Positions 1 through 41,480 of a stretch of DNA of 41,480 bases are shown one piece after another (within the stretch, counting starts at the first letter, position 1; every line of letters begins with the position of its first letter). Both the position numbers and the translations under genes were made by a program. This DNA comes from Candidatus Dojkabacteria bacterium. Lineage in GTDB: Bacteria > Patescibacteriota > Dojkabacteria > SC72. The notes beneath the pieces were generated by a model. That model ran no database searches. It saw nothing but the letters and a program-made list of their open reading frames with translations, and had not been told where the DNA came from. The DNA lies in contig JBAYNT010000001.1 in assembly GCA_041678645.1 (NCBI GenBank), positions 1 through 41,480 on the forward strand. The letters are read 5' to 3'.

Positions 1-1
1 A

Positions 2-523
2 GAGATTGCATCTTTTGTATATTCCGACGAGAGAAGAGAATATGATTATCTCGTTGTTATACATTCTGACCCTTTTATCCCATTTGTTGAAGAAGCTTTT
101 AAAGACAGTGATAGATACAAAGTAATCTTTGTTAATAAAAGCTTACAAGATGCTCAGGAAATACTTGAATTAGCAAAAGTAAAAATTAAAGAACTACAAA
201 AAACAACGAAGAAAGATGATCTTACAATAGCTAGAGAAAACTTCGAGCTATACTGTGAAGGATGGAGTGGAACCATCAAAGCTGTTGAGAGAGGACAGGT
301 TGAAAAGTTGTTAATTAAAACAGGGGTAACAAAAGAGGGATACATAGATCCTAAATCTAAAAAGATCTATATATATCCAACAGAAGATGCAGTCAAAGTT
401 GAGAACATCATTCCATGGCTAATCAAATTAACGAAGGATAATGGTGGAAGTATAGTAGTCTTCAGTACTCCTAAGTATAAAGATATACCTGAGATTGCTG
501 CTCAACTTAGATTTAAGAATTAG
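2..523 (+). CDS. eRF1/Pelota-like (bacterial archaeo-eukaryotic release-factor-like) protein, C-terminal part; 5' end lies outside the window
   Basis: The frame is open from base 2 and continuous with the listed 308..523 ORF. Hand translation gives ...GTIKAVERGQVEKLLIKTGV...IVVFSTPKYKDIPEIAAQLRFKN*. The AVERGQVEKLLI motif and the C-terminal IAAQLRF match the eRF1/Pelota domain-3 pattern (ALExGAVETLLI ... GIAAILRF). Confidence 0.6.
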   Translation, partial: EIASFVYSDERREYDYLVVIHSDPFIPFVEEAFKDSDRYKVIFVNKSLQDAQEILELAKVKIKELQKTTKKDDLTIARENFELYCEGWSGTIKAVERGQVEKLLIKTGVTKEGYIDPKSKKIYIYPTEDAVKVENIIPWLIKLTKDNGGSIVVFSTPKYKDIPEIAAQLRFKN

Positions 524-546
524 TTTTTAAATCGATAATGCGAGAT

Positions 547-930
547 CTAATCATGATGATGCTCTCTCTCATACTCATCAGCCTCTGCCTTATCCTTATG
601 CACTGTACCATCTGGATGATTAGGTGGTGTGTAAATAGTGTAAAGTTTTAAATCTACATCAGACACATTTATTACATTATGCAAGCTCCCTGCTGGGACT
701 ATAGCTACCATATCTTCTTTTAATATACTCTCCTCACTGCCAATCTTTACTTTAGCCTCACCCTGCTCAACTCTGAAAAATTGATCAACCTTATCATGTA
801 CTTCCTCTCCTATATCTTCTCCAGGTTTAAGACACATAACAACTAATTGCATATGTTTACCTGTATATAATACTTCCCTGAAATTACTATTATTTAGAGT
901 CTTCTCCTCTATATCATCTATATATCCCAT
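547..930 (-). CDS. cupin domain protein
   Basis: 127 aa. It has the two-motif cupin pattern (GEDIGEEVHDKVDQFFRVEQGEAKV ... VPAGSLHNV) and a His-rich C-terminus. It has an ATG start. Confidence 0.85.
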   Translation of the reverse strand: MGYIDDIEEKTLNNSNFREVLYTGKHMQLVVMCLKPGEDIGEEVHDKVDQFFRVEQGEAKVKIGSEESILKEDMVAIVPAGSLHNVINVSDVDLKLYTIYTPPNHPDGTVHKDKAEADEYEREHHHD

Positions 931-1054
931 ATTTATAATCTATTAAATTTATTTATTCTATATTTCATTTTACATCACTTGGCAGTAATACTCAAAAGAA
1001 AATATTACGATCTCTCTTATGCATCTTTGATATAATAATTTATGGTAGGAGATA

Positions 1055-1276
1055 ATGATGAAGAATAAAATTAAAGTAAAAGTTAAAATAGGAACAAAGA
1101 GGGAATCCGTTGAATATAAAGATGGAATATATACTGTATATACCAATAGTCCTGCAAGAGATAATAAGGCTAACATATCTGTAATTGAACAGTTGTCAAA
1201 ATACTTAGATATACCAAAAAGTAGTATGCAAATTAAAAGTGGAATAAAAAGTAAAAACAAAGTAATTGCATATTGA
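1055..1276 (+). CDS. DUF167/YggU-family small protein
   Basis: 73 aa. The sequence KVKVKIGTKRESVE...YTNSPARDNKANISVIEQLSKYLDIPKSSMQIKSGIKSKNKVI fits the YggU pattern (P-x-x-G/D-x-AN ... v.i..G..sr.K.v). A TGaTATAAT extended -10 and a GGAGA SD lie upstream. The overlapping minus ORF 970..1299 is treated as a shadow ORF. Confidence 0.8.
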   Translation: MMKNKIKVKVKIGTKRESVEYKDGIYTVYTNSPARDNKANISVIEQLSKYLDIPKSSMQIKSGIKSKNKVIAY

Positions 1277-1302
1277 TTCCTAAGTAATACTGTAGACATT
1301 TC

Positions 1303-1809
1303 TTACATCATCCTACTATCATATGCCCAATGTAGCACTGCTTGCCTCTGTTTTTTTCTACACTTTAAATCTAATCTCTTACAATTCTTCTGTATTGCAA
1401 CAACATGCCTCCTAAATGCTCTCCATCTCTTAATCTGCCTCTCATCCTCTATAGGGATTCTTCTACCCATATAATATCTAGCATACCACTGAAACCACCC
1501 TCTGGGGTCCTCATGATATATCCACCCTTTCTCTATCCAGTGGGAAAGTGGCATACTAGCATCTACCTGGAAGTAATTAAGAGAAACATCTTTCCTATAA
1601 GGAGACAGTTTAGCATTAGCAAACCAATCTTTGGGAAACTCGTTTGTACAATCAGTCATATATTTACCACCGAACACTCCTAACTGTAGCATTTCTTTAG
1701 GAGTAAGTTCTGGTTTGAATAATGGATCGAAATCCTTTCCTATCGGTTTTGTAAGGTAATATATATACCCCTTTTGCATCAAGTCATTTACAATTATTTT
1801 CTTTTTCAT
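1303..1809 (-). CDS. conserved protein of unknown function (GWFQWY...GRR...RQIKRW motif family)
   Basis: 168-aa ORF with an ATG start and non-repetitive, globular composition with a distinctive Trp-rich motif. I cannot place the family with certainty from memory. Confidence 0.65.
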   Translation of the reverse strand: MKKKIIVNDLMQKGYIYYLTKPIGKDFDPLFKPELTPKEMLQLGVFGGKYMTDCTNEFPKDWFANAKLSPYRKDVSLNYFQVDASMPLSHWIEKGWIYHEDPRGWFQWYARYYMGRRIPIEDERQIKRWRAFRRHVVAIQKNCKRLDLKCRKKQRQAVLHWAYDSRMM

Positions 1810-1974
1810 TTCTCAAGCTATTATAGCACTACTATGATCTGTTATAGCACTTCGCAAACAGTATTATTTTAGATAATGCTAGAGAGATTTCTAGTCAAAA
1901 AAGATGGTCGACCCTTTGGACCCTCTCGAATTTTTGGTATAATATACTGTATTTAAATTTACTCTGTATTAATT

Positions 1975-2217
1975 ATGGGAATATTAATAGCTATATTAAT
2001 TGGTGCTTTAGCAGGTTGGTTAGCCGGAGTACTTATAAAAGGTAGAGGTTTTGGATTAATAGTTAATATAATAGTTGGTATTGTTGGAAGTTTGATAGGA
2101 CAACTACTACTTGATCCACTAGGTATTCAAGCAGAGAACTTCGTAGGAGAGATTCTTGTTGCTACCATTGGTGCAGTTGTACTATTAGCTGTAATCAATC
2201 TAATTAAAAAGGATTAA
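1975..2217 (+). CDS. GlsB/YeaQ/YmgE-family (transglycosylase-associated) stress membrane protein
   Basis: 80 aa. The sequence GILIAILIGALAGWLAG...GFGLIVNIIVGIVGSLIGQLL is a typical YeaQ/YmgE Gly-zipper transmembrane pattern. A TGgTATAAT extended -10 lies about 35 nt upstream. Confidence 0.85.
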   Translation: MGILIAILIGALAGWLAGVLIKGRGFGLIVNIIVGIVGSLIGQLLLDPLGIQAENFVGEILVATIGAVVLLAVINLIKKD

Positions 2218-2238
2218 TCTCTCTAGGAGAGAAAGTAT

Positions 2239-2273
2239 AGGGTAGATATAATATGTATTTACCCTTTTTTTTT
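2239..2273 (+). terminator. intrinsic terminator after the GlsB-family gene
   Basis: Stem AGGGTA (2239-2244) pairs with TACCCT (2260-2265) and is followed by a run of about 9 T. Confidence 0.6.
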
Positions 2274-2382
2274 ATAATAATGATATAATCACCTATGGAA
2301 AGATATATAAACAACACACTCCATCATATATAGCACCTTCGGTGTCTATATTCTGTTGTATATATATATCGAAGGTAATAAA

Positions 2383-2405
2383 AGAACCCAAAAGGTTCTT
2401 TTTTG
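2383..2405 (+). terminator. intrinsic terminator/attenuator hairpin about 50 nt upstream of hisS
   Basis: Stem AGAACC (2383-2388) pairs with GGTTCT (2394-2399) around a 5-nt loop, followed by a TTTTTT run. It lies downstream of a TGaTATAAT element at 2281-2289. Confidence 0.6.
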
Positions 2406-2452
2406 TTTAAATAAATATGTTAATATAGATAAAATAATATAAAGAAAGAAAT

Positions 2453-3751
2453 ATGGGAAACAATATAAATACACAACCAATGCCTGGCTTTATGGAACTC
2501 CTTCCTAACCAACAAATAGCATTTAATAAAATGCTGGATAAAATAAACGAAGTTTACAAACTATACGGCTTTAGACCAATAGAAACGCCCATACTAGAAA
2601 GAGCAGAAGTACTACTTACCAAAAGTGGTGGTGAAACAGAAAAACAGATATACCAATTTCAAAAGGGAGATAATAATATAGCCATGAGATTTGATCTTAC
2701 CGTACCACTAGCTAGATATGTAGCACAGTATCAAAACGACTTAGTATTCCCCTTTAAAATTGGGAACATCGGAAAGGTATATAGAGGAGAGAAACCTCAA
2801 GCAGGGAGATTTAGAGAATTCTATCAATGTGATGCGGATATAATAGGTAGAGATGAACTAGATATTTCTTTTGATGCAGAAATCATAAGTTTAATGTATA
2901 CAATACTTACAGGGCTTGGATTTGATAAATTTAAGATTAAAATCAACAATAGGAAGGTGATGAGTGGTTTCTTTCAATCATTAGATATGGACAGCCCAGC
3001 TGATATCTTAAGGATTCTAGACAAATTAGATAGGCTTAAGAGAGAAGATATTGTATTTGAATTAAAAGAGTTGAAGATTGATGATGAGAAGATTGACAAA
3101 ATATTTGAATTCATTGAGACTAAAGATGATATTATAGAAAAACTTAAAGAATTTGATATACAAAACGAAATATATTGGCAAGGGGTTGAAGAACTTGAGT
3201 ATGTAGATAATAGAGTTAAAGATCTATCTATAGATGAGGAGAACTATGAAATAGATCTTGGCCTATCAAGAGGGTTAGACTACTATACAGGTACTGTATA
3301 TGAAACCTTCCTTACAGACTATCCCGAATTCGGATCTATCTACTCAGGTGGGAGATATGATAATCTAAGCTCCTACTATACAGACAACAGATTCCCAGGA
3401 GTAGGGTGTAGTATCGGCCTTACAAGGCTCTTTGATTGTTTACTTAAAGAAAACCAAATAGATACCACCCAACAAACCTCTACCAATGTGTTGATAGTTG
3501 GAATGGAAGGATTTGATACTTACGCATTAGAGTTAGGGAACAGATTAAGAGGTTTTGGAATAAATACAGAGGTACTCTTTCAATTAAAGGGTAGTTTTAA
3601 GTATGCTGACAGATTAAACATCCCTTATGTTGTAGTAATAGGAGAAGATGAAATTGAAAGCAGTAAGTACACATTAAAAGAGATGGCTTCTGGAGAACAG
3701 GTAATGTTAGAGCAGGAGGAGTTAATTGCTAAATTAAGAGGAAATATTTAA
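2453..3751 (+). CDS. hisS: histidine--tRNA ligase (archaeal/eukaryote-like sequence type)
   Basis: 432 aa. Class II aaRS motifs are present: MRFDLTVPLARYV, GKVYRGEKPQAGRFREFYQCDADIIG, and GLSRGLDYYTGTVYE ... GGRYDNL. A C-terminal anticodon-binding domain is also present. Confidence 0.95.
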   Translation: MGNNINTQPMPGFMELLPNQQIAFNKMLDKINEVYKLYGFRPIETPILERAEVLLTKSGGETEKQIYQFQKGDNNIAMRFDLTVPLARYVAQYQNDLVFPFKIGNIGKVYRGEKPQAGRFREFYQCDADIIGRDELDISFDAEIISLMYTILTGLGFDKFKIKINNRKVMSGFFQSLDMDSPADILRILDKLDRLKREDIVFELKELKIDDEKIDKIFEFIETKDDIIEKLKEFDIQNEIYWQGVEELEYVDNRVKDLSIDEENYEIDLGLSRGLDYYTGTVYETFLTDYPEFGSIYSGGRYDNLSSYYTDNRFPGVGCSIGLTRLFDCLLKENQIDTTQQTSTNVLIVGMEGFDTYALELGNRLRGFGINTEVLFQLKGSFKYADRLNIPYVVVIGEDEIESSKYTLKEMASGEQVMLEQEELIAKLRGNI

Positions 3752-4483
3752 GATATCTCCTATTTGTTTAATTTCTATAATTTGAACTGACTCATCAAAT
3801 TTATAGTTTTTGGCTATACTTTTACTATACCTTTTTAAATAAACCGCATTTTTACAACCTACCTCAATAGGAGGTAGGATATCAGATCCGAAGTTGTCAC
3901 CAACAACCATCGCCTTTTCTGGCTTACTATCAACAAGCTCAAATGCTTTCAGCCAACTCCCACTATCCTTTTCTTCATCTATATCTGTAGCAAGATATGG
4001 TATATTGAATCCTGTCAATTTAGTTAAAAGATCTACCTTAAGTCTAGTCCATTCATCTTGAGCATGAGAGTGCAATCCAACTTTCTTACCTGCTTTAAGC
4101 AAGGCCTCTAAAATCCTCGGGGTATCATCAAATGGAGTAGGTGAGTGATGGTAAAAGTCTTTGAAAAACTCTACTACTAATACAGAAAGAGATGGACTAA
4201 TATCTTTTCCTAGGTACTCCTTTAAACCAAGAAGATATCTTTCAACTATCAGTGATGGCTTTTTACCACTCCTTTCATATTCCTTATATATTAAGCTATC
4301 AATATCTCTGGCTATTTCCTCAAAATTTCCTTCCGGATCTATATTTTGGGCAACTTCAACACCCAATTGAAAAGTTTTCTGCTTAAAGTACTCTCCCGTA
4401 GCAAAAAGTGTGTTATCAATATCAAATATCACTGTACCCACACCTCTACTATCAAGAAATTCAATTAATTTGTATTGCCGCAT
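3734..4483 (-). CDS. HAD-superfamily hydrolase
   Basis: 249 aa. It has the DxDxT nucleophile motif (VIFDIDNTLF) and motif IV (VVGDNFGSDI). Its 3' end overlaps the hisS 3' end by 18 nt in a convergent arrangement. Confidence 0.8.
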   Translation of the reverse strand: MRQYKLIEFLDSRGVGTVIFDIDNTLFATGEYFKQKTFQLGVEVAQNIDPEGNFEEIARDIDSLIYKEYERSGKKPSLIVERYLLGLKEYLGKDISPSLSVLVVEFFKDFYHHSPTPFDDTPRILEALLKAGKKVGLHSHAQDEWTRLKVDLLTKLTGFNIPYLATDIDEEKDSGSWLKAFELVDSKPEKAMVVGDNFGSDILPPIEVGCKNAVYLKRYSKSIAKNYKFDESVQIIEIKQIGDILNISS

Positions 4484-4540
4484 ATTCCTAATTGGTCTAT
4501 TTTAGTTTAAACTGTATAAATAAATTATAATAAATTTCCA

Positions 4541-5254
4541 ATGAGTATGGAAGAAAACAAAAACATTGGGGAACAGGAAGTGCAAACTACACCAGAAGCT
4601 AGTAAGAAGAAAGAAAAAGGCTTTCTAACAGGGTGTTTAATATTCCTAGGTATTCTCCTTCTTCTGATTGCAATACTTGTAGGAGTAGGATATTGGGGTT
4701 ACAAGAAAGTTCAAAAAGGTATGGAGCAAACAGATTTAGGTATCACATATTCGGAGCAGGATTACTTAGATTTAATGCAAGATATAGGTCTTGATGCAGA
4801 TCCTAGTATGCTTTGTATAGATTGTCCAACACCTACATTCTCAGATCCTCGTGAGGTTTCTTTAACTGTCAGCGATAAACAGGCTTCAGCTGCTTTTGAA
4901 TATATTAACCAATCTCTTACATATGGTTCTGTTTCTGGTACCCAGATAGATGTCAGAGATAATCATGCAATACTTACAACTAATTTTACATTTCAAGGAA
5001 GGCAGTTCCCTATATATATGGTAGGAACAATTTCAAAGATTTCAGAGAATTCCATTGCTGGTAGCATTTCAGAGCTAAAAACAGGAACACTTACCATTCC
5101 AGAGAGTATTCGTAGTTTAGCAGAAAACGCATTACTGACTATTGCAAATGAGAAGTTAGCATCTGCTAAGGATAGTGTACGGATAGATAACTTAGTGTTA
5201 ACTGATAGCGGAGTTGTTTTTGATGGTTTACTGCCTACAAAAGCAGAGTTGTAA
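4541..5254 (+). CDS. membrane-anchored hypothetical protein
   Basis: 237 aa with a charged N-terminus, one transmembrane helix (FLTGCLIFLGILLLLIAILVGVGYWG) and an extracytoplasmic domain. No family was recognised. Confidence 0.6.
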   Translation: MSMEENKNIGEQEVQTTPEASKKKEKGFLTGCLIFLGILLLLIAILVGVGYWGYKKVQKGMEQTDLGITYSEQDYLDLMQDIGLDADPSMLCIDCPTPTFSDPREVSLTVSDKQASAAFEYINQSLTYGSVSGTQIDVRDNHAILTTNFTFQGRQFPIYMVGTISKISENSIAGSISELKTGTLTIPESIRSLAENALLTIANEKLASAKDSVRIDNLVLTDSGVVFDGLLPTKAEL

Positions 5255-5281
5255 GATAATTACTATAAGATACGAAAGGGC

Positions 5282-5310
5282 TTGCATTTAGTTCTAATTT
5301 TAGTTATATT
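5282..5310 (+). promoter_or_regulatory. sigma70-type promoter candidate driving the tandem ncRNA
   Basis: The -35 TTGCAT (5282-5287) and -10 TATATT (5305-5310) are separated by an exactly 17-nt spacer. No coding gene lies downstream on this strand. Confidence 0.5.
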
Positions 5311-5339
5311 TTAATCCTAGATCATTAAAAGTCTATGTC

Positions 5340-5634
5340 ATGCAAGATGTTGTTGGTTGATTTAACCATCCCTTTTCTCTTATTCTCTTCGGATTATAAG
5401 AGTTAATGTTCTGGTGTAACTCCAGCATCTTGCATTATGCAGAGTGTTGTTGGTTGATTTAACCATCCATTTATTCATATTCTCTTCGGATTATTTGAGT
5501 TTATGTTCCGGCGTAACTCCGGCTCTCTGCTTTATGCAGAGTGTTGTAGGTTGTTTCAAACCTTTCATCTTTTCTTCTTCTCTTCGGATTTGAAGATTTG
5601 ATGTTCCAGTGTAAGACTGGCACTCTGCTTTTTT
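5340..5634 (+). ncRNA. candidate structured ncRNA: three tandem ~95-nt cloverleaf-shaped modules ending in an intrinsic terminator
   Basis: The units are about 5340-5435, 5437-5532 and 5535-5628. Each has a closing stem P1 plus three hairpins, and all four helices keep pairing through different sequences in the three copies. An invariant TTCTCTTCGGATT cap contains C(UUCG)G. The P1 stem of unit 3 (GCAGAGTG/CACTCTGC) is followed by TTTTTT at 5629-5634. No conserved ORF runs across the units. Confidence 0.55.
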
Positions 5635-5652
5635 GTTATTTATTTCCATATT

Positions 5653-5684
5653 AAAAACAAAAACCGGGGCATACATACCCCGGC
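5653..5684 (-). terminator. intrinsic terminator of the RRM-protein gene
   Basis: On the minus strand the hairpin is CCGGGG-tatgtatg-CCCCGG followed by TTTTTGTTTTT, beginning about 25 nt after the stop codon. Confidence 0.75.
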
Positions 5685-5708
5685 TAAATTACAAAAATCA
5701 ATTGAATA

Positions 5709-5963
5709 CTAAAATTCTTTTGCTCTTGCTTCGTTTACTACTAAAGCTCTACCATTAATCTCGTAACCGTTAAGAGCCTCCAAAGCCTTATCGGCATCTG
5801 CATCCTCTGTATATGTAACAAAACCAAATCCTTTTGATCTTCCGCTCATCTTATCTTTAATGATGATGGCCTCTTCGACTGCACCGTGCTGACCAAAAAG
5901 GTCCTTTAGATCTTCTTCGGTAGTATTCCATTCAATATTACCTATAAATAGTTTTTTGGACAT
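5709..5963 (-). CDS. RRM (RNP-1/RNP-2) RNA-binding protein
   Basis: 84 aa. It carries RNP-2 LFIGNI and RNP-1 KGFGFVTY and has the typical single-RRM length. Confidence 0.9.
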   Translation of the reverse strand: MSKKLFIGNIEWNTTEEDLKDLFGQHGAVEEAIIIKDKMSGRSKGFGFVTYTEDADADKALEALNGYEINGRALVVNEARAKEF

Positions 5964-6250
5964 GAATAAAAAATATAAAAATTTAACAATCTAAACTATC
6001 TCTATCTACTTGGAGGTCTGAGAGATAATTCTCTAGCTAACTCACAATGAAAAGAAAAAGTTTATAGATTATAATATCCTTAATTCCCTAAAAAAGCAAA
6101 CCGTTGTTTTACTAATATCTCCTTTACTGATATAATCATGACTGTTCAAATTAGAGACTTGCGAATTACAGACCCCACAGAAATTTAATTCCCCGAATTC
6201 TACTTTGCATACCGATATTAATTCGGGTATTAAATTTTTTAAATATTTTA

Positions 6251-7393
6251 ATGGGAAGAAATTACAGACGAACAAGATATGGAGGCAAGAAAATTGCCAG
6301 AGATAAGTATATATCAAAAGCACAAGATGGTTATGAAGCACCCTCTGTTTATGTTGAAGAAAAATCATACAATGATTACGATATAATAGCTACACTCAAA
6401 AAGAATGTAGAAAGAAAGGGATATATACATCCAACTAAGATTCAAGACCAAGCTATACCATACGTACTAGATGGCAAAGACCTTCTAGGGCTAGCCAGTA
6501 CAGGCTCTGGTAAGACAGATGCATTTCTGATACCAATACTGAATAAGATCTCTAAGGATAGATCTCAGAAGTGCTTGATAATTGTACCAACAAGAGAATT
6601 GGCTTCTCAAATCCAAGACGAATTTAGGGAGCTCTCAAAAGATACAAATCTTTACGCAGCACTACTCATAGGAGGGGAAAGTGTAAGAAAACAAATAGAT
6701 AGTTTGAGAAGAAACCCACAGTTTGTTATTGGTACTCCTGGAAGGCTCAAAGATCTTTATCAAAGGCGTATATTAAAATTGGAACAATTTAATAACCTCA
6801 TCTTAGATGAAGTAGATAGAATGCTAGATATGGGTTTTATACCAGACATCACATTCCTAGTATCCAAACTTAAACAAGAAAAACAGGCTCTCTTCTTCTC
6901 AGCTACCATGTCAGATGCTGCAGAAAAAATAGCTAATAGTATCTTAAGAAATCCAGTAAGAGTACAGGTTGAGAAGGAGTCTCCTCTGAAGAATATTGAC
7001 CAGGATATTGTGAAGTATCAGAGTAACCAACAGAAGTTTTCAATATTAACAGATTTACTTATCAAAGATAGCTTCGAGAAGGTGTTGATATTTTCTAGGA
7101 CAAAAAGAGGAGCAGATAGTCTAACAAAAGCATTAAGGGAAGATGGTTTTAGAGCTGATGCTATACATGGAAACAAATCACAAAACAACCGGTCTAGAGC
7201 ACTTGATAGTTTCAAGAGGAACAATCTGGACATATTAGTTGCTACAGATGTGGCTTCTAGAGGTTTAGATATACCAAATGTAAGTCATGTCATTAACTAC
7301 GATGAGCCAGAAGACTTTAAAACATATATTCATAGGATAGGGAGAACAGGAAGAATAGGGAAGAAAGGGAATGCTCTAACGTTTGTTAATTAA
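6251..7393 (+). CDS. DEAD-box ATP-dependent RNA helicase (motif II is DEVD)
   Basis: 380 aa. It has the Q motif (GYIHPTKIQ), motif I ASTGSGKTDAF, motif Ia PTRELA, motif II DEVD, motif III SAT and motif VI HRIGRTGR. Confidence 0.95.
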   Translation: MGRNYRRTRYGGKKIARDKYISKAQDGYEAPSVYVEEKSYNDYDIIATLKKNVERKGYIHPTKIQDQAIPYVLDGKDLLGLASTGSGKTDAFLIPILNKISKDRSQKCLIIVPTRELASQIQDEFRELSKDTNLYAALLIGGESVRKQIDSLRRNPQFVIGTPGRLKDLYQRRILKLEQFNNLILDEVDRMLDMGFIPDITFLVSKLKQEKQALFFSATMSDAAEKIANSILRNPVRVQVEKESPLKNIDQDIVKYQSNQQKFSILTDLLIKDSFEKVLIFSRTKRGADSLTKALREDGFRADAIHGNKSQNNRSRALDSFKRNNLDILVATDVASRGLDIPNVSHVINYDEPEDFKTYIHRIGRTGRIGKKGNALTFVN

Positions 7394-7399
7394 TCCCTT

Positions 7400-8689
7400 T
7401 TACTCATACCTTAAAGCCTTAACAGGATCTAACTTTGATGCTTTATATGCAGGATATAAACCAGCTAATATACCAACAAATATACTGCTAAGGGCAATAT
7501 ATATTGCATAGTCAAACCTAAAATTGAAGAAATTCCCTACATCAAAACCCTCATTAACTAATAAATCAACTATAAAAGGATCAGACAATCTCATCAAAGC
7601 ATACGTTATAGATAAACCAAGTACTCCACCAATTAAACCAATCAATGCAGATTGTATTAGAAATATTACTAAAACCTGAAAATTAGAGGCTCCAATAGCT
7701 TTAATAATACCAATCTCATTGGTCTGTTCATATATACTCATAATCATTGTATTGACTATACCAACAGAAGCAACAAGAGCAGAGATAGATCCAAAAAGTA
7801 TTAACGCTATAGTTAAACCTCCCGTTATAGTTGACACGAACGCCATTAATGTCTCTGTGGACATTACAGAGAACCCTAATTCCTCTACTATGAAGTCTTC
7901 AATCTTTGTGGTCCTATCTATATCTGTAGAAAGTAGTAGTTGAGAGTATCCTACACTATTAATATATTCCTCCTTATCTGCATATCCACCCAGGTCTACA
8001 ACTATATCTAATCCCTTTTCCAAACTAATGAATAATGCGTTGTTACCGGAATCTGTGACTCCTACCACTGTAAGTTCATACTCCTTATCTATATTACTTT
8101 TGGAGGGTGCAGAGAATACTGAGGGGGGAGAGCTTTTAAGGACAATCTTCTTTCCCAATATTTCCTCATTACTAAGCTCGTAAAACTGAGATACAAAATC
8201 ACTAACATATACCTCACTACCTTCTAGAGTTAAATCATCACCTTCTAATAATCCCCCAATTAAAGAATGATCGCCTGGGATGTTAGAAGCCATAGGGAAC
8301 CCCCTAGGATACGCCACTTCATCTTCTTCTAGATACATTTCTAAACCACTAATTCTTAACATACTATATACTCTTTCAACGCCATCAATACCCTCTATAT
8401 TCTCTACTGCTTCAGAGTTTAATATGACTTCTTCCCGCTCTACATCCTGCTTAGAGGGTGCTGAGAGCGCACCTCCCATAAGACTTATCATATCTGTAGT
8501 TCCTACTGTCAATTCGTTAGGTTTAAACTGTTGCGTAAACTGTCCAACTATTAACGATTCTAAATCAGACATACCAAAGAGTATGAAAGACATTAACATA
8601 ACGGCAATTAATATACCTAAACTGGTAAGGAATGTCCTTAACTTTCTTCTAAATACCAAATCTAATGCATATTTAAACATTTTTACCAT
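7400..8689 (-). CDS. ABC transporter permease, FtsX/MacB-like
   Basis: 429 aa with an N-terminal transmembrane helix, a large extracytoplasmic domain and a C-terminal FtsX-type 3-TM bundle (IGIIKAIGASNFQV...). It overlaps the upstream ATPase gene by 17 nt. Confidence 0.85.
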   Translation of the reverse strand: MVKMFKYALDLVFRRKLRTFLTSLGILIAVMLMSFILFGMSDLESLIVGQFTQQFKPNELTVGTTDMISLMGGALSAPSKQDVEREEVILNSEAVENIEGIDGVERVYSMLRISGLEMYLEEDEVAYPRGFPMASNIPGDHSLIGGLLEGDDLTLEGSEVYVSDFVSQFYELSNEEILGKKIVLKSSPPSVFSAPSKSNIDKEYELTVVGVTDSGNNALFISLEKGLDIVVDLGGYADKEEYINSVGYSQLLLSTDIDRTTKIEDFIVEELGFSVMSTETLMAFVSTITGGLTIALILFGSISALVASVGIVNTMIMSIYEQTNEIGIIKAIGASNFQVLVIFLIQSALIGLIGGVLGLSITYALMRLSDPFIVDLLVNEGFDVGNFFNFRFDYAIYIALSSIFVGILAGLYPAYKASKLDPVKALRYE

Positions 8690-9344
8690 CTTTCAAAGTT
8701 ATTTTCCTTTCTGTTCTATCTGCTATCGCCATATCATGTGTGACTACAATCATTGTCGTCCCTTCCTTCTCATTTAATTTTACAAGAAGATCTAATATCT
8801 GTTCACCAGTTTTACTATCCAAATTCCCAGTTGGCTCATCTGCTAACACTATCTTAGGCTTATCTATTAACGCTCTTGCAATTGCGACCCTTTGTGCCTG
8901 TCCTCCTGATAGCTCTTTGGGCATATGCTTCCTCCTATCTTTTAAATCAACTTCATCTAATAACTGCTCTAATCTCTTCTCAGCTTCTTTTGAGGACATC
9001 TTTTTACCAAACTTCAATGGTAGTAAAATATTTTCTTCTACATTTAGGGTAGGGATAAGGTAGTAGGTTTGGAAAATGGTCCCAATAATATATCTACGAT
9101 AGTAGTTTTGGTCATATTCCCTAATATCTTTACCATCTACGATAATGTCTCCTTCATATTCCCAATCTAGTCCTCCCAATATGTTAAGTAGAGTAGATTT
9201 CCCAGAACCAGAGCTTCCTACAATAGATATCATCTCACCTTTCTCAAGATTGATACTTACACCTCTTAGTGCCTCTACAGAAACCTTACTACTAGGTTTA
9301 TATATTCTTGTTAGGTTATTTATTTCAATATATGAGTCACTCAT
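8673..9344 (-). CDS. ABC transporter ATP-binding protein (MacB/LolD/FtsE-like)
   Basis: 223 aa. It has Walker A GSSGSGKST, signature LSGGQAQR, Walker B VLADEPTGNLD and an H-loop THD. Confidence 0.95.
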   Translation of the reverse strand: MSDSYIEINNLTRIYKPSSKVSVEALRGVSINLEKGEMISIVGSSGSGKSTLLNILGGLDWEYEGDIIVDGKDIREYDQNYYRRYIIGTIFQTYYLIPTLNVEENILLPLKFGKKMSSKEAEKRLEQLLDEVDLKDRRKHMPKELSGGQAQRVAIARALIDKPKIVLADEPTGNLDSKTGEQILDLLVKLNEKEGTTMIVVTHDMAIADRTERKITLKDGKNV

Positions 9345-9376
9345 AATGAATTCTAGTATAACACAAATTAAGATTT

Positions 9377-10549
9377 CTAATCTTTAGCGTAGTCATCAAA
9401 ATATCCCTGAATATGTACAACGGGAGTACCTTTATCACCACTTCCACTTGTTAGATCACAAAGACTACCTAACAGATCTGTAAGCTGTCTTGGTGTAGTA
9501 CCCAAAGATTTCTCAACAGCATATTCTGCATCGTTTTTACTCTTTATCTCCTCTTTCACATGTTCGTCTAAGTCACCTTTGTTATCCCAGTTCTCTGAAA
9601 TATACTTTAACTTTATCTCCTTTGGCGTTCCTACAAGGGCATCTGTAAATCCAGGACAAACAACAGGATCTGCTAGCTCCCATATTTTACCAACAGGGTC
9701 TTTAAAAGCCCCATCACCATATACAAGGACCTCTATTTCAGCACCTGTTAACTCTTTCATCTTATCTTTAACATCATTGCTAAATTTGTCACAATCTCTA
9801 GGGAAGAGTTTGAGTAAATCATCTTTAACCTTATTAGAGCCCAGTAAGCCATACTCCAAATTATATCCATGCTCATCTGTCTCCTTATTACATATCTCGT
9901 CCAAACCCATTATTAATTTAGCACCATTTCCCTCTAATATTCTCTTTGTTCTAAATCTTGTATGGACATCAGCAACAATAACGTTTTTGGTATATTTCAA
10001 AATACTCTGAGGGTTATTTGATAGATGTATCTGCACATTACCGTTTCCCAAACTTTTGTAATATTTCATATAATCAACACCTGTAAATCTATGAGTCAGT
10101 TTTTCTCCAAATATTTTCCTAAACTCATCCTCTTCAAAAGAATCCTTGTACATATCAACACCTTTCTCATCAATTAATTCATCACTTACTAAGTGATTTC
10201 CAACTTCATCGGAGGGATAGCTAAGCAAGACATGGACCTCCTTTGACGCTCTTGCAATGGCTTCAAGTATTAATGAGAATCTGTTTCTGCTCAGTATTGG
10301 GAATACAACACCTACATCTTTAGGAAAATTCTTTTTTATCTCTTTAACTAATTGATCCAGAGTAAGATAGTTGCCTTGAGTTATACCAACTACTGCCTCA
10401 GTTACACCAACTACATCTCTATCTTTAAATTGAAAACCTTCTGATTCTGATGCCTTTATTAAAGAATCTGTAACAACATCAACTAGATTATCGCCATGTT
10501 TGATGATAGGGGTTCTAATTCCTCGAACAACTGTACCAACTCTTCTCAT
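9377..10549 (-). CDS. CofE-like (F420-0:gamma-glutamyl ligase family) protein, unusually long
   Basis: 390 aa. The N-terminal pattern (GIRTPIIKHGDNL ... DRDVVGVTEAVVGITQGNYLTL) resembles the CofE-family fold. The call rests on motif resemblance only. Confidence 0.45.
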   Translation of the reverse strand: MRRVGTVVRGIRTPIIKHGDNLVDVVTDSLIKASESEGFQFKDRDVVGVTEAVVGITQGNYLTLDQLVKEIKKNFPKDVGVVFPILSRNRFSLILEAIARASKEVHVLLSYPSDEVGNHLVSDELIDEKGVDMYKDSFEEDEFRKIFGEKLTHRFTGVDYMKYYKSLGNGNVQIHLSNNPQSILKYTKNVIVADVHTRFRTKRILEGNGAKLIMGLDEICNKETDEHGYNLEYGLLGSNKVKDDLLKLFPRDCDKFSNDVKDKMKELTGAEIEVLVYGDGAFKDPVGKIWELADPVVCPGFTDALVGTPKEIKLKYISENWDNKGDLDEHVKEEIKSKNDAEYAVEKSLGTTPRQLTDLLGSLCDLTSGSGDKGTPVVHIQGYFDDYAKD

Positions 10550-10571
10550 GTTAGAGGTGATAAAAATTTAG

Positions 10572-10709
10572 TTACTTAATACTTCTAGCGAGCCAGGAGG
10601 GCAGTAATAAGGAAGTCTTTTTACACTTAGGATGATTTCTTATTAGTTCGTATGTAGCGAACATTCCAGCAGGACCAGCACCAACAACAATTACATCGTA
10701 TTTAGACAT
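10572..10709 (-). pseudogene. 45-codon stub of an FAD-dependent oxidoreductase (Rossmann dinucleotide-binding N-terminus only)
   Basis: Hand translation gives MSKYDVIVVGAGPAGMFATYELIRNHPKCKKTSLLLPSWLARSIK*. The GxGxxG motif is perfect, but the ORF stops after 45 aa and the next gene starts 22 nt downstream. This ORF is not in the supplied track. Confidence 0.5.
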
Positions 10710-10872
10710 GAGCGTGGGTTGTTATATTACACATCATTATTCCAGATGAGTTAGGGTTTGACAAGAGCAGATTTACTTTTGAACTACTAATAAGTGACAT
10801 ATGCGAGGCCCTATAGTATAATTAGGTCTTTTTGTTGGCACATTAAAAACACATAGCAGATGAAAGGAAACA

Positions 10873-11223
10873 ATGAGCAATAAACAGAATACATCGGAGT
10901 ATTTATTAAACATTGAAAAAGGAAGCCTCCTCTTAGACCTTTTTGAGGTTGCAGAGATATTAGAGTTAGAACCCAATCTTTCTGAGATAAAGAGTATTTT
11001 TTACACTTTATTGAACTTATACTTCGAAAGGGAGGAAAACCCATATGTCGATTGCGACAAAAATTGGCAAGGACGCTGTATTAAACAGCTCGATAAGCTC
11101 CTAAAAATAATGAGACCAAAGGGTATAGTTGGCTTCTACTTCTGTGGTATATGTCATGGGAAAAAAGAAGGAAAAGTTTACTTTTTCCCAAAGAAATTTA
11201 AGATGTTCTTTAAAAAGATTTAG
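10873..11223 (+). CDS. hypothetical protein with a Cys cluster
   Basis: 116-aa ORF preceded by GTGACA-17 nt-TATAAT (-10 at 10817-10822) and an AAAGGAAA SD-like element. It contains C-x9-C ... C-x2-C and a basic C-terminus. No family was recognised. Confidence 0.45.
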   Translation: MSNKQNTSEYLLNIEKGSLLLDLFEVAEILELEPNLSEIKSIFYTLLNLYFEREENPYVDCDKNWQGRCIKQLDKLLKIMRPKGIVGFYFCGICHGKKEGKVYFFPKKFKMFFKKI

Positions 11224-11267
11224 TCGCCCTCATGAACCCAAACCAACAAAAAGGCTAGGCCTCCATA

Positions 11268-13013
11268 ATGATTTTTATCAAATTTATGGGGGCCTATCGA
11301 ATTCTTCCTCCTATTGAATATTACCCTGAGATATCAGACAATATACATATGAAAAAGGGTCTAAAAATAACAGTAATGGTAGCCTCCATGCTTTTTGCTT
11401 CTATTCTGTTAATAACTCTATCCTCCTTATACATTTTTCTTCAATTTAAAAAACCATACACATACGATGGAAAAGGATTAGGGTTTCCTGTACATGAACA
11501 GTTATTTACTCCTGTACATAAATCTCTGGATATCTTACCTTCAAATTTCTCAGATATTCTAGATAACTACAAACCTGATATCTCAAATGAAGATGTCTCA
11601 AAGCTATTGAATAATGGGTATCTTGTTTTGGGTGCTGAATCAATAGAAGTAGATAGTGACACTCCATTCCTTTTAAATACTGAAAACATCACTGAGTATT
11701 ACAACAATTCTATTTCTTTAGCAGATAAAGAAATTCAAAGGAATATACAGAAAAGACTCGATGCCATTTATTCGCAATTGAAAATATATGTTTTCCCAAT
11801 ATACCTATACTCAACAGAGCAAGAGAGAGGATTTCTGCGGGATGTATATCGACAGAATTTAGAATTTGAAAATCTTACTGCTGATGAAAAAGGAATGCTT
11901 TTTAGACTCGCAAGAATTAACAGTAAAGATAAGCAGCTTTTTAAACTTCTTTCACTTCAAGAAGGCCTTAGAGCAGAAGAAGGGATAAAGGGAAAGGATT
12001 CTTCTACAGTAACAAATCCAATATACTTAGAGCCAAATCAGAAGTATTACATTTCTCTAATGAAAAATATTGCGGAGAGGAGAACTATTCTGCAAGAAGC
12101 CAAAATCTACAACAATGAATACGAAGGAATTATTGATGATATTACAAAGATAGTGAGGGAAGACAGTACTGTTTATTCTAAGATATTTGATTTTAACAAG
12201 GGAAATCTTCTTCTCTATTCATTACCCGAGGGGATAGTTACTTTGTCATCACTTTCTTCAATAGGTAATTATGATACCAATATTAATAATGACAATTTCG
12301 GTAAAGAGTACGATATAGCTCAGAGTCCTCAACAGAAAGGCACAGTAAGAATACCCGTTCTTATGTATCATCAAATAAATGAAGCTCCAGAAAACACATC
12401 AGAGTTTGTAAGAAAGCTATATACCTCTGCATTTGATTTTGAAAGACAGATTGCATACTTAACTAAGAAGAATTACAAAACTTTAGATAGTCAGGAGTAT
12501 CTGGACATACTTGAGAGTGGTGAGAATCCATCACAAAAAAGCGTTCTAATTACTTTTGATGATGGAGTTGCAAGTCACTACTTAAGTGCATACCCAATAT
12601 TGAAAAAATATGGACAGAAGGGTGTATTCTTCGTTATAGCAAATTACTCTTTTATATCAGATGCACAACTTAAAGAAATGTCTGATAATGGTATGGATAT
12701 ACAGTCACATACAAAAAGTCATCCTAATTTAGTTGCCCTTAGGAATTTAAATCAATTGCAGAGTGAGATAGGGGGTAGTAAGAGCTTGCTCGAGACAAAA
12801 ACAGGGAAACCAGTTATATCTATAGCGTATCCTGGCTGTGTTGCAGATCAGAAGACTTTTAGTTCTGTAAGTAGCAATGGCTACAGTTTAGGTTTTTCCT
12901 GTGGAAAGAGTATAGATCATAGATATACCAATAGGCTGTCTCTTTCTAGATTACATGCACCTAAGGCAGTAGAAGATTTACAGAAAATACTGTCTGGAAT
13001 TTATCCATATTAA
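11268..13013 (+). CDS. membrane-anchored polysaccharide deacetylase (NodB homology domain at the C-terminus)
   Basis: 581 aa. The C-terminal part has VLITFDDGVASHY ... FFV ... QSHTKSHPNL ... AYPGC, which are NodB motifs. The protein has an N-terminal transmembrane helix and about 330 aa of unassigned domain. The true start may be the internal ATG at 11349 (MKKGLKITVMV...). Confidence 0.8.
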   Translation: MIFIKFMGAYRILPPIEYYPEISDNIHMKKGLKITVMVASMLFASILLITLSSLYIFLQFKKPYTYDGKGLGFPVHEQLFTPVHKSLDILPSNFSDILDNYKPDISNEDVSKLLNNGYLVLGAESIEVDSDTPFLLNTENITEYYNNSISLADKEIQRNIQKRLDAIYSQLKIYVFPIYLYSTEQERGFLRDVYRQNLEFENLTADEKGMLFRLARINSKDKQLFKLLSLQEGLRAEEGIKGKDSSTVTNPIYLEPNQKYYISLMKNIAERRTILQEAKIYNNEYEGIIDDITKIVREDSTVYSKIFDFNKGNLLLYSLPEGIVTLSSLSSIGNYDTNINNDNFGKEYDIAQSPQQKGTVRIPVLMYHQINEAPENTSEFVRKLYTSAFDFERQIAYLTKKNYKTLDSQEYLDILESGENPSQKSVLITFDDGVASHYLSAYPILKKYGQKGVFFVIANYSFISDAQLKEMSDNGMDIQSHTKSHPNLVALRNLNQLQSEIGGSKSLLETKTGKPVISIAYPGCVADQKTFSSVSSNGYSLGFSCGKSIDHRYTNRLSLSRLHAPKAVEDLQKILSGIYPY

Positions 13014-13018
13014 ATTTT

Positions 13019-13780
13019 TTAATATACCTCTTCTTGAGTCTCTTTTTCTAACTCACCTGTATGGATATCGTAGAGATATGTATTAATAATTTTCCCTATA
13101 CCGTATTCACCTTTATCCGTTTTGCTTCTCTCTTCAACTTGCCATACAAAGCCGTAATCAGCAACCGTTGTAAGATACATATTTATATAGCTCTTTTCGC
13201 TTAATCCTTTTCCTAGAGCATCTGAATAGATTACAGTAGAGTCAACAATGTTTTTTAGATCAGTAGGATAATCGATGCTATCGTAAACGAGATTTCCATT
13301 CTCCCCTATATCTACAGGCTCTGTACTATCATTTATCTCCCCTCCTAAATATACAAATATTCTTGTCTGCTTTTTTGCTTTTGAATAGTAAGTACACATC
13401 CATCTGTAATATTTGCCATCTTCATAACCAATATACTCATATGTAATATCCTCAAACTCAACAGTAGATGGCAGTCCTGTACAGTTGTAGAGTACAGAGT
13501 CATCAGACCAAACTTTTGCTGATGCATACGTTGCATCTATAGCTTCTGAGCTAGATCTTTCATCGTACTCAGGCATCGGGGACACACCTTTCTGTGCCGA
13601 AATGAAAATATTTAGAGCTTCCTCAAACTCATCGTCTCTTTCTGTTACTTCTTGTTCATTTTTTAGGAAATCTAGACTACCATCAAATACAAAGAAGTAC
13701 AGGGCTAAGGCAGTACCTAGTATAATGAAAGCAGCTATGATAATGGATAATGCTTTTTTGTTTTTTTTGAAGAACTCCAT
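13019..13780 (-). CDS. membrane-anchored hypothetical protein
   Basis: 253 aa with an N-terminal transmembrane helix (ALSIIIAAFIILGTALALYFFVF) and an acidic extracytoplasmic domain. No family was recognised. Confidence 0.6.
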   Translation of the reverse strand: MEFFKKNKKALSIIIAAFIILGTALALYFFVFDGSLDFLKNEQEVTERDDEFEEALNIFISAQKGVSPMPEYDERSSSEAIDATYASAKVWSDDSVLYNCTGLPSTVEFEDITYEYIGYEDGKYYRWMCTYYSKAKKQTRIFVYLGGEINDSTEPVDIGENGNLVYDSIDYPTDLKNIVDSTVIYSDALGKGLSEKSYINMYLTTVADYGFVWQVEERSKTDKGEYGIGKIINTYLYDIHTGELEKETQEEVY

Positions 13781-13822
13781 ATAAAAATCTCGTAAATTTA
13801 TTTATATAGTATAATTTAATAT

Positions 13823-14185
13823 ATGCAGTATAACAAGTTAACAGAGGGTGAAAAAGATGTGATTTTAAATAAGGCTACGGAATCTCCGTACTCTGGTAAA
13901 TATAATGATTTCTATAAAAAAGGTATATATGTATGTAAACAGTGTAACCAACCTCTATTTACTTCAGATGCGAAGTTTAAATCAGGGTGTGGATGGCCTT
14001 CATTTGATGATACATTTGATGGTGCAGTAGAGAGGCTACTAGATTCTGATGGTATTAGAACAGAGATAGTTTGTTCTAATTGCAAGGCTCACCTTGGGCA
14101 TGTTTTTGAGGGAGAAGGGTTTACAGATAAGGATACAAGGCATTGTGTAAATTCATTGAGTATACACTTTAGAGATGGCCTTTAA
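13823..14185 (+). CDS. msrB: peptide-methionine (R)-S-oxide reductase
   Basis: 120 aa. It has two CxxC zinc pairs (CKQCNQ, CSNCKAHLGHVF), GCGWPSF and the catalytic RHCVNS motif. Confidence 0.95.
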   Translation: MQYNKLTEGEKDVILNKATESPYSGKYNDFYKKGIYVCKQCNQPLFTSDAKFKSGCGWPSFDDTFDGAVERLLDSDGIRTEIVCSNCKAHLGHVFEGEGFTDKDTRHCVNSLSIHFRDGL

Positions 14186-15945
14186 TTCTCTGTTTGTAAT
14201 CTCCATAAAAGGGCATATATCCCTTCATTATTCATAAGATCCTGATGCTTTCCAACTTCCACAATTTTACCTTCATCAAAAACGATAATTTTATCTGCAT
14301 GCATAACTGTAGAAAGTCTATGTGCGATAACTATAGTCGTCTTATGCTTCGTTAAATTTGCAAAGGCTCCCTGTATAGCCTTCTCATTTTCTGAATCTAA
14401 TTGACTTGTAGCTTCATCGAAAATTATAATCTCTGGATTCTCTAACATAACCCTGGCTATAGCCAACCTTTGCCTCTGACCACCAGACAATTTAATCCCA
14501 CGTTCACCGACAACAGTATCGTAACCTTTTGGTAGAGACTCTATAAATCTATCGAGGGCAGAATTTCTAGCGGCTTCTTTTATCTCTTCCATAGAAGCAT
14601 CAGGATTACCATAAGAAATGTTGTATCTAATTGTTTCGTTAAACATTACAGGATCTTGAGGAACTAAACCAATTGCCTTCCTTAAGCTCCTAAGTGTTAG
14701 ATCTTTAACATCAGTACCATTAACCTTTATGCTCCCATTATCGACATCATAATACCTCATAACCAGCTTTGCTAAAGTAGTCTTTCCACTACCAGACTTG
14801 CCGACAAATGCAACTGTCTGATCTAACTTAATCTCAAAATTCACATCTTCCAACACATGCTTCTTGCTCTTGTTTTCGTCATCAACAGTCTCTGTATATG
14901 TAAAACTCACATCTTTAAAAGATATGCCCTTTTTAATATCTCCAATATCCCTTGCGTCCAGCTTCTCCTGAACAACTGATTCCGTTTGCATAATATCCAT
15001 AAATTTTTTTAAATCTACACTCGCCTTCATAAAATCTTTTGCCTTATATGCAAGATTAATCGCCTTCCAAATCATGTTGTACGAATATCCCACAGTAGTA
15101 ACCAGCACGCCCGTAGTCCAGATACCACTCTGAACTTTTGAATAGGTAATAGATATTATTAAAGCTGCTGACAAAAGAGTTATTAAATAAATAGCTATAT
15201 CGAAGAATCTAAATGTTAAAATATATTTCATTCCCTGTTTTTCCCATTCGTCAAACCTCTGCTCTAGTCTCTCTATCTCATACTCTTCCTGCCCAAAAGC
15301 TTTTACTGTTTCAAACCCAATTAGATTATCGGAAATAACCCCTCCTATTTTATCGGCTTCATCAATAACTTTCTTACGAATTTTTATATTCCATTTTAGT
15401 AAAGGATAACCGACAACGATAGAAATTAGTAATGTAGACATGAAAAGAATAGAAAGTAGGGGACTTATCGTATATAGGAAATAGGAAGAGACGGACACAT
15501 CAAAAACATTGATTAAACCCCAAATGTTTAAATTATTAAAAATGGTATTAAGAGCACCATTTATCCTACTGGAAATAGATATAAGAGACCCAGTTGATTT
15601 AGAGGAATGAAATTTATAATCTAGACTTTGTATTTTCTTAACATAATCAACTCTAGGTTTCCTTTCCAGAAATTTGATGTCTATTAGCCCCTCAACATAA
15701 AAAAGAATCTCCTCAATTATGGTCCTAAACACAAGTGTTACAAAAAGAATCTTTATCAACTGCGCACCATCTTCAAAGACAGAAATATTGAGCTTATCAA
15801 CTATTTTTCCGAACAAAAAAGGATAGAGCCCATCTAAAAAAGCAATAGATATGACAGAAGCAACGACGACAATATACATCCACTTCTTTTGCAGAACATA
15901 GTAAAAATATGTCTTTAAAACTTTGTTTGTTTCCTTTGCTTTCAT
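14182..15945 (-). CDS. ABC exporter, fused permease/ATPase (MsbA/multidrug-like)
   Basis: 587 aa with six N-terminal transmembrane helices, Walker A GKSGSGKTT, signature LSGGQRQR and Walker B IIIFDEATS. Its stop overlaps the msrB stop by 4 nt (TTAA). Confidence 0.9.
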   Translation of the reverse strand: MKAKETNKVLKTYFYYVLQKKWMYIVVVASVISIAFLDGLYPFLFGKIVDKLNISVFEDGAQLIKILFVTLVFRTIIEEILFYVEGLIDIKFLERKPRVDYVKKIQSLDYKFHSSKSTGSLISISSRINGALNTIFNNLNIWGLINVFDVSVSSYFLYTISPLLSILFMSTLLISIVVGYPLLKWNIKIRKKVIDEADKIGGVISDNLIGFETVKAFGQEEYEIERLEQRFDEWEKQGMKYILTFRFFDIAIYLITLLSAALIISITYSKVQSGIWTTGVLVTTVGYSYNMIWKAINLAYKAKDFMKASVDLKKFMDIMQTESVVQEKLDARDIGDIKKGISFKDVSFTYTETVDDENKSKKHVLEDVNFEIKLDQTVAFVGKSGSGKTTLAKLVMRYYDVDNGSIKVNGTDVKDLTLRSLRKAIGLVPQDPVMFNETIRYNISYGNPDASMEEIKEAARNSALDRFIESLPKGYDTVVGERGIKLSGGQRQRLAIARVMLENPEIIIFDEATSQLDSENEKAIQGAFANLTKHKTTIVIAHRLSTVMHADKIIVFDEGKIVEVGKHQDLMNNEGIYALLWRLQTEN

Positions 15946-16012
15946 AACTCAAACATTGTAGCAAAGAAAAGCCCGTTTTGACAGGCTTCTTACCTAATAT
16001 CTTGTTGGGAAT

Positions 16013-17359
16013 CTAATAATCTATACTTCCAAACCAACTAGGATCAACATTACTAATGAAAAATGGTAAGCCTCCAATGATAAAAAGTGCTATTAAACCA
16101 ACGAAAATCAACACTCTTAACCACTTCCTTTTTATCATGCCAAAAGATAAAACAATCAAGATGTACAGCGGGGCAATAACTGGGAAAATATATCTACCCT
16201 GAAGTGCTAAAGCAGGGTAGCTACGCTTTAAATACATATCATAGTTTTGGACAAACAGAAGAACAAGTGAATAGAAAAGAGTAACTATAGATATATATTT
16301 AATCTCTCTACTAAACTTCTTCCAATTTAACCCCCCAATTACAGTTGAAATAAGTAAGAAAAATATATAAAAAGGAACTATTACATTTGAAGCAAACAAA
16401 CTATCATCTCCCATAATTCCCACTGTACGCCTAGTCATTTCCCAAATCCACACCCCTGTATATCTAATGGGATCTAATCTCTGCCCACTAAATACCATTT
16501 CAAAGAAACGAACTTCTTGTGGAGGTATTGTTACATTGTCCCTATAAAACACACCATTTTCCAGGCACTGCTCATATGTTAAGACATCCAAACAATCGGG
16601 ATCTAAGGAGTGAAATTTAATCAAGTTAATTCCATATACACCAAAGTTAAGTAGAAACAGTATGGATATGGGTATAAGGAGATACAAAATTTTACCTTTT
16701 AATTCGCTTTTATAAACTCCCCAGTTTTTAATTACATGTATTGCAGCAATTAGAATTAATATAAAAGAGAGTGGTAGAGTAGTGTATTTAGTCAAACCGC
16801 CTAATAAAATCATCATCAACATTAAGAAGATATCTTTCCAATTTCCCATCGTCTTAACTGCTCTGACAAAGAAAAGAATTGAGAATACAGCGAGCATATT
16901 TGCTAAATTGTCATAGTTAATAGAGCTGGAAAGAAATAAGAACATTAATGTATTACTCAAAAGGAATACAGGTAATAATCTCAACCACTTGTTTTTAAAA
17001 AATTCTTTTGATAGCAAATATGTACCAAGCAATGTTAAAAGAGAATATAGTATATTCACGACTCTTAAAAGAATTACTTCATTAAATTGGAAAGTAGCTG
17101 TATTGAGATTTAGGAGTCTCCCATTTAACCAAAAATACAGATAAGGTTGATATTCCAAGTCTCTCCATTTATACGTATCTGGTTGGTTTTTCGGTACAGA
17201 CAATGTTTCTGCATATTTTTGTGACACTCTAAGGTGATACCAAGAGTCAGAAGATACTCCCATTTTTACATTAAAGGCAAGATAGAGAGTAAATGCTAAG
17301 AATATAGCCAAGAAGAGTACTAACAACAATTGTTCTAGATTAAACTTCCTTTTTAGCAA
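16013..17359 (-). CDS. polytopic membrane protein, GT-C-like glycosyltransferase (ArnT/PMT/DUF2142-like)
   Basis: 448 aa with about 11-12 transmembrane helices and a first-loop SSDSWYHLR motif. The start is TTG and overlaps the upstream gene by 20 nt. The family call comes from architecture only. Confidence 0.45.
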   Translation of the reverse strand: MLKRKFNLEQLLLVLFLAIFLAFTLYLAFNVKMGVSSDSWYHLRVSQKYAETLSVPKNQPDTYKWRDLEYQPYLYFWLNGRLLNLNTATFQFNEVILLRVVNILYSLLTLLGTYLLSKEFFKNKWLRLLPVFLLSNTLMFLFLSSSINYDNLANMLAVFSILFFVRAVKTMGNWKDIFLMLMMILLGGLTKYTTLPLSFILILIAAIHVIKNWGVYKSELKGKILYLLIPISILFLLNFGVYGINLIKFHSLDPDCLDVLTYEQCLENGVFYRDNVTIPPQEVRFFEMVFSGQRLDPIRYTGVWIWEMTRRTVGIMGDDSLFASNVIVPFYIFFLLISTVIGGLNWKKFSREIKYISIVTLFYSLVLLFVQNYDMYLKRSYPALALQGRYIFPVIAPLYILIVLSFGMIKRKWLRVLIFVGLIALFIIGGLPFFISNVDPSWFGSIDY

Positions 17360-18314
17360 AGAAAACCTCCTTTAAATTAAATTCTTTAAGAAAAATAAAT
17401 GTAAAGACCATCATAAAGAAGAGCAAAAAGAAGAGGATACCTCTATCAACTATAGCTAACTGTAATATCTGTTCTTGCTCTAGGCCAATACTCTGTGATG
17501 AGATTAGGAATACCGCTTCTCTGATACCTAAGGATCCGGGAGTTAAACTTACAAGAAGAGAGACACCTGAAAGAGAACCATACAAAATTAAATCTAAAAC
17601 CTTTACATTAATTCCCAAAGATATGAATTCGAAATAGATAATTATTGTGTTGACCAGAATGTTTGCAAGAGTAATGGAAATTAGTTGGAGTAGCAACTTC
17701 CTATTACTGACAATATTGTCCCAACTTTTCATAAATCTATCTAGAAACTTGGCAACTTTCCCAAAAAGACTTCTTTCTTTCTTAAATATCCTATCAAATG
17801 GGATTCTTACAAACATTAAAAATAGCATTGCTAATAGGAGACCCCCAAAGAAAAGGATAAGAGTAAAATAGAACTGATCATTTAACCACCATTTTAGGAA
17901 CAGAGATGAGACTCCAAAAATAGAATATAGCAAGAAGAGTATTATATAGTAACCATAGAGTGTTGAAAGGAATTTCGAGTACTCAAAGTTATATTTTTTC
18001 TTCAGATATGTCGCTCTGAATACTGCTCCTGCTCTCATTGGAAGAAGATAGTTACCTACACGCGAGAGGGTAGAGAGATAGAAGGCCTCTTTTGTTGTTA
18101 TCCTTCTATCAAAGGCTAAAAGAGTAACCTTAATAAAATAACCTTCTAGGAGAAAAACGATTAAGAATGATATGACAATAATTAGTAGATATTCCCCTTC
18201 GATATCTTTCAAAACTGTGAGGATTTCAGGGTTTCTGTAGATGTACAATCCAAACAGAATCAGTATCAGCACTGTAAGAAGTAATGATATATATTTACCG
18301 AGTTTCTTTTTCAT
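17340..18314 (-). CDS. UPF0104 / flippase-like (lysyl-PG synthase TM-region-like) membrane protein
   Basis: 324 aa and polytopic. It contains PMRAGAVFRATYLKK and LTPGSLGIREAV, which are typical of this family. Confidence 0.7.
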   Translation of the reverse strand: MKKKLGKYISLLLTVLILILFGLYIYRNPEILTVLKDIEGEYLLIIVISFLIVFLLEGYFIKVTLLAFDRRITTKEAFYLSTLSRVGNYLLPMRAGAVFRATYLKKKYNFEYSKFLSTLYGYYIILFLLYSIFGVSSLFLKWWLNDQFYFTLILFFGGLLLAMLFLMFVRIPFDRIFKKERSLFGKVAKFLDRFMKSWDNIVSNRKLLLQLISITLANILVNTIIIYFEFISLGINVKVLDLILYGSLSGVSLLVSLTPGSLGIREAVFLISSQSIGLEQEQILQLAIVDRGILFFLLFFMMVFTFIFLKEFNLKEVFFAKKEV

Positions 18315-18387
18315 AAATTGATTATACCAAACAAATGCAGTAAAAAACTAACTAAGTAGGCTAAAATGTGATAGAATTATCGCCGAA

Positions 18388-20292
18388 ATGGAAAAAGATT
18401 TTACTCAAGAAAATATAAGAAATGTAGCAATAATAGCACATGTTGATCATGGGAAGACAACCTTAGTAGATGCTCTTATGAAGCAAACTCATCTCTTTAG
18501 GGATAATCAAGAGGAAATGACTCAGGAAAGAATACTTGACTCTGGTGATTTAGAAAGAGAGAAGGGTATTACGATCAATGCAAAAAATATCGCTATTGTA
18601 TACAGAGATACTAAGATAAATATAATCGATACCCCTGGCCATGCAGATTTTGGTGGAGAGGTGGAGAGGACATTGAATATGGCAGATAGCTGCCTTCTAC
18701 TTGTTGACGCGCAGGAGGGCGTTATGCCTCAAACAAAGTTTGTACTCAAAAAGGCCCTACATCAAGGTCTCAAAGTTATCGTTGTAATTAATAAAATAGA
18801 TAAGAAACTGGCAGACTGTAAGAAGACTTTAAGTAAAATACAAGATCTATTTTTAGAACTAGCAAATAATACTGATCAATTAGATTTTCCAGTTTTCTAC
18901 GGCATCTCTAGAGAAGGGAAAATTTTCAAGGAGATTCCTACTGGAGATTTAACTCAACCAAACAGTACACAGGGTGATATTTCACCAATATTAGATGAGA
19001 TTGTTGATAATATGCCTGCTCCAAAAGGGACTTTAGATGGACCCTTCCAAATGCAAATAACCTCATTGGAGTATGATAATCATCTAGGCAGGTATTTAAT
19101 TGGGAGAATAAATAGAGGGAAGGTGAGTATAGATGATCCTGTTGTAATACTAAAGGCAGATAAAGATGGGAGGTTGGAAAGAAATCAGGGTAGAGTACGA
19201 GAACTTTTTACTAAAAATGGCATCTCTTGGGAAGAAACAAAGCAAGCATTCGTAGGTGATATCGTGGCAGTTGCTGGTATTGAATCTTTAAGTATTGGTG
19301 CAACCATATGCAGTCTGGATAAGGAGGAAATCCTACCGGAGATAGAAATTACACCACCAAGTGTAAGAGTGAAGTTTGAAGCGAACACATCACCTTTTGC
19401 AGGTACTGAGGGAGAGTTTGTAACAGCAAAACAACTGGCTCAGAGGTTGGAACAGGAAAAGAATTTAAACGTAGGACTTAAAATAGAGAGCGAAACTGAA
19501 AATATCCACTATGTATCAGGCAGAGGAGAGTTACAATTAGCAATTCTAATTGAACAGTTAAAGAGGGAGGGCTATGAATTCCAGTTAAGTAAACCTGAGG
19601 TAATCTTACAAAAAATTAACGGGGTAATTTCAGAACCTTTAGAGGAGCTAGTAATAGTTGCAGAGGAGAGCTACTTAAGTGAGATAAGCCAAGAGATGAG
19701 CAATAGAAAAGGTTCATTAATAAATATTGAGACTTACAATGGTTACAGTACCTTTACATATGAAATTCTAACAAGAAATATTATTGGCCTTCATAGAATG
19801 CTTATGAACTCAACAAAGGGAACTGCTCTTATCAACAGCTATATCAAAGAGTACATACCTTACAAAAAACAGGAGGAGTTTTTTAGGAAGGGAGTAATTA
19901 TCTCTATGGAGAGTGGTACAGCTTTAGCGTATGCCCTTACTTCAATCCAAGAGAGAGGAAAGATGTTTATTAAAGGCTCGACTGAGGTATATGAAGGAAT
20001 GATAATAGGGATTAATAATCATGAAGATGATTTAGTAGTAAACCCTTGCAAGAGTAGACATAAGAGTAATGTGCGTATGTCACATGCCGAGGTTACAGAA
20101 ATAAATCTTAAAGCCACAATACCCTTAACTATAGAATTCGCACTATCCTTTATCAATGATGATGAATTAATAGAGGTAACACCTAAAAATATTCGATTAA
20201 GAAAAAAACTCCTTACACAAACAGAGAGGGTGTGGTCAAATAGAAAGAACCTAACTGCTTTTGCCAAACAGCAGATGGGGCAATCTAGTTAA
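18388..20292 (+). CDS. typA: translational GTPase TypA/BipA
   Basis: 634 aa. The G-domain has AHVDHGKTT, DTPGH and NKID, followed by EF-G-like domains and the BipA-specific C-terminal domain. Confidence 0.95.
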   Translation: MEKDFTQENIRNVAIIAHVDHGKTTLVDALMKQTHLFRDNQEEMTQERILDSGDLEREKGITINAKNIAIVYRDTKINIIDTPGHADFGGEVERTLNMADSCLLLVDAQEGVMPQTKFVLKKALHQGLKVIVVINKIDKKLADCKKTLSKIQDLFLELANNTDQLDFPVFYGISREGKIFKEIPTGDLTQPNSTQGDISPILDEIVDNMPAPKGTLDGPFQMQITSLEYDNHLGRYLIGRINRGKVSIDDPVVILKADKDGRLERNQGRVRELFTKNGISWEETKQAFVGDIVAVAGIESLSIGATICSLDKEEILPEIEITPPSVRVKFEANTSPFAGTEGEFVTAKQLAQRLEQEKNLNVGLKIESETENIHYVSGRGELQLAILIEQLKREGYEFQLSKPEVILQKINGVISEPLEELVIVAEESYLSEISQEMSNRKGSLINIETYNGYSTFTYEILTRNIIGLHRMLMNSTKGTALINSYIKEYIPYKKQEEFFRKGVIISMESGTALAYALTSIQERGKMFIKGSTEVYEGMIIGINNHEDDLVVNPCKSRHKSNVRMSHAEVTEINLKATIPLTIEFALSFINDDELIEVTPKNIRLRKKLLTQTERVWSNRKNLTAFAKQQMGQSS

Positions 20293-20413
20293 ATCCTCCT
20301 TCCAAGGGCCTCTTTTCCACTGTTTTTTACTAAACATCTTAACAACCTAAAATTAAAAGGGTACAATTTAATTAGTTGTATCATTTTTAATTAAATTATT
20401 ATTTAACTCATAT

Positions 20414-20989
20414 ATGAAAAAAATAATTACAGGAATTCTCCTGCTACTAGTAGTAATTAGTGGAGGAGGCTATATCCTCGCACAAAAGGCAGACGCTGCA
20501 GAGCCAGGGGATGCCCTTTACAATATAGATCTGTTCGCAGAAGATGTAGAAAGGCTCCTAACTTTTAATGAAATTAAGAAAGTAAACTTAGAGACAAAAA
20601 TTCTTAATGAGAGAATCTCTGAACTAGACAGTATGTCTGAATCAGATGCTGACCTTACTGAGATACTAACTGCTGTATCTGCTCAACAAGACAGAGTGAG
20701 GAAACAATTAGGTGTCCTCGAAAATAATCCAGAGAAATATCAAGAGCAAGATATGGAGCAGGTTAGAAATAAATATCAAGGGCAAATACAGGAGAATTTG
20801 GGAATAATGGAAAAAGTACAAAACAAAAGTGAGGACTCATCATTACAAATTAAACAACAACTACAGGAAGATCTAGAAAATTGTCAGTCAGGTAATTGTA
20901 CTAAGAAAGCTGAGGAAAAAACTGCACCAAAAGACTATTGGCAAAGAGATGTTAATGAGAATGAGCAGAAAGGGAATCCTAATAACTAG
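20414..20989 (+). CDS. secreted coiled-coil hypothetical protein
   Basis: 191 aa with a signal peptide/transmembrane segment (ITGILLLLVVISGGGYILAQKADA) followed by a Q/E/K-rich helical region. Confidence 0.6.
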   Translation: MKKIITGILLLLVVISGGGYILAQKADAAEPGDALYNIDLFAEDVERLLTFNEIKKVNLETKILNERISELDSMSESDADLTEILTAVSAQQDRVRKQLGVLENNPEKYQEQDMEQVRNKYQGQIQENLGIMEKVQNKSEDSSLQIKQQLQEDLENCQSGNCTKKAEEKTAPKDYWQRDVNENEQKGNPNN

Positions 20990-21024
20990 TCTCACATAGT
21001 TCTACACTATGATAGAATAGCCCT

Positions 21025-22290
21025 ATGTATAAAACTTTCCATATTAAGACATACGGCTGTGCAATGAATATCGCAGATAGTAACACTGTTAGAAATCTCC
21101 TAAGTAGGAACTCTCTAGAAGAAGTCGCTGACTGGGAAAGTGCTGATGTCATAATCTTAGTTACATGCAGTATAAGACAACAGGCAGAAGATAAAGTCTC
21201 TGGATGGGGCATAAAGGCAAACAACGAAGGTTTTAAGAATAAAACAGTTATTCTTACCGGTTGTATGGGACAAAGGTATAACAGATCGAATAATAAAATT
21301 TCTCAGAAGTATGAAAAACAGCTCTTAGGGAAATTCCCATGGATTACACATATAGTAAACATTAAAGATATTAATCAATTACCCTCAATATTAAAGCTAG
21401 ATGAAAGAGAATTAATCGATACACCCAATATAAACTACGATGAGAACAATATCTATCAAGGTCTCTTTTCAACATCTCATGGCTGTAACAACTTCTGTTC
21501 ATACTGCATTGTCCCTTACGCTAGAGGAGAATTAATAAACTACCCCAAAGAACCTATACTTAATGAAATTCAGGGTTTTGTAAACAATGGAGGTAAAATT
21601 GTTACTCTGCTTGGACAAAATGTAAATAGTTGGGAAGATAAAAATTCAACCTTTGTAGATCTCCTTAAAGAAGTTTCAACTATCAAAGGCGAGTTCTGGA
21701 TTAACTTTCTCTCTTCACACCCCAAAGATTTCTCTGATGAATTAATCGATCTAATTACCACTAATGACAAATTCCTAAAACATTGTAATATCGCAGTGCA
21801 ATCAGGCTCTGATAAAATCCTTACATTAATGAATAGACAGTATAGAGCAAAAGACTTTATTAATATCTGTAATAAAATTAAAGATAGGAATCCAGATTTT
21901 AGAATCACCACAGATACAATAGTAGGATTTCCAGGTGAAACAGAAAAGAATTTTGAAAAAAGTAAAAAACTCCTTAAAGAGTGTGATATAGAAATGGTAT
22001 ATATTGGCAAATATTCACCTAGAAAAGGTACTGTTTCGAGCAAATTAGATGATAGCATTCCATTATCAATTAAAAAGAGTAGGGAGAGAGAATTAAGAAG
22101 TATTGTAAATAAAACTAGGGTTAAGAAACATGAGAGGTTGATAGGAAAGACACTGCCAATACTTATGATTGCTCCACAAAAGGGTATTTCTTACTACAAT
22201 CATGAAGTTATTACAGAAGATATTTACGAGATAGGTAAAATTTACGAACTAACAATTAAAGATTTCACTAAAGCAGGGCTTAAATGCTAG
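21025..22290 (+). CDS. radical-SAM methylthiotransferase, MiaB/MtaB family
   Basis: 421 aa. It has an N-terminal MTTase domain (IKTYGCAMNIADS), a radical-SAM CNNFCSYCIVPYARG motif and a C-terminal TRAM-like domain. Confidence 0.85.
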   Translation: MYKTFHIKTYGCAMNIADSNTVRNLLSRNSLEEVADWESADVIILVTCSIRQQAEDKVSGWGIKANNEGFKNKTVILTGCMGQRYNRSNNKISQKYEKQLLGKFPWITHIVNIKDINQLPSILKLDERELIDTPNINYDENNIYQGLFSTSHGCNNFCSYCIVPYARGELINYPKEPILNEIQGFVNNGGKIVTLLGQNVNSWEDKNSTFVDLLKEVSTIKGEFWINFLSSHPKDFSDELIDLITTNDKFLKHCNIAVQSGSDKILTLMNRQYRAKDFINICNKIKDRNPDFRITTDTIVGFPGETEKNFEKSKKLLKECDIEMVYIGKYSPRKGTVSSKLDDSIPLSIKKSRERELRSIVNKTRVKKHERLIGKTLPILMIAPQKGISYYNHEVITEDIYEIGKIYELTIKDFTKAGLKC

Positions 22291-22308
22291 CATTTGATAT
22301 AATGACGT

Positions 22309-22797
22309 ATGAAACAATTAAAAATATTCACAATTGAAGACCCAAAAGAAGAAAAAATCCTAAGAAAAATCTCTAAGGATGTCAGTATAGAAGAGATAAA
22401 GTCGGAAGATTTCCAGCAGTTCTTAAAAGATCTTCTTTTTACTGCAAAGAACAGTGAGGATCAGGTTGGTATAGAATCTGGCGGAATATCAGCACCACAG
22501 GTTGGTGTAAATAAAAGGGTCGTATATATTTTCAATTACGAAACCGAAGAATTTGAGGTTTTGATTAATCCTGTTGTCCAGAACATAGGTAATAAGACAG
22601 AGATAGATATAGAAGGTTGTTTAAGTGTGCCAAATACAGAGAAAAATGTTAAAAGGTTCAAAAAGATTAAAGTTAAATATATTGATAAAGAAGGCCAAAA
22701 AGTTAACAGAAGATTCACGGGCCTTAACTCTAGAGTAGTACAACACGAAAATGATCATTTGGATGGAGTCCTTTTTATCGACAAAGCTATAGACTAG
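22309..22797 (+). CDS. def: peptide deformylase
   Basis: 162 aa with motifs GISAPQVG, EGCLSVP and QHENDHLDG. Confidence 0.95.
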   Translation: MKQLKIFTIEDPKEEKILRKISKDVSIEEIKSEDFQQFLKDLLFTAKNSEDQVGIESGGISAPQVGVNKRVVYIFNYETEEFEVLINPVVQNIGNKTEIDIEGCLSVPNTEKNVKRFKKIKVKYIDKEGQKVNRRFTGLNSRVVQHENDHLDGVLFIDKAID

Positions 22798-22835
22798 AAA
22801 AATTCTTTAAGAGTGTATACAATGTTTAAAGTAAC

Positions 22836-23990
22836 TTGATAATCATTTCTATGAAAAAGAACCTAATTGCAATTCTATTATTAATCCTAACACCAAGCTT
22901 TATACTGGCGCAGGATATCTCTGTAGAGGATCTACTAGGAACTGACAAACAGGACGAAGCATCTGGAAACATTGAAGAGGTAGAAGAAGGGCCCATACAA
23001 CAGAAGGAGAATGTATTAAAAATATCTATACCAAAATATACTGACAACCCAAGTCATATAATTACTTTCGTTGATCCTTCAGAAGAGAAAAGTGGTGTAG
23101 AAATAGATATTGATGAGAGTGGATATAAGGAAATTAATTCTCCATACTCTCTACCTTCTCTTGGTATAGGAAAACACCACCTAAAATTTAGGTTCGTTGA
23201 CTCTATTGGTGCTACAAAAGTTCTTGAATACGACATCATAATTATTCCTAGACCTCCTATTATTAAGGCTCCTCAGTTTAGTGAGAACAACTTACTTCTT
23301 TCTGGAACAGGTCTAGCGGGCAGTGAGGTTACTCTAATAATATCTGTTGGTGCCAATAACTATACCCAAATGGCAGATATAGATAGTGAAGGTAACTGGA
23401 ACACTTCGATAAGTATGGATAGCGTCGCAAATGGTATCTACACAATTTTTGGATATACACGAAAGAATGGATATGCAAGTAATCCCAGTGAGTCAGCTGT
23501 CATGGAATATGGCAATCAAGGTATAGTTCAAGTTTCAGATCGTAATAAAGAGATATATTTTGATTTTAATGGGATTAAAGCAAATAATATTGTTCAAACA
23601 ATAAAGCAGAATCCAGATCTGTTAATTGCCTTTATCTCCTTCTTGCTAATAGGAGTAATCGCAACAGTTTTGGTATTCACATTTACAAAGAGGGTAGGCA
23701 AAAAAGGTGAGGAAAAGGATATCTCAACGAAGATAAGTGGTAATAATCAAAAGAATGAGAAAACTCTACTAGAGCTGTTTGGTACATCTACCGAAGAAAA
23801 GAAAGATAAGAAAGAGAAGAAACCTAAGATTAAAAAAACAAAGAAGGAGAAAGTAATTACAAAAACTGATTTCTTAAAGGATTTTGAGAAATTTGATCCT
23901 GATAAGGACTCCGGAAAAGAGAATCCAGAGCCTAAAGAGAAAGATAAAAAGGATGTTATAGTAACCCTTACATCTTCAAGGGAGGAGTAA
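22836..23990 (+). CDS. surface protein with Ig-like domain, C-terminal TM anchor and K/E-rich cytoplasmic tail
   Basis: 384 aa. It has a signal peptide (start probably MKKNLIAILLL at 22851), a bacterial Ig-like repeat (LLSGTGLAGSEVTLII...DSEGNWNTSI...ASNPS), a transmembrane helix LLIAFISFLLIGVIATVLVFTF and a KKDKKEKKPKIKKTKKEK tail. Confidence 0.6.
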   Translation: MIIISMKKNLIAILLLILTPSFILAQDISVEDLLGTDKQDEASGNIEEVEEGPIQQKENVLKISIPKYTDNPSHIITFVDPSEEKSGVEIDIDESGYKEINSPYSLPSLGIGKHHLKFRFVDSIGATKVLEYDIIIIPRPPIIKAPQFSENNLLLSGTGLAGSEVTLIISVGANNYTQMADIDSEGNWNTSISMDSVANGIYTIFGYTRKNGYASNPSESAVMEYGNQGIVQVSDRNKEIYFDFNGIKANNIVQTIKQNPDLLIAFISFLLIGVIATVLVFTFTKRVGKKGEEKDISTKISGNNQKNEKTLLELFGTSTEEKKDKKEKKPKIKKTKKEKVITKTDFLKDFEKFDPDKDSGKENPEPKEKDKKDVIVTLTSSREE

Positions 23991-24024
23991 ATACCTTCTC
24001 TATGTGATAAAATATCCCTACGAA

Positions 24025-24111
24025 GCCAAGATGGTGGAACTGGCATACACGCTACGTTCAGAACGTAGTCCAGTAAAATGGGTGGGGGTTCAAATCCCCC
24101 TCTTGGCACCA
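24025..24111 (+). tRNA. tRNA-Leu(CAG), class II with long variable arm, CCA encoded
   Basis: Hand-folded cloverleaf: acceptor GCCAAGA/TCTTGGC, anticodon stem CTACG/CGTAG with loop TTCAGAA, T arm GGGGG-TTCAAAT-CCCCC, discriminator A and CCA. Confidence 0.9.
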
Positions 24112-25883
24112 AAAGTCCAATTATAGATATCCTTATAAAGATCCTCTAGCCTTATAATCTCATCAAAGTTTATTCCGCTTATACTATCTCGAGCCACATA
24201 CAGATATGATGGGCGGTATAGAAATATTGCTGGAGTATCATTTACTAAGTATTTCTGAAAAAGGGAGTAGTCTTTCTTCCTTTCCGTTCGTTCTGTTTCT
24301 CTTTTTCCTTCTTCTAAAAGTATATCTACACGACTAAACTCATACCCTGATAAGTTTAAATTGGGGTATTCCTTCTCTGAAGAATGCCAAAGATTGTACT
24401 GATCAGGATCAACAGTTACCTCTATCTCATACATAAGAACTTCAAAATTCCTTGTTGCTAAAATCTCCTGTGTTAATTGAGGGTAAGTAAGAGGCTCCAA
24501 ATTCATGATCACACCTTCCTCGGTCAACATTAAGGCCATTGTGTTTAACAAATTGTCATTTGCGTTGTTTTTTAAATAACTTACCGTAAAAGTAAGCAAC
24601 TTTTTGTCTTCTGTTTCAAAATACCCGTTAGACTCATTTTTTGTGTAACCAGCCTCCTTCAAAAACTCCTTTGCCTTTTCTGGATTATACTTAGGGAAAT
24701 CTATATCACCAGCATATGCCCAGCTACAATCACAAATTGGTCCGTCGGCAACAGTACCATTAATACCAGATCGCTCAAGTAACCCTTCTTTATCTATTAG
24801 CAATGAGACACCCTTTCTCAAAGGGCTGTTTTGGAATTTTTCTTTTCGTAAATTAAAAAATAGCACTCTTTCTCTATATGGTAAAGATACTGCATTAATA
24901 TTGTAGGAGGAATACTCATTAACAAAATCAGCACTTTCATCATTAGGTAGTAAAGCTGCATCAAGAAGGCCATTTCTGAATGCAGATTCTAATCCGTCAA
25001 TATTTGAATATACCCTCAGAACAACATTGGGAATATTTACCTTTGAAGTAAAATGTCCTGACTCCTGAAGACTTACGATATTAGGCTCACTTCTATAGAC
25101 CTTATACGGACCGGAGCCAACGGGATTCCTAGAAAACCTGTCAAATGGCATCTCTGCTAAGGGGACTATCTCAAGAATGTGCTGTGGGACAATATATATG
25201 GAGGCTAGCTCAGGAAACATCACATTTGACCGAGGAAGAGTGAACTTAATTGTATCACTATCAACTACTTCTATTTTGACAGTAGTAAACCCAGATCCAA
25301 CTGTGTCATACCCATGCTCCTCAGAAAGCTTAATAGCTGAATCAAATGTAAAATATACATCCTCTATGGTTAGAGGAACACCATCGCTCCAACTATGATT
25401 TAAATCAATATCAAATTGATAAACTTTATTACCTTCTGATATCTCCCAATTATATGCAATGCCAGGCAAGATATCTCCATTCGAATTAATATTTACAAAT
25501 TTTTCAAAAACAAGCTTTTGAACAGCCTTATCTGCATCATTTTGGTTGCTAAACAATGGATTGAATGTAGAGATAGCTCCAATTCTGCCCTCAACATAGG
25601 TAGTACTTTCCCTAGAGGAAACTTTCTCTGCTAAAATGTTACTTCTAAGAAAAGTAAAGAGTCCAAAACCAACAAGACAGAATAACAAAATTGTACTTAA
25701 TGGGGAAGTTAACTTTAAAAGTTTTGAAAGATTCTCAGGGTAATTCCAGAAAAAATCTCTGACGGGAAACTCTTTTCTGACCTTAGCTCCTTTTTTGCTA
25801 TTAGCTTTGGGTACAATATTAACAAAAGCCTCTCGCATTGAAACCGCTTTGTGAACTTTTTTCTTAGATCTAGGTTTAGGCAT
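24090..25883 (-). CDS. ABC-type substrate-binding protein, family 5 (peptide/nickel, OppA/DppA-like), membrane-anchored
   Basis: 597 aa with a basic N-terminus, a transmembrane helix and SBP_bac_5-like architecture (GSGPYKV ... pattern). No cognate permease or ATPase gene is adjacent. The last 22 nt overlap the 3' end of tRNA-Leu on the opposite strand. Confidence 0.75.
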   Translation of the reverse strand: MPKPRSKKKVHKAVSMREAFVNIVPKANSKKGAKVRKEFPVRDFFWNYPENLSKLLKLTSPLSTILLFCLVGFGLFTFLRSNILAEKVSSRESTTYVEGRIGAISTFNPLFSNQNDADKAVQKLVFEKFVNINSNGDILPGIAYNWEISEGNKVYQFDIDLNHSWSDGVPLTIEDVYFTFDSAIKLSEEHGYDTVGSGFTTVKIEVVDSDTIKFTLPRSNVMFPELASIYIVPQHILEIVPLAEMPFDRFSRNPVGSGPYKVYRSEPNIVSLQESGHFTSKVNIPNVVLRVYSNIDGLESAFRNGLLDAALLPNDESADFVNEYSSYNINAVSLPYRERVLFFNLRKEKFQNSPLRKGVSLLIDKEGLLERSGINGTVADGPICDCSWAYAGDIDFPKYNPEKAKEFLKEAGYTKNESNGYFETEDKKLLTFTVSYLKNNANDNLLNTMALMLTEEGVIMNLEPLTYPQLTQEILATRNFEVLMYEIEVTVDPDQYNLWHSSEKEYPNLNLSGYEFSRVDILLEEGKRETERTERKKDYSLFQKYLVNDTPAIFLYRPSYLYVARDSISGINFDEIIRLEDLYKDIYNWTFGAKRGI

Positions 25884-25884
25884 A

Positions 25885-26106
25885 TTAGTCTCCTAACTTC
25901 AAAAGCGTTAGTGAAAGTATAACTAATATTGTAGTAAGGATAATAGTAAAGTAGTAAAGGAACTGCTCAAGTCCTCTTTTAGTCCTAAACACTTCTCCAC
26001 CACCACCAAACATCTTTCCTAATCCCTCAGCACGATTTTGCAAAAGCACTGAAACCACTATTAGCGCTGAGACTATAATTTGTATTATTAATAATGTTTT
26101 AGGCAT
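25885..26106 (-). CDS. secG: preprotein translocase subunit SecG
   Basis: 73 aa with two transmembrane helices flanking a Gly-rich loop (LLQNRAEGLGKMFGGGGEVFRTKRGLE), which is the SecG signature. Confidence 0.85.
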   Translation of the reverse strand: MPKTLLIIQIIVSALIVVSVLLQNRAEGLGKMFGGGGEVFRTKRGLEQFLYYFTIILTTILVILSLTLLKLGD

Positions 26107-26128
26107 AACTCCATATTATACTATATAT

Positions 26129-26536
26129 CTAATCAGATTTATCTAATGTATAAAATATTGCACTTATAAAAGCGGAGATTAATGAAAACAGTATAATGGT
26201 AAATATCGGAGTAATCTCAAAACCATTAAGTTGCAGAAAATCAAAGTTTGCTCCAGTAAACTCAGAGCTTTCAATAAAGAATCCTGTCATAAATATTTTA
26301 AGTAAAAATGTTATCCCAATAGTAACTAGTGTAGACATAAGAAGGTATGTGAGGAAGTTTACTTTAATTGTTAGAAAATTCAAGAAAGGCTTAGTAATCA
26401 TAACCCCTATACTTAAAACTATTAAAGTAGCAATGAAATATACTCCTAATGTTGGCATCACAACACCAGAGAAAATGGTGGTCGTGAAATAAAACACAAG
26501 TAAAAGGAGTAATAGATTCTTGAAATAACTTCCCAT
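26129..26536 (-). CDS. DUF360/YvlD-like (holin superfamily IV-like) membrane protein
   Basis: 135 aa with 4 transmembrane helices. The central VMITKPFLNFLTIKVNFLTYLLMS resembles the RPxLxxLTLPxxxxTxGLF core of the family. Confidence 0.5.
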   Translation of the reverse strand: MGSYFKNLLLLLLVFYFTTTIFSGVVMPTLGVYFIATLIVLSIGVMITKPFLNFLTIKVNFLTYLLMSTLVTIGITFLLKIFMTGFFIESSEFTGANFDFLQLNGFEITPIFTIILFSLISAFISAIFYTLDKSD

Positions 26537-26628
26537 AACCTAAATATGACAGTTTAATTCCTAATATAACTATAATATATAAAAATAGAGTTGTAAAACT
26601 CAATTCTATCCCATATACTTTATTTGAT

Positions 26629-28044
26629 ATGACTGCCCCAAAATTTTGCAAAAGTAAGATTGTCGCTACCATTGGACCAGCAAGCTGGGAGAAGGAAGTT
26701 ATTAAGGGCATGGTAGTTGCAGGCATGGATTTAGCAAGGGTGAACGCTTCTTTTGCTGATTTCGATGAACTAAAGAGAGTGAAGGACCTTGTACGCTCGA
26801 TATCTCCAAGAGTCTCACTCATACTCGACACCATGGGAAACAAAATAAGAGTAGTGGGCTTTACAGAACCAATAAGTGTGAGAAAAAATGAATCATTAGT
26901 ATTAATTCCAGAAAGTCAGCAAAGTAGTCAGAATTCCCAGATCCAAATAACTTATGAGAGTCTACATGATGATCTCTCAAGAGGGGCGAAGATCTTAATC
27001 GATGATGGTAACCTTGAACTTACTGTAACTGACATTATAGATAAATCTATTATCTGCAATGTAGAGAATAACTACATAATTAAACCAAACAAGACTGTTA
27101 ACATCCCAAATCAGCAATTACATTTCCCTATATTAACAGAAAAAGATATTCAGGATATAAAAAATGCAGTAGAACTTAAATATGATTTTATTGCATTATC
27201 TTTTGTAGAGAACACCCAGGTTATATTAGATGCTAGAGAAATAATTGGTGAAAGTGGCATAAACATAATATCGAAAATTGAGAATCAGGCTGGTGTAGAC
27301 AACTTCGAGGAAATACTCGAAGCCTCTGATGCCATTATGATTGCAAGGGGAGATCTAGGGGTAGAAATTCCATACGAACACATTCCGATTATTCAAAAAC
27401 AACTAATTTACAGATGCCGAGCTGCAGGTAAACCTGTAATAGTAGCAACTCAAATGCTAGAGAGCATGAGAGAGAATCCTCGACCAACTAGAGCTGAAAT
27501 AAATGATGTCGCGAATAGCATAATAGACGGAGCAGATGCCCTTATGCTTTCTGCTGAGACTTCTACCGGGCTTTACCCTGTAGAAAGTGTCAATATGATA
27601 AATCGTACCGCCCTAGCAACAGAGGACGTTTTAACGCCACAGATGCTGTATGGGAATACTCAAGCTAATAGAGATACAGACGAGATTTGCAGAACAGTTT
27701 TCAACTTAACCAATTCCATAGATTTAAAGGCCGTTATCATCCTTTCTCAGAGTGGAAGAACTGTTAGCTCCTTATCAAGACACAGGCCCACAGTACCCAT
27801 ATTTGAGATAAGTAACGATATACAGAGGATAAGGATAGACAACCTACTCAGAGGCGTTAAATGCTACTACTCAAAGAAAAACTCTGGAGATAGAGACGAA
27901 AGTATCCAAAATGCTGTGGAAATTGTTTTTTCATATGGGGAGTTGGATTTTACTGACAAAATTGCTATTATTAGCGGTAGCTCAATAAAAAACAAATGTA
28001 ATAATACAATATTGGAGATCGCTACCGTTAAAGATCTAATCTAG
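26629..28044 (+). CDS. pyk: pyruvate kinase
   Basis: 471 aa with KIVATIGPAS, MIARGDLGVEIP and MLSAETSTG, plus a C-terminal regulatory domain. Confidence 0.95.
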   Translation: MTAPKFCKSKIVATIGPASWEKEVIKGMVVAGMDLARVNASFADFDELKRVKDLVRSISPRVSLILDTMGNKIRVVGFTEPISVRKNESLVLIPESQQSSQNSQIQITYESLHDDLSRGAKILIDDGNLELTVTDIIDKSIICNVENNYIIKPNKTVNIPNQQLHFPILTEKDIQDIKNAVELKYDFIALSFVENTQVILDAREIIGESGINIISKIENQAGVDNFEEILEASDAIMIARGDLGVEIPYEHIPIIQKQLIYRCRAAGKPVIVATQMLESMRENPRPTRAEINDVANSIIDGADALMLSAETSTGLYPVESVNMINRTALATEDVLTPQMLYGNTQANRDTDEICRTVFNLTNSIDLKAVIILSQSGRTVSSLSRHRPTVPIFEISNDIQRIRIDNLLRGVKCYYSKKNSGDRDESIQNAVEIVFSYGELDFTDKIAIISGSSIKNKCNNTILEIATVKDLI

Positions 28045-28052
28045 AACTAATC

Positions 28053-28128
28053 GGTGACGTAGCCAAGTTGGTTAAGGCCGTGGTCTGCAAAACCACTATC
28101 ATGGGTTCGAATCCCATCGTCACCTCCA
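28053..28128 (+). tRNA. tRNA-Cys(GCA), CCA encoded
   Basis: Acceptor GGTGACG/CGTCACC, anticodon stem GTGGT/ACCAC with loop CTGCAAA, T arm ATGGG-TTCGAAT-CCCAT, discriminator T and CCA. It starts 8 nt after the pyk stop. Confidence 0.9.
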
Positions 28129-28182
28129 TATATTGAAAACATTATGATAATCAATTAAAATATCGATTACCATAACTATTAG

Positions 28183-28266
28183 GCCGGGATGGTGGAACTG
28201 GCAGACACGCGGGACTTAAAATCCCGTTCTAGAGATAGAGTGGGGGTTCAAGTCCCCCTTCCGGCA
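28183..28266 (+). tRNA. tRNA-Leu(UAA), class II, no encoded CCA
   Basis: Acceptor GCCGGGA/TTCCGGC, anticodon stem CGGGA/TCCCG with loop CTTAAAA, long variable arm, T arm GGGGG-TTCAAGT-CCCCC and discriminator A followed by CTC. Confidence 0.9.
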
Positions 28267-28268
28267 CT

Positions 28269-28514
28269 CTAGTCAGCATCATCAAACAGATCAGGATCGT
28301 CATTCCCACACTTAGGACAAACATTTACAGGAACCTGTCCCTCATATACAAAACCACACTTAAGGCACTTCCATCTAAGCCATCTATCTTCCAAATCTTC
28401 GGGGCTAAGACTCTGATTCTCATACTGAGAACCCTTTAAATTAGGTTGAATGTGGCTAGTAGGATCAGGTTGCTGATTTAGATTGCTGCCTTGATTATTA
28501 TTTAATCCCTGCAT
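28269..28514 (-). CDS. small rubredoxin-like zinc-ribbon protein with Q/N-rich N-terminus
   Basis: 81 aa. WKCLKCGFVYEGQVPVNVCPKCGNDDPDLF matches the rubrerythrin-type C-terminal rubredoxin-like module (CxxCG-x11-CPxCG). It overlaps the 3' end of the upstream kinase gene by 17 nt. Confidence 0.65.
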   Translation of the reverse strand: MQGLNNNQGSNLNQQPDPTSHIQPNLKGSQYENQSLSPEDLEDRWLRWKCLKCGFVYEGQVPVNVCPKCGNDDPDLFDDAD

Positions 28515-29085
28515 TATTTAAAAAATTAATAATTAAATTAAATGTTTGCTCAGGAGTTTGATCAGAGCTATCTATAACCAAATCGTTATATTTCTCTGGA
28601 TGGTTATAATCTATGTCGTATAACTTCTCATACCTTTTACGATCGTATTCATACCTTGATAGTAAATCTCTCTTAATCTGAGCACTCCTAAAAAACCTTT
28701 TCAGAAAGTTATGCTCTTCCTCTTTTTCTAAGGCCCTCTCTATTCTCGTTTTCAAATCTGCATTTAGCCAAATCTTTGCAGAACAAGAAATTCCTTCCTT
28801 TGTTGCTAAAGCCGCAAAAATCTTACTCTCTATTAAAACATTACGACTTTGAGAATACTCTCTCATTTTCCTGTCCACCTCTCTATCCAATTCATTAATC
28901 TCACCTTCCGTAGCTGATTTGAAATATTCTTCCAAATTTACGTAACCTCTTTTCTTTGCTCTATCACGGAAAATCTCTCCTGCATAGACTCTTTTTATAT
29001 TAAAGTGCTCTGCTAATCTTTTTGCTATTGTACTTGAACCGCTCTTCCCAGGTCCTCCAATAACTAAAAGGATTTGTTTGTTCAT
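28498..29085 (-). CDS. cmk: cytidylate kinase, archaeal-type (short P-loop NMP kinase)
   Basis: 195 aa with P-loop GGPGKSGSSTIAKRLAEHF followed by AGEIFRDRAKKRG. This resembles archaeal-type Cmk rather than bacterial Cmk. Confidence 0.65.
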   Translation of the reverse strand: MNKQILLVIGGPGKSGSSTIAKRLAEHFNIKRVYAGEIFRDRAKKRGYVNLEEYFKSATEGEINELDREVDRKMREYSQSRNVLIESKIFAALATKEGISCSAKIWLNADLKTRIERALEKEEEHNFLKRFFRSAQIKRDLLSRYEYDRKRYEKLYDIDYNHPEKYNDLVIDSSDQTPEQTFNLIINFLNNAGIK

Positions 29086-29112
29086 ACAGTAATATTGTAT
29101 ATTAGATATACT

Positions 29113-30315
29113 ATGGTGTCGAGAAGGAAAAAAAACAAAAGAAAAAACATTAAAAAAAGGTTAGGCTCTGGAGATAGAGTTATATTAACACTAACCATAC
29201 TTATGCTAATTTTTGGTGCAATGATGATCTTTGATGCTAGCATGTATGTTGCCAATAATGTGTTCTATGATAAATTTCATTTCTTAATACTTCACTTACG
29301 ATGGCTTGCAATTGGAATACCACTCTTCTTAATTATATATTCCTGGGATTATCACAAAATCCTTAAGTTAGCAGTTCCAAGTTTAATAGCCACCGTTGCC
29401 CTTTTACTGTTGGTCTTAATAGCTGGTGATGAAATCAATGGAGCAAAGAGGTGGTTTGTCTTAGGTGAAATTGGGAACATTCAGCCTGCAGAGTTTGCAA
29501 AAATTGCGGTTATCTTATACTTCTCATCATGGCTATCAACTCAAAACTTTAAATATAAGAGCTTAAATTCTGCTTTGAAAGATGGGTTTCTCAGACACCT
29601 CCTCAATTTTGGAGCTATCCTTGGAAGCATTGCAATTCTCATTATCTTAGAGCCCGATCTAGGTACAACAATGATTATCTGTATTACTGCTTTCTTGATG
29701 TTTCTAATTTCAGCAGAAAATCGTGTTCATACAATTAGCACAGTTTTATCAGCATTTATCATTGGTATACCACTTGCCACAATCGCTGCGATCATCGAGC
29801 CATATAGGCTAGAAAGGATAAAGACATATGTTGAACTGTTACTTAAAGGAAATGTCGCAGACCCAAGGGGTAGCGGTTACCAAATACAGCAAATTTTAAT
29901 AGGTATAGGTAGTGGTGGTTTCTTTGGGAAGGGATTTGGGCAATCAAGACAAAGGTTTGGGTATCTTGTAGAGAACACTGCATTTACGGATTCAACATTT
30001 GCAATACTCCTAGAAGAATTAGGGTTTCTAGGTGGCTCTATTTTAGTTTTTGCATGGATACTGTTTTTCCTTAGAGGAACTAAAATCGCCCAAAATGCAC
30101 CTGACAAAGAGGGAAAATTATTAGCCATGGGGATAGTAATTTGGCTCACATTACAAGCATTTCTTAACATGGGAGCAAATGTAGGATTAATCCCACTTAC
30201 TGGTATGCCTCTACCTTTCTTCACGTACGGGGGCTCAAGTACACTTGTAACTATAATGGGAATTGCTATACTTCTTAATATATCAAGATTTAGTAATCTA
30301 AATGGTAAAAACTAG
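29113..30315 (+). CDS. ftsW: FtsW/RodA/SpoVE-family peptidoglycan glycosyltransferase
   Basis: SEDS motifs are present: GAKRWF..G...IQPAEFAKI, EPDLGT, GSGYQI.Q...A.GSGG.FG.G.G and PLTG.PLPF.SYGGSS. The track ORF starts at a TTG (29074) that overlaps cmk; the ATG at 29113 (MVSRRKKNKRK) is preferred. Confidence 0.9.
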   Translation: MVSRRKKNKRKNIKKRLGSGDRVILTLTILMLIFGAMMIFDASMYVANNVFYDKFHFLILHLRWLAIGIPLFLIIYSWDYHKILKLAVPSLIATVALLLLVLIAGDEINGAKRWFVLGEIGNIQPAEFAKIAVILYFSSWLSTQNFKYKSLNSALKDGFLRHLLNFGAILGSIAILIILEPDLGTTMIICITAFLMFLISAENRVHTISTVLSAFIIGIPLATIAAIIEPYRLERIKTYVELLLKGNVADPRGSGYQIQQILIGIGSGGFFGKGFGQSRQRFGYLVENTAFTDSTFAILLEELGFLGGSILVFAWILFFLRGTKIAQNAPDKEGKLLAMGIVIWLTLQAFLNMGANVGLIPLTGMPLPFFTYGGSSTLVTIMGIAILLNISRFSNLNGKN

Positions 30316-31462
30316 AAAAATATTAATAACAGGAGGAGGTAGTGGAGGACACCTCTCTGCTTGCTCAGCAATAATCGAAGGGATAAAAGGAAGGTACCCA
30401 GAACTATATACTGATCTCGTCTATGTTGGAGGAGATCTAGGTATGGTAGGGGAGGATTTTGGCAATTCTTTAGAACAGAGAAAGTTTGAGAATGCCGACT
30501 TTAAAACCGAGTATATTAGGGCAGGGAAGCTACAAAGAAGACTCTCTCTATCATCCCTTAGATTATTTCTAAGATCGTTTCTTGGTTTGGTTGACTCTTT
30601 TAAAATTATCAAAAGAGAGAAGCCAGATCTCATTTTTTCTACTGGAGGGTTTGTTAGCGTACCTGTTACACTCGCGGGGTGGTTAAAAGGCACCCCAATA
30701 TATTTACATGAGCAGACGGCAACAGTTGGTTTGTCCAACAAAGTAGTAAGTAAATTCGCAAAGAGAATATATATAGCTTTTGAAAGTTCTAAAGATCATT
30801 TCCAGGAAGAGAAAGTTCTGTTAGTGGGCAATATTGTAAGAGAAGCAATTACAAATTTTAACACAGAAGAAGTCTCTAAAAATGTAAAAGACCTTATCAC
30901 ACAGTATACAGAATACCCACTAATCTATATTTCTGGAGGAGGTCTAGGATCTCATATGATAAATGAGAAGGTCCTATCTGAGATAAAGGAGCTTTTAACA
31001 AAATATAGGATTATTCTACAAACAGGAAGCAACCAGAAGTGCAACGACTTTAATAATTCACTAGAGATTAAAAGTAAGCTGCCACAAGAGTTACAGGAAA
31101 GATTCTTGCCAATCAAATTCATAGATGATAAAAACATAGGATACGTTTATAAGAACATGGGCCTTTTCATTGGCAGAGCCGGCGCTAACACTGTATATGA
31201 AATTGGTTTATTAGCTAAACCTTCAATATTCATTCCAATACCGTGGGTTACCAACAATGAACAGTTTCTGAATGCTAAGGTGTTAGTAGATCTTGGTCTC
31301 TCTACAATAATTGAGGAAAAGGAGTTGAAGAAACTTACCTTAAATGAAATTATAGAAGTAGAGATTAGCAAACTATCGAAAAAGAAGATAAATGTAGAAG
31401 AGATAAAGAGAATGTTCCCTGCTAATGCTGTGGAAAAAGTCTTAAACGACATGTATACTTAG
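30302..31462 (+). CDS. murG: undecaprenyldiphospho-muramoylpentapeptide beta-N-acetylglucosaminyltransferase
   Basis: 386 aa with ILITGGGSGGHLSA (G-loop), a GT28 N-terminal domain, a C-terminal domain (RAGANTVYEI) and dcw context. Confidence 0.95.
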   Translation: MVKTRKILITGGGSGGHLSACSAIIEGIKGRYPELYTDLVYVGGDLGMVGEDFGNSLEQRKFENADFKTEYIRAGKLQRRLSLSSLRLFLRSFLGLVDSFKIIKREKPDLIFSTGGFVSVPVTLAGWLKGTPIYLHEQTATVGLSNKVVSKFAKRIYIAFESSKDHFQEEKVLLVGNIVREAITNFNTEEVSKNVKDLITQYTEYPLIYISGGGLGSHMINEKVLSEIKELLTKYRIILQTGSNQKCNDFNNSLEIKSKLPQELQERFLPIKFIDDKNIGYVYKNMGLFIGRAGANTVYEIGLLAKPSIFIPIPWVTNNEQFLNAKVLVDLGLSTIIEEKELKKLTLNEIIEVEISKLSKKKINVEEIKRMFPANAVEKVLNDMYT

Positions 31463-31466
31463 GTAT

Positions 31467-32546
31467 ATGGAGATATCTCATAATAGATCCTTAAAAGCAT
31501 TAAACCAGTATGGTGTTGATGTAGCCGCAAAGATATATGTTGATATTAAGGATTTAAAGGATTTGGAAGAGTTAAAAAACTCTGAACTGCTAAAGGAGCA
31601 AAACATACTAATCCTTGGTGAAGGAAACAATATCCTTTTTAAAGATAATTACGACGGTTTAGTAATAAAACCTAATTTTAAAGGCAAGGAAATCGTTAGG
31701 GAGGACGAAAATAACATCTTCATCAAAGCATATAGTGGGGAAAACTGGGAAGAGTTTGTAATATGGAGTGTAGAAAATGGTTACCAGGGGATTGAAAATA
31801 TGACAATGATTCCAAGCAGTGTAGGAGGGGCTGTTTCACAAAACATAGCTGCCTACGGACAAAACATCATGGATGTTGTCCAGACGGTATATGCCTTTGA
31901 TTTGAAAGAAAAGGAATTTAAAACCTTTGAGAATAAGGATTGCGAATACGAATACAGATCTAGCATTTTCAAGACGAAATATAGGAACAGATTCTTAATT
32001 CTATACGCCATTTTCAAATTCAACAAAGTTGCCAAAGAACTAGAGATTACCTACCATGAGCGGGCATCAAGATATGGATCCTTAGAGGATGAATTAAAAA
32101 AGTTCTCCAAAGAGCCTTACTCCATTGCTGATGTTATGAAGGCAGTACAAAATTTAAGGTCCAAAAAGCTCCCATCAGTCGAAGAATATGGAACCTGCGG
32201 CTCTGTATTTGCCAATCCAATAGTCACAAAAGATAAGTATTTTGAACTTGTTAAGTTAATCCCAGAACTACAATCATACCCTGTTGAAAAATTGGATTAT
32301 AGTAGAGAAAATTGGTCCGATATTAAAGAAGAATATGTGAAGATTCCTGCAGGTCGAATCATTGATTATTTGGGTTGGTTAGGAAAATGGGAGGGGAATG
32401 TTGGAGTATATGATAAACATGCCCTTTGCATAGTAACAAATCGAAAGGCTACGGGAAGTCAGATATTCAGCCTCTTAGAAAAAATTAGGTTGAATGTTAA
32501 AGAGAAATATGACGTTGATTTAGTTTATGAGATAAATATAATTTAA
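31467..32546 (+). CDS. murB: UDP-N-acetylenolpyruvoylglucosamine reductase
   Basis: 359 aa with an FAD-binding PCMH domain (ILGEGNNILF) and a C-terminal MurB domain (GSVFANP ... AGRIID). It lies between murG and murA. Confidence 0.9.
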   Translation: MEISHNRSLKALNQYGVDVAAKIYVDIKDLKDLEELKNSELLKEQNILILGEGNNILFKDNYDGLVIKPNFKGKEIVREDENNIFIKAYSGENWEEFVIWSVENGYQGIENMTMIPSSVGGAVSQNIAAYGQNIMDVVQTVYAFDLKEKEFKTFENKDCEYEYRSSIFKTKYRNRFLILYAIFKFNKVAKELEITYHERASRYGSLEDELKKFSKEPYSIADVMKAVQNLRSKKLPSVEEYGTCGSVFANPIVTKDKYFELVKLIPELQSYPVEKLDYSRENWSDIKEEYVKIPAGRIIDYLGWLGKWEGNVGVYDKHALCIVTNRKATGSQIFSLLEKIRLNVKEKYDVDLVYEINII

Positions 32547-32558
32547 TCATAAAAAAAT

Positions 32559-33851
32559 ATGGCAGATTTAATAGTTAGGGGTGGGAAAAGCCTAAATGGA
32601 GAGATTACTCCTGCAGGAAATAAAAACGCTGCCTTACCAATACTTTGCGCTACTCTTCTAACTGATGATGACGTGACCCTAAGGAATTTCCCGGATCTCC
32701 TTGATGTCCAGAAACTAGTTGATCTATTAATCTCTCTTGGTTCAGAGATAGAGTGGGATAAAGAGAATTGTACGATTAAGATAAACAATCGGAATCTTAA
32801 AAAAAGTTTTGGAGAGGAAGGATTCCCTCTTGGAATGAGAGGAGCTGTTCTTTTGCTTGGTCCTCTAGCGGTAAGGATGAATAAGATAGAGGTTAAATCA
32901 GAGATAGGTGGTTGTTCCTTAGGTATCAGAGAGCTGGACCCTCATATCGAAATCTTAAGAAGCCTTGGTGCTAATGTTAAAACTAACCAACATATAACTA
33001 TAGAGACCTCCGATGGACTAACTGGGGGTTCACTCTGGCTAGATTATATGTCGGTTACAACGACAGAGAATTTTATAATGGCAGCTTCAAGAGCAAGAGG
33101 AAGATCTGAGCTTACGAATGCTGCTTCTGAGCCTCATGTACAAGCCTTATGTAACTTTCTTAATCAAATGGGTGCGAAGATAGATGGTGTAGGATCATGT
33201 AAAGTTATAATTGAAGGGGTAGATAAATTACATGGTACTGATTTTACGATTCCGTCGGATCATCATGAGATTACAACATTATTAGCACTTGGTGCTATGA
33301 CAAAGGGCAACGTGCGTGTTACAAACTCAGAACCAGAATACTTTCCATTAATAAATAGATCCTTTAGAAAGCTTGGGGTTAATATAGAATATGATGGAGA
33401 TACTGCTTTTGTTAAAGGAACACAAGAGCTGAAAGTTCTAGAACCTTTTACAAAAAACCTGTTGCAAAAAATCGAAGCTGCACCGTGGCCATATTTCCCT
33501 GCAGATCTTATACCTCTTATGATAGCTTTAGCTGTCAAGGCAGATGGTTCAATTATGTTTTGGAACAAATTATATGAAGGAGGGTTTTTCTGGATACCTG
33601 AGATGGTCAAGTTTGGAGCACATATTGTAATGTGTGATCCACATAGAGTAATTGTATATGGTAATAAGCCTCTACAAGCTGCAACTGTCAACGCTCCTGA
33701 CATTATTAGAGCAACCGTAGCATTACTTATGGTAGCTTTAACTATTAACGGTGAGAGTAGGATAAAGAATGCTGACTCAATTAAGAGAGCTCATCCTAAT
33801 TTTATCGAGAATCTTAACAAACTTGGTGCCAATATCGAGTGGGTAGAGTAG
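32559..33851 (+). CDS. murA: UDP-N-acetylglucosamine 1-carboxyvinyltransferase
   Basis: 430 aa with LIVRGGKSLNGEITPAGNKNAALPILCATLL. The catalytic Cys is retained (IGGCSLGIRELDPH). The protein has the EPSP-synthase-fold repeats. Confidence 0.95.
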   Translation: MADLIVRGGKSLNGEITPAGNKNAALPILCATLLTDDDVTLRNFPDLLDVQKLVDLLISLGSEIEWDKENCTIKINNRNLKKSFGEEGFPLGMRGAVLLLGPLAVRMNKIEVKSEIGGCSLGIRELDPHIEILRSLGANVKTNQHITIETSDGLTGGSLWLDYMSVTTTENFIMAASRARGRSELTNAASEPHVQALCNFLNQMGAKIDGVGSCKVIIEGVDKLHGTDFTIPSDHHEITTLLALGAMTKGNVRVTNSEPEYFPLINRSFRKLGVNIEYDGDTAFVKGTQELKVLEPFTKNLLQKIEAAPWPYFPADLIPLMIALAVKADGSIMFWNKLYEGGFFWIPEMVKFGAHIVMCDPHRVIVYGNKPLQAATVNAPDIIRATVALLMVALTINGESRIKNADSIKRAHPNFIENLNKLGANIEWVE

Positions 33852-33852
33852 G

Positions 33853-35199
33853 TTACTCCAATATTTTATACAAGCCAATACTATGACTTGCCTTTAGTAA
33901 TATAGCGGTATCTTTGTTGCCACTTTCGGAATCAACTACAATCTTTTTTGCTTCTTCCCAACTTTCTAATCTCTCACCAAAGGCAAAATCAGAGTAGAAA
34001 TCCCCTATGTAATATACCTTATCAAACTCCTTTGATTTTGCTAACTCTCCTAATACTCTATGCTGATCTTTTGCGACTTCTCCTAGCTCCTTCATATCTC
34101 CCAGTATTGCAACCTTATTATATTGTTCCTTATCAAATATCTCGTCAAAAGTTTCAATAGACATCTTCATAGATGTAGGATTAGCATTGTAGGCATCATT
34201 GATAACAGTCAACCTGTCATTTATTTCTTTGATTTCAAACCTACCGACAAACCCCTCATAGAAGGTTAGGCCATCAATAGAATCCTGTATATCTATAGCT
34301 AACAAATCTGCAATAGCTATTGCCCCAAGACAGTTGTAAGCCAACTCTCTTCCAAACGCCTTTATTTTTGCATCGTACTTCTTTTCATCATGAACAAAAG
34401 TAAATTGTGTGCCCTCTCTACTAACGGAAGTGTTAATCAATTTAAAGTCTTTACCTTCATAACCGTATGTTAACAGCTGATAGCTATAATCTTTCTCAAT
34501 CTTTTGTAACCAACTGTCATCTACATTAAGTACCAAAGGCTTACCACTACGATGTAAATAATCAGCCAAATCTTTTTTTGTTTTATAAACATTTTCTATA
34601 CCCCCAACATTTTCAGCATGTACATAGCCAATATTTAATATTACCCCAAGATCTGGTTCTAAGGCTCTACATTGCCAGCCAATCTCTCCAGGCCTATCCA
34701 TACCCATTTCAAGAATAATATACTCCTCTCCATTGTATTGCGACAATAGTTTTGCATTTCCCCAAAGGGTATTAATATTACTATTTGTAGCCAAAACGCT
34801 CCCTTTATAACTCAAAATCTTTTGTAGCATCTCTCTTGTTGTTGTCTTGCCTGTACTACCTGTAATAGCGATTTTTGGTACTAAGATATCTGAGAACAGG
34901 ATATTTATAATTTTTTCAAGACCTTCCTCAATAGAATCAACTACGATAATTGGTTTTTTAAGATTGACATATTCCGAAACGAAACTACTCTCACACAGCG
35001 TTACTACAGCACCTCCCTCGAATGCTTGAGGAATAAAATCATGGCCGTCAAAGTTCTCACCTTTGAGTGGGAAGAAGATATCTCCTTCCTCAACAGTTCG
35101 GCTATCATAGCTAACACCGGAAATGGCAACATCCTCATAGTTTAATATTTCAAACTCTGGGAGTTTGCTAAGTATAGTTTTCAGATTTACGTTCTTCAT
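33853..35199 (-). CDS. murF: UDP-N-acetylmuramoyl-tripeptide--D-alanyl-D-alanine ligase
   Basis: Mur ligase P-loop ITGSTGKTTTREML and MurF-type N- and C-terminal domains are present. The track ORF begins at a TTG (35244); the ATG at 35199 (MKNVNLKTIL) is preferred. Its stop is 1 nt from the murA stop. Confidence 0.9.
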   Translation of the reverse strand: MKNVNLKTILSKLPEFEILNYEDVAISGVSYDSRTVEEGDIFFPLKGENFDGHDFIPQAFEGGAVVTLCESSFVSEYVNLKKPIIVVDSIEEGLEKIINILFSDILVPKIAITGSTGKTTTREMLQKILSYKGSVLATNSNINTLWGNAKLLSQYNGEEYIILEMGMDRPGEIGWQCRALEPDLGVILNIGYVHAENVGGIENVYKTKKDLADYLHRSGKPLVLNVDDSWLQKIEKDYSYQLLTYGYEGKDFKLINTSVSREGTQFTFVHDEKKYDAKIKAFGRELAYNCLGAIAIADLLAIDIQDSIDGLTFYEGFVGRFEIKEINDRLTVINDAYNANPTSMKMSIETFDEIFDKEQYNKVAILGDMKELGEVAKDQHRVLGELAKSKEFDKVYYIGDFYSDFAFGERLESWEEAKKIVVDSESGNKDTAILLKASHSIGLYKILE

Positions 35200-35249
35200 A
35201 AGACTCTCAGAGAAATTTAGATGATATATCTTACCACAAGACAAACCAA

Positions 35250-35273
35250 GAGGTCAGGCCTAGGCCTGGCCTC
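35250..35273. other. GC-rich near-perfect palindrome (hairpin) in the murF upstream region
   Basis: GAGGTCAGGCCTAGGCCTGGCCTC is self-complementary except for one T-G position. Its GC content is far above the local background. Confidence 0.6.
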
Positions 35274-35278
35274 TCAAG

Positions 35279-35480
35279 CCCAAAAGCTTGTACCAAAGAC
35301 GAAATAGCAAATACAGGGTCGGACCTAACACAGACCTACAATACCCAAAAGTTTGTACCAAAGACGAAGTAGCAAATACAGGGCCCGACCTAACAGAAAC
35401 CCCAATACCCAAAAGCTTGTACCAAAGACGAAGTGGCAAATACAGGGTCGGACCTAACACGGACCATATATAACCCAAAA
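35279..35480. repeat. 3.1 copies of a 64-66 bp direct tandem repeat in the murF/mraZ divergent intergenic region
   Basis: The units are 35279-35343, 35344-35407 and 35408-35473, plus a partial CCCAAAA at 35474-35480. The first ~53 nt (CCCAAAAGCTTGTACCAAAGACGAARTRGCAAATACAGGGYCSGACCTAACA) are nearly identical between units and the last ~11-13 nt vary. Confidence 0.85.
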
Positions 35481-35513
35481 TTCGCATAACATATACCTTG
35501 TAGTATTTCTTAC

Positions 35514-35543
35514 TTGACCAACACATAATTTTAATGTTACATT
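35514..35543 (+). promoter_or_regulatory. candidate mraZ (dcw) promoter
   Basis: TTGACC (35514-35519), then a 17/18-nt spacer, then TTACAT/TACATT (35537-35543). It lies immediately upstream of the MraZ boxes. Confidence 0.4.
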
Positions 35544-35568
35544 AGTGGCAAGAAGTGGAAAAAAGTGG
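35544..35568 (+). promoter_or_regulatory. MraZ operator: three AGTGG direct repeats at exact 10-bp phasing
   Basis: AGTGG starts at 35544, 35554 and 35564 (AGTGGcaagaAGTGGaaaaaAGTGGgg), 23 nt upstream of the mraZ ATG. This matches the described arrangement of three phased repeats with a GTGG core bound by MraZ. Confidence 0.6.
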
Positions 35569-35590
35569 GGAAGAATGATATAGTGAAATT

Positions 35591-36034
35591 ATGCTAATAG
35601 GAGAATACACAGCAAAAGTCGGTGCAAAGAAAAGAGTTTCACTTCCTACAAAATTTAGAGAAGAGTTGGGAGATGAAATTATCTTAACTCGAGGGTATGA
35701 AGATGCCCTTATAGTAGTAAACAAGAAGTTATGGAAGAAGATAGGGTCTGAAGTAATAAACGGTTCTTTTATAAATAAAAACATCCGAGATACAAGTAGA
35801 TTTCTTGTCGGTGGAGCCAGAGAGTTACAATTAGATTCACAAGGAAGATTTGTAATTCCTCAAACACTCTTTGAACATGCTCAACTATCTGATGAAGTGA
35901 TCTTTATCGGTTTAGCTAACTGGGTTGAGATATGGGATAAGCAAAAGTGGGAGGAGAGACTTAAATATCTTAAAGAAAATAGTGACAAGATAGCTCAAGA
36001 GATTGCTAAGATTAATACCGATGATAATGGATAA
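35591..36034 (+). CDS. mraZ: transcriptional regulator MraZ
   Basis: 147 aa with two SpoVT/AbrB-like MraZ repeats (KKRVSLPTKFREEL ... DSQGRFVIPQTL). It is the first gene of the dcw block. Confidence 0.95.
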   Translation: MLIGEYTAKVGAKKRVSLPTKFREELGDEIILTRGYEDALIVVNKKLWKKIGSEVINGSFINKNIRDTSRFLVGGARELQLDSQGRFVIPQTLFEHAQLSDEVIFIGLANWVEIWDKQKWEERLKYLKENSDKIAQEIAKINTDDNG

Positions 36035-36911
36035 GATACATATACCAGTGCTACTAGAGGAATCAATTAAGGCATTGAATGTAGAGCCTAGTGGTTTTTA
36101 CATTGATTGTACCCTTGGAGATGGAGGTCATAGTAATAAAATACTGTCCCAACTTTCATCTCAAGGGTTGCTCCTAAGCATCGATAGAGATCAGAATGCA
36201 ATAGACTTTGTAAAGGGCTACTATGAAATCCCTCCGAATTGGATATTAGTAAAAAGCAATTTCTCACAAGTAAAGGAAGTTTTGGACTCAAACAAGATTG
36301 AGAAACAGCCCAACGGAATACTGATGGACCTGGGTCTTTCATCAAGACAGCTAGAGAAATCTAACGATAGGGGATTTAGTTATCAAGAGGAAGCCGAGTC
36401 TTTAGACATGAGAATGGATACAGATCTTGCTGTCAGTGCACTCGACTTACTTAAAGTATTAAACGAGCACGAACTTAGCAAGCTTTTCAAGTTGTACGGT
36501 GAGGAGAAACGTTCTAAAGCAATAGCGAAAGTCATCAAAGAAAATATCTCGGAAATAAAAACTGTTGGAGATCTCAAAAGTCTTATCTATAAAGTTGTTC
36601 CGGTAGCATCGAACAACCGAAACCCTTCACGCAGGGTTTTCCAGGCCCTGCGTATTGCGGTTAACGATGAGCTTAATAGCTTAAAAGACGGACTAGATAG
36701 CGCTTTTGAGGTCTTATCAGCAGATGGAAGATTAGTTGTAATAGCTTTTCACTCCCTTGAGGATAGAATCATAAAAGATTTTTTTAACGAAAAAGAATTA
36801 AAAGAGGAAGGAAAGATACTGTCAAGAAAGCCAATTACTCCTAGCGAAGATGAATTGCAAAATAATCCAAGATCTTCTTCTGCCAAACTAAGATTTTTAA
36901 GAAAAGTTTAA
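36027..36911 (+). CDS. rsmH: 16S rRNA (cytosine1402-N4)-methyltransferase
   Basis: It has HIPVLLEES, DCTLGDGGHS, DLGLSS.Q and FHSLEDR.IK. The preferred ATG at 36027 overlaps the mraZ stop (ATGGATAA); the track ORF starts at 36003. Confidence 0.9.
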   Translation: MDKIHIPVLLEESIKALNVEPSGFYIDCTLGDGGHSNKILSQLSSQGLLLSIDRDQNAIDFVKGYYEIPPNWILVKSNFSQVKEVLDSNKIEKQPNGILMDLGLSSRQLEKSNDRGFSYQEEAESLDMRMDTDLAVSALDLLKVLNEHELSKLFKLYGEEKRSKAIAKVIKENISEIKTVGDLKSLIYKVVPVASNNRNPSRRVFQALRIAVNDELNSLKDGLDSAFEVLSADGRLVVIAFHSLEDRIIKDFFNEKELKEEGKILSRKPITPSEDELQNNPRSSSAKLRFLRKV

Positions 36912-36928
36912 TATATTACTGCCTACAA

Positions 36929-37219
36929 TTGAAAAAAAAGAACTTTACATTTAAAACCTTCATTTTAATAACAATACTGTTTTTTGTCGCTCAACTAATT
37001 GTAAATTCAAACCTCAGCCCTTTAGGTACAAGGTTGCAAGAGCTGAATAGTGAAAAAGAGTATCTTGTAGAATCCAATGAAAATATTAGCGAAGAATTAG
37101 CAAAGCTTGATTCAATCATTGTAGTTAAGGAATTAGCTCAGAAGAAATTAAATTTCGGTAAACACGATGGACAGTCTATACTGTATATAAAGCAAGAAAG
37201 TGTGTTAGCGGAAAAATAG
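36929..37219 (+). CDS. FtsL-like cell-division protein
   Basis: 96 aa with a TTG start, a single N-terminal transmembrane helix followed by a coiled-coil (LQELNSEKEYLVESNENISEELAKL). It occupies the canonical position between rsmH and ftsI. Confidence 0.55.
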   Translation: MKKKNFTFKTFILITILFFVAQLIVNSNLSPLGTRLQELNSEKEYLVESNENISEELAKLDSIIVVKELAQKKLNFGKHDGQSILYIKQESVLAEK

Positions 37220-37221
37220 TT

Positions 37222-39033
37222 ATGGCAGCTATAAACAAACTTCATAGTAGCAGAAGAAACTCTAAGAAAAAAACTTCTCACTCAGGGTATACCATTGTAA
37301 ACATCTTTATTATTATTCTCGGTTGCTTAGTATTAGTACAGGCCTTTCGATGGCAGATTGTTGATAGACAAAAGTTTTTAACGCTTGCTTCTCAGCAGTA
37401 CTCTAATACAGGCAGGGAGTTACCTCAAAGAGGTAAAATTATCGCAAAAGATGGGACAATTCTAGCTGTAGATGAACCCGTATGGAATGCGTATCTAAGC
37501 TTGAGTTCTGACAAGAAAGAAAGAGAGGAGTTCTTTTCTAAGAAGGAAAAGTTTGTATCAGAGATTGCTACCATTCTCGTTATAACAAAGGAAGAGATAG
37601 ATTCTAAAATAAATGAAGATTTCCGATATGTGAAAATTGCAGAGGGTATCTCCAATGAGAAGAAAACCGCTTTAGAAGATGTTCACATTTTTAATATTCC
37701 AAAACTAGGATTATACTTTGAAAAGGATGTTAGACGTTCCTATCCTAACAACAGCTTAGCTTCCCATGTCCTAGGCTTTATAGGCCGCACTTCGGACGGT
37801 GAATATCTTGGACAGTACGGGATAGAAGGCTACTATTTCTCAGACATAGAGGGTCAGGAAGGCTATTTTAGCGGAGAAAAAGACTCCAGTGGGAATGTCA
37901 TACTTAATGAAGAATACGATCCTTTGCAGGCCAGATCTGGGAAAACGTTCCGATTAACAATAAACCCTAGCATCCAATTAAAAGTTGAGGAACTCTTAGA
38001 GGAAGGTGTCAAAAAGACCCAATCAAAGAGTGGAACAGTAATTATAATGGATCCTAAAACAGGTGCTATCATAGCAATGGCCAATTATCCTAACTATAAT
38101 CCAAATGAATATTGGCTCACGCAAGAACCATGGATATTTAAAAATCTCGCAGTATCAGACGTATATGAATACGGCTCTGTGCATAAACCTATTACTCTAG
38201 CGATAGCAATTGAATCTGGTGTTCCAAAAGATTTTACATGCACAGATAGCACGGGCTATTTAGATCTCTATGAGGCGACAGGATACAATGATCTTAAGGG
38301 GAGAAAAATATATACCTGGGACAAAAGGCCTGATGGCGAACAGAATTTCCGACAAATACTGGCGAACTCTAATAACCCCTGTATGGCAAGGACAGCCTTA
38401 GAAACAGGTTTCGAGTACTATTTCCCAAAGTTAAAAGAATTTGGTATTGGTTCATCAATAAATATCGGACTGCAAGAGGAATCGACTAGCTACCTTAAGC
38501 CTTATGAGAAATGGACTAAACTAGATTTGATAACAGCTTCTTATGGCCAAGGAATCTCTGCAACACCTCTCCAGGTTATTTCTGCAATCTCAACAATTGC
38601 CAACGGCGGGAAGCGAATGCAACCGTATATAGTAGATGCAATGATAGAAGGAAATGTTATAAATGTTACTAACCCTCAAGTCATCTCTCAACCAATATCT
38701 GAAGATACTGCAGATACCGTAGCAGATATGATGAAGTCAGTGGTCGAGCAGGGAGGTATATTTGAAACAGAGAAAGAGAGGGTAAAAGAGTATGAGATAT
38801 CAGCAAAAACTGGTACAGCACAAGTCGTAAAGGCAGGGGAAGCTGGATATCAAAAAGATAAAACTATAGCAACCTATATTGGTTTTGCACCAACTGTAAA
38901 TCCTAAAATGATTATGCTACTTAGACTCTCCGAAGCTAAAACTGGTGAATTCTCTTCCTATACAGCAGTGCCTCTTTGGAATGATATCTTTTTAGAAATA
39001 GTTAATGACCTAGAAATTCCTAAGAGAAATTGA
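37222..39033 (+). CDS. ftsI: class B penicillin-binding protein (peptidoglycan D,D-transpeptidase FtsI-type)
   Basis: 603 aa with a transmembrane anchor, a PBP dimerisation domain and transpeptidase motifs SVHK (SxxK), SNN (SxN) and KTGTA. Confidence 0.9.
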   Translation: MAAINKLHSSRRNSKKKTSHSGYTIVNIFIIILGCLVLVQAFRWQIVDRQKFLTLASQQYSNTGRELPQRGKIIAKDGTILAVDEPVWNAYLSLSSDKKEREEFFSKKEKFVSEIATILVITKEEIDSKINEDFRYVKIAEGISNEKKTALEDVHIFNIPKLGLYFEKDVRRSYPNNSLASHVLGFIGRTSDGEYLGQYGIEGYYFSDIEGQEGYFSGEKDSSGNVILNEEYDPLQARSGKTFRLTINPSIQLKVEELLEEGVKKTQSKSGTVIIMDPKTGAIIAMANYPNYNPNEYWLTQEPWIFKNLAVSDVYEYGSVHKPITLAIAIESGVPKDFTCTDSTGYLDLYEATGYNDLKGRKIYTWDKRPDGEQNFRQILANSNNPCMARTALETGFEYYFPKLKEFGIGSSINIGLQEESTSYLKPYEKWTKLDLITASYGQGISATPLQVISAISTIANGGKRMQPYIVDAMIEGNVINVTNPQVISQPISEDTADTVADMMKSVVEQGGIFETEKERVKEYEISAKTGTAQVVKAGEAGYQKDKTIATYIGFAPTVNPKMIMLLRLSEAKTGEFSSYTAVPLWNDIFLEIVNDLEIPKRN

Positions 39034-39066
39034 GATAATAGCTTAATAACTTTATTGGCCTAGAAA

Positions 39067-40095
39067 ATGTTAGAAATACTCAAATCCGGATTCCATGATA
39101 TGTTCATAAGTGCATTCGCCGCAATGGTCTTCACCCCTATAATGATTTCTCTACTTTATAAGTTTAATCAGGTTAGTGGAATTAAGAAAACAGAATTAGG
39201 AGAAGGAAAAGGTACTAATGCCTTGTTCTTACAGATTATGAACACACAAAAGACTAATGGAACGCCTAATATGGGTGGGATTATGATTTGGATATTAGTC
39301 CCTCTTCTTACATATTTCCTAGTAGAATTGACGCCCACAATAAAGATTTTTTTGATTGGTTTTGCCCTCTCAGGCTTTTGGGGTTTTATAGATGTAGCAG
39401 TTATTACAAATGGTTTTAAAAATAACGCAAAATTTAGGGCATACCAGGAAACTTTCTGGTGGAGATTCGGCAAATTAATAGTCGCCGTATTAATCAATTT
39501 CTTAGTCATGGTCCTACTTTACAGATCTGGAGAATTTAATAGCCTTTCATTTCTACAACTCTTTTCAATTGGAATCACCCCAACTGTAGTAGTAGCTCTC
39601 AGTGTTCTTGGCCAATTTGCTATTTATTCTGCCGAGTTAACAGATGGGCTAGATGGCTTAATGATAGGGATATTTGCCATAATAGATATTGCTTTCCTTA
39701 TTTTACTTCTTACTCAAGGACAGTATGCTTTCATTCCCATTCTTATGATTATCCTTGGTGTTCTAATTATAAACCTTTACTTTAATATACCTCCTGCAAG
39801 GTTCTGGAATGGTGGGCCAGGAGCAATGCCGCTTGGTTTTGCATTCTTCTTTATAGCCTTAATCACAAATAACCTTATACCGTATTTCTTAATAACAGGA
39901 ATTACTTGGGTAATAATGCTCTCAAGTATGATCCAATTGATAAGTATGAAGTTTTTAAAGAAGAAGGTCTTTAAAATAGCTCCTCTTCATCATCATTTTC
40001 AGGCAGTAGGGTGGCCACAGTATAAAATTGTTATGAGATTCTGGCTATTTACAGCTTTTGCTTGTGCAGTGGGAATCTATCTGGGATTATTATAA
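39067..40095 (+). CDS. mraY: phospho-N-acetylmuramoyl-pentapeptide-transferase
   Basis: 342 aa and polytopic. It has TPNMGGIMI, LTDGLDGL and APLHHHFQ..GW. Confidence 0.95.
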   Translation: MLEILKSGFHDMFISAFAAMVFTPIMISLLYKFNQVSGIKKTELGEGKGTNALFLQIMNTQKTNGTPNMGGIMIWILVPLLTYFLVELTPTIKIFLIGFALSGFWGFIDVAVITNGFKNNAKFRAYQETFWWRFGKLIVAVLINFLVMVLLYRSGEFNSLSFLQLFSIGITPTVVVALSVLGQFAIYSAELTDGLDGLMIGIFAIIDIAFLILLLTQGQYAFIPILMIILGVLIINLYFNIPPARFWNGGPGAMPLGFAFFFIALITNNLIPYFLITGITWVIMLSSMIQLISMKFLKKKVFKIAPLHHHFQAVGWPQYKIVMRFWLFTAFACAVGIYLGLL

Positions 40096-40101
40096 CTTGC
40101 C

Positions 40102-40764
40102 CTAATGGCAAACAACTACTTCGCCATTCTCCTTAACGAAAGCATCACCTTTATTAAACACCCTTCCGTCTAAGATGCAAATCTTTGCTTCAATAACTCT
40201 GTTACCCTCTGATTGATAATATATTTTTGATACCTCGCTTAGCCCATGAATCATGAAAGTATTAGAAACCATACACCCTTGGGTATAAGGTCCTGCCAAA
40301 AGGTTTGTGGAAGTTGTAAGATAAAGGTCTTTACCATCAAACAGATAGTATCCAATTTGAGGTGGTAATTGGGCCTTCGTATCACACAAGCTTGATCTTT
40401 CGACTACTACTTTTAGGCCTTTATCTACAGTAGTAACCTCACTAAATCTCATCTCTTCGATATCCATTTTAACTCCTAAGAAACTAAGGAAAACTGAAGA
40501 AAAATCCATATCCTCATTGGTATACTCCGTGGTTTCTAAGGTATTCATAGACTCTATTTCCTCGCAGACTACCTTACCTTTCTCGTTGCAAAAACATCGA
40601 GGCTGTTCGGGTATTGCTTGACCTACAGTATACTCGCTACCTCCATACACACATTTTTTTAGTCCAAATTGGTCTTTAAAAGTCGCTATAAACATTGTTA
40701 AAGCAGTAACAAACAAAGCGACAGTAAAGAATATTAACCAATTAGGGTTCCATTTACGATTCAT
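40102..40764 (-). CDS. membrane-anchored Cys-rich hypothetical protein
   Basis: 220 aa with an N-terminal transmembrane helix. A related Cys/Gly motif occurs at both ends of the ectodomain (CVYGGSEYTVGQAI...CFCNEKGKVVC and CILDGRVFNKGDAF...NGEVVVC). Confidence 0.6.
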   Translation of the reverse strand: MNRKWNPNWLIFFTVALFVTALTMFIATFKDQFGLKKCVYGGSEYTVGQAIPEQPRCFCNEKGKVVCEEIESMNTLETTEYTNEDMDFSSVFLSFLGVKMDIEEMRFSEVTTVDKGLKVVVERSSLCDTKAQLPPQIGYYLFDGKDLYLTTSTNLLAGPYTQGCMVSNTFMIHGLSEVSKIYYQSEGNRVIEAKICILDGRVFNKGDAFVKENGEVVVCH

Positions 40765-40844
40765 AACGAGAGTATTTTAACACATATCAGGAATATTCTT
40801 AAATGATTGATAATTAAGATTTAAAAATATGTTAGAATCATCCT

Positions 40845-41480
40845 ATGCACGATTCACATATACACTTGGCAATGAAACCTCTAAATGAAAACTGGGAAAG
40901 GGATACTCAAGATTTTCTTAATCTAGGTGGAAGGAAAATAGTAACTCAGGGAACAGATATTCTTGATTTCTGCGAGACTTTTGAATTAGCGCAGAAAATA
41001 AATGATAGGTTCGAACAAGAAATAGTACGAAGCGCAATAGGAATACACCCAACAGTATTTCAAGAGAAATTTAATAAAAAGAATGTAGATGAGATTTTTG
41101 AAAGCAGCAAGAAATTTCTTAATAGATTTCAGGATATCTTTGAGAAAGAGAAGGTGAGGATCTGCGCTATTGGAGAAACAGGATTAGATTATTTCCAAAT
41201 GAAAAACTTTAATCTCTCTCAAGAAGTTATTAGTGCACTAAAAGAAATACAAAAAGAAAGTTTTAGATTACACGTAAGATTAGCAAAAGAGAATGATTTG
41301 CCTTTAAGCATACATGCAAGAGAAATAGAAGGAGGAATTAACTGTGTTACCGATGCATTAGAAATATTAGCTCAGGAGGGTAAAGGATTAGTGAAAGGAG
41401 TATTTCATAGCTATACCGGAGAGTTGAGCAAATTAAGTGACATCCTAGATATGGGATTCTACGTTGGTTTTAATGCCATC
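40845..41480 (+). CDS. TatD-family metal-dependent hydrolase/DNase; 3' end lies outside the window
   Basis: Hand translation from the ATG at 40845 is open to the window end: MHDSHIHLAM...AIGIHP...AIGETGLDYF...LPLSIHAREI...GVFHSYTG...GFYVGFNAI. These are the TatD metal-ligand motifs HxH, E and H. The ORF is not in the supplied track because it has no stop in the window. Confidence 0.85.
   Translation, partial: MHDSHIHLAMKPLNENWERDTQDFLNLGGRKIVTQGTDILDFCETFELAQKINDRFEQEIVRSAIGIHPTVFQEKFNKKNVDEIFESSKKFLNRFQDIFEKEKVRICAIGETGLDYFQMKNFNLSQEVISALKEIQKESFRLHVRLAKENDLPLSIHAREIEGGINCVTDALEILAQEGKGLVKGVFHSYTGELSKLSDILDMGFYVGFNAI

Follow-up and report, generated by a model that had tools for sequence, protein, structure and literature searches.

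A previously undescribed non-coding RNA gene of tandem four-way-junction modules in Candidatus Dojkabacteria

To our knowledge, almost no regulatory RNAs are known from the candidate phyla radiation (CPR), which accounts for a large share of bacterial diversity. Among the described bacterial RNAs built from repeated modules, the sponges CsrB, RsmX/Y/Z and CrcZ are stand-alone sRNAs with their own promoter and terminator, and the number of their binding modules varies by species; the CsrA/RsmE site is A(N)GGA. Multi-helix junction domains that fold independently are repeated within one transcript in tandem riboswitch aptamers (glycine and others; PMC9481103). TIGR-Tas systems, which occur in phages and parasitic (CPR) bacteria, produce a tandem RNA array as one precursor ending at a terminator; the TIGR unit is 36 nt long, with two alternating 8-12-nt repeats and 9-nt variable spacers, and a Nop-domain Tas gene lies adjacent (PMC12045711). 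Searches for covariation have also returned orphan tandem-repeat motifs such as STAXI, which are repeated structured units of narrow range and unknown function (Weinberg et al. 2010 PMC2864571; 2017 PMC5737381).

The locus described here lies in a 41,480-nt stretch of a Candidatus Dojkabacteria genome, referred to below as the window. Tandem Repeats Finder placed an array of period 97 at 5340-5614 (score 341; 2.8 copies with 81% matches), which was resolved into three tandem units of ~97 nt, 81-88% alike (88% being the mean column identity). Units 1 and 2 lie where the preliminary description had placed them, while its unit 3 (5535-5628) was corrected to 5534-5630. Each unit has one copy of the 13-mer TTCTCTTCGGATT, which is found nowhere else in the window. 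The units and the helices of unit 1 are as follows.

5340-5435, + strand: unit 1, short-type four-way-junction module (covariance-model score 112-116 bits; folding z-score -5.26; pair counts)
5340-5349 / 5426-5435, + strand: unit 1 P1
5354-5358 / 5364-5368, + strand: unit 1 P2
5371-5374 / 5405-5408, + strand: unit 1 P3a
5377-5383 / 5396-5402, + strand: unit 1 P3
5386-5393, + strand: unit 1 apical UC(UUCG)GA
5411-5414 / 5422-5425, + strand: unit 1 P4
5437-5532, + strand: unit 2, short-type module (104-111 bits; its ortholog, unit 2 of L031, is 94.8% identical and the two cluster together)
5534-5630, + strand: unit 3, terminal short-type module (100-106 bits; folding z-score -4.69)

When the structure proposed in the preliminary description was laid over the three window units, 92.9% of the cells paired and 8 of the 28 pairs changed on both sides (three in P1, one in P2, two in P3 and two in P4); none of 500 shuffles scored as high, and slid controls gave 0-2. 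The folding z-scores were -5.3, -2.3 and -4.7 for units 1, 2 and 3, and -6.95 for the predicted 323-nt transcript. Across 28 distinct units from eight loci, 88.8% of the pair cells were paired and every helix covaried, with double-sided changes at 20 of 32 pairs (0 of 500 shuffles as high; slid controls, 2-7). Covariation was judged by counting pairs with these shuffle and slide controls, and RNAalifold arrived at the same junction, 11 of its 25 pairs being compensatory, from 13 short units aligned simply with MAFFT and without fitting to the structure. Each of the four helices named earlier (P1-P4) was present with a compensatory change, and compensatory pairs were abundant in all of them. 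The direct abutment of P4 on the 3' strand of P1, with zero linker nucleotides, had been claimed for the three window units; it was seen in all of these and in 28 of 28 family units.

Several details were revised. A fifth helix of 4 bp, P3a, with the sequence CAU(C)/(G)AUG, had been missed, and it lengthens the P3 arm across a U-rich internal loop. The P3 helix of unit 2 exists as drawn, although its description omitted an additional U·U mismatch, and in unit 3 the two outer P3 pairs are lost. The P3 cap had been called invariant; the full 13-mer is kept in 3/3 window units, whereas family-wide only the core TCTTCGGA is, and together with the P2 core GGUU/AACC and the P4 loop this core is invariant, or almost so, across the family. 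P1 has 9-10 bp; the outer pairs G3-C, C4-G and A5-U are kept, and the inner ones change freely. The junction strands are likewise conserved (J1/2, 4 nt, UUGU; J2/3, UCC; J3/4, NU), and the P2 stem hardly covaries and carries a loop of 5-6 nt, G(A/U)UU(U/A). The P3 arm is a rod of ~17 layers with U·U internal loops and a UUCG tip, and the units end 3' in GCAU or GCAC. Each unit contains one CGGA, predicted to be partly paired. Unit 2 of L041 (GUAA) and unit 1 of L046 (GUGA) are identical outside the P4 loop, so there is no partner change to be found for a GNRA receptor, and the idea of receptor covariation was dropped.

Seven further Dojkabacteria lineages carry the same element in the corresponding genomic position, with 2, 3, 4 or 5 units (the copy numbers recorded for the family being 2, 3, 3, 4, 4, 5 and 5), as the check for homologous loci in related metagenome-assembled genomes called for in the preliminary description had anticipated. 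Unit length was 97-129 nt and linkers were 1-4 nt. Two kinds of unit were distinguished: a short one of ~97 nt, always 3', and a long one of ~127 nt, always 5', with an extra hairpin (P3b) that folds in 15/15 long units with different stem sequences. Units clustered by array position across species and are therefore orthologous by position. Between the window and L031, units shared 90-95% nucleotide identity; the upstream gene reached 76%, and the downstream gene, which encodes an RRM (RNA-recognition) protein, 87%; at greater distance the values were 81%, 67% and 78%, and the terminal units of the window (unit 3) and L054 were 81% identical where the upstream gene was 67%. The locus is single and syntenic, with no second copy in 41 kb.

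As far as seen, the family is confined to one subclade of Candidatus Dojkabacteria. More distant Dojkabacteria that carry a homologue of the upstream 237-aa gene in the order GlmS-234aa-M23-peptidase (L032-L043, L050, L052, L059) contained no unit even with filters off. A scan of the genome collection with TTCTCTTCGGATTN{9,11}ATGTTC, a pattern of window-specific invariants for which other species have TTTTCTTCGGATT or ATCTTCGGATT, gave 16 single matches in unrelated phyla, about the chance number, and none fitted the covariance model. Neither did any of four matches to a looser family pattern among viral contigs.

Several observations place the RNA on the + strand. Across units there were 32 G·U against 16 A·C pairs, 14 of the latter at the doubtful outermost pair; reverse-strand covariance-model scores were 16-30 bits compared with 100-112 bits forward, and the UUCG and GUAA/GUGA loops are readable correctly on the + strand only. 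The elements flanking the units are listed next.

5259-5269, + strand: 11-mer ATTACTATAAG, 12 nt upstream of the -35, identical in 8/8 aligned leaders although the adjoining coding 3' end and spacer differ
5282-5310, + strand: putative promoter, -35 TTGCAT (5282-5287), 17-nt spacer, -10 TATATT (5305-5310), conserved across species
5318-5335, + strand: leader hairpin P0, UAGAU-CAUUAAAA-GUCUA, where the transcript is predicted to begin; pairing kept in 8 loci
5629-5634, + strand: U6 tract directly 3' of the last-unit P1, the probable transcript end

In the eight loci the hexamers read TTGC(A/G)(T/A) and TA(T/C)A(T/A)T at a fixed spacing of 17 nt while the spacer sequence drifts, and it is this conservation across species that points to promoter function. 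The preliminary description located both hexamers correctly; its word 'strong' overstated the match to the E. coli consensus, which is 3/6 at the -35 and 5/6 at the -10, and because of the former the site was absent from the list of the promoter scan. Transcription is predicted to start near 5317. The 11-mer ATTACTATAAG, also present in L060, is possibly an activator or UP-type site or else an element of the upstream mRNA 3' end; a regulon search with the box and with the promoter pattern revealed no enrichment of either in the window. P0 consists of five pairs, 100% paired in the eight loci, with one pair A-U or U-A (four loci each) and one U-A or U-G, and its loop CAUUAA is conserved.

At the other end, the closing helix of unit 3 (GCAGAGUG/CACUCUGC) leads directly into the U tract, found where the T6 had been reported. 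Every complete array has 6-8 consecutive T after its last unit, whether or not the sequence further downstream is related, and T runs at internal unit boundaries never exceed three. The terminator scan found no canonical + strand terminator at the array end or between the 237-aa gene and the RNA gene; at the array end it makes no call because the loop closed by P1 is multibranched and 80 nt long. U's behind a stem of this kind do not make a canonical intrinsic terminator, which counts against an end of the RNA's own; the last-unit P1 would nevertheless act as the terminator stem, with the RNA ending at the U tract. The proposal that the RNA has its own promoter and end gained support from the way both are kept while spacer and downstream sequence drift. 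Based on the G·U pairs, the UUCG and GNRA-type loops, the -35/-10 hexamers, the 5' hairpin and the U6-8 tract, the locus is very probably a stand-alone + strand gene for an ncRNA of ~310 nt, comprising a sigma-70-type promoter, a 5' hairpin, three modules and a U-tract end.

Known families did not account for the array. Rfam 15, searched over 5150-5750, gave no match to it at gathering score or at E<=10 and detected the window's three real tRNAs, which bears out the earlier claim of an undescribed family. There were likewise no matches at E<=10 to the ribozyme models (hammerhead, twister, twister-sister, hairpin, hatchet, pistol, HDV-like), and none to the models of aptamer classes or of CsrB/CsrC/RsmX/Y/Z. 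ARAGORN called the three tRNAs and no array unit. The topology behind the earlier phrase 'tRNA-like four-way junction' is real; a tRNA as such was rejected, since neither ARAGORN nor the Rfam tRNA covariance model recognised any unit. The units lack UUCRA and CCA, as had been noted; most of them nevertheless have a P4 loop of 7 nt, G[U-G-U-R-A-S-Y]C, that conforms to the generic T-loop pattern U1...A5. What we take to be a resemblance to the L11/GTPase-associated region of 23S rRNA (GAUGUUGG...AGCCAUC and the GCGUAAUAGC loop) was set aside as a probable low-complexity coincidence: that domain forms a three-way junction, the P1 bases that match differ from unit to unit, and no rRNA model matched locally. 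A TIGR array was rejected on unit anatomy and on the absence of a Nop-domain gene within about 5 kb of the array. A literature search for ncRNAs of Dojkabacteria/Patescibacteria and for tandem four-way-junction RNAs found nothing relevant.

Gene callers placed ORFs of 61, 118 and 143 aa over the array, none with a Pfam match, and public annotations show hypothetical ORFs on the wrong strand at this locus. Both strands show stop-free stretches, in several frames, and the frame over a unit differs between copies and species, in line with the earlier remark that short ORFs are not conserved between copies; a protein-coding gene was rejected for this reason. The locus is a real, previously undescribed non-coding RNA gene of narrow distribution, with a fold kept by evolution.

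The array is surrounded by genes for HisRS, a HAD protein, the 237-aa protein, the RRM protein, a DEAD-box protein and FtsX/ABC, the nearest features being the following.

4541-5254, + strand: 237-aa membrane-anchored protein, no Pfam match; array directly downstream in 8/8 species-level loci
5662-5685, - strand: canonical terminator hairpin of the convergent RRM gene, with its U tract on the - strand
5709-5963, - strand: 84-aa RNA-binding protein with a single RRM_1 domain, its gene convergent with the RNA gene (Pfam RRM_1 E=4.3e-25)

The RRM gene adjoins the array in the window, L031, L041, L054 and L060 and is one gene away in L044, that is, five loci plus one among the six with a known downstream side. 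Its product is a candidate partner of the RNA. The link rests on gene order, which is generally conserved in this clade; this counts against the partnership, as does the intervening gene in L044. Pairing of the RNA with the RRM 5' UTR was discarded as a candidate: UUGUAGGUU matches GACCUCCAA at 8/9 positions in some units only, and the GGUU lies within P2.

Tentatively, and at less than even confidence, we favour a reading in which the intact RNA serves as a multivalent protein-binding platform, decoy or scaffold, possibly for the adjoining RRM protein. Transcription from the sigma-70-type promoter at 5282-5310 would yield an RNA that starts with a small protective hairpin (5318-5335), runs through three tandem four-way-junction modules (5340-5630) and ends at the U tract after the closing helix of the last module. 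Each module would be a rigid junction with the same three surfaces on display, all conserved: in J1/2-P2 the G/U-rich UUGU-(A/U)GGUUG, at the apex the invariant UC(UUCG)GA between U·U mismatches, and in P4 the G[UGURA..]C loop. One transcript could then hold several copies of one RNA-binding protein, as CsrB/RsmZ do with CsrA. CsrA, Hfq and ProQ were not found by tblastn in the window or in any locus, ~41 kb of this genome being covered, and the neighbouring 84-aa RRM-1 protein is the only named candidate for the bound protein. In Bacteroides, the RRM-1 protein RbpB binds single-stranded GUAGGAUA (10.1101/2021.04.27.441718), and UUGUAGGUUG, present in many units, resembles this target. Roles as global chaperones and cold-shock proteins have been suggested for RRM-1 proteins (PMC13370968), and for single-domain members the chaperone proposal concerns bacteria without Hfq and CsrA.

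Some observations weigh against this platform. RRM domains bind single-stranded RNA, yet the majority of the conserved positions here are predicted to lie in helices or inside a junction. The cUUCGg tetraloop is usually structural and seldom a protein site. Long and short modules conserved in position fit a polycistronic precursor as well as they fit a sponge, and the conserved outer P1 pairs and short linkers could be processing signals.

The main rival is accordingly such a precursor, cut at the 1-4-nt linkers by an RNase P/Z-like, RNase III-like or other endonuclease into cloverleaf RNAs of ~97 and ~127 nt that act singly, for example as tRNA-shaped mimics. We regard it as possible and on the whole unlikely. 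Every unit has its own closing helix, on which P4 stacks without a linker as in tRNA, the outer P1 pairs are kept where the inner ones are free to vary, the linkers are just 1-4 nt long, and the units are differentiated and conserved in position like the genes of a tRNA operon; the P4 loop, moreover, fits the generic T-loop pattern in most units. Set against this are the failure of ARAGORN and the Rfam tRNA model to recognise the units, the lack of CCA, UUCRA and a 7-nt anticodon-type loop, and the nearly identical P1 strands that neighbouring units often have (window units 2 and 3). Processing would also throw away the 5' hairpin, and the conservation of this element is best understood if the RNA retains its primary 5' end.

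A decidedly unlikely variant would make the module a true three-dimensional tRNA mimic, with P1 and P4 coaxial and the T-loop-like P4 loop docking on the P2 loop as an elbow. The array would then supply several decoys, excised or joined in a single RNA, for machinery that recognises tRNA by its elbow or acceptor arm; RNase P, a synthetase and a ribosomal or elongation factor are candidates. Just as open as such mimicry is the alternative of a new class of aptamer or ribozyme in 2-5 tandem copies.

As tandem aptamers, the units would bind a small molecule or ion at the junction and act in trans, or control their own termination or read-through into RRM antisense. The conserved junction strands and the scarcely covarying P2 are what aptamer cores show, tandem aptamers are known (PMC9481103), and the last P1 doubles as a putative terminator stem. 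This is improbable, however: no same-strand ORF or expression platform lies downstream, no known class matches, invariance is greatest at the distal P3 apex, a long way from the junction, the copy number of 2-5 exceeds that of any known cooperative riboswitch, and the downstream neighbour differs in L044 and L046.

We hold it improbable, too, that the array is only a cis-acting 3' UTR of the 237-aa gene, serving as stabiliser, exonuclease block or terminator. Since that gene has no terminator, the array sequence can also be made as its 3' UTR; the array invariably comes next after the gene, on its strand, and in relatives without the RNA the gene sits in another operon. An independent RNA gene is nonetheless indicated by the fixed-spacing hexamers and 5' hairpin conserved between stop codon and unit 1, by an array sequence kept more strictly than the gene, and by modular complexity and invariant loops far beyond the needs of a 3' stabiliser.

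Four-way junctions with conserved junction nucleotides also occur in hairpin and twister-sister ribozymes, and tandem unit-length repeats would suit an RNA that cuts itself into units. A new self-cleaving ribozyme or other catalytic RNA is highly improbable all the same, given the lack of a family match at E<=10, of conserved nucleotides standing out at unit boundaries beyond the P1 pairs, and of any mobile or rolling-circle element at this chromosomal, single-copy, syntenic locus. Finally, the view that there is no RNA, and that the locus is a DNA-level repeat (MITE/REP-like, iterons or a protein-binding palindrome array) or a small - strand coding gene, draws on inverted repeats that pair on both strands (- strand folding z-scores -3 to -6) and on the called ORFs, and is largely refuted by the G·U/A·C asymmetry and far weaker reverse-strand scores, by the single syntenic locus, by inconsistent frames without Pfam matches and by the directional promoter and U tract.

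The family adds a well-supported structured RNA to the CPR, in an unusual array of 2-5 differentiated four-way-junction modules kept in position across species; its known range is narrow and its hosts are uncultured. If the platform reading is true, this would be the first sponge- or scaffold-type RNA beyond the Csr/Crc systems and would offer a handle on the role of bacterial single-domain RRM proteins. If the units are instead tRNA mimics or are cut from a precursor, they would form a new class of small stable RNAs; mimicry would mean a tRNA-mimic regulatory array in genome-reduced episymbiotic bacteria, for which we know of no described bacterial counterpart.

Compared with the systems introduced above, the array shares with TIGR arrays the tandem arrangement in a CPR-type genome and would share transcription as a single precursor with an end of its own; it differs in its units of 97-129 nt, conserved throughout and without variable spacers. 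STAXI and the other orphan motifs were, like this family, found by covariation as repeated structured units of narrow range, whereas the fold here is a four-way junction with UUCG-capped and GNRA/T-loop-like arms, and no model in Rfam, which includes the Weinberg motifs, matches it. Tandem riboswitches likewise repeat independently folding junction domains with conserved junction nucleotides in one transcript; in contrast, the array lies outside a 5' UTR, has a U tract and then a convergent gene behind it, lacks an expression platform and reaches five copies.

The likeness to tRNA and tRNA-like RNAs (RF00005; the tRNA-like domain of tmRNA, YrlA, mascRNA) extends to a four-way junction with three hairpin arms, a last arm that abuts the 3' strand of the closing helix and so allows coaxial stacking of the acceptor/T type, a G-C-closed loop of 7 nt that in most units starts with U and has A as its fifth nucleotide, and, as in tRNA operons, tandem order with very short spacers. 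The array units depart from tRNA in their P1 of 9-10 bp, 4-nt J1/2 and UUCG-capped 'anticodon' arm of ~17 layers, in having no UUCRA, GG D-loop, CCA or 7-nt anticodon loop, and in branching, where long, within the P3 arm and not at the variable-loop position. The Csr/Rsm RNAs are made of simple GGA hairpins where the array has four-way junctions of ~97-129 nt; the invariant CGGAU of each unit comes close to the CsrA/RsmE site, although its GGA is predicted to lie half inside a stem and no Csr/Rsm model in Rfam matches. With these RNAs and CrcZ the array would nonetheless share the plan of a stand-alone sRNA with its own promoter and end, and it does share a repeated module whose number varies from species to species.

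The array in the window is a genuine and conserved gene for a structured non-coding RNA, which belongs to a new family and has an unusual architecture. Tandem Repeats Finder reported an array of period 97 with 2.8 copies and 81% matches at 5340-5614, and a MAFFT alignment of the three units had a mean column identity of 88%.

Features of the array locus
4541-5254, + strand: gene for a 237-aa protein, upstream neighbour, no Pfam match
5255-5708: intergenic space hosting the array, between the 237-aa gene and the RRM gene
5340-5435, + strand: unit 1
5437-5532, + strand: unit 2
5534-5630, + strand: unit 3
5709-5963, - strand: gene for an 84-aa RRM_1 protein, convergent downstream neighbour

The three tandem units of the preliminary description were recovered, with units 1 and 2 unchanged and the ends of unit 3 slightly corrected. 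The promoter-like TTGCAT, the 17-nt spacer and TATATT (5282-5310) and the T6 run (5629-5634) lay where it had placed them. No second copy of the array was found elsewhere in the 41-kb window. Further upstream, the HisRS gene (2453-3751, +) and a HAD-hydrolase gene (3734-4483, -) converge with an 18-bp overlap at 3734-3751.

Compared with shuffled controls, the folding z-scores of units 1-3 were -5.3, -2.3 and -4.7, and that of the whole 323-nt stretch was -6.95. For the four helices proposed from the sequence, 92.9% of cells were paired, and 8 of 28 pairs differed on both sides among the window copies; none of 500 shuffles reached these values, and slid controls gave 0-2 pairs. All four helices were present. 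The P3 helix of unit 2 contains a U·U mismatch that had gone unmentioned, and an additional 4-bp helix, P3a, had been missed. Five helices were common to 28 distinct units from the window and related loci.

Helices of one unit
P1: closing helix, 9-10 bp
P2: 4-5 bp, invariant GGUU/AACC core
P3a: 4 bp
P3: 6-7 bp, then U·U internal loops and an invariant UC(UUCG)GA cap
P4: 4 bp, invariant closing G-C pair and a 7-nt loop, U-G-U-R-A-S-Y

P4 directly abuts the 3' strand of P1, with zero linker. Compensatory change in every helix, as first claimed, was borne out: 20 of 32 pairs changed on both sides, counts that exceed the number of independent events, the units being related by descent within and between arrays. 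Standard pairs made up 88.8% of 893 pair cells in this alignment, which had been fitted to the covariance model. None of 500 shuffles matched the observed values, and slid controls yielded 2-7 double-sided pairs. As an independent check, a plain MAFFT alignment of 13 short units was given to RNAalifold, which returned the same junction; 11 of its 25 pairs were compensatory. About half of all units were 'long' (126-129 nt), carrying a 30-34-nt hairpin, P3b, that separates the 3' strand of P3 from that of P3a. P3b folded in all 15 long units with differing stem sequences (for example ACUACC/GGUGGU, ACUAUC/GAUGGU and GCUUCC/GGAGGU) and several G·U pairs.

Homologous loci were sought with the 237-aa protein as anchor, by a metagenome scan and individual homologue look-ups, and were scored with covariance models built from the three window units (R1) and then from ten units (R2). 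Many metagenome contigs, including GCA_028681365.1, carried the flanking proteins and an identical intergenic region. More than 10 samples matched it at 100% identity, among them strains with a differing upstream protein (235 vs 237 aa), apart from one strain variant of unit 1 (L018, 3800-3895). There, a G-to-A change at P1 position 7 (ATGCAAAATG) replaces a G-C pair by A·C, the opposite strand being unaltered. Relatives also carry the element: it was found directly 3' of the orthologous 237-aa gene in seven further lineages.

Units per array in related loci
L031: 2 units
L046/L047: 3 units
L041: 4 units
L054: 4 units
L044/L045: 5 units
L060: 5 units
L048: at least 2 units, contig end
L049: partial first unit, inside which the contig ends; window-lineage variant, 77% neighbour-protein identity (P0002)

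Scores in these relatives were 50-112 bits (E-values 1e-11 to 1e-28), at neighbour-protein identities to the window down to 57-58% (L054 and L060). The HisRS-HAD-237aa-RNA-RRM block was kept in all RNA-bearing lineages. Those homologues of the 237-aa protein with a source name were labelled Candidatus Dojkabacteria (WS6), of the candidate phyla radiation. More distant Dojkabacteria with the homologue in a GlmS-234aa-M23-peptidase arrangement gave no unit, even with filters off. The range known so far is one Dojkabacteria subclade, with eight species-level loci. The contigs of L047, L048 and L049 stop inside the array or just past its first units; evidently short-read assembly is disrupted by the repeat, and draft genomes may therefore give copy numbers that are too low.

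Between the window and L031, nucleotide identity was 90-95% for the RNA units, 76% for the 237-aa gene and 87% for the RRM gene; for L054, the values were 81% (terminal unit), 67% and 78%. Units clustered by array position and not by species, terminal with terminal and first with first, so the modules are old paralogues that have become differentiated, and local duplications or losses have been occasional.

The RNA is encoded on the + strand. G·U pairs (n=32) outnumbered A·C pairs (n=16, 14 of them at the doubtful outermost pair), the reverse strand scored 16-30 bits vs 100-112 bits for the forward strand, and the UUCG and GUAA/GUGA loops occur only on the + strand. Eight aligned leaders shared the promoter TTGC(A/G)(T/A), exactly 17 variable nt and TA(T/C)A(T/A)T, and a 5-bp leader hairpin was 100% paired in eight loci, with a conserved CAUUAA loop and one A-U/U-A swap. 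An 11-mer, ATTACTATAAG, closely follows the 237-aa stop codon (window 5259-5269, +); its distance to the -35 hexamer downstream is 12 nt in the window and 11-13 nt across the loci. The window, L031, L041, L044, L046, L048, L049, L054 and L060 all have it unchanged while both flanks vary, and it was not enriched elsewhere in the window. In L044 (~3774-3790) and L046 (~3738-3754) a 16-bp palindrome, TTGCAAATATTTGCA(T/A), has the -35 hexamer as its right half and resembles an operator that overlaps the promoter; weaker forms occur in L048, L054 and L060, and the left half is absent in the window. A run of 6-8 T followed the last unit only, in all complete arrays, irrespective of downstream sequence. 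Because no terminator was found between the 237-aa gene and the array, the best description of the element is an sRNA gene that has a promoter of its own and sits inside the 3' region of that gene, with a predicted start and end.

The absence of a named family was upheld: Rfam 15 at gathering score returned only the window's three tRNAs, and at E<=10 nothing meaningful for 5150-5750. The tRNA-like topology held; the units lacked the four defining tRNA features tested, their T-loop likeness was limited to a generic U1...A5 pattern, and ARAGORN called no tRNA over the array. Short ORFs were, as first noted, not conserved, with frames inconsistent between copies and species. A coding gene was likewise rejected: the ORFs of 61, 118 and 143 aa in public gene calls over the array (window 5491-5676, L054 4883-5239, L060 1569-2000; all - strand) have no Pfam match or conserved frame and are probably mis-annotations. 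The single syntenic locus and strand asymmetry ruled out a dispersed DNA repeat, and a Csr/Rsm RNA, riboswitch, TIGR array and known ribozyme each failed the available tests. No description of such an RNA was found in the literature on Dojkabacteria or Patescibacteria.

The RRM gene adjoins the array in five of six loci with a known downstream side and lies one gene away in L044; its product, the sole nameable candidate partner, is a lead. Hfq and CsrA are absent from Bacteroides, where single-domain RRM-1 proteins are proposed global chaperones and cold-shock proteins (10.1101/2021.04.27.441718; PMC13370968). RbpB bound GUAGGAUA in vitro (10.1101/2021.04.27.441718), and the apparent resemblance of this ligand to UUGUAGGUUG of the RNA units is a further lead. 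The ~105-nt leader of the RRM gene (5964-6075, -; promoter around 6076-6110, with the same -35, TTGC(A/T)T, as the RNA gene) differs very little between species with just 57% identity in the neighbouring proteins. Within it lie an AGAGA-AUUA-UCUCU hairpin and an anti-Shine-Dalgarno-like ACCUCC, and no Shine-Dalgarno sequence precedes the AUG. RNAalifold gave weak support for a structure (2 compensatory pairs) and Rfam gave no match; the leader may be autoregulatory or of cold-shock type.

Each module presents three conserved surfaces: UUGU(A/U)GGUUG spanning P2 and the strand joining it to P1, the apical U·U-flanked UC(UUCG)GA, and the P4 loop. Arrays consist of 2-5 independently folding modules, long ones always 5' of short. 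Also relevant to the mechanism are the conserved promoter, the 5' hairpin and the fact that units are conserved by position. The intact transcript would be a multivalent binding platform repeating one module, the reading we tentatively rank first. The main rival, cleavage of a polycistronic precursor to give cloverleaf monomers, appears rather unlikely, though the 1-4-nt linkers, conserved outer P1 pairs, tRNA-like stacking geometry and differentiated units are in its favour. Tandem aptamers, a pure 3' UTR element or a new ribozyme are less likely readings. The broader kind to which the family belongs is that of bacterial modular structured sRNAs. The binding platform is placed first because one binding module repeated in a stable transcript is the hallmark of the protein-titrating RNAs CsrB, RsmZ and CrcZ.
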